DNA from: Candidatus Calditenuaceae archaeon | Lineage (GTDB): Archaea; Thermoproteota; Nitrososphaeria_A; Caldarchaeales; Calditenuaceae | Assembly: GCA_025058055.1 (NCBI GenBank) | Contig: JANXEU010000002.1 | Location: 23,851 to 47,850 of the forward strand | DNA length: 24,000 nucleotides | Direction: 5' to 3' | Shown here: positions 1-24,000 of the stretch, piece by piece | Layout: each line of letters begins with the position of its first letter | How positions within the stretch are numbered: the stretch's first letter is position 1 | Program-made: the position numbers and the translations under genes | Notes under the pieces: model-generated | Told to the model about the DNA's origin: nothing | What the model saw: the letters and a program-made list of their open reading frames with translations, nothing else | Databases searched by the model: none

Positions 1-265
1 GCATCGCTCTAAGTGCTAGCGCGTCAAGGCCAGCGTAGTTGAGGACGTAGCCAGACTTCCTACCCGCAGGAGACCAGACGAGTGAAGCATCGTGCAGTTC
101 GCTCAGCAACTTCGCCAAGTACTGCTCGGAGAGTTTCATCGCTCTGGAGACCGATTCTACTCGAGTGAGGGAACCTCTCATGGAATTGCGCTCGATAACC
201 CGGAGGACATTGAAGTGTCTGTCGGAGAGCTCTGATACGGCCCTCAGGATCCTAGCTAGACCCAA
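1..265 (-). CDS. RIO2-type serine kinase, N-terminal winged-helix part (partial, runs off window start)
   Basis: Absent from the supplied ORF track because there is no stop inside the window. Hand translation of the minus strand from 265 gives (L/M)GLARILRAVSELSDRHFNVLRVIERNSMRGSLTRVESVSRAMKLSEQYLAKLLSELHDASLVWSPAGRKSGYVLNYAGLDALALRAM, open to position 1. The GY.L.Y.GLDALAL segment matches the end of the Rio2 N-terminal wHTH as I recall it. There is an in-frame stop at 278-280. The likely start is TTG 265-263, overlapping the ileS 3' end by 14 nt; ATG at 181 or 139 would truncate the wHTH. Start is uncertain. Confidence 0.5.
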   Translation of the reverse strand, partial: MGLARILRAVSELSDRHFNVLRVIERNSMRGSLTRVESVSRAMKLSEQYLAKLLSELHDASLVWSPAGRKSGYVLNYAGLDALALRAM

Positions 266-3200
266 CTTTTTTCCTTCTCATAAGCCCAACAACAAGCTTA
301 ACGTCGTCGATCTGCCACTCTCCCACTCTCTCGAACTCCTCACCGGTCGGCGGTGAACTCATCAAGTCAAGCCTCGTCCTAGTCTCCTCCTCCACGTGTT
401 CGACAAGCGCCCTGAGCCCATCCAGCTTGAGGTGCTCTGAGACGTAAACTCCACAGTCCACCACCTCTGTCAGCTCGAGGTTCATCTCCTTCCTCATCAC
501 CTGCACCCTCCTGATCACCTCATTGGCGAAGGCCATCGACTTGAGAGTCTCGTCGGCCTTCAAGTCTACGTACACGGTCGCGAACCTTCCCTCTGAGGAC
601 TTGAACCAATCGGGAAGTCTCTCAACGACCTGAACGTGCTCCGCCTTTAACACGAAGACGGTGCTGTCTGGAAGACTGAGGACGTACTCGCCGTTGGAGT
701 TCAACGAGTCTATTACTTCTTGCGGCCTTGACGCGCGGAGGGCCGCAATCACGTCGTTCAGCCTTCTGCCCGCTGCAGGACCAAGCTCACTAAGCACGGG
801 CTCGAGTTCCCGCCTTGACTCCTCAAGAGACTCGCTGACGTTTAGCACTTCTACCTTCATGGCGTTGGTCATTCTGGCCAAGTAATCGGAGAGCCGGAGT
901 ATGGCGTCCCTAGCCCTGGGCGAGTTGGGTGATATGACGATCCTCGACACGGGCCACCTGAGCTTGTACCCGGCCTTCTGCCTAGCGTTGAGGGAGGAAG
1001 CGATGACGTCGTCAACCACCTCCATCGCGTCTTCCAGCTCCTGATCGACCTTTTCCTCTTCTACCTTAGGCCACTTCAGGAGGCAGACGCTTTCAGGCAT
1101 CGACTTGGTTCGTATGCGTTGGTAGAGGAACTCGGCGACATAGGGTGCGAATGTTGAGAGCATCACTAGGTACCTCATTATCACGTAGTACATAGCTGCG
1201 TAGGACGCGATCTTCTTCGGAGACCTGCTCTCTTCCCAGAACCTCCTCCTGACCGCCCTGACGTATCTCCTGCTCAGCTCGTCGGTCGCGAATCTCAGAA
1301 GGGCTCTCGCTGCATCCGTTAGCTCGTATCTCTCGACGGAGGCAGTCACAGACCGTATCAGGGAGTTCACCCTTGACACGATCCACCTGTCCTCTGGCTC
1401 GGCGTACCTCAGATACGCGTCGTAGCCCTCCCTCTCCGGGTCGTATCTGTCGAGGTCGAAGTACGTCTTCGCGAAGGAGACCACGTTCCAGAAGACGTTG
1501 AGGTTTGACTGTACCTGCTTGATCTCCTCTGGGTCGAAGTTCATCGACTCCCAGACCTGAGACTTGGTGAGCAGATAGAGGCGTAGGTTATCGACACCGA
1601 ACCTCTCGAATGACTCGTTGGCCCAGATTACGTTTCCCTTGCTCTTCGACATCTTCTTGCCCTCCTTGTCGAGCACGTGGCTCTGAGTGAGAACCGACTT
1701 GAAGGGCGACCTTCCGAAGAGGAGGGCTGATGTGAAGAGGAGCGTGTAGAACCAACCTCGCGTCTGATCGATGGCTTCCGTGATGAAGTCATACGGGAAG
1801 AGCCTGTTGAAGAGGTGAGGGCTCGAGAGGTAGTCGATGCTAGCGAAGTGCGCGACTCCTGAATCGAGCCAAGTGTCGAGCACAAAGGGTTCCCTCTTCA
1901 TCATGCCACCGCACTTCCCGCATCGGAAGACTACCACATCGATCCAAGGCCTGTGAAGTCTCAGCTCTTTTGGCAGCTCGATGGCCTCCCTTTCGGTCTC
2001 AGCTCTCGACCCTACTACCCTTCTGGAACCGCAAGACTCACAGGTCCATACGTTCAGAGGCGTCCCCCATATCTTGGTCCGAGAGATGCACCAGTCCTCT
2101 GCGTTCTCGAGCCACTCTCTGAACCGCGCTGACCCGGCCCACGCCGGAACCCACTTTATCCTGCCGTTCTCCTCTAGCATGAGCCTCTTTATCCTGTCGA
2201 CCCGAAGGAACCACTGCCTGCTCGCGAGGTAAACGAGGGGCGTTCCGCACCTCCAGCAGTGAGGGTAGTTGTGGACCACGACGCCCCTGTGCAGCAGAAG
2301 TCCCTTGCTGGAGAGGAGATCGATGATCTCGTTCGCGGCCTCCCTGTGATCCTTACCTGAGAAGCGCCCCACCTCCTCCGTGAAGAGACCGTTAGTCGCG
2401 ATGGGACAAAAGACAGGCAATCCGTACCTCTTACCCAGCTCGAAGTCTTCGGGACCGTGACCTGGCGCGATGTGTACCAACCCAGTCCCCTCCTCCATCG
2501 ACACGAAATCCGCTGAGACGATCGCGTGAGCCGGATGAGAGTGCTGCTCGTGGACCCTCACTTCCTCCATGAACGGATGTCTGTATCTAAGGCCCTCCAG
2601 CTCGGATCCCGGCAATCTCTTTACGATCTCGACGAGCTCAAGACCCGCGTTCGCCCTGACTTGCTCCAGTAACTTCTCCGCAACGATCAGGTTTCCGCGG
2701 CTGGTCCTGACCTCGACGTAACTCTCTTCCCCGCTCACGGCGATTGCTTCATTGGCTAACAGAGTCCACGGCGTCGTGGTCCAGATGACGGCGTAGGTCT
2801 CTGTCCTCTCAACGATGGGGAAGAGCACGTAGAGCGAGTAGTCCTCTACCTCCTCGTATCCCTGAGAGACTTCGTGTGAGGACAGGGGCGTCTCGCACCG
2901 GGGACAGAAGGGAACCACCTTGTAGCTGGCTACGAGGTCTCCATCGTCGTGAGCCTTCTTCAAAAGGTACCAGACGTGTTCCATGTAACGCTCGTTCCTA
3001 GTCTCGTAGGCCAAGTCGTAGTCGAGCCATAGACCTAACCTCTCAGAGTCACTCCTCCAATGGTGAATGTAGTGGTCGACCAGTTTGTTGGCCTCCTCGA
3101 CGAACCTCTCCATTCCGACGACCTCGACGTCCTTCTTCGACCTTATGCCGAGCAGCTTCTCGACCTCCAGTTCTGTCGGAAGGCCCTGACAGTCCCATCC

Positions 3201-3446
3201 TGCCCTCCTCCAGACGTGGAAACCCTGCATGGTCTTGAACCTGAGAACGACGTCCTTGCAGACCCTGCCTCTCACGTGGCCGACGTGCATGTACCCGTTG
3301 ACCGTAGGAGGTCCCTCTAGGAAAGAGAAGATGGGCCCTCCTTTGTTGTGCTCGACGAACTTCCTCGGGATGTCGTGCTCCCTCCAGAACCGAGCAACCT
3401 CCTCCTCGACCTTTGAGGGTTCGTATATCGGCGGAAGCGCGTACAT
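252..3446 (-). CDS. ileS: Isoleucyl-tRNA synthetase
   Basis: 1064-aa ORF with N-terminal FSFLEGPPTVNGYMHVGHVRGR (class I HIGH-type motif), WTTTPWTLLANEA (editing domain) and KMSKSKGNV. Several CxxC zinc-knuckle pairs are present (CPRCETP, CWRCGTP, CESCG, CGKCGG). Length is typical of archaeal IleRS. Confidence 0.95.
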   Translation of the reverse strand: MYALPPIYEPSKVEEEVARFWREHDIPRKFVEHNKGGPIFSFLEGPPTVNGYMHVGHVRGRVCKDVVLRFKTMQGFHVWRRAGWDCQGLPTELEVEKLLGIRSKKDVEVVGMERFVEEANKLVDHYIHHWRSDSERLGLWLDYDLAYETRNERYMEHVWYLLKKAHDDGDLVASYKVVPFCPRCETPLSSHEVSQGYEEVEDYSLYVLFPIVERTETYAVIWTTTPWTLLANEAIAVSGEESYVEVRTSRGNLIVAEKLLEQVRANAGLELVEIVKRLPGSELEGLRYRHPFMEEVRVHEQHSHPAHAIVSADFVSMEEGTGLVHIAPGHGPEDFELGKRYGLPVFCPIATNGLFTEEVGRFSGKDHREAANEIIDLLSSKGLLLHRGVVVHNYPHCWRCGTPLVYLASRQWFLRVDRIKRLMLEENGRIKWVPAWAGSARFREWLENAEDWCISRTKIWGTPLNVWTCESCGSRRVVGSRAETEREAIELPKELRLHRPWIDVVVFRCGKCGGMMKREPFVLDTWLDSGVAHFASIDYLSSPHLFNRLFPYDFITEAIDQTRGWFYTLLFTSALLFGRSPFKSVLTQSHVLDKEGKKMSKSKGNVIWANESFERFGVDNLRLYLLTKSQVWESMNFDPEEIKQVQSNLNVFWNVVSFAKTYFDLDRYDPEREGYDAYLRYAEPEDRWIVSRVNSLIRSVTASVERYELTDAARALLRFATDELSRRYVRAVRRRFWEESRSPKKIASYAAMYYVIMRYLVMLSTFAPYVAEFLYQRIRTKSMPESVCLLKWPKVEEEKVDQELEDAMEVVDDVIASSLNARQKAGYKLRWPVSRIVISPNSPRARDAILRLSDYLARMTNAMKVEVLNVSESLEESRRELEPVLSELGPAAGRRLNDVIAALRASRPQEVIDSLNSNGEYVLSLPDSTVFVLKAEHVQVVERLPDWFKSSEGRFATVYVDLKADETLKSMAFANEVIRRVQVMRKEMNLELTEVVDCGVYVSEHLKLDGLRALVEHVEEETRTRLDLMSSPPTGEEFERVGEWQIDDVKLVVGLMRRKKVGSS

Positions 3447-3474
3447 ATCCTGCCAATCAATTTACGGCTGAGTT

Positions 3475-3486
3475 CTTTTATTTTTT
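3475..3486 (-). promoter_or_regulatory. TATA-like A/T box upstream of ileS
   Basis: The minus strand reads AAAAAATAAAAG about 30-40 nt upstream of the ileS ATG (3446). The spacing fits a leaderless or short-leader archaeal promoter. Sequence-only guess. Confidence 0.3.
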
Positions 3487-3738
3487 CCTTGACTTCGTGA
3501 AACGGCCAGCCCTCGTTTACGGCCCCTTTCATCAAACCTTCGAACACAAGTCCGATTGTTGCTCACTGTCTGGCCGTGTTATCACCCTATCACGCTCAGC
3601 CTCTCATCCAACGCGCTGACCTTCGTCTCTTTCAGGAATTAAGGCTAATAGGACGGCATGGGCTCGTTGTGACGAGAACGAACAGCGGGGGTAGCCAAGC
3701 CTGGTCAAAGGCGCAGGGTTGAGGGCCCTGTCCCGTAG

Positions 3739-3759
3739 GCCGAGTTGAAAAGGGCGGTC
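3739..3759 (+). other. Non-canonical tRNA intron (variable arm) with BHB-like motif
   Basis: Removal gives the variable arm UCCCGUAGGGGUUC and an 85-nt tRNA. A 4-bp helix C3733-U3736:G3754-G3757 is flanked by 3-nt bulges AGG (3737-3739) and UCG (3758-3760). Cutting after the 2nd nt of each bulge gives this 21-nt intron. Boundaries are ambiguous by 1 nt (G run). Confidence 0.55.
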
Positions 3760-3761
3760 GG

Positions 3762-3790
3762 GTTCGTGGGTTCGAATCCCACCCCCCGCA
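3762..3790 (+). repeat. Left copy of 29-bp direct repeat (putative attL core, tRNA-Leu 3' end)
   Basis: GTTCGTGGGTTCGAATCCCACCCCCCGCA is identical to 8141-8169. Flanking bases differ on both sides. Confidence 0.9.
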
Positions 3791-4051
3791 ATTGAAGAGA
3801 AGATGCTGTTTATTCGGTCATGTCGATTGGGCGGTGAATTTAAGGCGTGTTTCAGTGGAAATGGCTTTTGAGTGTCTCCTCGCTGCGAAGCGGCAGACGG
3901 ATTCCTAATGGGGTGAAGGATTTTTGATGCGATAAGGTGCTTTCGTTGTTGGAGGCGGTAAAGTCGTCTAGGTTGGAAGTTTAGCTGAGAAGCTAAAGGG
4001 GCTATTCATGGATGTTAAAATGTTATTTTGAAGACACCGTCTACGTCTAAC

Positions 4052-4165
4052 ATGACCAAGCGTGTAGTCATAGTAATAGTAGCCATCATAATTTCAATAG
4101 TTTTATCATCGTTGTACATCACACTTAATCCTACATGTGTCACTAGGACCGAGTACCTAATTTAG
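4052..4165 (+). CDS. Hypothetical 37-aa single-pass membrane peptide
   Basis: The ATG ORF reads MTKRVVIVIVAIIISIVLSSLYITLNPTCVTRTEYLI, with a hydrophobic core after a KR N-terminus. It is below the ORF-track size cutoff and there is no further support. Confidence 0.2.
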   Translation: MTKRVVIVIVAIIISIVLSSLYITLNPTCVTRTEYLI

Positions 4166-4176
4166 AGACATGTCGT

Positions 4177-4374
4177 TTGAGAACTGCTCTTTACGGCGTC
4201 TGTGTGATCACGTTCCATGTTCAGGGACTATCTATGGATTGGCAAGACCGTGTGGACTTGGATAAGCATAGGGAATTTGAAACCATCCTTAACAGTCTGG
4301 CGGAGGCGGGCGAGTTTGAGTTTATGACTATGAGTTCATACTACATGCGCCGGCCAGCAGCAGCCAATCCGTGA
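4177..4374 (+). CDS. Hypothetical small protein (ATG at 4234 more likely, 46 aa)
   Basis: ORF-track entry. The acidic segment DWQDRVDLDKHREFETILNSLAEAGEFEF resembles no family I recognise. Confidence 0.2.
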   Translation: MRTALYGVCVITFHVQGLSMDWQDRVDLDKHREFETILNSLAEAGEFEFMTMSSYYMRRPAAANP

Positions 4375-4425
4375 AAAGCGAGAGCTGGATAGGTTTAACA
4401 TCGGGTCGTAGGCTGATTGTTTAGG

Positions 4426-4974
4426 ATGTTGTCGGGTAAGCAGAGAGAATGGCTGCTTAAGCTTTTGAAGCATCGGAGCCGTTTAACATGTGTTGAATGG
4501 GCGGAGGTCGAGTCTGTTTTGAAGGAGAATTACGAGAAGCTGTCTTCTCTGTATGAGATGGAGAGGACGGGGGGCGAGCCTGCATTAGTTGCTTACGATG
4601 AGGGGGCTGGGCAGCTTGTTTTCATGGATTGTTCGCCCGAGAGCCCGGCTGGTCGTAGAGGGCTGTGCTACGACCGTGAGGCGATGGCTCTCCGCATCAA
4701 GAAAGGTGTGCATCCGAAGGGGAACGTTGTGGACATGGCGGCTGAGATGGGGGTTGAGGTTTTGACGGAGGAACAGTACAGATGGCTGCAGACCGTCGGC
4801 GAGTTTGACACACGCACGTCCAGCTGGCTGAATACACCCGACAATGTTAGAAAACATGGCGGCGCCATATTCGCTGAACGACGGTACAACACGGTTTTCG
4901 TATGTGCAAACAGTGCTCAATCTTTTTACAGCAGCCGAGGATTCCGAGCGGTTCTCAAAGTACCAATAAGCTAA
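4426..4974 (+). CDS. DUF4256-like protein
   Basis: The ORF track starts at TTG 4417; ATG at 4426 is more likely. Segments EMERTGGEP, CSPESPAGRRGLCYDREA, VDMAAEMGVEVLTEEQYRWLQ..GEFDT.TSSWL.TP...R.HGGA.F..RRY..VFV..N.A.S.Y..RGFR match my recollection of the mostly bacterial DUF4256 family. Needs an HMM check. Confidence 0.7.
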   Translation: MLSGKQREWLLKLLKHRSRLTCVEWAEVESVLKENYEKLSSLYEMERTGGEPALVAYDEGAGQLVFMDCSPESPAGRRGLCYDREAMALRIKKGVHPKGNVVDMAAEMGVEVLTEEQYRWLQTVGEFDTRTSSWLNTPDNVRKHGGAIFAERRYNTVFVCANSAQSFYSSRGFRAVLKVPIS

Positions 4975-5020
4975 TCGACAGCGGACAAAATCATTCTCAG
5001 ACAAGGCTGCGACCTTTACT

Positions 5021-5408
5021 TTAGAACCGCATGCAGGCCTTCACCGTTAGCCGCGCCTTGTTTAAAATCTCCGTGGCCCGATCTCTGCCAAAGGCCCTGC
5101 TGGCAGATATCCGCTCTCTTTCATAGCCGTAAAACGTTGGCCCACGAATACTTGCGGGTTCTGTCAGAAGCTTCCGCATCTCCATCAGCATTTCTCTCAA
5201 ATAGTCGGGCAGCATCAACCACCACCAGAACGTCTATGTCGCTTTCAGGCCCCGCCCTACTCGTGGCGACAGAGCCGAACACGCAGACAGACCTCAGCCT
5301 CTCGCCAAAACGTGTCTGCAGCAGCTGGAAGTGGTCGTCAACTAACTCAAGATACTCCCGTTGAATTTTCTCCAAGTAAACGGGCTCGCTCAGTGCCGAG
5401 TTGAACAA
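5021..5408 (-). pseudogene. Minimal nucleotidyltransferase (MNT / pol-beta superfamily), apparently frameshifted
   Basis: ORF 5121-5408 carries the GS-x10-DxD motif (FGSVATSRAGPESDIDVLVVVD, nt 5232-5276). Just after VVVD, around 5210-5218 in a GGTGGTGGTT run, the plausible continuation LPDYLREMLMEMRKLL... shifts into the overlapping ORF 5021-5218. A single joined product would be about 128 aa. Confidence 0.55.
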
Positions 5409-5426
5409 AATATGCTAACACGGCTA

Positions 5427-7061
5427 TTAATCACTTCTGTTCAGAATTTCTCTAAGTTTTCTTTTAACGTAGGCTGGGCTTGTTTCAGCGTATTCAGCGA
5501 TTTTAACCGGGTCTGTTTCACCCTTTTCCAGTAGATATTCGATGGCTTTGTCCACAGCTGTTTTACGCACGAGGTTTACGATTTTTCGAGGCGTTCTAAT
5601 TGCGTAGTTTTTCTCGAGCATGTCTAAGTTGTCGAGGATGGTGAATGATTTTTCCGCTTGAATTTCTTTCGGCAGGTTATGAATTTCCTCTATTATTTTC
5701 TTCCAGTCGACTCCGTGCCTTCGGATTGTTTCGGCTGCATCGCCTATGTCTCTTTCCCTTGACGTCAAAAGTTTTAGAAAAACAACGTCGTTGAGGTCTA
5801 GGAGCATCAGCTTAAGTTTACCGAGAGCGATCCCGAAAGTAGCTCGGTCCAGAATTTTTTGTGAAACCTTCACTCTCGCCACCTCTTCCGTGAAAACGTC
5901 TACCCTCATTAAAGTCGGGTGTATGAAGATGTTGCTCGGGTTTGCTCTAAGGTCTCCCTGCGTCCATTCTGCTGTTTTTCGAAACCCTGCAGCTGTTAGT
6001 GCCTTCTCAACTGTTTGGTAGTCTTCTCTGCTCCTGACCAAGATGTCTATGTCTTTCGTCGACGGCTTTATGCCCCTGATGACCATATTTATTCCACCTA
6101 AAAGGTAAACGGTGGTTTCACGTTCAACCTCTCTAGCCCATTTTTCTATGTTGGACATTATTTCGTCTGAGGGGAGTGATGGATGGGCCTTGATTCCGTA
6201 CTGTGAGCAGAGGTCTCTGAACTCGTTCCATGGAAGGAAAATGTCGGGGTTCGCTACTGGAAGACCTTCTACGTAGCTCTCTAAATCAAGCAGAACGCTA
6301 ATCACAGGTGTTTTCTTTGCTATCTTTCTTGCTCTTAGCAGGTCTATGTTTGTTCTGTTGGCCATGTAGAACACGGCGCACATGGTTCTTTCCTGCTTAG
6401 TCCTCGATGAGAGAAGTGCGTGGACCAATACTTCTTCACGGCCTATTCTGTCAGCGGGGTAAGCATAGTAGTCTCGGTCTGTGATGTACAGGACTCCGTA
6501 ATCTTTGAAACGGGAAAAAGCCGTCAACTCGCCTTTCGCAAGCATGCCTCGTGGAACTGATTTGATGATGAAACCATTCGAAAAGAGGACAACTGCTTCT
6601 GGTTCGACGGCTTCCTGCCATTTTATCATCCTGAGTAAAGTAATTAAAAGACGGATGGTTTCGTCTTCAACTACATGATATCGATGGTTGATTTTCTTCA
6701 CGACACCTACTTCCATGAGACCGATGAGTGTTTTCCATACTGTTCTTCTGGACAACTCTGTGTTTTGGATTAGTTCTTCAAGATTTTTTGGTGTGAAAAG
6801 AGCGTATAGAACGTCAGGTGCGGCTCCCTTCAGAATCTTCGTCACGTCATACTGCTGTGCTACTTGTTGGAGCACTTTACCAACCGGGTTCCCACTAATC
6901 ATGTATAAGTTGCCCGCTTTTTCCGCAAGACCCATTTTCATCAGTGATTTTACGACCAAGTAAGCGTGTGGTTTGCTTATACCAAGCCTTAACCCTAGCT
7001 GATCCACGGTCATCGGGCCCCCTAACAAAACCTTGACCGCTCTAGCTTCTGTGCTATTCAT
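5427..7061 (-). CDS. Multi-domain wHTH / nucleotidyltransferase-fold fusion protein (AbiE-like architecture, uncharacterised)
   Basis: 544 aa. Residues ~1-60 and ~85-135 are winged-helix-like (PMTVDQLGLRLGISKPHAYLVVKSLMKMGL; LEELIQNTELSRRTVWKTLIGLMEVGVV). Residues ~150-300 form a domain of unknown type. Residues ~315-445 form an NTase fold with LLGGINMVIRGIKPSTKDIDILV (nt 6039-6098), a later RVDVF acidic residue and LLTSRERDIGD. Residues ~490-544 form a terminal helical/HTH-like tail. Low GC. It ends 18 nt upstream of the MNT gene start. Confidence 0.8.
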   Translation of the reverse strand: MNSTEARAVKVLLGGPMTVDQLGLRLGISKPHAYLVVKSLMKMGLAEKAGNLYMISGNPVGKVLQQVAQQYDVTKILKGAAPDVLYALFTPKNLEELIQNTELSRRTVWKTLIGLMEVGVVKKINHRYHVVEDETIRLLITLLRMIKWQEAVEPEAVVLFSNGFIIKSVPRGMLAKGELTAFSRFKDYGVLYITDRDYYAYPADRIGREEVLVHALLSSRTKQERTMCAVFYMANRTNIDLLRARKIAKKTPVISVLLDLESYVEGLPVANPDIFLPWNEFRDLCSQYGIKAHPSLPSDEIMSNIEKWAREVERETTVYLLGGINMVIRGIKPSTKDIDILVRSREDYQTVEKALTAAGFRKTAEWTQGDLRANPSNIFIHPTLMRVDVFTEEVARVKVSQKILDRATFGIALGKLKLMLLDLNDVVFLKLLTSRERDIGDAAETIRRHGVDWKKIIEEIHNLPKEIQAEKSFTILDNLDMLEKNYAIRTPRKIVNLVRKTAVDKAIEYLLEKGETDPVKIAEYAETSPAYVKRKLREILNRSD

Positions 7062-7087
7062 CAGTCTAGTTTACTTAGATAATATGA

Positions 7088-7098
7088 CTTTATATAGT
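7088..7098 (-). promoter_or_regulatory. TATA box of the 544-aa gene
   Basis: The minus strand reads TATATAAAG about 27-37 nt upstream of the ATG at 7061. Confidence 0.4.
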
Positions 7099-7232
7099 TG
7101 TCTTATGTAAGTAAATTTTTTGGCACCGCTTCGGCTGCTAAGCTTGATAAAAGGCTGGCGCATATTTAGTCAAGGTTGAGGTTTTTAAGCCGGGTAGGAA
7201 AGCTTTGAAGCTTTACTTAGTTTATCTGTTGG

Positions 7233-7448
7233 TTGTTTTTGGCTCCGCTTGTCGTTTTTGGTTCCGTGGTTTCATGGGTTGTCTACGTTAATGCGCCGGA
7301 ACTTCTGCTGGTACTGTTGGCTGTCATTTTCGCTACTCTAACTGCTGTGGCGTTGCTCTACGTTTACTGGACCTTTAACTACGTCAAGTCGCTTGTATAC
7401 GAGCTGAACGATGAGGATGTTGTCATGCATGGTGTTCGTCGTCGATGA
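7233..7448 (+). pseudogene. Truncated two-TM membrane protein (possible bPH_2/DUF304-type N-terminus)
   Basis: 71 aa from a TTG start. Two hydrophobic helices are followed by YVKSLVYELNDEDVVMHGV, which resembles the beginning of a membrane-flanked bacterial PH domain. The ORF then stops abruptly. The family call is weak. Confidence 0.3.
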
Positions 7449-7503
7449 TTAACCACGACGGGATCACTGCGAATGTCTTTCTATGATGTCCGTGGATGCT
7501 GTG

Positions 7504-8061
7504 CTAGCAGTCGACGTAGGAGGCCGACTCGTTCGTGAACCTCTCGTCATGTGCGTCGACGATGATGCCGAAGGATGTGGAGCGGTCAGCTAGTAAGAAA
7601 GAGGTTTTGCCATCGGGTGTGATTGCGACGGCCCCTCTCCAAGCCTTGTCCATCAAAGCAACTTTGGCGCCTATTTTGACGGTTGCCCGTATCGCGTCTC
7701 CTGCGTTGCTTGGTGCGCCTACCGTCCATTCCTTACTGGAAGAGTTTGGCAAATGTTTTTCACACATCTCTAGGCTGTATTCGAAACCGCCGCTGGCCAG
7801 CAGAACACCTTCACGGGCCAGAACCCTGACAGGCGTTCCTTGACTGAGGACGACAGCCCTTACCACACGGCCCTTTTCCGTGACCAGCTGCCTAAGAGGC
7901 GACTCAAGCCAAACCTCGACACCCTTCTTCAGACAAGGATAAAGAAGCTGGCCTTTGAGCGAGCCTCCCATGGTCAACGGTACACGGCCTGTCAAGCCGT
8001 AGACGATGAGCTGCGCGCCGAGGCGTAGGAAAGCATTCATGCCTGTGGAGCTTCTGGCGAG
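7504..8061 (-). pseudogene. Internal fragment of an FAD-dependent dehydrogenase (3-ketosteroid dehydrogenase / fumarate reductase flavoprotein-like)
   Basis: Part of ORF 7504-8328. The segment VEVWLESPLRQLVTEKGRVVRAVV...VLLASGGFEYSLEMCEKHLP...EWTVGAPSNAGDAIRATVKIGA.VALMDKAW...IIVDAHDERFTNESASYVD matches the middle of KstD-like flavoproteins. It lacks the N-terminal GxGxxG FAD-binding region and the C-terminal third. Confidence 0.6.
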
Positions 8062-8070
8062 AAACTTTTT

Positions 8071-8169
8071 CCAAGCCTTGTTGGAGGCTGTGGAGGCGGC
8101 AGGCTTAAGATCCATAAGTGGGAGACCTGCTCCCGAAGGAGTTCGTGGGTTCGAATCCCACCCCCCGCA
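8071..8169 (+). pseudogene. tRNA-Leu(UAA)-like remnant lacking the 5' acceptor strand, with canonical-position intron
   Basis: D-arm-like CCAAGCCTTGTTGGAGGC (8071-8088) is followed by a 9-nt near-duplication. Anticodon stem is GCAGG (8099-8103)/CCTGC (8126-8130) with loop CTTAAG|A, anticodon TAA at 8106-8108. A 15-nt insert lies at 8110-8124 (position 37/38). Variable arm is TCCCGAAGGAGTTC (8131-8144). T arm and 3' acceptor are identical to tRNA-Leu(GAG). No GCGGGGG 5' strand is present (GAAACTTTTT instead). Confidence 0.5.
8141..8169 (+). repeat. Right copy of 29-bp direct repeat (putative attR core)
   Basis: Identical to 3762-3790. Confidence 0.9.
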
Positions 8170-8436
8170 CACCGACAGACGTTCTCGCAATTTTTCGGGA
8201 TCGGTGAGGAAGAACAGTGGTATGACGTTGAAGCTGCGGTGACTGCACCAAGGATTTGACGCGTTCCGTGCCCTTGAGGGCGCTTTCGGAAAGTAGTCAG
8301 TCTTACAGATCCCTGCTCTCATTTGCAAGCTTCTACCCTCTCTCCGAGAGGTTGGAGCGGACTCTTTAGGGGCGTTCGATCTCCCCGAACGTCAGAGTTA
8401 CACATTTACGGAACCGGATGGCTATGGTCATCAGAG

Positions 8437-9105
8437 ATGCTTGACTGCTTACTGCTAGACCTCGACGGGACCGTCGTTGAGTTCCCGCGCGAGTGGATCT
8501 ACAAGGCGAAAGAGGAGAGCATCAGGAGGCTCTCCGAACGCGGGCTCAGAATACCCGAGGAGATAGATTTGACCAGACCGCTCTCGGTCATACTTGAAGA
8601 AGTTCGTCGACTGAACGGTCCGTCGATAGAAGGAGAGGTGATGAGGATCATCGATGCGACCTTCAAGCGCTACGAGTGCGCGGCCGCGGAGCGCGCTGTC
8701 CCGAGGAAGTGGGTAAAGGAGGAGCTGAGCAAGTTGAACGGATCGCTCAAGGTAGCCATCGCGACCAACAATTCAAGAGATGCGGCCGTCAGAACTCTTG
8801 AGATCGCAGGGATATCGAACATGGTCAAGTGCGTCGTTTCTAGAGACGACGTGAACAGCATGAAACCCGACCCCCACATGCTTCTGAGGGCCATAAGACT
8901 CTGCAGCTCCACGATAAACGCCTCGCTGTACGTTGGGGACTCGATAGTCGACGTCTTAGCGGCCAGATCCATCGGAATACCGGTGATCCTAGTGCTCGGA
9001 GGGATAGCGAAGCCCGAGGACCTGAAGACCGTGAGACCTCACTTCGTTGCAGACGACTTCAGGGAAGTCTCCAGGCTGATCTCCGTACTAATGAACGGGC
9101 GGTGA
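8437..9105 (+). CDS. HAD-superfamily hydrolase (phosphoglycolate phosphatase-like subfamily IA)
   Basis: ATG at 8437 gives MLDCLLLDLDGTVVEF (motif I DxDGT). Also present are VAIATNNSR (motif II), K..PDP (motif III) and YVGDSIVDV (motif IV). The ORF-track start at 8323 adds a non-homologous extension. Confidence 0.8.
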   Translation: MLDCLLLDLDGTVVEFPREWIYKAKEESIRRLSERGLRIPEEIDLTRPLSVILEEVRRLNGPSIEGEVMRIIDATFKRYECAAAERAVPRKWVKEELSKLNGSLKVAIATNNSRDAAVRTLEIAGISNMVKCVVSRDDVNSMKPDPHMLLRAIRLCSSTINASLYVGDSIVDVLAARSIGIPVILVLGGIAKPEDLKTVRPHFVADDFREVSRLISVLMNGR

Positions 9106-9261
9106 CCGTTTAAGCACCTGTCTGTGCAAGACCTCGCCGACTTAATGCTGCTCCTCTCCAATCCCCTTGACACCTACATGCATGGTGGTGACGCATCAGG
9201 CGTTGGAAGTTTGAAGCCGCTTAGCGGCATGTCCATGACCGGTAGCTGGGACTTGTTGAGG

Positions 9262-9276
9262 TTTTATTCATAATAA
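9262..9276 (+). promoter_or_regulatory. TATA-like box upstream of the FAD oxidoreductase gene
   Basis: TTTTATTCATAATAA is centred about 32 nt upstream of the ATG at 9300. Confidence 0.3.
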
Positions 9277-9299
9277 CCACCGTTGCGTGATCGGAAACG

Positions 9300-10313
9300 A
9301 TGATGGTGACCGTCGCCGGAGGGGGAATCGCAGGGAGCTACCTCGCCAACCTCCTCTCCGGAGACCACGATGTCCACGTGTTGGAGAGGCAGAGGCCTGA
9401 CGGCTTCAGGGCGGTTTGCGCGTGGGGCACTAGCTATCACGAGATGAGGCGGTTGCTCGAGGTGGTAGACGTGGAGTTCGACGATTACGTCCTTCACGTG
9501 GGTAAGAAGATGATCATAGACCTCGGCCAAGACACAGTCGATGTTCCTCTGATGGGGCTCTGCACTTTCGATAAGAGGAAGTTGATTCTGGACCTGCACA
9601 GACGCATCAAGGTGTTCTACGGAGTAGAGGTGAAGAGGTCCGAGGACCTGAGGGGAGATCTTGTGATCGATGCGACTGGTTTCCACAGGGTACTGCTCCC
9701 GAGGCTTGCGAGGGACTACTATATTCCGACGCTCGAGTACCTAGTGAAGTACAGAGAACCACCGATCGATGACTTCTACGTGAAGCCAATAAAGCCCCTG
9801 TCCGGATACTTCTGGTACTTCCCTCTGGGAAACGGGTTGGCACACGTTGGCGCGGGCGACTTCTATAAACGTCACATGCAGGTACTCGACGAGTTCGTCT
9901 CGAGACACGGCGGCGAGGTCCTTAGCAGAATCGGTAGACCGGTGAGGATAACACCGCCTCACATGACCAAACCATTCAACGACGGATCCGTCTTTGGTGT
10001 TGGTGAGAGCATCGGCGCTGTGTACCCTGTGTTAGGGGAAGGGATCATCCCGGGCATGCAGTCCGCGGAGATCTTCTACAGGCTACTGAGCAGTTCAAGG
10101 CTTCACGATTACGAAAGGGAACTTATGGACTTCTTCAGGCCCTACTATTTGGCGTTTCAGTTCATCAGGAAGAAGATCCGGAGAGAGTACAGAACGATAC
10201 CCGACGCTAAACTACTCTTAGACGTCTTCATTCACATGAAGCGAAACGAGCAAAGGTACGGCATGAAGATCAGGTTGAGAGACTGGCTGAAGGTCGTCAG
10301 GACTTACGGTTGA
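9300..10313 (+). CDS. NAD(P)/FAD-dependent oxidoreductase, geranylgeranyl-reductase-like
   Basis: 337 aa. The N-terminal dinucleotide fold is VTVAGGGIAGSYLANLL...VHVLER, with VIDATG downstream. Size and layout resemble the GGR/FixC family. Specific substrate is unknown. Confidence 0.65.
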   Translation: MMVTVAGGGIAGSYLANLLSGDHDVHVLERQRPDGFRAVCAWGTSYHEMRRLLEVVDVEFDDYVLHVGKKMIIDLGQDTVDVPLMGLCTFDKRKLILDLHRRIKVFYGVEVKRSEDLRGDLVIDATGFHRVLLPRLARDYYIPTLEYLVKYREPPIDDFYVKPIKPLSGYFWYFPLGNGLAHVGAGDFYKRHMQVLDEFVSRHGGEVLSRIGRPVRITPPHMTKPFNDGSVFGVGESIGAVYPVLGEGIIPGMQSAEIFYRLLSSSRLHDYERELMDFFRPYYLAFQFIRKKIRREYRTIPDAKLLLDVFIHMKRNEQRYGMKIRLRDWLKVVRTYG

Positions 10314-10434
10314 GTTCGATAGAACGTGCCACATCTTCCTGAACCTCTCCTGAAGTGAGCGTGCTTGAACGGGCCTGTACCGCCTTACGTCTTGGAGCTG
10401 TAACGTTGAAAAACGGCTTCTAGATCCCACTGAG

Positions 10435-10509
10435 GGGCCCGTGGCCTAGCATGGATAGGGCGCCGGCCTGCGGAGCCGGAGGTCCCGGGTTCGAGTCCCG
10501 GCGGGCCCG
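10435..10509 (+). tRNA. tRNA-Arg(GCG)
   Basis: Acceptor GGGCCCG (10435-10441)/CGGGCCC (10502-10508), discriminator G. Anticodon stem CCGGC/GCCGG with loop CTGCGGA, anticodon GCG at 10470-10472. T arm CCGGG-TTCGAGT-CCCGG. No intron. Confidence 0.9.
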
Positions 10510-10556
10510 ATATGCAGCACACCGGTTTAGGAGGGTCTGATGTATGGCTCTCAGAC

Positions 10557-11588
10557 TTATTCCGTCAGTTCTATGACCACACGATCTATGCACAATTTCG
10601 CTACGTCGACGAAGTCCTCTGACCTCGACAAAGGCGCTAGTATCAGGTATCTGGCTCCTGCGTTAACGTATTCCTGCAGCATGTCCACGCAATCCCTCGG
10701 CGTCCCGATGATCGCAACCCTCCTTTCGACCAGCTCTTCCAGCTTCATGTCTAACTTCTGGGCCGACAGGAAGACCCTTTCACCGATTTCCCTGTCGAGG
10801 GGGACGTTCTTCCAGACGTTGAACTCCGGTACCTCGGTGGTCAGGTACAACACCTTCGCTGGAAGAAGGAACTTCCTTTCGAGAGCTGTGCGGTCGATGT
10901 CCACGCCGACGTACACGAAGGCTGCCGGAACGATGTTCTCCGGATCTCTACCCACCTCTGACGCCACCTGACGGATCGACCGGAGCCTTCGTTCGTAATC
11001 GCCTGGCTCACCAACGATCGGGATCCAACCGTCACCCAATTCACCGACTAGCCTCAAGGATCTAGGTGAGTTCGCACCGATCCATATCGGAGGATGCGGT
11101 CTCTGGACCGGCTTCAGGTCCAGTATCGCGTTCGTGAACTTAACGAATTCGCCGTTGTAGTCCACCCGATCGAGGGTCCACAACAACTTGATCGCCTGTA
11201 CGACCTCTGTCATCCTCGAGACGGGACGGTCCCATTCGACGTGGAAAGGCGTTAGGTTCATCGCCTCACCAGCACCCATCCCGAGGACGGCCCTACCCTG
11301 CGACAGAACGTCGACGGTAGCCACGATCTGTGCCAGAGTCTCTGGATGTCTTCTGTGGGGATCCGAGACCGAGGTGCCTAGCCTGATCCTCTGTGTCTTG
11401 ACCGCCAGCGCCGCGAGCATTGTCCAAGCGTCCACGGCCGCGAACCTCCTGATACCGAAGGCCACCACGTGATCCGCTAGCCAGAGGCCGTCTAATCCAG
11501 ACGACTCACAGAGCTCCGCCGCCCTGAATATCACTTCAGGTGGGTAAAGGTTCGGGGCGAGACCGATCTTCACCAAGTCACACTTCAC
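10557..11588 (-). CDS. LLM-class (luciferase-like) flavin/F420-dependent oxidoreductase
   Basis: 343 aa. Contains GLDGLWLADHV, a TIM-barrel LLM-type pattern (LGTSV, LGMGAGE, PPIWIGANSPR) and a C-terminal GTP..C...L.EY..AG segment. Confidence 0.8.
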   Translation of the reverse strand: MKCDLVKIGLAPNLYPPEVIFRAAELCESSGLDGLWLADHVVAFGIRRFAAVDAWTMLAALAVKTQRIRLGTSVSDPHRRHPETLAQIVATVDVLSQGRAVLGMGAGEAMNLTPFHVEWDRPVSRMTEVVQAIKLLWTLDRVDYNGEFVKFTNAILDLKPVQRPHPPIWIGANSPRSLRLVGELGDGWIPIVGEPGDYERRLRSIRQVASEVGRDPENIVPAAFVYVGVDIDRTALERKFLLPAKVLYLTTEVPEFNVWKNVPLDREIGERVFLSAQKLDMKLEELVERRVAIIGTPRDCVDMLQEYVNAGARYLILAPLSRSEDFVDVAKLCIDRVVIELTE

Positions 11589-11733
11589 CGTCCTCCTTGA
11601 CGGGCTGGAAAAGGTCGATCGAACAGAAAGCCTTTCGTGATTTCGCGTGGACCTCTTGAGCGAGCCTGACCAACTCTTGACGGAGCAAGGGGCATCGATC
11701 GCTCGGGCGTTTCCTATCCGTTCACAACAGCCA

Positions 11734-12045
11734 CTAGATGACCTCGATTCTATCGACTGGGATGCCGTAGACCTCCGAGAGGATCCTCGGCACCTTGTCC
11801 CTTTGGTCGCCCTGAAGGATAATGACGCCGTTCTTTACGGCCCCTCCGCAGGCGCACCTCGTCTTCAGCTCGGAGACCATCTCGTCCAAGTCCACGTCAG
11901 CGCCCTCGAACCCCTCGACGACGGTCACCTGCTTGTTCCACTTCTTCGTCTCCAGCCTTATCTTGATCTTCTGCATCTCATACGTGATCGTTTGGCAGAC
12001 GCAGAGGCTCCTAGGAAGCCCACAGGTTGGGCACGAATCCACCAT
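11734..12045 (-). CDS. Translation initiation factor aSUI1 (aIF1)
   Basis: 103 aa. N-terminal zinc knuckle CPTCGLPRSLCVC is followed by the SUI1 fold KIKIRLETKKWNKQVTVVEGF...LKTRCACGGAVKNGVIILQGDQRDKV. A TATA-like TTTTAAG (plus strand 12073-12079) lies about 30 nt upstream. Confidence 0.9.
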   Translation of the reverse strand: MVDSCPTCGLPRSLCVCQTITYEMQKIKIRLETKKWNKQVTVVEGFEGADVDLDEMVSELKTRCACGGAVKNGVIILQGDQRDKVPRILSEVYGIPVDRIEVI

Positions 12046-12137
12046 TACTTCACGATCTCATCGCATTACCTACTTAAAAGTCTTTAGTGGTCAACGGTTC
12101 ATAGGGCCGCGCTTTCAGGACGTTCGCGGACGGTGAG

Positions 12138-12911
12138 GTGAGCGAGTTGAGGAGGGCCGAGGTGGCTGTGGTGATACCGACATACAACGAGGCCGGAAAC
12201 ATCGGAGCCACGGTCCGAAGAGTGATTGATGTGGCAACGCGCGCGGACTTGGAGTGCAGGGTAGTGGTGGTCGACGACAACAGCCCCGATGGCACGTCTG
12301 AGGTGGTGAGGGGGCTTGCCGAGGAGCTGGGCTGCGTGGAACTCCTGGTGAGGCCTAGAAGGCTGGGTATAGGGAGCGCATACGTCGACGGTTTCAGGTA
12401 CGCCCTCGAGAGGTTCCGAGGACTTAAGGTGGTCGTGGAGATGGACGCGGACGGCAGCCACGACGCAGCCTATCTCCCCTCCCTGGTAACGCCGGTGCTC
12501 TCGGGAGCGGCAGAGGTGGCGATCGGATCGAGGTACGTGGGAGGAGGGTCATGGGAGGGGGGGCAGGCCTTCAGACAACTGATCAGCAGAGGGGCCAACT
12601 TTCTTACGAGGATCTGCACTGGCCTGCGCGTCAGGGACGCTACCAGCGGGTTCAGGGCCATGTCATCGGACCTCCTGAGTAGATGCGCCACTTCGCTCAG
12701 GGCATCGAGCAAGGGATATGTCTTCCAAGTGGAGAGCCTCGCGACCTACGTCTCGTTCGGCGCGCGGGTTGTCGAGGTGCCCATATCCTTCAAGCCGAGG
12801 TCCTCAGGGAAGAGCAAGCTGAGGGTACGTGACGTGGTGGTCTTCGCGGCCTGGAACCTCGAGTTCCTCATCAGAAGGACGTTGACGTCGCTCAGGCGAT
12901 CGCTCACATGA
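12138..12911 (+). CDS. Dolichol/polyprenol-phosphate mannosyltransferase-like GT2 glycosyltransferase
   Basis: Contains VVIPTYNEAGNI, VVVVDDNSPDGT, GLGSAY..G and EMDADGSHD, typical of Dpm1/GT2. GTG start is uncertain. Its 3' end overlaps the convergent PAC2 gene by 8 nt. Confidence 0.85.
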   Translation: MSELRRAEVAVVIPTYNEAGNIGATVRRVIDVATRADLECRVVVVDDNSPDGTSEVVRGLAEELGCVELLVRPRRLGIGSAYVDGFRYALERFRGLKVVVEMDADGSHDAAYLPSLVTPVLSGAAEVAIGSRYVGGGSWEGGQAFRQLISRGANFLTRICTGLRVRDATSGFRAMSSDLLSRCATSLRASSKGYVFQVESLATYVSFGARVVEVPISFKPRSSGKSKLRVRDVVVFAAWNLEFLIRRTLTSLRRSLT

Positions 12912-13620
12912 CGCCCGGAGGCCCTCCTCTCCACGCTCCTCTCCTCAGGGCACGCTCGGCCTTGAGCCTAGCTATCTCCTCATCTAGCTCGTGGAGGTTC
13001 AGTTCAACTTGAACGACCGAGGCGAGGACACGAAGAACGGCCCTAGCAGCGCTTGGCTGCCTGACCCTCGGGTTGTCGATCTCACCGAGGAGACACAGAC
13101 CCTCCATCTGTCTCTCCATCGCGAGCCCGTGTATGAGGCCGTTGAACCCGGTGATGTAACCCTCGTCCATGAGAGGTATCGAGCCAGCCTTCTCGGCGAG
13201 GTCACAGAGCCTCACCGAGGTCGCGGCGTAGAAGACCCTCGGGTCGTCGATCCGAGTCTCTCCCGTGTGAGCGGCACCGAGTGAGATAACAGTCTCCACG
13301 CCGACTGACTGAGCCAAGTCTAACACCTCCTCGCAGAGCTCGAAGAGCGCGGTGCTCTCAGGTGGCTGGTAGTTTCCTGTGAACGTTATGAAGTCATATC
13401 CGTCGCGACCCAGCAGCTTGTACCATCCTCTCTCGAAGGTGATCGTGCGGCCCCTGTGTATCACGAACGGTGGCCACTCTCCGGTGGCGGTCGCGAGCTC
13501 CTCTAGGCCGCAGGACTTGATGAGGTGCTCCATCGCGATTCCGGCTACGTTTCCCATGTCGGGAAGGGCCGCGACCATCACCCTCGTTCTCGGGATTACG
13601 CTCCTTACTTTGAACTCCAT
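12904..13620 (-). CDS. PAC2 (proteasome assembly chaperone 2-like) family protein
   Basis: Contains LPDMGNVAGIAMEHLI..., GAAHTG, GFNGL.HG and a C-terminal coiled segment, fitting the archaeal PAC2/COG1938-type family. I moved the start to ATG 13620 because the TATA-like AAAATTATAG (plus strand 13645-13653) abuts the ORF-track GTG start at 13644. Confidence 0.6.
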   Translation of the reverse strand: MEFKVRSVIPRTRVMVAALPDMGNVAGIAMEHLIKSCGLEELATATGEWPPFVIHRGRTITFERGWYKLLGRDGYDFITFTGNYQPPESTALFELCEEVLDLAQSVGVETVISLGAAHTGETRIDDPRVFYAATSVRLCDLAEKAGSIPLMDEGYITGFNGLIHGLAMERQMEGLCLLGEIDNPRVRQPSAARAVLRVLASVVQVELNLHELDEEIARLKAERALRRGAWRGGPPGVM

Positions 13621-13733
13621 CCTGAAGTTAGGAGAGCCGCCCACTATAATTTTCTGATGCTCGAATCCGGATGCGTTTTGGTCACTAGGGTGAGCGGAGA
13701 ACGTTTTAGACCACGAGGCGAGGAGAGACGTCG

Positions 13734-14132
13734 ATGGGTGTGAAGTTGAGGAAGTCCGAGCTGAGCTTCCTAGAGAGGATGGAGCTCTGCAGGCTCGCCA
13801 CCGTCGACGGACAGGGAAGGCCTCATGTCGTTCCGATCTGCTACGTCTTAATGGACGGAGCGTTCTACATGGTTACCGACATAGGTACGAGAAAGCACCG
13901 AAACTTGCAGCAGAACCCCTACGCGGCCCTCGTCGTGGATGTCTACAAGCCCAACAGGGCCGTGATGGTGGAGGGCAAGGTAGAGCTGCTGACCTCGGGT
14001 GAGGAGTTCAGGCGGGTCTCGAAGGTCTTCTACGAGCGGTTCGATTGGGCGAGACGCGACTTCTGGGACGAGGGCGAGGTCGTTATGATCAAGCTGGTGC
14101 CGGAGAGGAAAGCGAGCTGGGGACTCAGGTGA
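13734..14132 (+). CDS. Pyridoxamine 5'-phosphate oxidase (PPOX) family FMN-binding split-barrel protein
   Basis: 132 aa. The pattern CRLATVDGQGRPHVVPICYV..DG.FY.....GTRKHRNL..NP.AALVVD is typical of the PNPOx-like family. Confidence 0.75.
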   Translation: MGVKLRKSELSFLERMELCRLATVDGQGRPHVVPICYVLMDGAFYMVTDIGTRKHRNLQQNPYAALVVDVYKPNRAVMVEGKVELLTSGEEFRRVSKVFYERFDWARRDFWDEGEVVMIKLVPERKASWGLR

Positions 14133-14213
14133 CCGCGCAATCAGAGAGCCGGTGAAGCCACTTGAGGATGCGAAACGTAGATTAGAAGTCATCAAGGGAA
14201 ACCTGCGGAAGAG

Positions 14214-14285
14214 GCCCCGGTAGCTCAGCGGTAGAGCGCCGGCCTTGTAAGCCGGTGGTCGAGGGTTCGAATCCCTCCCGGGGCT
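14214..14285 (+). tRNA. tRNA-Thr(UGU)
   Basis: Acceptor GCCCCGG/CCGGGGC, discriminator U. D arm GCTC-AGCGGTA-GAGC. Anticodon stem CCGGC/GCCGG with loop CTTGTAA (anticodon TGT). T arm GAGGG-TTCGAAT-CCCTC. 72 nt, no intron. Confidence 0.9.
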
Positions 14286-14511
14286 TCGCGGGAGAACCGT
14301 CATCACGAGTCGGGTCGGAGAAGGAGGTAACGGACTGTCCCGCTCCTCTGACCCATCTGAGGAGAGAGCTCTCAGGACCAGCGGAGACTGAGGACTAAAC
14401 AGCTCCGTTTCAGAGGTACGGCTTTCGGACTCGTGAGGCTTGTCCTAACTCGGAGCGTCCGCGTGGATGTCATGAGAGGCGGAACCGATGCAGTCCGTGA
14501 ACTCTCATCGA

Positions 14512-15198
14512 CTAGTCCTGTGAGGACGACAGACTCAGTAAAAACGCGGCGAGCCGCTCGGCGTTGTCTCGCAGCGAGTTGGGTTCGTTGATGACCCAGA
14601 TCACCTCGGCTCTCGAGCTGGTGGCGAACTCCCTGTATCCCTCCCTAACGAGCTCCTGGAAAATCGTGACGTCCTCAAGGAACCCCTTCTTTCTCCCTCT
14701 CGAGACTCGAGCGAGTCTCTCGCGCTCCTCAACATCGACGATCACGTAGACGTCCGTGTTAAGCAACGTCCCTCTCCCAAGCTCCTCCACCACCTCGATG
14801 AGTCTCGATGCCGTCACATCGCTGGAGACGCCTCTGTACTTGATGTAAGCCAGCCCGAAGACCACCGAACAGAGGTAGTACCTGTCGATGAGGAGGTAAT
14901 CAGCTCCTGCTCTCCTAACTGCACCCTTCATCACTTGAGAGTCCTCGACGGTGTTGGCCAAGAACAGCAGCATCCTCGTCAGCGGCGAGATGCCTCTCCG
15001 GTTGCCGTAACCGACCGCGAAGGCGCCTGTCTTAGTCCTGCTGGGCGTCTTGTAAGTTACGACGACCTTCTCTCTCGCGCGCAGCATCTGAGCGGTGAGC
15101 CTAAGCAGCGACGTCTTGCCGGAACCGTCGGTTCCCTCGAAGACGGTCACTACGCACTTCTTATCACCGAGGTCGATCAAATCTCCTGAGGCCTCCAC
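14512..15198 (-). CDS. Thymidylate kinase-like P-loop kinase
   Basis: 228 aa. P-loop is VFEGTDGSGKTS and a DRY-type motif LIDRYYLCS is present, with an arginine-rich LID-like segment (RVSRGRKKG). Its start overlaps the cbf5 3' end by 22 nt. Exact substrate is uncertain. Confidence 0.6.
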   Translation of the reverse strand: MEASGDLIDLGDKKCVVTVFEGTDGSGKTSLLRLTAQMLRAREKVVVTYKTPSRTKTGAFAVGYGNRRGISPLTRMLLFLANTVEDSQVMKGAVRRAGADYLLIDRYYLCSVVFGLAYIKYRGVSSDVTASRLIEVVEELGRGTLLNTDVYVIVDVEERERLARVSRGRKKGFLEDVTIFQELVREGYREFATSSRAEVIWVINEPNSLRDNAERLAAFLLSLSSSQD

Positions 15199-15953
15199 CT
15201 TCCCTTCCAGTAGGACTGATAGGTTCCGCGTTCCATCAGGACCACATCGGTATTGACGAAGATCCCTCCCTCCTCGACGTCGAGCGCTGACTTCTCGGCC
15301 CTTCCGAGCGCGACCAGCTCGCCCTTGAGCGTCTGGACTGCCACTAGGTCTCCGGGCTCTATTCGACGGCTGAGCCTCGCGATCCCCGCGACTGCCAGAG
15401 GCGCCCCGTGACAGACAGCATCAACGGCCGTGTCAAGGACCTCGACCTTGGGGAGATAAGATACGAGTTCCTCCGGGTTCCTAACGAACTCCTCGAGCCA
15501 CCGGCCTTCGCCCTCCCTGTAGGCCTTCACAGCTGCGAAGAGTTCCAGAAGGCTGACCGCCTGATCCTCCGTTACCGGGCCGCTCCTAGTCCTCCTCAGC
15601 TCCACCATGTGAGCCCCAATGCCCAGCAGCAGTCCGAGGTCGTGGCAGAGCTTCCTCAGATAGGTCCCGCCGCTGACTAGGGCCTTGAAAAGGACGTCCC
15701 TCCCCTCGAACTCGAGGACCTCCAGCTCGTAGACTACCCTCACCCTAGGCCTCCTCGCGACCCTAGACCTTATCGGCGGAGTCTGGTAGATCTCCCCTAC
15801 GAACTCCCTCAGCGCGTCAAGCAACTCCTCGCGCTTCACGTCACCGTGGAGCCTCATCAGGCAGACGTACTCCTTCGGCTGCCCTGCGATCGCTTGAGTG
15901 AGCCTCGTGGCCCTTCCCAACATCACCGGTAGCACGCCGGTTACGGCGGGGTC
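15177..15953 (-). CDS. cbf5: tRNA/rRNA pseudouridine synthase Cbf5, exon 2 (catalytic Asp to PUA domain)
   Basis: Begins DPAVTGVLPVMLGRATRLTQ...PKEYVCLMRLH and has a C-terminal PUA-like region. The ORF track starts only at an internal GTG (15935). Joined to exon 1 it gives a 337-aa product. Confidence 0.85.
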   Translation of the reverse strand, partial: DPAVTGVLPVMLGRATRLTQAIAGQPKEYVCLMRLHGDVKREELLDALREFVGEIYQTPPIRSRVARRPRVRVVYELEVLEFEGRDVLFKALVSGGTYLRKLCHDLGLLLGIGAHMVELRRTRSGPVTEDQAVSLLELFAAVKAYREGEGRWLEEFVRNPEELVSYLPKVEVLDTAVDAVCHGAPLAVAGIARLSRRIEPGDLVAVQTLKGELVALGRAEKSALDVEEGGIFVNTDVVLMERGTYQSYWKGRWRPQEI

Positions 15954-15975
15954 TCCCCGGCTTCCCTCAGGCCTC
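15954..15975 (-). other. 22-nt BHB intron inside the cbf5 coding sequence
   Basis: An in-frame TGA follows GHGGTLEA. Deleting 22 nt restores GHGGTL-DPAVTGVLPV. Two AGA bulges are separated by the 4-bp helix CCCU:GGGG (see finding). Boundaries are equivalent within the AGA repeat. Confidence 0.8.
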
Positions 15976-16212
15976 TAGGGTCCCGCCGTGTCCGGCCCTC
16001 TCCACGCCGAGCACTCTCCTTACCGAGTTGACGATGTCGTGGCTCGTCGGGCCCGCGTGCTTGTCGATCGCCACGTAACCGAACTCGAGCCTCTCCTCAA
16101 TCGTCCTCAGCTCGGGCGGCTTGCCGTAGCGTTGATCGGTCTCGGCCTCGATCAGCGTGATCATCTCCCTCGCCTGTTCTCCGAATGGGTCACCGTACCT
16201 CAGGACGTTCAT
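15976..16212 (-). CDS. cbf5: Cbf5, exon 1
   Basis: 79 codons ending ...[31 protein letters not shown], the conserved TruB/Cbf5 motif I-II region. A TATA-like AATAAAGATAT (plus strand 16244-16257) lies about 35-45 nt upstream. Confidence 0.85.
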
Positions 16213-16357
16213 CCGGCTTCGGGCTGAAGTGTTGCCTCGGCATGATATCTTTATTGCATCACGTTACGTCAGCGGGCCCTCAGACGGCCATCACCTGACG
16301 TCCTAGGACTTCTGGAAGGTAAGGCAAAAGTCATTAGCTCCACGACGTTGTGACGTT

Positions 16358-17542
16358 GTGCCCTCATTGCCGTACTACGTCGTCCTCTGGTTGGTGATGC
16401 TTTTCGGATGGATAACGAACTACGTCTGCAGGATCATAGTGGCTCCCGGTGTTCCTGACATAATGCGAGAGTACGGAACCTCTTATGAGGTTACCGGTCT
16501 CGGCCTCATGACCGTTCTGTTGGTCGGATACTTCACGATGCAGCTGCCTGCGGGTCTGATAGGAGATCGATTCGGCAGGAAGAGGGTTCTGGTCCTAGGG
16601 CCCGTGCTGTGGGGAACTGCAACGATTGCTGCCGCTCTGGCTCCCTCCTTTCAGCTACTGGCTGTCTCGAGGTTCTTCAAGGGACTTGCCATGGGAACTT
16701 ACTTCGGAAACGACCGCCCGGTCGTTGCGGCTCACACACCGAAGGAGAAGATGGGGATAGGTCAAGGAGTCTCCTTCTCCGGACTCGGAATAGGGATGGG
16801 GCTCGGCATAATGCTTGGCGGTGTAATGACTGAAGCCCTCGGATGGCGAACTACCCTGATGTTAGTCTCCCTGCCGCCCTTTTTAGCGAGCGCCTTGCTG
16901 TTGAAGTTCGTCAAGGAGCCACCGGCGTCCTCGTCCTCGCATAAAGTTTCTAAGGCTTCTATCGGAGAGGTCTTCAGGAACAGGGACTTGTGGTTGCTGA
17001 ACTTCGCGGCCTTCTGCTCACTCTTCTCACTCTGGTCCGTCCTTTGGCTTCCCACGGTCTTCAGGGAGGAGGGCATCGAGACCGAGTGGGCCTCTGTTCT
17101 CTCCTCGCTCTTCGGGTTCGCGAGTCCGTTCGGACTCATGTTCAGCGGTTTCGTCTCGGACATGCTAGTGCGACGAGGCATCGGAAGGAAGGCGTGGCTC
17201 GGAACGTCGATCGTTCTGCACGGCCTCCTCTGGTCCCTGTTCGGGTATGCGTTGAGCATGAGGGCTCCTCTCTGGGTTTTGATGGTGCTCGTCTTCGGCG
17301 CAGGGTTCTGGCAGTGGGGTCTCTGGTCGCCAATGTACGCGATCATCGCAACGATGGTGCCTGCCGGTGTCATGGGAACGGCGTACGGTTTGAACAACTT
17401 CGTCGGCCAGATGGGTGGCGTCTCTCCGTGGATAATCGGGTGGATAAGAGACCTGACAGGTAGCTTCATTCCTGCATACTACGTCGTAGGCGCGATCGCG
17501 ATTGTGGGAGGTTGCAGCGCCTTGTTGGTCAGAAGAAGGTAA
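16358..17542 (+). CDS. MFS transporter
   Basis: 394 aa with about 12 hydrophobic segments. MFS motif A is GLIGDRFGRKRVLVLG, between TM2 and TM3. GTG start. Confidence 0.85.
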   Translation: MPSLPYYVVLWLVMLFGWITNYVCRIIVAPGVPDIMREYGTSYEVTGLGLMTVLLVGYFTMQLPAGLIGDRFGRKRVLVLGPVLWGTATIAAALAPSFQLLAVSRFFKGLAMGTYFGNDRPVVAAHTPKEKMGIGQGVSFSGLGIGMGLGIMLGGVMTEALGWRTTLMLVSLPPFLASALLLKFVKEPPASSSSHKVSKASIGEVFRNRDLWLLNFAAFCSLFSLWSVLWLPTVFREEGIETEWASVLSSLFGFASPFGLMFSGFVSDMLVRRGIGRKAWLGTSIVLHGLLWSLFGYALSMRAPLWVLMVLVFGAGFWQWGLWSPMYAIIATMVPAGVMGTAYGLNNFVGQMGGVSPWIIGWIRDLTGSFIPAYYVVGAIAIVGGCSALLVRRR

Positions 17543-17689
17543 GGGTCAAGTGGAGTCCTTCTCTAATCTGGGGTCCTTTGAGTAAGGTGAACTGCTCAAC
17601 GCGTACTTGAGGTGGGAGCGCAGAGCCTTTCAAAGCACTTATGAACGGATCACGTGCAATGAAGTCCTCGAAAACCTCAACTTACCGTC

Positions 17690-18310
17690 TCAGACGCTGC
17701 CCTTCGTCGACCTCCCGTAAGCGTAGCGAGGGTTCGTCGACCACGCGTGTCTTAGAGCCAAGGCTAAAGCCTTGAAGGCCGCCTCTACCTTGTGATGATC
17801 GTTGTACCCTCTTAAGACCTCGACGTGTGCGACCGCGGGGACGTTGATCACCACCGATTCGATGAAGTGAACCAGATCCTCCGCTGCTACGTCCTCGACC
17901 CGCGTGCCAGTGAGCTTCAGATCGACTCTCACGTAGGCCCTCCTCACTAAGTCAACCGCGACGCTTGCGATGCTCTCGTCCATGGGGACAAGCGCGTGAC
18001 CGAACCTGTTGATGCCCTCGCGCTCGCCGAGCGCTTCACCGATGGCCTTACCAAGCGTTATGGCCGTGTCCTCGACGCCGTGGTGGACGAGGTCCCACTT
18101 CACCGAGACCCTCATATCAGAAAGGCTGTGAAAAGCCAGCTGGGCCAGCATGTGGTCGAGGAACTTCAACCCCGTGCTGCCCTCGAAGAGGCCCTGGCCG
18201 TCGAGCGAGATCGACACCTCCACCTCTGTCTCCGACGTCTTCCTAGAGCAGCTGCCGAACCTCCCAGTGGTCAACCCATCCGAGTTCCAACTCGGTGGAT
18301 ATAGGTTCAA
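17690..18310 (-). CDS. hisB: Imidazoleglycerol-phosphate dehydratase
   Basis: Contains RKTSETEVEVSISLDG, FLDHMLAQLAFHS, HH.VEDTAI.LG, PMDE and NDHHKVEAAFKALA, all IGPD signatures. Start is uncertain (TTG 18310 or TTG 18274). Confidence 0.9.
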   Translation of the reverse strand: MNLYPPSWNSDGLTTGRFGSCSRKTSETEVEVSISLDGQGLFEGSTGLKFLDHMLAQLAFHSLSDMRVSVKWDLVHHGVEDTAITLGKAIGEALGEREGINRFGHALVPMDESIASVAVDLVRRAYVRVDLKLTGTRVEDVAAEDLVHFIESVVINVPAVAHVEVLRGYNDHHKVEAAFKALALALRHAWSTNPRYAYGRSTKGSV

Positions 18311-18367
18311 CGCAGGGGCGTCCTCTGGATCGTGTTGCCCAAGTTAAAGGAGGGTTCTGTTATGGTC

Positions 18368-19564
18368 TCAAGAGGAGGTGCTGGAGGAGCGAGCCTTAAC
18401 GACCTCCATCAGGCTCACGAGCTCCCTCACGTCGTGCGCTATCACGTCGGCCTTCAGCTCGATGAACTCCCTTCGTGCCGAGTCGGGATCCTCCGATAGA
18501 CCGATTATCCCAGCGAAGAGCGGCCTGACGCCGTACGACTCCGCATAGCTGCACATGTAGAGGTCCTCGGCCGAGTTGCCGACGTAGAGGACCTCACGGA
18601 CGTCTCCGAGGGCTACAACGGACTTGATGAGACCGTAGGGGCTCGGTTTAGATACGACCTCACCCAACCCGCTGCGGGACTCGTCTGAGAGGAAGACGCA
18701 CGCTCTCTCATTGAACAGGCCCATCACTTCGTTGAGCACAAGGGCCGTGGTGTAGCGCTCCCTACCTGTCACCATCCCAAGCCCCCCGATGCCGAGCTGC
18801 TCCTTGAGCTTGAGGAGCATCGCCTCGTCGACGAGCGGGGTCTCGTTCTGGAAGAGGCCCTTTCCGAGCTCGAAGTAAGGGCCTCTACCGAAGAGTTCCC
18901 GGACCACCATCGGGCCGTAGTAGAGGTCGTCGAAGACCGTCTCGAGCAGGTCCCTTCCGTAGACCCTACCAGTACCGATGAAGCGCTTGAAGAGCTCGTA
19001 CTCCTCGCCGATGCCTTTGTCACGGGCCTCTTCCCCAAAAACCCTCTCCAGCATCTCCCTGCTGACGTGCTTCTGCCTGTCGCCCGTGACCGACAGTATG
19101 GCGTCCTCTATGGGGATTGGGTTGAACCTTCCGAGCCGTTTAGCGTGAGATCTCCGTCTCATCATCTCTAATTCCACGGTCCGCAGAAGTTCGTCTGGGC
19201 CCTCTGAACGTTCCAGCGCACGTTCAAGGACCTCGCCGAGCTCCCTCGCGAGCGTCGTCTCCGATCCCGAGAACAGCCAGAGCAGCATTACCCATGCTGT
19301 GTCGACGTCGTTGTTGAAGCCACCGGTGCTCCTCAGCCTGTACACCACCGAGATGTCGAGCGATGTCTCAGGCACCTCGATGCCCATCGAGCGCTCCAGC
19401 ACCGTCCTCACCGACTCGATGATCGCCCTGTCGTAGGAGCCCCTCACGTCGATCAGGACGCCGTCGCAGTCGAAGATCACCGCGTCGACCTCTTTCAGCC
19501 TCTCCAGCGAGCGGAGGGCCACCAGAGCCCCCGAGACCTTCGCGTAGTTCATGATCTCTGCCAA
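18368..19564 (-). CDS. HAD-superfamily hydrolase with very large cap insertion (function unknown)
   Basis: 398 aa. Motif I is VIFDCDGVLIDV, motif II MVTGR, motif III KPSPYGL and motif IV YVGNSAEDL. About 200 aa lie between motifs I and II. ATG 19552 may be the true start, since A/T box 19583-19590 lies upstream. Confidence 0.7.
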   Translation of the reverse strand: MAEIMNYAKVSGALVALRSLERLKEVDAVIFDCDGVLIDVRGSYDRAIIESVRTVLERSMGIEVPETSLDISVVYRLRSTGGFNNDVDTAWVMLLWLFSGSETTLARELGEVLERALERSEGPDELLRTVELEMMRRRSHAKRLGRFNPIPIEDAILSVTGDRQKHVSREMLERVFGEEARDKGIGEEYELFKRFIGTGRVYGRDLLETVFDDLYYGPMVVRELFGRGPYFELGKGLFQNETPLVDEAMLLKLKEQLGIGGLGMVTGRERYTTALVLNEVMGLFNERACVFLSDESRSGLGEVVSKPSPYGLIKSVVALGDVREVLYVGNSAEDLYMCSYAESYGVRPLFAGIIGLSEDPDSARREFIELKADVIAHDVRELVSLMEVVKARSSSTSS

Positions 19565-19623
19565 CTAGAAGGTTAGCCCGTGAACAAAAATCTACCCAGA
19601 GACTTCGACCACTTGTCCCGATG

Positions 19624-20262
19624 TCATCCCGCGTACCACAGGTAAACCAAGTAGAGGCCAGCGCCGACGAGCACGATCCTCGAGAGATGGTTCGTGTATT
19701 TCATCAGCCTGCCTAACTTCTTGATGAGGCCAGCTCCGATCAGCGATGAGGCAGTCACTAAAGTTGTCAGAGGTGTAGCGACGCCCGTCGTGTAGGCCAG
19801 CACCAGCATCAGAGCGCCGTCGGGGCCCAGAGCCAGCGCATAGGTGAACAGGACTGCGAAGGTCGGAACCGCACAGCCTGCAGCTCCCAGCGAGTAGGCG
19901 GAACCTGCAAGCACGATCGCGAAGGCCCTAGGGCCCTTGAACTCGGACCCCATGAGGTTGAATCGGGGCGCGACGCCAAGTGCTCCTAACGCCACGCACA
20001 TAACCCCCGCAACCAAGTTCAGGTTCGGCATCAGGGACCTCAGCGTCTCCCTGAAGGCCAAGGAGATGGCCGTGAGGGCAGACAACGTCAGCAGGGCACC
20101 AGTCAACAAAAGCACCACTCTCATAGCTATCCTCGATGGCCGTCGGTCCAACGAGAGTCCGTATATTACGAGCGCGGGGAGGAGGGAGTAACCGCAAGGT
20201 GAGAGGGCTGTCGATAGCCCCGCTAGGAACACTAGGGTGACCGTGACGAGGTCAACGTTCAA
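19624..20262 (-). CDS. ccdA: CcdA/DsbD-family thiol-disulfide transmembrane electron transporter
   Basis: 212 aa with about 6 TM segments. Conserved Cys are in TM1 (LSPCGYSLLPAL) and TM4 (GAAGCAVPTF). The TTG start overlaps the upstream stop (TTGA). Confidence 0.8.
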   Translation of the reverse strand: MNVDLVTVTLVFLAGLSTALSPCGYSLLPALVIYGLSLDRRPSRIAMRVVLLLTGALLTLSALTAISLAFRETLRSLMPNLNLVAGVMCVALGALGVAPRFNLMGSEFKGPRAFAIVLAGSAYSLGAAGCAVPTFAVLFTYALALGPDGALMLVLAYTTGVATPLTTLVTASSLIGAGLIKKLGRLMKYTNHLSRIVLVGAGLYLVYLWYAG

Positions 20263-21269
20263 CCGTGGGACTCCTCTATGATCTTCTTGACGGCCGATTC
20301 TAGGTCTTGTGGCGGGAAGACGCCGAACCGCTTCTCGTAGACCATCCTGCCCTTCACGTCGAACCCGAAGATCGTCTCCTGAGAGACTACCCTGAGGTCC
20401 TGCATGAACTGCAGGTTGGTGAGGATGAAGGTCCAGTCGTCCGGCAGCGAGTGTCTGGTCTTGAAATGGGCTATGTCCTGCTCGATGTCGCCGGGGTCAA
20501 AGCTCTTCACCAGCACCGTTATCGCGCCCTTGTACTTGGGGTAGACCTGAGCGAGGTTTCTAACGTTGGTGCTGCAGGTGGGGCACCAAGTCGCGAAGAA
20601 GAGCATAATGACAGGCTTACCCCTGGCCAGGACCTCGCCGAGGGTCAGCTTCCTCCCCTCGATCGTGACCAGCTCCCTGTGGAGGTAGTGGAGGTCTTCT
20701 GCGTGGGACGCGTGGTCGTGTCTTCCCATTCCGGAACTGACGGCTTCGCCCTTGAGCTTGGAGAGGTGCTCCTCCAGCAGCGCCTCCCACGACACGACCT
20801 TACCACCCCTCTTCAACGCGAAGTCTGATGCCTTGCTGATGTCCTTAAAGGCAATCAGGCCCGAGAGCATCGGTGTCCTGATGGGTGCCCCGATGACGTA
20901 CCACGCACCTGTCGAGCTGATCTGCTCTCTGGTCTCGAGGTCGTAAACGTATACGACTTCAATCCTGTTGAGCCTGAGGCCCTTCAGAACGCCTTCGCCC
21001 TCGACCTTTCCGGTACCCACCAAAAGGTATGTGAGCATGCAGCCGATGTCATCGAACTTCCTCCACCTTCCGTCGGCCAGCATGAGGGCGGAGAACCTGC
21101 TATCGTTTATGACCATCCCGCAGTACTCGCACCTGTCCGAGCCTATCCTCAGCTGCGATTCACTCGGTTCCAGAAGCTCCCTGCCCACGATGAACGCAGC
21201 ACCAAGCGCTATGGCAGCTGAGCTCGCAGCGATCAAGACCCTCCTTCGGCCTGGGTTAACGGGGTTCAT
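20259..21269 (-). CDS. NosL-like copper chaperone fused to TlpA/ResA-like thioredoxin, Tat-type signal
   Basis: I chose the ATG at 21269, which gives an ATGA overlap with the cupredoxin stop; the ORF track starts at 21299. N-terminal GRRRVLIAASSAAIALGA is followed by the NosL-type segment DRCEYCGMVINDSRFSA...KFDDIGCM...TPM.SGLIAF (CxxCGM at nt 21114-21131). A His-rich linker GRHDHASHAEDLHYLH lies at 20679-20729. The thioredoxin fold has WCPTC at 20574-20588. Confidence 0.8.
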   Translation of the reverse strand: MNPVNPGRRRVLIAASSAAIALGAAFIVGRELLEPSESQLRIGSDRCEYCGMVINDSRFSALMLADGRWRKFDDIGCMLTYLLVGTGKVEGEGVLKGLRLNRIEVVYVYDLETREQISSTGAWYVIGAPIRTPMLSGLIAFKDISKASDFALKRGGKVVSWEALLEEHLSKLKGEAVSSGMGRHDHASHAEDLHYLHRELVTIEGRKLTLGEVLARGKPVIMLFFATWCPTCSTNVRNLAQVYPKYKGAITVLVKSFDPGDIEQDIAHFKTRHSLPDDWTFILTNLQFMQDLRVVSQETIFGFDVKGRMVYEKRFGVFPPQDLESAVKKIIEESHG

Positions 21270-21730
21270 GATACCACGATTACCGTCCCGGTCATCCACG
21301 GATGCAGGTTGCAGTAGTAGTCGAACCTCCCGGCCTTGTTGAACGTGAAGGAGGCCGAGCCTCCGGGGCTGATCGACGGGTAGTTGAAGGAGCCGTCCCG
21401 GGCCACGACTGCGTGCACGACATCGTCCTCGTTGACCCAGACGACCGTGTTGTTGACGTTTATCTTGACCCTAATGGTCTGAGGGTCGAAGGTCAAGTTA
21501 GGGTTGGTCCCGGACCCCTTCGGGTTCTTCACGATCACCCTGCCCGGAGTAGGTACAGGAGTCTCCTGTCTCGGAGTGGTCCTAGGCGTCGGCGTAGGTG
21601 TCGGAGTTGTGGGTGTCGTCGGCGTCTGGGTAGGTTGGGGAGCTTCCTGCTGCGAGACCAACAAGATGTAGGCCGCTGCACCGAGGACCGCGACGAGTAT
21701 CAGAACGGATATCGCGGACGTTCTGTTCAT
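21266..21730 (-). CDS. Membrane-anchored type-1 (blue) copper protein, amicyanin-like
   Basis: 154 aa. An N-terminal TM helix is followed by a Pro/Thr-rich linker (PTQTPTTPTTPTPTPTPRTTP). The cupredoxin domain has ligands H (VVHAVV) and C-x2-H-x2-M (YYCNLHPWM). Confidence 0.85.
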   Translation of the reverse strand: MNRTSAISVLILVAVLGAAAYILLVSQQEAPQPTQTPTTPTTPTPTPTPRTTPRQETPVPTPGRVIVKNPKGSGTNPNLTFDPQTIRVKINVNNTVVWVNEDDVVHAVVARDGSFNYPSISPGGSASFTFNKAGRFDYYCNLHPWMTGTVIVVS

Positions 21731-21744
21731 GTCGATCTAACCCG

Positions 21745-22797
21745 TCACTCCTCTATTATCAGTATGCCGATCATACCTGCGTCAGCGTGGGAGACGACGT
21801 GGCAGTGGAAGAGGAAGACTCCTGGCTTGGTGTAGGTCACCTCGATCGTGTCAGCGGCTCCCGGGACGAGTGGCACGACCTGAGCCGGCCAAGACCTGCC
21901 TCCCAGCACCCACTTCGACTTAAGGTCGCCGACATGGAGGTGGAAGCTGTGGTAGATGTCGCCGATGTTGACGATGTGGAACCTGATCTTCTCCCCGACC
22001 TTCGCCTTGAAGACCGGGAACGAGCTGTTGAAGAGCTTGACAACGCCCTCCAAACCCTTCAGCTGCGGGAAGATCTTGCTCTGGCCGACGTAGACCAGCT
22101 CTAGCTCAGGCTCGCCTCCGGGCAGACCCATCCCGTTCATGATGTAGAAGGGCCTCGGGCCCTCGCCGACGATGGCTCCCTGCACCGACGGTAGCTCAGA
22201 CATGAAGATCACGAACTCCCTAGCGGGCGGCTCATCGAAGTCGTAGACGATTATCGCACCGTAGAGGCCCATCAACATGTGGTCGACGATCCTGTGGCCT
22301 CCCCCGACGAGCGGTCCGCCCGAGTGGCAGTGATAGTACCAAATCCCGGCCTTGGTCGCGGGCCACTCATAGGTCCACTCTCCTCCCGGAGGTATCATCG
22401 AGCCTTTGCCGGTGCCGGTCACGAGATTGATCTGGCTGCCGTCGTGCTGGAGCTCGTAGTAGGGCATGTGCGGGTGGAGGCTGTGCGTCAGGTTGAGCTT
22501 GTTGACCGCCCTAACCCTGATCAGGTCTCCGACCTTCGCCATCAGCGTAGGACCGGGCACTGTGCCGTTGTAGGTCCATGCCTTCCAGGTCACCCCCGGC
22601 GCGATCTCGATGTTCGCCTGCTTGATCTCGATGTAGTACTCCCTCACCTGCCCTGTCTGCGCGACGGCAGGCACGCCCGCCAGCTGCTGGAGCTGCCTGA
22701 AGACGGGCGAGACGTACGGCGCCACCAGCACGCCCAACACTGCTCCCAGTGCCACGAAGATCAGGAAGCCGAGTACAATCCTGCCTCTTTCGTTCAT
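21745..22797 (-). CDS. Two-domain multicopper oxidase (type-1 Cu ligand sets in both domains)
   Basis: 350 aa with an N-terminal signal anchor. Domain 1 has HSLHPH (aa 105-110, nt 22468-22485) and YHCH (156-158), followed by H168/H173/M174. Domain 2 has HSFHLH (283-288) and HCHVVSHADAGM (331-342, nt 21772-21807). Confidence 0.85.
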   Translation of the reverse strand: MNERGRIVLGFLIFVALGAVLGVLVAPYVSPVFRQLQQLAGVPAVAQTGQVREYYIEIKQANIEIAPGVTWKAWTYNGTVPGPTLMAKVGDLIRVRAVNKLNLTHSLHPHMPYYELQHDGSQINLVTGTGKGSMIPPGGEWTYEWPATKAGIWYYHCHSGGPLVGGGHRIVDHMLMGLYGAIIVYDFDEPPAREFVIFMSELPSVQGAIVGEGPRPFYIMNGMGLPGGEPELELVYVGQSKIFPQLKGLEGVVKLFNSSFPVFKAKVGEKIRFHIVNIGDIYHSFHLHVGDLKSKWVLGGRSWPAQVVPLVPGAADTIEVTYTKPGVFLFHCHVVSHADAGMIGILIIEE

Positions 22798-22837
22798 GCT
22801 CGTATTTTCAATCGATTACCTGAAATACCTTAACAGC

Positions 22838-22871
22838 GTATAGTACTATACAATCGTATGTAATTCTATAC
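22838..22871. promoter_or_regulatory. Operator-like palindrome pair upstream of the copper operon
   Basis: A perfect 14-bp palindrome GTATAGTACTATAC lies at 22838-22851. A related imperfect site GTATGTAATTCTATAC lies at 22856-22871. A TATA-like TTAAGGTATTT (minus strand) lies about 26-36 nt upstream of the oxidase ATG at 22797, immediately downstream of the palindrome. Confidence 0.4.
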
Positions 22872-22959
22872 ATCACCAGAAGATGGGTGGAGAAGGGCAT
22901 GTGGAGGTTGAACAGTCCGGGCGTCCTACGCTCAACGCCGTAAAATGTAAAGGATCGGC

Positions 22960-24000
22960 TCACGTGTCGCGCCTGCCGAGGGCAACCGCGTGGAACTCCA
23001 GGCCCTCCGCGACGGGCAGTGCTCCGACCAGCTCGCCGGCCCTCCTGACCACCCGCTCGCTCCCGACGACGACGTTCACCACCCTGACGAAGTCCAAGAC
23101 GGAGAGTGTGCTCCTCGAGGAGGCCCAGCCCCCGGTTGGGAGGACGTGCGATGCTCCTGCGAAATAGTCGACGGCGACGCTCACCATCCCTCTGCCCATC
23201 GTGATCACGCCGGCGTTCACGAGGTCGCTGATGAGGGGCCTTAACCTGTTCGAAGCGATAGATACGTGCTCTGGTGACAAAGCGTTGACGAACTTCATCG
23301 CCGACCTCCAGCTTTCCGAGATCATGACTGGACCGGTTCTCTCGAGGCTCACCCTTACAACACTGTCCTCCGGCAGGCTCACCGTCAGCTCCTGCAGCCT
23401 CTCGACGAGCTCATAGCTCGCCGATCGGTCCGTAGTGACGGCCAACACCAGAGTGTCCGGTGAGTGTTCAGCCTGTGCCATTATGTCCAGCGCAACCGAG
23501 TCGAGATCTGCGGCAGAATCGAAGAGGACGACGAGCTCCGTCGGTCCTGCGGCGAAGTCTATCGTTGTCTCAGTCTGAAGCAGCAGCTTCGCGGCCACCA
23601 CGTACCTGTTACCTGGCCCGACGACCTTCCTTACCGGTTCAACGGATTGGGTGCCGTAGGTAAGGGCCGCGATGGCCTGGGCCCCACCGGACCAGAGGAC
23701 TCTATCGAACCCTGCTACGTAGGCCGCAGCGAGCACCTCTCTCCTTCTCTCCTTGTCGAGTTGAGGGGGAGTGGCAAGCGTCCTGCTTTTGACACCAGCG
23801 ATTGAGGCCGGGACGCCCATCATGACAATCGTGCTGAGGTATACGGCTCTCCCTCCAGGGGCATAGCAGCCCACCGAGTCCAGCGGTCTCACCTCCGACC
23901 TGATCACCGTGCCCTCTGAGTACTTCACGGAGAAGGTTAATCTCCTGAGCCTCTCCCTTTCCAACTTAGCCACGCGCCTCGAGAGGGCCCTCAGGGCCCT
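22960..24000 (-). CDS. hisD: Histidinol dehydrogenase (partial, N-terminus beyond window end)
   Basis: Contains VGCYAPGGRAVYLSTIVMMGVPASIAGV, GGAQAIAALTYG, GPGN.YV..AK, AGPTE, AQAEHSPD and HVLPTGGWA. The reading frame stays open from 23973 to 24000, and roughly 90 N-terminal residues are missing. Confidence 0.9.
   Translation of the reverse strand, partial: RALRALSRRVAKLERERLRRLTFSVKYSEGTVIRSEVRPLDSVGCYAPGGRAVYLSTIVMMGVPASIAGVKSRTLATPPQLDKERRREVLAAAYVAGFDRVLWSGGAQAIAALTYGTQSVEPVRKVVGPGNRYVVAAKLLLQTETTIDFAAGPTELVVLFDSAADLDSVALDIMAQAEHSPDTLVLAVTTDRSASYELVERLQELTVSLPEDSVVRVSLERTGPVMISESWRSAMKFVNALSPEHVSIASNRLRPLISDLVNAGVITMGRGMVSVAVDYFAGASHVLPTGGWASSRSTLSVLDFVRVVNVVVGSERVVRRAGELVGALPVAEGLEFHAVALGRRDT

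Follow-up and report, generated by a model that had tools for sequence, protein, structure and literature searches.

Our data indicate, at a probability that we put at roughly 0.58, that the 4.4-kb interval behind tRNA-Leu(GAG) in the window (the whole 24-kb stretch of DNA analysed here) is a worn-down recombination hot spot between tRNA-Leu paralogues, that it carries an eroded accessory locus linked to tRNA-Leu(UAA) in this lineage (Caldarchaeales, Calditenuaceae), and that its boundaries are two paralogous tRNA-Leu genes and not a target-site duplication. A repeat of a tRNA 3' end combined with low GC content has been taken as proof of an integrated element, both by automated island finders and in the original prediction for this DNA. 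Since the same signature arises here from two tRNA paralogues that share their ends, such calls in intron-rich archaea need the repeat to be extended and the isoacceptors to be compared first.

The exact 29-nt direct repeat that had been predicted (GTTCGTGGGTTCGAATCCCACCCCCCGCA) is real; it occurs only twice, at 3762-3790 and 8141-8169, each time on the + strand, and was seen 0 times in 100 shuffles with up to three mismatches allowed. The left copy comprises the end of the variable arm, the T arm, the 3' acceptor strand and the discriminator of an intact 106-nt tRNA-Leu(GAG) at 3685-3790 (+ strand; Rfam tRNA 52.7 bits; ARAGORN bounds 3685-3785). This gene corresponds to the relatives' 85-nt tRNA with the addition of a 21-nt V-arm intron (GCCGAGTTGAAAAGGGCGGTC; 3739-3759, + strand, bounds ambiguous by 1 nt), which lies just ahead of the repeat and was overlooked in the original prediction. 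Insert aside, the gene aligns as identical to its orthologues in three relatives (L001-L003), and splicing in silico yields an 85-nt tRNA-Leu(GAG) according to ARAGORN. We found that the V-arm intron, which folds into a 3-nt bulge, a 3-bp helix and a 3-nt bulge atop the V-arm stem, is missing from tRNA-Leu(GAG) of all three relatives and has a homologue in the V-arm intron of the tRNA-Leu(UAA) in L154 (18 of 22 positions identical). L154 and L001 come from the same MAG, SKYB46, the closest relative genome, and the L001 IleRS is the closest (87%). Judged from sequence, the last third of tRNA-Leu(GAG), beginning with the V-arm intron, resembles the tRNA-Leu(UAA) at the head of this locus in the closest relative.

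At the right end, tRNA-like similarity extends 68 nt 5' of the repeat, to 8073, a feature that the original prediction had missed. The region 8073-8169 matches the tRNA-Leu(UAA) of L152 (88.6% over 88 nt) and a pseudo-tRNA of L154 (79.8% over 94 nt), and by similarity to these copies it is a 5'-truncated, 97-nt pseudo-tRNA-Leu(UAA) with two introns on the + strand. Its parts are intron 1 (8073-8095), exon 2 (8096-8109, with the anticodon TAA at 8106-8108), intron 2 (8110-8124) and exon 3 (8125-8169), whose final 29 nt are the right repeat copy; the V-arm intron present in the upstream L154 tRNA-Leu(UAA) is lacking. The exons differ from those of the L152 tRNA at 1 of 59 nt while the introns have diverged, and ARAGORN calls a tRNA-Leu(UAA) when a 5' exon is supplied. 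Unmodified, 8073-8169 gave no tRNA match with ARAGORN or with Rfam at E <= 1. The isoacceptors GAG and UAA are identical in this lineage over the 5' 26 nt and the 3' 31 nt (L152 comparison), and the terminal 29-31 nt are common to tRNA-Leu(GAG) and tRNA-Leu(UAA) of this Caldarchaeales lineage. Since the right copy belongs to a pseudogene of the other isoacceptor that retains both introns of that gene, the two copies are not an att duplication of the tRNA-Leu(GAG) end produced by an insertion here; as far as its sequence tells, the right copy is the end of a second tRNA-Leu gene, broken and with a different anticodon, and not a bare att core. Direct repeats that complete a tRNA are expected of an element of the tyrosine-recombinase type, and the left copy does end tRNA-Leu(GAG). 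The distal repeat of such an element would be only the displaced part of its target tRNA, whereas we found a 97-nt tRNA-Leu(UAA) remnant with an anticodon and two introns.

The 12 nt at 8073-8084 (AAGCCTTGTTGG) belong both to intron 1 of the pseudo-tRNA and to the neighbouring FAD gene. At the corresponding place the FAD gene of L149 reads AAGCCTCGTTGG, and intron 1 of the L154 pseudo-tRNA contains the same 12 nt. This overlap is microhomology at a deletion junction.

Between these boundaries lies a set of accessory genes, most of them broken. A low-GC spacer (3791-4416) contains two small unsupported ORFs (4028-4165 and 4177-4374) and has no homologue in any fetched locus by blastn or tblastx. 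The DUF4256 gene that follows (4417-4974, + strand; likely ATG start at 4426) is intact and was correctly recognised beforehand (Pfam E = 5e-70); its Caldarchaeales homologues show 94%, 88% and 75% identity and bacterial ones 55-62%, and both L152 and L154 have it near a copy of tRNA-Leu(UAA). Next come the C-terminal remnant of a HEPN toxin gene (5021-5218, - strand; 79% identical in amino acids to the C-terminal portion of the HEPN gene at L153 798-1199; no Pfam match of its own) and the N-terminal remnant of its partner, an MNT-type nucleotidyltransferase (5121-5408, - strand; NTP_transf_2 E = 7e-9; weak MntA and PDC-S09 matches). In L153 the two genes are complete and adjacent on one strand, the arrangement of HEPN-MNT (type VII) toxin-antitoxin systems. 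By blastn, 4392-5213 of the window corresponds to L153 180-999 and 5198-5385 to L153 1535-1724, leaving approximately 536 bp of the pair (L153 999-1535) deleted in the window. Unlike a type VII system the window pair is incomplete, and since this one deletion cuts both genes, the pair is dead. An intact gene for a 544-aa winged-helix (wHTH) nucleotidyltransferase (5427-7061, - strand) is followed by the N-terminal stump of a bPH_2 membrane protein gene (7233-7448, + strand; 82% amino acid identity to the 193-aa L149 bPH_2), previously taken for a small membrane ORF of 71 aa; the homology block 5187-7436 stops at L149 6786. The last gene is an internal fragment of a KstD-like FAD_binding_2 oxidoreductase (7431-8084, - strand; 88% nucleotide identity to L149 5924-5271). 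BLASTP against the full-length L149 protein places it at approximately codons 165-382 of 554, with both ends lost, and it covers Pfam profile positions 137-294 of 414 and matches NCBIfam KstD-like models. The two predicted nucleotidyltransferase-fold genes are thus present (NTP_transf_2 and DUF6036), while the truncated genes number four (MNT, HEPN, bPH_2 and FAD_binding_2) and not two. Only DUF4256 and the winged-helix nucleotidyltransferase remain as intact cargo, and nothing in the interval is able to move now.

The drop in GC content that had been noticed by hand count is strong. GC content is 48.1% across 3791-8084 against a mean of 58.9% (sd 0.8) in equal-length windows outside (z = -13.7), and tetranucleotide distance is raised to 0.45-0.56 inside the interval versus 0.16-0.26 elsewhere. 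Such host-unlike composition is expected of a tRNA-integrated element. The drop is uneven: it is carried by the spacer (45%), by 7062-7503 (44%) and by the winged-helix nucleotidyltransferase gene, the main low-GC gene of the interval (45%) and low in GC in relatives too, while DUF4256 (52.5%), the MNT remnant (54%) and the FAD fragment (55.6%) are near the host value. No integrase, recombinase or transposase was found in six-frame Pfam scans of 3700-8265 (E <= 1), in agreement with the original prediction. PHROGs, PADLOC and NCBIfam gave no integrase either, whether intact beside the tRNA or split across the repeats, and none was found among ten further ORFs of the window. We found no element hallmark gene in the interval and no relatives of it in viral, phage and plasmid collections. 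Of the proposal that 3791-8140 is a decayed integrated element, the accessory, compositionally deviant and decayed character and the missing integrase therefore stand; the att duplication does not, the right copy being a tRNA-Leu(UAA) pseudogene.

We compared the locus with those of relatives. In L154 a functional tRNA-Leu(UAA) is followed by two genes, DUF4256, a HEPN remnant and a pseudo-tRNA-Leu(UAA) that is full-length but decayed and shares the intron-1 variant of the window. A conserved DUF4256 gene between two tRNA-Leu copies is largely what had been named in advance as a sign of paralogous isoacceptors. In L152 the order is L37e, tRNA-Leu(UAA), a winged-helix nucleotidyltransferase gene and DUF4256. 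L149 and L153 contain DUF4256, HEPN-MNT, bPH_2 and a full-length FAD gene, with or without the winged-helix nucleotidyltransferase, and their block continues past FAD with a 177-aa gene, a 911-aa gene and a faint signal peptidase S26 match. The island genes are not beside tRNA-Leu(GAG) in L001-L003. L001 and L003 share another downstream flank there, from GlcF-like to PPDK genes, none of which was found within the 24-kb window. The predicted empty site, tRNA-Leu(GAG) followed directly by the flank that starts at 8170, was not found in these relatives. Since the window lacks the downstream flank common to L001 and L003, the change at tRNA-Leu(GAG) is a flank swap and not a simple insertion. To the right of the pseudo-tRNA, the window has HAD and GGR-like genes where L154 has an M24 peptidase gene, and the HAD gene had no close relative in metagenomes.

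From the observed anatomy, homologies and synteny breaks we infer an order of events and a recombination mechanism. The ancestor would have carried tRNA-Leu(UAA), DUF4256, HEPN-MNT, bPH_2, FAD and a second tRNA-Leu(UAA) copy. The first of these copies would have recombined with tRNA-Leu(GAG) at some point 3' of the anticodon, which exchanged the downstream flanks and so placed the locus, together with the V-arm intron, behind IleRS and tRNA-Leu(GAG). The winged-helix nucleotidyltransferase gene would then have been gained, and at least three deletions would have followed, removing half of HEPN-MNT, the C-termini of bPH_2 and FAD, and the stretch from the FAD N-terminus through intron 1 of the second tRNA, joined at the 12-nt microhomology. 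That these two genes recombined 3' of the anticodon, swapping flanks and passing on the V-arm intron while keeping their decoding identities, we hold only tentatively, at somewhat less than even odds. It is supported by the V-arm intron, which is found in tRNA-Leu(GAG) of the window and not of L001-L003, and whose homologue sits in the L154 tRNA-Leu(UAA). In Caldiarchaeum subterraneum, which has 45 nonredundant tRNA genes, tRNA-Leu(UAA) contains multiple introns, and recombination has been invoked to explain tRNA fragments and intron gain in that organism (PMC3293823).

Several observations weigh against this history. An exchange upstream of the intron would leave only approximately 8 shared nt (TCCCGTAG), and gene conversion or intron mobility transferring the intron could mimic the same outcome. 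The reciprocal product, tRNA-Leu(UAA) followed by the GlcF-like to PPDK genes, was not seen in the 24 kb of this genome. Since the right flanks of the window and L154 differ, this history requires one further rearrangement or more. In the window the pseudo-tRNA exons are almost perfect while those of L154 are decayed, which an old shared pseudogene does not predict unless the window copy was functional until recently or was homogenised. Low GC content, toxin-antitoxin modules and direct tRNA-derived repeats are also typical of the relic of an integrated element.

Such a relic is unlikely, in our estimate, though it keeps a real share of the probability. A plasmid or virus whose attP was a long 3' fragment of tRNA-Leu(UAA), at least 97 nt and with the introns in it, would have entered tRNA-Leu(GAG) via the shared 29-31 nt, and its integrase and replication genes would later have been deleted. 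A direct repeat of which one copy lies within an intact tRNA, the strong compositional deviation, cargo of a toxin-antitoxin type common in islands and the absence of the interval beside tRNA-Leu(GAG) in L001-L003 all fit such an origin, and a crossover near the 3' end would leave most of the attP fragment at attR, as the locus has it. There are descriptions or proposals of archaeal attP sites that are tRNA fragments above 30 bp and, for a Caldiarchaeum population, of attP sites with introns (PMC3293823; PMC8371274), and crenarchaeal att sites reach 69 bp (PMC6563490). However, the six-frame scans revealed not even pieces of an integrase, hallmark genes and relatives among mobile elements are equally missing from the searches above, and the flank past attR is not the one common to L001 and L003. 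The homologous full-length pseudo-tRNA behind DUF4256 in L154 indicates that the second tRNA copy is older than this genome, and part of the cargo is syntenic with L149 and L153, where the block extends to the 911-aa protein and the faint S26 match.

We consider it improbable that the interval is an excised circle that was re-inserted. Here the 12-nt AAGCCTTGTTGG copies in intron 1 of tRNA-Leu(UAA) and in the FAD gene of a native or donor locus (tRNA-Leu(UAA), DUF4256 to FAD) would have recombined into a 4.4-kb circle, which entered the 3' end of tRNA-Leu(GAG) by a single homologous crossover. These two events reproduce the observed order exactly, the 12-nt overlap at 8073-8084 is real, and DUF4256 does follow tRNA-Leu(UAA) in L152 and L154. 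A simple deletion nevertheless fits better with L154, where a pseudo-tRNA behind DUF4256 already has this intron-1 variant; the V-arm intron of the upstream L154 tRNA-Leu(UAA) is absent from the remnant, 29 nt is short for a crossover, and the flank past 8170 would still not be the ancestral tRNA-Leu(GAG) flank. An assembly chimera, in which a metagenome-bin contig was mis-joined at one or both tRNA-Leu junctions through k-mers common to the tRNA-Leu genes of one or several co-occurring relatives, is very improbable. The relatives' tRNA-Leu genes do share the 29-31 nt, and assembly graphs do break at these tRNAs, since the independent Logan contig L068 starts exactly at 8141 and ends inside a tRNA-Arg. 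The final-round k-mers of common assemblers are, however, longer than the stretches in common (29-31 nt, and 8 nt ahead of the V-arm intron), which counts against a mis-join. L068 also confirms that the repeat is joined to the flank past 8170, the pseudo-tRNA behind DUF4256 is independently present in L154, and the junction of FAD and tRNA bears a biological signature in its 12-nt microhomology.

Recombination between tRNA-Leu paralogues, our preferred reading, has its nearest likeness in the disrupted tRNA-Thr(GGU) locus of Caldiarchaeum subterraneum, of the same archaeal group (Sugahara et al. 2012, PMC3293823). There, too, an intact tRNA with an intron is accompanied, at a distance of a few kb, by a tRNA fragment in direct orientation, the intact copy has an extra intron compared to other genomes, synteny around the fragment is scattered, and recombination at tRNA genes is the explanation offered (PMC3293823). 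The fragment at that locus is a 5' piece of the same tRNA while ours is a 3' piece of another isoacceptor, its 1.8-kb insert contains a recombinase gene while ours contains none, and the intervening DNA in the window is partly a syntenic block common to relatives. Of what the 2012 model leads one to expect, we found a direct tRNA fragment near a sequence-sharing intact tRNA and intron gain, but no recombinase. The model also leads one to expect variation of the locus inside a single population, at which the end of contig L068 at 8141 merely hints. The locus would be a second, independent example from the Caldiarchaeum lineage of tRNA fragments, nested scars and intron gain linked to recombination, now between isoacceptors. 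If the two isoacceptor genes did exchange flanks and intron in this way, the window would preserve a rarely documented event, the natural spread of an intron among tRNA paralogues through recombination of the genes with no visible mobile element, and paralogous tRNA genes would be chromosome rearrangement points in Caldarchaeales.

Elements of the pNOB8 and SSV types in Crenarchaeota and Thermococcales (PMC8371274) also leave direct repeats of a tRNA 3' end, one copy of which completes a working tRNA, and 29 nt falls within the crenarchaeal repeat range of 29-69 bp (PMC6563490). In contrast to these, the window has neither a tRNA-adjacent integrase (pNOB8) nor int(N)/int(C) halves (SSV), its right copy reaches 68 nt into a gene with another anticodon, and the relatives gave no empty site. 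Cryptic elements of Thaumarchaeota are likewise small (2.6 to 98 kb), devoid of signature genes and often located at tRNAs, but they are defined by an integrase, which is lacking here, and their att sites are mostly below 26 bp (Krupovic et al. 2019, PMC6563490). The pTN3 integrase of Thermococcus nautili (Cossu et al. 2017, as summarised in PMC8371274) catalyses recombination with the outcome of homologous exchange, and its rearrangement breakpoints lie in short identical segments; the element targets a tRNA-Leu gene. According to that summary these segments measure at least 104 bp, compared to 8-31 nt here, and no such integrase was seen in the window.

The 544-aa protein combines two winged helices (TrmB-like), an HVO_2833_C-like middle part and a DUF6036 nucleotidyltransferase domain. 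It has a 100% identical counterpart in an NCBI MAG protein (P0001) and six more relatives, and the position of the gene shifts within the locus among relatives. Its AF2 model has a pLDDT of 89.9, and the nearest Foldseek matches of the nucleotidyltransferase domain, both weak, are TM1012 (E = 0.006) and MenT1 (E = 0.019; target-normalised TM-score 0.55). In a comparison with AbiE-like and MenT-like systems, the PADLOC matches cover the winged-helix part only. This fused winged-helix/nucleotidyltransferase may be a candidate one-chain toxin-antitoxin or defence gene, and its GG...DxD motif is invariant.

We found that the low-GC interval of the window is a decayed accessory region between paralogous tRNA-Leu genes. 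The original prediction of a decayed integrated element bracketed by att-type repeats therefore holds for the decay and the accessory content; its bounds are an intact tRNA-Leu(GAG) and a tRNA-Leu(UAA) pseudogene, not the ends of a simple insertion. The predicted repeat is exact, with two copies of the 29-mer GTTCGTGGGTTCGAATCCCACCCCCCGCA on the + strand (3762-3790 and 8141-8169) and no occurrence in 100 shuffles with three mismatches tolerated. The left copy is the 3' end of tRNA-Leu(GAG) (Rfam tRNA 3685-3790, 52.7 bits; ARAGORN 3685-3785). The low-GC island is likewise real, since the GC content of 3791-8084 is 48.1% compared to 58.9 ± 0.8% in equal-length windows elsewhere in the 24 kb, and the distance of its tetranucleotide profile from the background is about double that of any other 2-kb window. 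The GC deviation is uneven, with 44-45% in the 626-bp spacer that follows the tRNA, in the gene for a 544-aa winged-helix nucleotidyltransferase, and in 7062-7503, and 52-56% in the DUF4256 gene, MNT remnant, and FAD_binding_2 oxidoreductase fragment. As also predicted, an integrase is missing: no integrase, recombinase, or transposase domain was found in six frames of 3700-8265 (E <= 1) or in ten further ORFs of the window, all ten of which are housekeeping genes. An SSV-type split integrase was considered for the 274-aa ORF at 7504-8328 (-), which crosses the right repeat; it is homologous to the full-length FAD protein only up to 8084, and is the reading frame of the FAD fragment left open by chance.

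The identity of the right-hand copy comes from L152, a locus of another Caldarchaeum MAG reached through its homologue of the 544-aa protein, where L37e is followed by a 122-nt sequence, the homologue, and DUF4256. The 122-nt sequence has its first 26 nt and last 31 nt in common with the tRNA-Leu(GAG) of the window and matches window 8085-8172 at 88.6% over 88 nt. Removal in silico of two introns, one of 23 nt in the D arm and one of 14 nt at position 37/38, leaves a perfect 85-nt tRNA-Leu(UAA), in agreement with the multiple introns reported for tRNA-Leu(UAA) of C. subterraneum (PMC3293823). The window holds the same layout on the + strand with the 5' exon missing: intron 1 at 8073-8095, exon 2 with anticodon TAA at 8096-8109, intron 2 at 8110-8124, and exon 3 at 8125-8169. 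No tRNA finder and no Rfam model accepted 8073-8169 as a tRNA. A remnant start at 8085 was dropped in favor of 8073, since a pseudo-tRNA in the closest relative shows intron 1 entire. The exons of the remnant differ from those of L152 at 1 position in 59 nt while the introns have diverged, a pattern which indicates that the gene was probably functional until recently. Since the right copy has the layout of a tRNA-Leu(UAA) whose ends are shared with tRNA-Leu(GAG), the 29-nt repeat is the T arm and acceptor strand common to the Leu isoacceptors of this lineage. The multi-intron tRNA-Leu(UAA) genes of L152 (3277-3398) and of the closest relative (8272-8442) were missed by ARAGORN and the Rfam tRNA model and recognized only once spliced in silico; annotation of both MAGs is probably without a tRNA-Leu(UAA).

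We compared the left side with three relatives. The IleRS of the window (252-3446, -) is 87% identical to that of L001, a contig of the Calditenuaceae MAG SKYB46, and 83% identical to those of two Caldarchaeales MAGs (L002 and L003). In all three, tRNA-Leu(GAG) adjoins IleRS, the tRNA 3' end is present as a single copy, and there is no low-GC block. The tRNA-Leu(GAG) of the window equals theirs plus 21 nt (3739-3759) in the variable arm, directly before the repeat, and in silico splicing of this insert yields an 85-nt tRNA-Leu(GAG). In the predicted fold, the insert lies on the V-arm stem with a 3-nt bulge on either side, as in the bulge-helix-bulge introns of archaea. It is identical at 18 of 22 positions to the V-arm intron of the functional tRNA-Leu(UAA) in L154, a second contig of SKYB46. 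Downstream of tRNA-Leu(GAG), L001 and L003 have in common a series of genes from a GlcF-like gene, via a NagD-type HAD, to PPDK. None of these genes is in the 24-kb window, so the sequence past 8170 is not the flank that tRNA-Leu(GAG) had ancestrally.

The predicted empty site, in which tRNA-Leu(GAG) is followed directly by the DNA from 8170 onward, was not found: a genome scan with IleRS gave relatives, yet the flanks downstream of their tRNA are unlike the window, including those of L001 and L003. Exact-protein look-ups with IleRS, the 544-aa protein, and DUF4256 gave no record. Close relatives of the HAD hydrolase and geranylgeranyl-reductase-like gene to the right of the pseudo-tRNA (8437-10313) were found neither among the fetched relatives nor in a single metagenome scan, where nothing matched the HAD protein above 34% identity, and the two genes may themselves be accessory. 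A Logan contig (L068, SRR15826900) is identical over its positions 1-2322 to window 8141-10462; its first base coincides with that of the right repeat, and it ends inside tRNA-Arg(GCG). Its start at 8141 was not accepted as a sign of an empty-site variant, since the assembly graph would break at this place too if a relative in the same community, for example one like L003, ended its tRNA identically. Assembly graphs break at tRNA sequence common to genes or organisms, and such breaks could also hide population variants of the locus.

L154, from the closest relative, was reached via its DUF4256 homologue and shows a corresponding arrangement. Its order is tRNA-Leu(UAA) (8272-8442, seen after in silico splicing), two genes, DUF4256, the remnant of a HEPN gene, a decayed pseudo-tRNA-Leu(UAA) that is still full-length (about 10680-10806), and a gene for an M24 peptidase. 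Over 94 nt, window 8073-8164 is 79.8% identical to this pseudo-tRNA, with the specific intron-1 variant AAGCCTTGTTGGAGGCT(G/T)TGGAG included in the match; the second tRNA-Leu(UAA) copy behind DUF4256 is therefore older than the divergence of the two genomes. In the functional gene of L154, a 62-nt 'intron' at 37/38 holds two defunct copies of the 3' strand of the anticodon stem plus the start of the V arm (ACCTGCTCCCG..., CTGCTCCCGAAGGA), which resemble nested scars left by recombination events in the past.

Relatives of the cargo indicate how the interval decayed. In L153, the order is DUF4256, HEPN, MNT (a toxin-antitoxin pair), bPH_2, a 554-aa FAD_binding_2 gene, a 178-aa gene, a 911-aa gene, a faint match to peptidase S26, and other genes beyond. 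This order recurs in L149, where the wHTH-nucleotidyltransferase gene lies between MNT and bPH_2 and FAD is followed by a PIN pair. Aligned window DNA is 80-95% identical to L149 and 69-87% identical to L153, and the alignments define three deletions. The first removed L153 999-1535, taking the HEPN N-terminus and MNT C-terminus and leaving a HEPN tail as a 65-aa ORF (5021-5218, -); a reading of this ORF as a frameshifted MNT tail was rejected, since the L153 alignment identifies it as the HEPN C-terminus. The second removed L149 5924-6786, with the FAD C-terminus and most of bPH_2, of which a 71-aa stump remains (7233-7448, +). The third removed everything from about codon 165 of FAD up to intron 1 of the second tRNA. 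Its junction is a microhomology join at 8073-8084, where the 12 nt AAGCCTTGTTGG are common to the FAD gene (L149: AAGCCTCGTTGG) and the tRNA intron (L154 pseudo-tRNA: AAGCCTTGTTGG). At the two remaining deletions the flanking blastn blocks also overlap, by 6 nt at 7431-7436 and by 16 nt at 5198-5213, which suggests short-homology joins there as well.

The simplest account of the locus is an exchange between tRNA-Leu(GAG) and tRNA-Leu(UAA) 3' of the anticodon, which would have swapped their downstream flanks. We infer this step because the flank from 8170 onward is not ancestral, tRNA-Leu(GAG) carries a UAA-type intron, and DUF4256 and the pseudo-tRNA lie behind tRNA-Leu(UAA) in L154; the reciprocal product would lie beyond the window. 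It is possible but unlikely that the locus is what remains of a site-specific element whose long attP was derived from tRNA-Leu(UAA) and contained introns. AttP sites of this type have been proposed for the same lineage (PMC3293823), and after a crossover close to the 3' end the bulk of the fragment would stay at attR; however, the interval has no integrase piece, hallmark genes, or viral or plasmid relatives, neither the 29-mer nor a 33-mer specific to the right copy had a match in viral scans, the right flank is not ancestral, and the homologous pseudo-tRNA in L154 is older.

Excision of a circle at the two 12-mers followed by re-insertion would reproduce the gene order but fits L154 more poorly than deletion does, and we consider it improbable. 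Even less credible is an assembly chimera, given that the shared stretches are short and that L068 independently confirms the join of the repeat to the DNA from 8170 onward. In our reading, the locus is one more example of a tRNA-gene recombination scar in the Caldiarchaeum lineage.

Among the cargo, the DUF4256 gene is intact and its product highly conserved, sharing 55-62% identity with homologues from bacteria; it has no solved-structure relative and no mention in the literature searched. The chief low-GC component of the interval is the wHTH-nucleotidyltransferase gene, which is of low GC in L149 also. It occupies a different place within the locus in each genome (window 5427-7061, -; L152 3515-5137; L149 7166-8801, as two ORFs) and is absent from L153 and L154. 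Given its low GC, shifted position in L152, and absence from these two loci, it behaves like a gene that was acquired separately. The high-confidence model of the 544-aa protein (pLDDT 89.9) predicts two winged helices, a middle domain, and a nucleotidyltransferase domain in which a GG...DxD motif is invariant. The closest solved folds to the latter, the minimal nucleotidyltransferase TM1012 and the MenT1 toxin, are both weak matches, and PADLOC matches are confined to the winged helices. An AbiE- or MenT-like regulator and nucleotidyltransferase in one chain is thus a lead rather than a finding. The protein had no match in a viral scan and only seven relatives among 5.8 billion proteins. The most distant homologue (33%) is in L151 (loci 7250-8425 and 10001-11683), 1.6 kb from a large-terminase gene, a setting that is possibly a provirus remnant.

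Follow-up and report, generated by a model that had tools for sequence, protein, structure and literature searches.

The 544-aa open reading frame at 5427-7061 on the minus strand of the window, by which we mean the whole 24,000-nucleotide stretch of DNA analysed here, probably codes for a fused and autoregulated regulator-nucleotidyltransferase (NTase) module that is AbiE/MenAT-like. We put the probability of this reading at slightly more than one half (about 0.55). The MNT gene next to it is a separate wreck. The host of the window is an archaeon of the Aigarchaeota / Ca. Caldarchaeum type. The first-pass annotation had described a long low-GC gene here and had divided its product into two winged-helix units, a middle domain, an NTase core and a DNA-binding-like tail; both proposals hold, and every proposed domain is backed by Pfam. 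The gene is intact and under purifying selection, its dN/dS being 0.23 against its closest relative, at locus L004, and between 0.12 and 0.24 throughout when taken domain by domain. The protein is 100% identical to one MAG protein, has six close homologues, and is matched by 149 representatives at E<1e-30. Its AF2 model is of high confidence from end to end, with a pLDDT of 94.3 and a pTM of 0.85.

From the N terminus, the order of domains in the protein is two winged-helix (wHTH) domains, HVO_2833_C, a DUF6036 NTase, and a third wHTH. The two N-terminal wHTH domains (residues 2-57 and 84-131; 6669-7058, minus strand) are joined by a helical linker, and the secondary structure of the AF2 model covers this pair with its linker. 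The TrmB wHTH of Pfam matches residues 2-49 (E 1e-11), a second wHTH is matched by Pfam at residues 84-130, and the segment also matches HVO_A0261_N, Sta1, and Lrs14. This segment is mosaic, with a dS of 2.0 against 0.24-0.65 elsewhere in the gene when L004 is the reference. At the other end, residues 463-544 (5430-5675, minus strand) form a helical region with the third wHTH at its end, assigned by an HTH match and by the model, in which residues 465-542 are helical. This tail resembles HTHs of the Lrp/AsnC type (E 0.008), and HTH_5 and TrmB matches were obtained at the position of the C-terminal wHTH in standalone homologues.

The middle domain (residues ~150-295; 6177-6614, minus strand) is assigned at the level of the family to HVO_2833_C (PF24271). 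At residues 178-290 the 544-aa protein scores 23-26 bits, which is under the Pfam gathering score of 34 bits; PF24271 was found in 32 of the 39 homologous middle domains (best E 7e-15). Judged from the family as a whole, the HVO_2833_C homology of the protein is real and the member in the window is divergent. T180, F182, S183, E209, H214, E280, and Y288 are conserved in this domain. Modelled alone by AF2 it reaches a pLDDT of 95, and with Foldseek no relative was found in the PDB (best E 0.13) or in BFVD, nor did a sequence search of the PDB give a relative. Since comparison with the AbiEi and MenA antitoxins and with solved or viral structures detected no similarity, the "antitoxin" role that we consider for this domain below is pure analogy.

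Residues 296-462 (5676-6176, minus strand) form a MenT1-like minimal NTase domain, as indicated by a DUF6036 match, a MenT1 profile match, and conservation. DUF6036 (PF19502) matches residues 317-462 with 23.6 bits in the whole protein, which equals the gathering threshold, and with 27.5 bits in the excised domain, and it was found in 30 of 32 homologous NTase domains with a best E of 3e-10. The motifs of the domain are GG322-323, T335-K-D337-x-D339, D388, K430, R435, and R437-D438-x-x-D441. In a sample of 62 full-length homologues and 32 NTase domains, G322, G323, K332, T335, D337, D339, D388, K430, R435, D438, and D441 are invariant or at least 90% conserved; among the 32 NTase domains K430, D438, and D441 are invariant and R435 is at least 90% conserved. 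The segments that the first-pass annotation had singled out could be located in the protein: GG-x11-TKDIDILV at 6039-6098 corresponds to residues 322-341, the acidic residue of RVDVF is D388, and LLTSRERDIGD is residues 431-441. The invariant LLGG-x13-DID and RVD388VF are those of the minimal NTase fold of the Pol-beta superfamily, and the core of the AF2 model runs in the order helix, strand, GG, helix, strand carrying the DxD, and helix. The NTase fold was borne out by a structure search, in which Foldseek matched the domain to NTases with a probability of 1.00, the best matches being TM1012 and MenT1 (TM 0.56-0.62, with 0.56 for MenT1).

MenT1 (8an4_A) was the sole PDB match of the NTase profile (hmmsearch E 8e-5 over 131 profile positions), and the alignment with 8an4_A pairs the GG, T-[KR]-D-x-D, and K...R..D..D of the two. 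In MenT1 roles have been given to T39, D41xD43, K137, and D152, and it has been reported that auto-phosphorylation of a Thr neutralises MenT1 and MenT3 (PMC11375011). The Thr is retained in the window's NTase as T335, two residues ahead of the first catalytic Asp. AbiEii has motifs I-IV, including "+DxxD", all of which are required for toxicity (PMC3985639), and FLK430LLTSR435ER437D438IGD441 fits motif III (Lys, then Arg) and motif IV (+DxxD). PF08843 (AbiEii/DUF1814; COG2253/COG4849) did not match the 544-aa protein and matched only one of the 32 domains, weakly (E 1.3e-3), and no PADLOC model, those of AbiE included, matches the core. These comparisons indicate that the NTase is homologous to MenT1, a toxin of the AbiEii family, with all catalytic residues kept. 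The 32 divergent domains all carry this set unchanged, which argues for catalysis and not mere binding.

In haloarchaea, 94 plasmid records match the 544-aa protein, and among the plasmid matches listed most are two adjacent genes. In this split form a regulator of ~308 aa is followed by an NTase of ~267 aa and the genes overlap by 1-4 nt, as determined from four inspected haloarchaeal plasmid loci (L020, L022, L023, and L024). The two products are collinear with residues 18-290 and 293-491 of the 544-aa protein, with the break at ~292. The haloarchaeal regulator matches HVO_2833_C with 157 bits (E 3e-46), and the partner genes carry the RefSeq label "DUF6036 family nucleotidyltransferase". 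Thus these four loci have the bicistronic layout of the AbiE/MenAT type, and the 544-aa ORF in the window is the fused variant, in which both products of a two-gene operon conserved in archaea are combined in one chain. The halves of the module are a double-wHTH regulator with HVO_2833_C and a DUF6036 NTase with a C-terminal wHTH. An AbiE-like organization with regulator and NTase in one chain had been suggested earlier from the window alone, and the collinear split relatives support it. The module is represented by 1145 cluster representatives in at least six archaeal lineages, with a patchy distribution, and a full-text literature search found no paper mentioning DUF6036 or the module's other DUF labels. 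It is common yet undescribed, and it is named by DUF labels only.

The gene has been gained and lost. L016 and L017 retain only the promoter, the first codons, and the last codons of the 544-aa gene, and although L017 and L004 share one MAG the gene is present in L004 only. In L001, L007, and L015 it is at another position and in the opposite orientation. Mobile-element neighbours were seen at chromosomal loci, namely, a terminase (L003) and a tyrosine integrase (L013), and an IS66 element lies near the module in L023. Location on a plasmid is weak evidence for mobility because haloarchaeal "plasmids" are often large secondary replicons. Searches of viral collections gave no homologue of the 544-aa protein, and few defence genes can be seen around the 544-aa gene.

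A probable promoter and operator lies at 7070-7115, where an inverted repeat surrounds a TATA-like box. The arms are 13 nt long, TTTACTTACATAA and TTATCTAAGTAAA, the repeat ends 8 nt ahead of the ATG, and its score was reached by 1 of 300 shuffles. Analogous repeats with a TATA box between their arms were also found ahead of the homologues in L003, L008, L009, L010, L011, and L014 and ahead of the split operon in L020. In the window and these seven other loci the inverted repeats are significant when compared with shuffles. The sequence of the arms differs from lineage to lineage. The closest homologues from Caldarchaeum (L001, L004, L006, and L015) have no such repeat upstream.

Based on these findings, we propose that the 544-aa protein may be a toxin-antitoxin or abortive-infection unit of the AbiE/MenAT type that is folded in one chain, the toxicity being what we infer. 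The N-terminal wHTH pair would bind the inverted repeat that brackets its own TATA box and thereby repress transcription. HVO_2833_C would keep the NTase inactive in cis, either by occluding it or through phosphorylation of T335, which the domain would promote. Release of the NTase would follow a trigger, for example infection by a virus or loss of the element, and the enzyme could then add nucleotides to RNA, most plausibly to tRNA 3' ends like MenT, and cause growth arrest. The nucleic acid on which it acts may be brought in by the C-terminal wHTH. In a permanently fused toxin-antitoxin protein differential stability of the two parts is impossible, and therefore another activation logic is needed.

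It is possible, if on balance unlikely, that the protein is an ordinary transcription factor in which the NTase-like domain serves as a nucleotide sensor, or makes it a self-modifying regulator, and tunes the DNA binding of the three wHTHs; there would then be no toxin activity and no role in mobile-element conflict. In favour of this are the three wHTH domains of the protein and the operator-like repeat that covers its promoter; many archaeal regulators, for example those of the TrmB family, consist of a wHTH and a ligand domain, relatives carry RefSeq annotations as MarR/ArsR regulators, and the core matches no known defence model. However, the GG, the DxD, the third Asp, the Lys, the Arg, and the DxxD are invariant over 32 divergent domains, the nearest characterised relative is a toxin, and the split form has the overlapping regulator-then-NTase layout that is typical of toxin-antitoxin operons. 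The patchy distribution with gain, loss, and deletion stubs also speaks against an ordinary transcription factor.

More improbable is that the protein is a factor for the maintenance or replication of a mobile element, for example one that binds an origin or a partition site and whose NTase acts on DNA ends or in priming. The gene is often plasmid-borne, its product has several DNA-binding domains, and in Halalkaliarchaeum the fused gene adjoins orc1/cdc6 and a type B DNA polymerase. There are also weak PHROG matches to families of replication initiators, but these span the wHTH only. Most chromosomal copies, including the one in the window, are not beside replication genes, the NTase, a minimal one like MenT and TM1012, lacks primase or polymerase features, and the gene is single and self-contained.

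The 544-aa gene sits in a decaying low-GC islet beside tRNA-Leu. The low GC content that was noted earlier for this region amounts to 44-49% against 55-62% in the flanks. The tRNA-Leu(GAG) gene is at 3685-3790 (plus strand; ARAGORN and Rfam), and the right border of the islet is a 3' fragment of a tRNA-Leu(UAA) gene at 8083-8169 (plus strand) that is 88% identical to the genes in L001 and L015. The last 29 nt of tRNA-Leu(GAG) (3762-3790) recur perfectly at 8141-8169, within this fragment of a different isoacceptor. Since the two tRNA-Leu isoacceptors share the acceptor and T arms, this repeat alone is no proof of integration, and an ORF and Pfam search of the window found no integrase ORF. The DUF4256 gene at 4417-4974 (plus strand; PF14066, E 5e-70) is convergent with the remnants described below and is a conserved neighbour in the Caldarchaeum loci L001, L007, L015, and L016. 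On the other side of the 544-aa gene are an N-terminal remnant of a bPH_2 membrane protein at 7233-7448 (plus strand; residues ~23-85 of 173, 81% identical to the L016 protein) and an internal fragment of an FAD-binding oxidoreductase at 7504-8084 (minus strand; residues ~165-384 of 554, FAD_binding_2 with E 1e-19). The latter is homologous to a 554-aa protein of L016, and collinearity with L004 stops at 8084. A deletion of ~857 bp, seen by comparison with L016 and L004, took the C-termini of the bPH_2 and FAD genes.

The ORF that had been noted as a second NTase is at 5121-5408 (minus strand), 18 nt past the stop codon of the 544-aa gene, and its GS-x10-DxD at 5232-5276 is accompanied by an NTP_transf_2 match (E 7e-9). 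Its frame does break directly after VVVD as was described, but there is no frameshift within the MNT and the break is a deletion junction. The remnant of the MNT gene (5211-5408, minus strand), recognized by NTP_transf_2 and by its identity to P0157, holds the equivalent of codons 1-61 of a 173-aa protein, is 75% identical to residues 1-61 of P0157, and has CTG in place of the native ATG. The frame at 5024-5212 shares 79% identity with residues 68-130 of a HEPN protein of 133 aa that comes after the intact MNT in L016 and related Caldarchaeum loci and that matches PF05168 (E 1e-20); this remnant of the HEPN partner (5021-5212, minus strand) comprises the last 63 codons and the stop and is out of frame with the MNT remnant. 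The segment that was lost is the counterpart of 8182-8734 in L016. A global alignment with L016 contains one single 553-nt gap, and blastn, three-way, and global alignments place the junction of this 553-bp deletion at 5198-5214, at a short microhomology (CTGCC.GAC) where two blastn segments overlap by 16 nt. The deletion thus joined MNT codons 1-65 to the final 63 codons of the HEPN gene that had been its partner. Of the MNT, which has lost its ATG, ~35% is left, and of the HEPN 47%.

These results contradict two earlier suggestions, namely, that the second NTase stands in place of a HEPN partner and that a frameshift has inactivated one partner. The MNT had its own HEPN, whose C-terminal half is still in the window, and the deletion ruined both genes of the pair, so that a complete toxin-antitoxin pair is no longer there. 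P0157 matches the PADLOC candidates PDC-S09 (E 2.5e-13) and PDC-M05A (E 1.7e-7). In L016-L019 the MNT (173 aa)-HEPN (133 aa) pair is intact and the 544-aa gene is absent. At the 15 other loci that encode the 544-aa gene no MNT homologue is directly downstream, two weak MNT-like tblastn matches being 1-3.5 kb off. We conclude that the MNT in the window belongs to a wrecked MNT-HEPN pair that is independent of the 544-aa gene and has no functional link to it, and hence that the two-NTase architecture is an accident of decay.

That the 544-aa protein and the downstream MNT are one system of a regulator-NTase plus a second NTase, with one partner recently inactivated, is therefore highly improbable and already contradicted. 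Both genes are on the same strand 18 nt apart, and the stub in L016 shows that 34 nt already separated the large gene from the MNT-HEPN pair in the common ancestor of the sub-lineage, where co-transcription was possible. Against this, the MNT owns a canonical HEPN partner of which, as of the MNT itself, only a part is kept, the pair occurs without the large gene in the four loci named above, and the large gene occurs without an MNT-HEPN pair in the window, L001, L002, L003, L015, and the haloarchaeal plasmids. Finally, that the 544-aa ORF is a decaying pseudogene like its neighbours, all of which except DUF4256 are truncated in the islet, is effectively refuted by its uninterrupted frame, the presence of all conserved residues, a dN/dS of 0.23 overall and at most 0.24 in any domain, and the confident full-length model.

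The toxin-antitoxin and defence repertoires of archaea are poorly charted. Going further than the fused regulator-NTase reading, we suggest, tentatively and as a doubtful extension, that HVO_2833_C and DUF6036 could define an unrecognised archaea-centred toxin-antitoxin or antiviral family, whose fused form would be a self-contained sensor-effector with HVO_2833_C silencing a MenT-like tRNA nucleotidyltransferase in cis until a viral or stress cue. If this is true, it would be an archaeal analogue of the CapRel-type fused immunity proteins with transcriptional autoregulation built in. The module is compact and widespread, combining a MenT-type NTase with a partner domain without detectable structural relatives, and its split and fused forms are a natural experiment on AbiE/MenAT-like toxin control in trans versus in cis. 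The neighbouring wreck has consequences for annotation: the 95-aa "nucleotidyltransferase domain-containing protein" of a public MAG is a deletion remnant, and what looks like a frameshift between the two short genes of a toxin-antitoxin pair can in fact be a deletion by which the gene of the toxin has been fused with that of the antitoxin.

Among known systems, MNT-HEPN (MntA/HepT, type VII; PDC-M05 and PDC-S09) resembles only the neighbouring remnant, whose relatives, where intact, consist of a 173-aa NTP_transf_2 protein and, next to it, a HEPN protein of 133 aa (PF05168); unlike those, the copy in the window is a dead module. TM1012 (4hx0 and 2ewr) gave the best Foldseek matches (TM 0.58-0.62) and is also DUF6036, but it is a standalone bacterial protein of ~160 aa for which neither a function nor a partner has been described. 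CapRel likewise has a toxin and a neutralising domain in one polypeptide and relatives encoded as two genes, whereas its toxin fold is unrelated (a RelA/SpoT-like pyrophosphokinase), it is bacterial, and it has no DNA-binding domains. CapRel is a precedent for cis-autoinhibition lifted by a viral trigger (PMC9712102). A similar trigger-release mechanism for the 544-aa archaeal protein would be speculation by analogy.

The comparison with MenT1 is closer at the active site, where T335-K-D337-x-D339 corresponds to T39-R-D41-x-D43, K430 aligns with K137, and D438 and D441 align with the D149/D152 region. On the other hand, sequence identity is ~15%, and a tRNA activity of the 544-aa family is suggested by analogy to MenT. 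The MenT toxins stand alone as proteins and lack wHTH domains, and neither MenA1, a 7-kDa helical peptide, nor MenA3, which is AbiEi-like, resembles the N-terminal half of the 544-aa protein. From AbiE the module differs in that its NTase is DUF6036 and not DUF1814/PF08843, its motifs are tighter (GG-x13-DxD, and 8 residues from K430 to D438), the NTase has an extra C-terminal wHTH, and both halves are one polypeptide in the window. Its regulator has two wHTHs and HVO_2833_C, with no detectable kinship to the C-terminal domain of AbiEi, and neither Pfam nor PADLOC matched the C-terminal antitoxicity domain of AbiEi (COG5340) in the 544-aa protein. What it shares with AbiE is that the gene of a wHTH regulator immediately precedes that of an NTase of the Pol-beta superfamily, the two overlapping where the module is split, that the NTase has hGG, DxD, a Lys/Arg motif, and "+DxxD", that there are inverted repeats in the promoter, as seen in the window and seven other loci, and that it is located on plasmids and in variable islands.

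The window derives from an archaeon of the Aigarchaeota / Candidatus Caldarchaeum type. The ORF at 5427-7061 (-) is real, and its 544-aa product is 100% identical to P0001, a MAG protein labelled 'Thaumarchaeota archaeon'; the nearest relatives are Caldarchaeum MAG proteins. The GC content around the ORF is 44-49% as against 55-62% in the flanks. The first-pass annotation had divided the product into two N-terminal winged helices, a middle domain, an NTase core and a DNA-binding-like tail, and this reading was accurate: the motifs were correctly placed and each domain is supported, with a TrmB-type wHTH at aa 2-49 (Pfam, E 1e-11), a second wHTH at aa 84-130 (Pfam), a middle domain at aa 178-290 (Pfam HVO_2833_C), a DUF6036 NTase at aa 317-462 (Pfam), and a C-terminal tail with Lrp/AsnC-type HTH likeness (E 0.008). 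The AlphaFold2 full-length model, made with a 62-sequence alignment as input, is confident throughout (pLDDT 94.3, pTM 0.85). The middle domain is homologous to Pfam HVO_2833_C, which is matched by 32 of 39 family members (best E 7e-15), the window member alone falling below threshold. Modelled separately (aa 146-300, pLDDT 95), it has a five-helix bundle preceded by three strands and one short helix. This model had no Foldseek relative in the PDB (best E 0.13, probability 0.12) or BFVD, the domain profile had no match among PDB sequences, and no relation to the AbiEi or MenA antitoxins was detectable.

Two sets were scored for conservation in the NTase: 62 homologues of full length, and 32 NTase domains excised from fused and standalone proteins. 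Residues G322, G323, K332, T335, K336, D337, D339, D388, F390, K430, R435, D438, and D441 are invariant or at least 90% conserved. Among the 32 domains Pfam assigned 30 to DUF6036, seven to DUF2204, and only one to AbiEii. When the NTase-domain profile was run against the whole PDB, one distinct sequence only was matched, Mycobacterium tuberculosis MenT1 (8an4_A, labelled 'AbiEii/AbiGii toxin family'; E 8e-5, 131 positions), and the alignment matches up GG, T-[KR]-D-x-D, and K...R..D..D. Among Foldseek matches to the full-length model, the putative NTase TM1012 and MenT1 rank first (TM 0.56-0.62 on the target), and the remaining ones are all wHTH proteins. In MenT1, Mg2+ is bound by D41xD43 and NTP by K137, and auto-phosphorylation of T39 neutralises the toxin, as does that of S78 in MenT3 (PMC11375011). 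AbiEii toxicity requires all of motifs I-IV, '+DxxD' included (PMC3985639). The MenT1/AbiEii pattern is also found in the window protein, as T335-K-D337-I-D339, K430, and R437-D438-I-G-D441; the domain is homologous to MenT1-type toxins and its active site is intact. The conserved residues, the Pfam DUF6036 assignment, the MenT1 profile match, the Foldseek result and the motif pattern make the NTase assignment solid, with toxins as the nearest characterised relatives. A DUF6036 NTase (aa 417-556) was also seen behind a predicted Na+/H+ exchanger (aa 14-373) in the 637-aa protein P0109, possibly a genuine fusion, possibly an artefact of gene calling.

Upstream of the gene, at 7070-7115, 13-nt inverted-repeat arms lie around a TATA-like box and end 8 nt 5' of the ATG; only 1 of 300 shuffles equalled the score of this repeat. 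A TATA-flanking repeat is also present upstream of the homologues in six related loci (L003, L008, L009, L010, L011, and L014) and of a split operon (L020), with arm sequences that are unrelated between lineages; in each case no more than 8 of 300 shuffles gave such a score. It is absent upstream of the homologues in L001, L004, L006, and L015. The repeats upstream of the window gene and at the other loci suggest that the wHTH domains would repress their own promoter through this candidate operator, as in AbiEi. When the window gene was compared with its closest homologue (L004 5092-6618), the N-terminal wHTH segment (codons 1-145) gave dS 2.0 and dN 0.40 as against dS 0.24-0.65 in the remainder of the gene. 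The segment is thus mosaic relative to L004, consistent with a fast-evolving specificity module, and since the inverted repeats in the two promoters are not the same either, this suggests that DNA-binding module and operator were swapped together by recombination.

We propose that the protein represses its own synthesis via the inverted repeat around the TATA box, that HVO_2833_C would inhibit the NTase in cis, possibly via T335, and that a trigger would release the NTase, which would then nucleotidylate an RNA target and arrest growth. This scheme is drawn by analogy with AbiE, MenAT and fused systems such as CapRel, and we put its probability at a little over one half (about 0.55). CapRel is reportedly such a fused system (PMC9712102). 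In the main rival the protein is a regulator that uses its NTase-like domain for sensing or self-modification; the wHTH domains with their candidate operators fit it, the nearest characterised relatives of the NTase are toxins, and we consider this rival possible though rather unlikely.

Residues 141-544 were used in an exhaustive HMM search, in which 1145 cluster representatives scored below E 1e-3, and 149 did so below E 1e-30. The best 150 matches are mostly fused proteins of 510-730 aa whose core begins at about residue 140-170, and about 40 standalone proteins of 220-280 aa cover the NTase and C-terminal wHTH only. Repetition of a word-indexed search with the 62-sequence alignment as query added no protein to the 7 found before. 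With the 5 closest sequences as query, genome loci carrying homologues were retrieved from Caldarchaeum, HR01, Hadarchaeota, Methanobacteriota, Iainarchaeota, and Nitrosopumilaceae. Against plasmids, tblastn matched 94 records, every one of them haloarchaeal. In most of the matches listed the query corresponds to two adjacent genes, one annotated as 'MarR/ArsR/winged-helix regulator' and the other as 'DUF6036 family nucleotidyltransferase'; the fused form is also on two haloarchaeal plasmids. A role in plasmid maintenance or replication, to which the plasmid records might point, seems improbable. In the four split loci inspected, a regulator of about 307 aa is followed by an NTase of about 267 aa, the two genes overlapping by 1-4 nt. 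In H. turkmenica the regulator matches HVO_2833_C (E 3e-46) and its alignment with the window protein covers residues 18-290 of the latter, and the NTase, with a wHTH at the end, aligns with residues 293-491. On these alignments the 544-aa protein is a two-gene module fused exactly at the domain boundary. The module has been gained and lost patchily. No viral homologue was found in the viral-contig scan or by phage tblastn, PADLOC has no model matching the core of the protein, no paper mentioning DUF6036 or HVO_2833 was found, and a literature search for DUF2204 gave nothing relevant.

Several members of the family deserve mention. P0016, P0018, P0033 and similar proteins (650-730 aa) have about 100-150 additional C-terminal residues, with a weak HTH match in P0016 (Fe_dep_repress, aa 640-662, E 0.008, below gathering score). 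In a Ca. Iainarchaeum MAG (L014 77-1289 (-)) the fused homologue is directly preceded by a second overlapping pair, made up of a wHTH protein of 203 aa and an NTase of 228 aa that contains GG-x13-SKDLDIIV. The idea that this pair is a minimal copy of the module is unsupported; Pfam matched neither protein, hhalign gave nothing for the regulator, and for the NTase the DUF6036 profile matched weakly, at the active site only (E 6e-4, 47 columns). At locus L013 (5521-7173 and 7894-9420) a homologue broken inside the NTase domain into ORFs of 322 aa and 193 aa adjoins a 508-aa tyrosine recombinase (Phage_integrase, E 7e-19). A 3.2-kb contig binned as 'uncultured Bacteroidota bacterium' (L005, CAZQJI010000112.1) carries a homologue with the match coordinates and identity of the archaeal locus L002, and therefore is probably mis-binned.

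The first-pass annotation had further claimed a frameshifted second NTase, in place of a HEPN protein, as partner of the 544-aa protein. When the conceptually repaired MNT was used as query, the intact Caldarchaeum homologue P0157 (173 aa) matched its first half only. At four loci a P0157-type gene is followed after 12 nt by a 133-aa HEPN gene (PF05168, E 1e-20) and then by a convergent DUF4256 gene, and the second frame of the window (5024-5212) shares 79% identity with residues 68-130 of the HEPN protein. A simple MNT frameshift was therefore rejected. At the DNA level, window 5198-5385 corresponds to 8198-8009 of the related locus L016 (87%) and window 4392-5213 to L016 9553-8734 (85%); global alignment shows a single 553-nt gap directly after GGTGGTGGTTGATG, with CTGCC.GAC microhomology, and the MNT start is CTG instead of ATG. 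Because of the HEPN-matching frame, the gap and the lost ATG, the remnant, MNT part 5211-5408 (-) and HEPN part 5021-5212 (-), is a dead MNT'-'HEPN deletion fusion, neither a frameshifted NTase nor a HEPN-less partner; the supposed frameshift is where the deletion joins MNT start to HEPN end. The locus had seemed unassignable because of its second NTase in place of a HEPN, and this feature is a deletion artefact.

The large gene is missing at L016 and L017, where both of its ends survive: on one side the promoter with the first codons, 84% identical to L004 over 105 nt and with a mutated ATG, on the other the last codons with the stop. These retained ends show deletion, and a 1.73-kb cassette insertion relative to L016 was rejected. 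They also give bPH_2, large gene, MNT, HEPN, DUF4256 as the order in the ancestor of this sub-lineage, from which one lineage deleted the large gene and that of the window MNT-HEPN. Since L004 (gene present) and L017 (stub only) come from the same MAG, the gene seems to be a presence/absence polymorphism. At L001, L007, and L015, a 53-57% identical homologue lies elsewhere in this tRNA-Leu-adjacent region and points the other way, with DUF4256 directly after it and no MNT-HEPN; in more distant loci and on plasmids the gene is not directly followed by an MNT. Each unit survives without the other, hence their adjacency is incidental, and the two-NTase system is most improbable.

The low-GC islet extends from an intact tRNA-Leu(GAG) (3685-3790) to a 3' fragment of tRNA-Leu(UAA) (8083-8169), and the two have a perfect 29-nt repeat in common. 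Since acceptor and T arms are shared by the isoacceptors GAG and UAA, integration is not proven by the repeat alone, and there is no integrase in the islet. Besides the 544-aa gene and DUF4256 it holds wreckage only: the MNT'-'HEPN remnant, a bPH_2 N-terminal stub (7233-7448) and an internal FAD-oxidoreductase fragment (7504-8084). A deletion of about 857 bp (breakpoint 7437) cost two convergent genes, FAD-oxidoreductase and bPH_2, their C-terminal ends, which are present in L004 and L016, and at breakpoint 8084 FAD codon ~165 abruptly joins the tRNA-Leu(UAA) fragment. We regard the region as a variable islet in decay, situated at a tRNA hotspot. Amid such wreckage the 544-aa ORF could be taken for a pseudogene, a very doubtful reading next to a dN/dS of 0.12-0.24 across all its domains (vs L004), which shows purifying selection. 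The DUF4256 gene (4417-4974 (+)), the only other intact islet gene, is a constant neighbour in Caldarchaeum loci L001, L007, L015, L016, and L017. A low-GC stretch of about 600 bp directly after tRNA-Leu (3791-4391) has no counterpart in any related locus, and its only ORF (4177-4374 (+), 65 aa) matches no family. Two tRNA-Leu(UAA) genes (L001 3277-3398 and L015 5709-5836), uncalled by ARAGORN and Rfam and recognised only by alignment with the window tRNA-Leu, have an insertion of about 26 nt after the D-arm region, probably a non-canonical intron.

The interest of the 544-aa protein is that it represents an uncharacterised archaeal regulator-NTase module with split and fused forms, whose partner domain is without a detectable structural relative. 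Its NTase differs from AbiEii in not being a member of that family (PF08843). The AbiE-like interpretation offered by the first reading was reasonable, and the split homologues and the link to MenT1 now place it on better ground.

Follow-up and report, generated by a model that had tools for sequence, protein, structure and literature searches.

Four adjacent genes in the 24,000-nt stretch of DNA analysed here (the window) form an operon-like module which, with a probability of about 0.6, makes and probably operates an extracytoplasmic multicopper oxidase (MCO) of the two-domain type A class, and in which a relay from a CcdA-like membrane protein to a thioredoxin-like (Trx) domain would keep a NosL-type site reduced for Cu(I) loading. 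The invariant core of the module is the MCO together with a NosL-Trx fusion protein, because the CcdA gene is adjacent in one branch only and a cupredoxin gene is missing in some genomes. The module is a new combination of known parts and a variant of known copper-enzyme maturation systems.

Results

Organization of the locus

The module lies on the minus strand (22797-19624), as seen in the ORF listing and by direct reading of that strand, and encodes the MCO (22797-21745; 350 aa), a membrane-anchored cupredoxin (21730-21266; 154 aa), the fusion of a NosL domain with a Trx domain bearing a WCPTC motif (21269-20259; 336 aa from an ATG), and a CcdA-family membrane protein (20262-19624; 212 aa from a TTG). 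The first two genes are separated by 14 nt (cgggttagatcgac), the cupredoxin stop overlaps the NosL-Trx start (ATGA), and the NosL-Trx stop overlaps the ccdA start (TTGA). This is the spacing given by the sequence-only reading, whose four family assignments were likewise borne out by Pfam or profile matches. The ATG start of the fusion and the TTG start of ccdA are backed by the gene as called in the database (P0001, 336 aa) and by the N-termini of homologues (P0019 and P0020). The same gene order was seen again on dozens of independent contigs, and is therefore not due to chance; the four genes are presumably co-transcribed. The host is a hot-spring archaeon of the Calditenuaceae (Caldarchaeales, formerly 'Aigarchaeota').

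The upstream intergenic region (22798-22959) was read, on the minus strand, as containing two tandem operator-like sites, TGTATAGAATTACATAC (22872-22856) and the perfect 14-bp palindrome GTATAGTACTATAC (22851-22838), and an A/T-rich TATA-like stretch (TTAAGGTATTT, about 22833-22823) some 25-35 nt before the MCO ATG. Similar palindromes, TGTAT(A/G)C..GCATACA, are found at an equal distance upstream in loci L001 and L007-L011, and may be operator sites. At the other end, the minus-strand spacer 19581-19623 contains a T5 run (TTTTTGTT, 19590-19583), beyond which a HAD hydrolase gene starts at 19564. Oligo-T signals terminate archaeal transcription, and this run is a possible terminator.

The oxidase and its cupredoxin

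The MCO matches the Pfam families Cu-oxidase_3 (84 bits) and Cu-oxidase_2 (69 bits), and begins with a signal or anchor segment (about residues 3-33); the cupredoxin and the NosL-Trx protein also have one N-terminal hydrophobic segment each. T1 (blue) copper ligands are predicted in both domains, namely H105, C157, H173 and axial L178 in the first and H283, C332, H337 and M342 in the second, and all eight His predicted for the trinuclear cluster are present (H108, H110, H156, H158, H286, H288, H331 and H333). These 16 positions show full or almost full conservation across an alignment of 17 sequences, and HCH motifs occur in both domains in 103 of the 120 top homologues. The predicted T1 ligands in both domains and the eight trinuclear-cluster His place the MCO in the type A two-domain class. 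The class of the MCO is a point absent from the sequence-only reading. In the Nakamura classification, type A enzymes were first noticed in haloarchaea, Halobacterium sp. NRC-1 among them; they share with the present MCO the two cupredoxin domains with T1 ligands in both, and the four HxH/HCH motifs that supply eight His to a predicted inter-subunit trinuclear cluster. The present family differs in being widespread (Chloroflexota, Armatimonadota, Actinomycetota, Thermoplasmatota, Nitrosopumilaceae and Caldarchaeales) and in the invariant axial Leu of its domain-1 T1 site. No biochemical or structural characterization of the type A class was found in the literature searched.

The cupredoxin (Pfam Cupredoxin_1 and Copper-bind) consists of an N-terminal TM segment, a linker rich in Pro and Thr (about residues 28-62) and a T1 domain whose predicted copper ligands are H106, C140, H143 and M146, C140 being the sole Cys of the protein. 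The label 'amicyanin-like' that had been given to it holds for the ligand spacing (C-x2-H-x2-M), but the score against the amicyanin equivalog is 41, with a cutoff of 110. In most Caldarchaeales loci a homologue comes after the MCO; it is absent at several Caldarchaeum-type loci.

The best match of the MCO to a solved structure is Nmar_1354 (PDB 9CCK, E = 6.7e-30), followed by 3GDC (2.2e-29) and SLAC-type laccases. Nmar_1354, of the MCO4 lineage of ammonia-oxidising archaea, is an NH2OH-to-HNO oxidase, a two-domain MCO with a 'dangling' cupredoxin at its C-terminus; the copper of this cupredoxin lies 13.5 A from the T1 copper of the MCO. A C-terminal cupredoxin is likewise fused to five MCO homologues from other phyla (P0056, P0070, P0094, P0119 and P0124). 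Because of these fusions and of the 13.5 A spacing, the cupredoxin is probably the partner of the MCO, separate here and fused in Nmar_1354 as in P0056 and P0070. Unlike the present MCO, Nmar_1354 carries a T1 site in domain 1 and none in domain 2, where HVH stands in place of HCH, and accessory genes for NosL, Trx or CcdA have not been described for it. Caldarchaeales are not known to oxidise ammonia.

It is conceivable that the module serves copper detoxification, the MCO oxidising Cu(I) as do CueO and CutO (the latter a three-domain, Tat-type copper-detoxification MCO). Cu(I) would then be a substrate rather than a cofactor, presented by NosL-Trx, which would capture toxic extracellular Cu(I) or repair copper-damaged thiols in a ScsABCD-like manner, with CcdA powering the repair and copper-responsive regulators switching the operon on. 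The conserved palindromes, together with a divergent HTH_10 regulator gene at Caldarchaeum-type loci, do imply conditional rather than constitutive expression, and at one locus (L003) a gene of the CopG-like metal-binding family DUF411 lies 2.4 kb downstream. Moreover, MCOs such as CutO, which have accessory genes in the same operon, use copper as substrate as well as cofactor, and MCOs of ammonia-oxidising archaea have been proposed to oxidise Cu(I). However, the methionine-rich insert that marks CueO/PcoA-type cuprous oxidases is missing from the MCO (2.9% Met, no MxxM runs), no gene for a P-type ATPase, CopZ or other efflux protein is present in the window or in the flanks of the module, and known copper-detoxification MCOs have no dedicated membrane-anchored cupredoxin partner. 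On balance, we consider detoxification unlikely.

The NosL-Trx fusion and the CcdA-like protein

The fusion protein scores 45 bits against Pfam NosL (cutoff 24), with AhpC-TSA, Redoxin and Thioredoxin matches around WCPTC, and its profile matches include Pseudomonas stutzeri NosL (7OSF, 5e-9) as well as ResA and CcmG. A conserved RR motif accompanies its N-terminal TM/signal segment (residues 8-30); of the Tat signal that had been proposed, we retain this motif alone. An extracytoplasmic Trx domain fits with an N-in anchor and with the pairing with CcdA described below.

The NosL domain (about 44-170) contains C47-x2-C50-G-M52, D73/D74, C77 and T132-P133-M134. In S. denitrificans NosL, Cu(I) is bound by Cys62, Met64 and Met145 and Zn by Cys59, Cys88 and an Asp, and the cysteines of the site are prone to disulfide formation (PMC8457098); when mapped from that study, both sets of ligands have invariant counterparts in the fusion. 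The protein thus shares Pfam family, fold, CxxCGM motif and conserved metal ligands with the nitrous oxide reductase Cu(I) chaperone NosL (7OSF, 7OG7), but there is no nosZ or nosDFY nearby, the RR/TM anchor replaces the lipoprotein cysteine, a Trx domain is attached, and the apparent client is the MCO. NosL homologues are known also outside nos clusters (PMC8457098).

A His-rich, disordered linker (176-197) with an invariant H184 leads to the Trx-fold domain (about 198-336), with W228-C229-P-T-C232, SFDP at 256-259, and Q297-E298-T299 at the position of the cis-Pro loop, aligned to the 'LPT' of ResA. In the AlphaFold2 model (pLDDT 84, pTM 0.50) the two domains have no confident relative arrangement; in Foldseek searches the NosL domain matched NosL structures at TM about 0.7.

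The fourth protein, as a single sequence, has no Pfam or NCBIfam match even at E = 10, but a profile of 14 family sequences matches Thermus CcdA (PDB 5VKV) at E = 1.6e-19 over residues 6-206, with both membrane Cys aligned. These correspond to the invariant Cys23 (LSPCGY, first TM segment) and Cys130 (AAGCxxP, fourth); the more distant homologues P0026-P0028 carry PF02683. The proposed Trx-CcdA link found independent support in two places: among the stand-alone relatives of the Trx domain examined, the nearest (P0156) has a CcdA-like gene (139 bits) after it, and P0026, in a cytochrome c maturation (Ccm) cluster, is preceded by a Trx-like gene. CcdA is adjacent to the fusion in the Calditenuaceae-type branch only, so that in Caldarchaeum-type genomes the source of reductant would have to be encoded elsewhere.

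The Trx domain might instead be a copper-binding station of Sco-like or ScsC-like type, copper passing between its CxxC and the NosL site while CcdA only primes the CxxC. This would agree with the invariant Glu298 at the cis-Pro position, where TQxT occurs throughout the clade of relatives, as loss of the cis-Pro reportedly permits metal binding by Trx-fold CxxC sites (Su et al. 2007, Biochemistry); with the SFDP(G/S)(D/E) motif, which resembles the DPxRD motif of Sco proteins; with the His-rich linker and its invariant His; and with the presence of ScoI and an Aquifex Sco-like protein among the fold matches. The latter, however, reached only TM 0.61-0.67, compared with 0.80-0.86 for ResA, DsbF, CcmG and StoA, and Pfam SCO1-SenC did not match the fusion protein. 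In addition, the motif is CxxC rather than CxxxC, no His is invariant within the domain, and the pairing of cis-Pro-less relatives with CcdA, once near cytochrome c maturation genes, points to ordinary reductase duty, which makes a copper station quite improbable.

Conservation and linkage

All 15 clusters of fusion homologues come from Nitrososphaerota/Caldarchaeum MAGs or metagenome sequences. The fusion is very rare: an exhaustive profile search of 1.84e9 representatives returned only two clusters (50% identity) of full-length fusions, in which every named member belongs to Caldarchaeales. When genomes were scanned with the MCO as seed, 17 Caldarchaeales loci were obtained, and in all 16 with downstream DNA the NosL(-Trx) gene came directly after the MCO, with or without an intervening cupredoxin. 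No NosL, Trx or CcdA neighbour was found within about 6 kb at any of 63 loci of MCO homologues from other lineages. In metagenomes, where the fusion served as seed, 30 loci were recovered: the MCO is directly upstream in 25, four are cut by a contig end and one is a deletion variant.

Overall, some 45 loci have enough sequence to tell, and in these the fusion lies directly 3' of the MCO, the one exception being L112, where a recent 1.5-kb deletion removed the MCO and left cupredoxin and NosL-Trx intact. Flanking genes differ between loci, which indicates that the module genes travel together. The co-occurrence of the families was thus confirmed for MCO and NosL-Trx, conserved as a unit in genome and metagenome loci, whereas the description of all four genes as self-contained applies to the Calditenuaceae-type branch and fails elsewhere, where CcdA is not adjacent and the cupredoxin is sometimes missing.

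That adjacency reflects only shared regulation or history, with an independent MCO and with NosL-Trx and CcdA serving another cuproenzyme, such as a haem-copper oxidase subunit II, or forming a general extracytoplasmic redox system, is highly improbable: L112 keeps the accessory genes, MCO homologues elsewhere manage without NosL-Trx/CcdA, and Trx-CcdA pairs have other roles such as cytochrome c maturation, but in about 45 loci, with otherwise unrelated flanks, the fusion was never found away from the MCO locus, the genes overlap or lie 14 nt apart, and no other cuproenzyme gene is consistently nearby.

Discussion

Because the fusion occurs almost only beside the MCO, NosL-Trx is most likely the dedicated copper-loading machinery of this enzyme. 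In the maturation pathway that we propose, the MCO and the cupredoxin would be exported and retained at the membrane by their N-terminal hydrophobic segments, with NosL-Trx anchored beside them and both its domains outside the cell. The NosL domain would take up Cu(I) at its Cys/Met site (C50, M52 and M134), which a probable structural Zn site (C47, C77 and an Asp) would organise, and pass the Cu(I) to the apo-oxidase and possibly also to the cupredoxin, which would act as one-electron partner of the MCO. Cytoplasmic electrons would flow through CcdA (Cys23/Cys130) to the WCPTC of the Trx domain, which would hold the easily oxidised cysteines of NosL in the reduced state and/or convert Cu(II) into Cu(I), in an oxic, hot and unenclosed setting.

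The sequence-only reading had invoked a TlpA-type reduction of copper ligands in the client. This fits poorly, as the MCO, with two Cys in all, and the cupredoxin hold single T1 cysteines only; neither protein has a disulfide-forming Cys pair, so that a thiol reductase is called for only indirectly, and the Trx domain more plausibly acts on the three-Cys metal site of NosL or on Cu(II) itself. Since the Trx clade lacks the cis-Pro usual in thiol-disulfide oxidoreductases, its chemistry may be atypical. Two further findings qualify maturation of the MCO as the role of the module: no NosL-Trx gene lies within about 6 kb of the MCO homologues, about 50% identical, of numerous bacteria and of ammonia-oxidising archaea, so that the chaperone is not intrinsic to the MCO family, and the survival of cupredoxin and NosL-Trx in the MCO-deletion variant means that the accessory genes may have another client.

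Membrane-anchored, conduit-fed extracytoplasmic Trx-fold reductases, as proposed here, are known from the TlpA/ScoI/PCuAC system of CuA assembly in Bradyrhizobium and from ResA or CcmG with CcdA or DsbD, where Cys-containing metal or haem sites are prepared before cofactor insertion; TlpA, for example, reduces ScoI and CoxB ahead of metallation. Compared with TlpA/ScoI/PCuAC, the module has its reductase, without cis-Pro, covalently fused to the chaperone, which is NosL-type rather than Sco or PCuAC, and a client enzyme with single-Cys T1 sites only. The cutFOG operon of Rhodobacter capsulatus, in which an MCO (CutO) is likewise accompanied by dedicated copper-binding accessory genes (cutF, required for CutO activity, and cutG), is a precedent for MCO maturation dependent on an operon-encoded factor, although neither CutF nor CutG is related to NosL or Trx and there is no CcdA.

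Finally, the module had been described as inserted into a histidine gene neighbourhood. Histidine-gene flanks are shared by its nearest relatives only (L007-L009), and other four-gene copies have unrelated flanks; this setting is a local accident, outside the biology of the module.

Conservation and genetic linkage of the module

An earlier, sequence-only reading of the window had proposed a unit made of four gene families, namely a multicopper oxidase (MCO), a cupredoxin, a fusion of NosL with a thioredoxin (NosL-Trx) and a CcdA-like protein. The MCO and NosL-Trx proved to be linked in every locus with enough sequence but one, a deletion variant, and are an invariant, lineage-specific pair, whereas the cupredoxin is usual but sometimes missing and the CcdA-like gene is restricted to one branch. 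All four genes are present in the window, which falls in this Calditenuaceae-type branch.

A genome scan seeded with the MCO retrieved 17 Caldarchaeales species loci and 63 loci of other lineages. In the 16 Caldarchaeales loci with downstream sequence, a NosL(-Trx) gene was invariably found right behind the MCO gene, with a cupredoxin gene between the two in 12 cases (it is absent from loci L016, L019, L020 and L022), and a CcdA-like gene comes next in L007-L011. None of the 63 MCO loci outside Caldarchaeales has NosL, Trx or CcdA-like neighbours within about 6 kb. As for the Caldarchaeum-type loci, unannotated genes of 231-239 aa near L003 and L004 failed the CcdA-like profile. In metagenomes, a scan that started from the fusion yielded 30 fusion loci; the MCO gene is immediately upstream in 25 of them, and four are cut off at the contig edge.

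The fusion itself is rare. Its homologues form only 15 clusters in a collection of 5.8 billion proteins, the named ones being from Nitrososphaerota or Caldarchaeum MAGs, and when 1.84 billion representatives were searched exhaustively with a profile, just two clusters with the full-length fusion came up. Further matches with two stretches were discarded as tandem NosL-NosL, Trx-Trx or SBP-Trx proteins.

Organization of the genes in the window

The module is encoded on the minus strand. Direct reading of the sequence bore out the tight spacing that had been claimed: in terms of ORFs, the MCO gene (22797..21745, 350 aa) is separated by a 14-nt gap from the cupredoxin gene (21730..21266, 154 aa), which shares an ATGA overlap with the NosL-Trx gene (21269..20259, 336 aa counted from its ATG); the CcdA-like gene (20262..19624, 212 aa) begins with a TTG codon that overlaps the stop codon of the fusion in a TTGA. 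These two start codons are in line with the gene call in the database (P0001, 336 aa) and with the N-termini of homologues; in the NosL-Trx frame, a longer ORF with a GTG start is also present.

On one side, the neighbour of the module is hisD (22960..23973, minus strand). On the other are a gene for a 398-aa HAD-superfamily hydrolase (18368..19564, minus strand; TIGR01548-like, below cutoff), hisB/IGPD (17690..18310, minus strand) and an MFS transporter gene (16358..17542, plus strand). In L007-L009, too, the hydrolase gene separates the copper module from hisB; it is a candidate for encoding the cluster's histidinol-phosphate phosphatase. The view that the module was inserted into a histidine gene neighbourhood did not hold up. 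Flanking genes vary widely among the module loci, and his flanks are shared only with L007-L009, whose MCOs are 93-94% identical to that of the window; moreover, because the GC content of the module (0.59) equals that of its surroundings, base composition gives no sign of recent transfer.

Elsewhere in the window, the segment 3500..7500 is poorer in GC (0.44-0.49 vs about 0.58). Located there are genes for a DUF4256 protein (4417..4974, plus strand) and for a 544-aa TrmB-HTH/DUF6036 nucleotidyltransferase-like protein (5427..7061, minus strand); the segment may be a foreign island.

The multicopper oxidase and the cupredoxin

The MCO is composed of a Cu-oxidase_3 domain (residues 58-186) and a Cu-oxidase_2 domain (residues 256-348) according to Pfam, and is similar over its full length to two-domain MCOs in the PDB (9CCK, 6.7e-30; 3GDC, 2.2e-29; SLAC-type small laccases). 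Both domains display the pattern H-x2-H-x-H ... H-C-H. When the protein was aligned with 16 homologues from many phyla, the histidines of the trinuclear cluster (H108/H110, H156/H158, H286/H288 and H331/H333) were invariant in all 17 sequences, as were H105, H173, L178, H283, C332, H337 and M342, while C157 was nearly so. At the sequence level, the T1 site of domain 1 would be formed by H105, C157, H173 and the axial L178, and that of domain 2 by H283, C332, H337 and the axial M342; of the 120 top-ranking homologues in the database, 103 have HCH in both domains. Because T1 ligands in both domains are combined with eight cluster histidines, the protein fits the definition of the type A two-domain MCOs, and is, as far as can be judged from its ligands, a member of this class with two predicted T1 sites. 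The class was earlier noted from haloarchaeal sequences and has been proposed as an evolutionary intermediate of the blue copper oxidases; no biochemical or structural study of it was found in the literature searched.

An identity as NirK, suggested by the title of the best PDB match and by TIGR02376, was rejected: the score was 75 bits vs a cutoff of 296, and the presence of all eight cluster histidines points to an oxidase. The sequence file gives the PDB match in question, 9CCK, the title nitrite reductase, but it is in fact Nmar_1354; this two-domain MCO, to which a dangling cupredoxin is appended, converts NH2OH to HNO. A check for the 'MCO1' lineage found no ZIP permease next to the Nitrosopumilaceae MCO homologue at two loci.

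In the second protein of the module, a TM segment at the N-terminus is connected through a Pro/Thr linker to a T1 domain, whose predicted ligands are H106, C140, H143 and M146. It had been described as amicyanin-like, a label that holds for the C-x2-H-x2-M ligand spacing only: TIGR02657, the model for this partner of methylamine dehydrogenase, gave 41 bits vs a cutoff of 110. On these features, a generic cupredoxin anchored in the membrane is the best description. Five MCO homologues from metagenome sequences (P0056, P0070, P0094, P0119 and P0124; 441-490 aa) carry a fused cupredoxin at the C-terminus, after a Pro/Thr/Ala-rich linker, an arrangement that mirrors the separate cupredoxin gene of the module as well as the architecture of MCO4 from ammonia-oxidising archaea. 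A downstream cupredoxin is also present in some Nitrosopumilus MCO loci. By analogy with the fused versions in bacteria, and with Nmar_1354, where the copper-to-copper distance from cupredoxin to MCO is 13.5 A, the cupredoxin is likely the redox partner of the oxidase. In both the MCO and the cupredoxin, the only cysteines are T1 ligands.

The NosL-Trx fusion protein

The N-terminal domain of the fusion scores above the Pfam threshold for NosL (PF05573, 45.3 bits vs 24), and Foldseek aligned it with 7ZNQ_L, 7OSF_H and 7OG7 at TM 0.67-0.73. A profile built from 14 fusion proteins matched the NosL of P. stutzeri (7OSF) at 5e-9, with the CxxCGM motif aligned, and also matched ResA and CcmG. Invariant in these 14 proteins are C47, C50, G51, M52, D66, D74, C77, W123 and T132-P133-M134, and further H184 and the FFATWCPTCS, SFDP and QET motifs. 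In the NosL of S. denitrificans, Cu(I) is held by Cys62, Met64 and Met145, and Zn by Cys59, Cys88 and Asp92 (PMC8457098); spacing maps the predicted Cu(I) ligands onto C50, M52 and M134, and the predicted Zn ligands onto C47, C77 and D73/D74. The metal site of the NosL domain contains three cysteines, and the cysteines of the NosL site have been described as prone to disulfide formation (PMC8457098).

While the NosL of N2O reductase clusters has a lipoprotein anchor and resides in a nos cluster, neither is the case here. The N-terminus of the fusion is made of an RR pair and a TM segment, with no lipobox Cys, and no nosZ/D/F/Y-like genes were present among the called genes of four inspected contexts or in the window. 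The Tat-type signal put forward earlier is consistent with the alignment, in which a twin-arginine motif precedes the hydrophobic segment and conservation of R8 and R9 reaches 90% or more (e.g. SRRRFLIAAGS, MRRRVFLAVAG); tat genes were not found within the window. The basic N-terminus and the single TM segment predict an N-in/C-out orientation.

In the AlphaFold2 model of the fusion (pLDDT 84, pTM 0.50), both domains are confident, and the His-rich stretch that connects them is disordered. This linker (residues 177-197, window 20679..20741), with the His-rich sequence HDHASHAEDLHYLH and the invariant H184, corresponds in the alignment to the C-terminal tail of P. stutzeri NosL, likewise rich in His, and may be an auxiliary copper-binding arm.

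The C-terminal domain has a thioredoxin fold with an invariant WCPTC. Foldseek gave TM values of 0.80-0.86 against ResA, DsbF and CcmG, and the ResA/DsbE-type NCBIfam matches to the fusion remained under their cutoffs. The cis-proline is missing, as Q297-E298-T299 (window 20376..20384) aligns to the 'LPT' of ResA. The nearest stand-alone Trx relatives are membrane-anchored and have the motifs WCPxC, FDPxE and TQxT; the whole Trx clade (proteins P0156-P0190) is without a typical cis-proline loop, with QET or TQxT in its place, and is still paired with CcdA-like genes. A Sco-like identity, prompted by SFDPGD and by the missing cis-proline, was rejected, as the fold ranking opposes it, the active-site spacing is CxxC and no His is conserved.

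The CcdA-like protein

As a single sequence, the fourth protein had no Pfam or NCBIfam match even at E=10. However, a profile made from the alignment of its homologues matched the CcdA of T. thermophilus (5VKV) over the whole length (E=1.6e-19), and its invariant C23 (SPCGY) and C130 (AGCxxP) fall on the two functional cysteines of 5VKV, in the first and fourth TM segments. Three homologue clusters (P0026-P0028) carry PF02683. This profile-to-structure match and the PF02683 homologues indicate that the protein probably belongs to the CcdA family.

P0156, the single stand-alone Trx relative whose context was examined, is followed 25 nt downstream by a CcdA-like gene (139 bits on the local profile), and the CcdA homologue P0026 sits in a Ccm cytochrome c maturation cluster with a Trx-like gene just before it. 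These two pairings suggest that Trx and CcdA are the older functional couple, onto which the NosL domain would later have been fused.

Proposed function and significance

Going beyond residue conservation and gene linkage, we infer that the most economical model is a relay in three steps. CcdA would supply WCPTC with reducing equivalents from the cytoplasm; the Trx domain would keep the tethered NosL site reduced, and perhaps reduce Cu(II); and NosL would pass Cu(I) to the exported apo-oxidase. The nearest precedents for such a maturation are TlpA/ScoI/CoxB and cutF/CutO. We assign a probability of about 0.4 to the reading that in Caldarchaeales a NosL domain and the CcdA-fed thioredoxin fused to it are a reductant-driven machine of the cell surface, which converts Cu(II) from the environment to Cu(I) for insertion into a type A MCO, and that the fusion would be the first dedicated metallochaperone of an archaeal MCO.

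Each part of the module belongs to a known family and is already named in MAG annotations, and both the type A class and MCO-plus-cupredoxin arrangements have been described. What appear to be undescribed are the NosL-Trx fusion, its near-exclusive tie to a type A MCO in Caldarchaeales, and the CcdA-coupled four-gene version. The sequence-only reading knew of no description of the combination as a unit. In the literature search, no publication was found for NosL, thioredoxin and CcdA together, and for Aigarchaeota and multicopper oxidase no such cluster was mentioned in the titles or abstracts found.

How four or more copper ions are loaded into extracytoplasmic MCOs is poorly understood, and, the cutFOG case aside, no operon-encoded MCO chaperone was found in the literature searched. 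A lineage in which NosL-Trx is almost inseparable from one MCO offers a simple co-expression test of copper loading. If the relay model is true, the client range of NosL would be wider than N2O reductase, as already hinted at in the NosL structure paper (PMC8457098), and a thiol-reductant relay would be dedicated to copper trafficking in an archaeon without a periplasm. The accessory genes may be what the production of an active type A MCO needs, and a surface machine of this kind would open a way to obtain the type A MCO, long postulated as 'ancestral', and to study its properties.

Upstream sites and alternative functions

Two tandem operator-like sites are located upstream of the MCO gene (22872..22838, minus strand), one of them a perfect 14-bp palindrome, GTATAGTACTATAC. 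Related TGTATGC..GCATACA palindromes occupy the same place, between about -105 and -60 relative to the MCO start, in the other four-gene loci (L001 and L007-L011); in the window, no regulator gene adjoins the module. The Caldarchaeum-type loci (L003-L006 and L013-L022) have a different conserved palindrome, CCCTAATATGTTAGGG or CCCGTACATGTACGGG, at about -82 from the MCO start, and a divergent HTH_10 regulator gene is present in L003-L006, the loci with inspected gene calls; its product is a candidate for binding the CCCTAATATGTTAGGG sites. A TGTATGCAAT-like element was also seen in L005, L015 and L017. This pattern suggests a putative clade-specific regulation of one module.

In one Caldarchaeum MAG (L003:8234-9847), an unannotated 239-aa gene and genes for DUF6114 and DUF411, flanked by two HEPN/nucleotidyltransferase pairs, follow the module downstream at a distance of about 1.3-2.9 kb. 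DUF411 is a CopG-like metal-binding family, and these genes hint at a copper-related neighbourhood.

The conserved operator-like palindromes, the HTH_10 regulators of the sister branch and the DUF411 gene near one locus could also be explained by a module for copper detoxification, which we consider unlikely given that the MCO is devoid of a Met-rich insert and that no efflux genes are nearby. That the Trx domain itself binds copper is a reading to which the missing cis-proline lends some colour; with both the fold ranking and the pairing with CcdA opposing it, it seems rather improbable. Finally, the accessory genes could serve a client other than the MCO, as might be thought from the one remaining fusion locus of the metagenome scan (L112), but their tight and exclusive linkage to the MCO makes this very improbable.

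Compared with the 98%-identical locus L108, L112 has a deletion of ~1.5 kb which leaves only the last ~20 codons of the MCO gene, with cupredoxin and NosL-Trx intact; what is seen in L112:1-1300 is a variant that naturally lacks the MCO, or else an error of assembly. In another metagenome contig, L095, the MCO frame is split into four ORFs (L095:3050-4431), through either pseudogene formation or sequencing errors, while the other three genes of the module (cupredoxin, NosL-Trx and CcdA) have remained intact.
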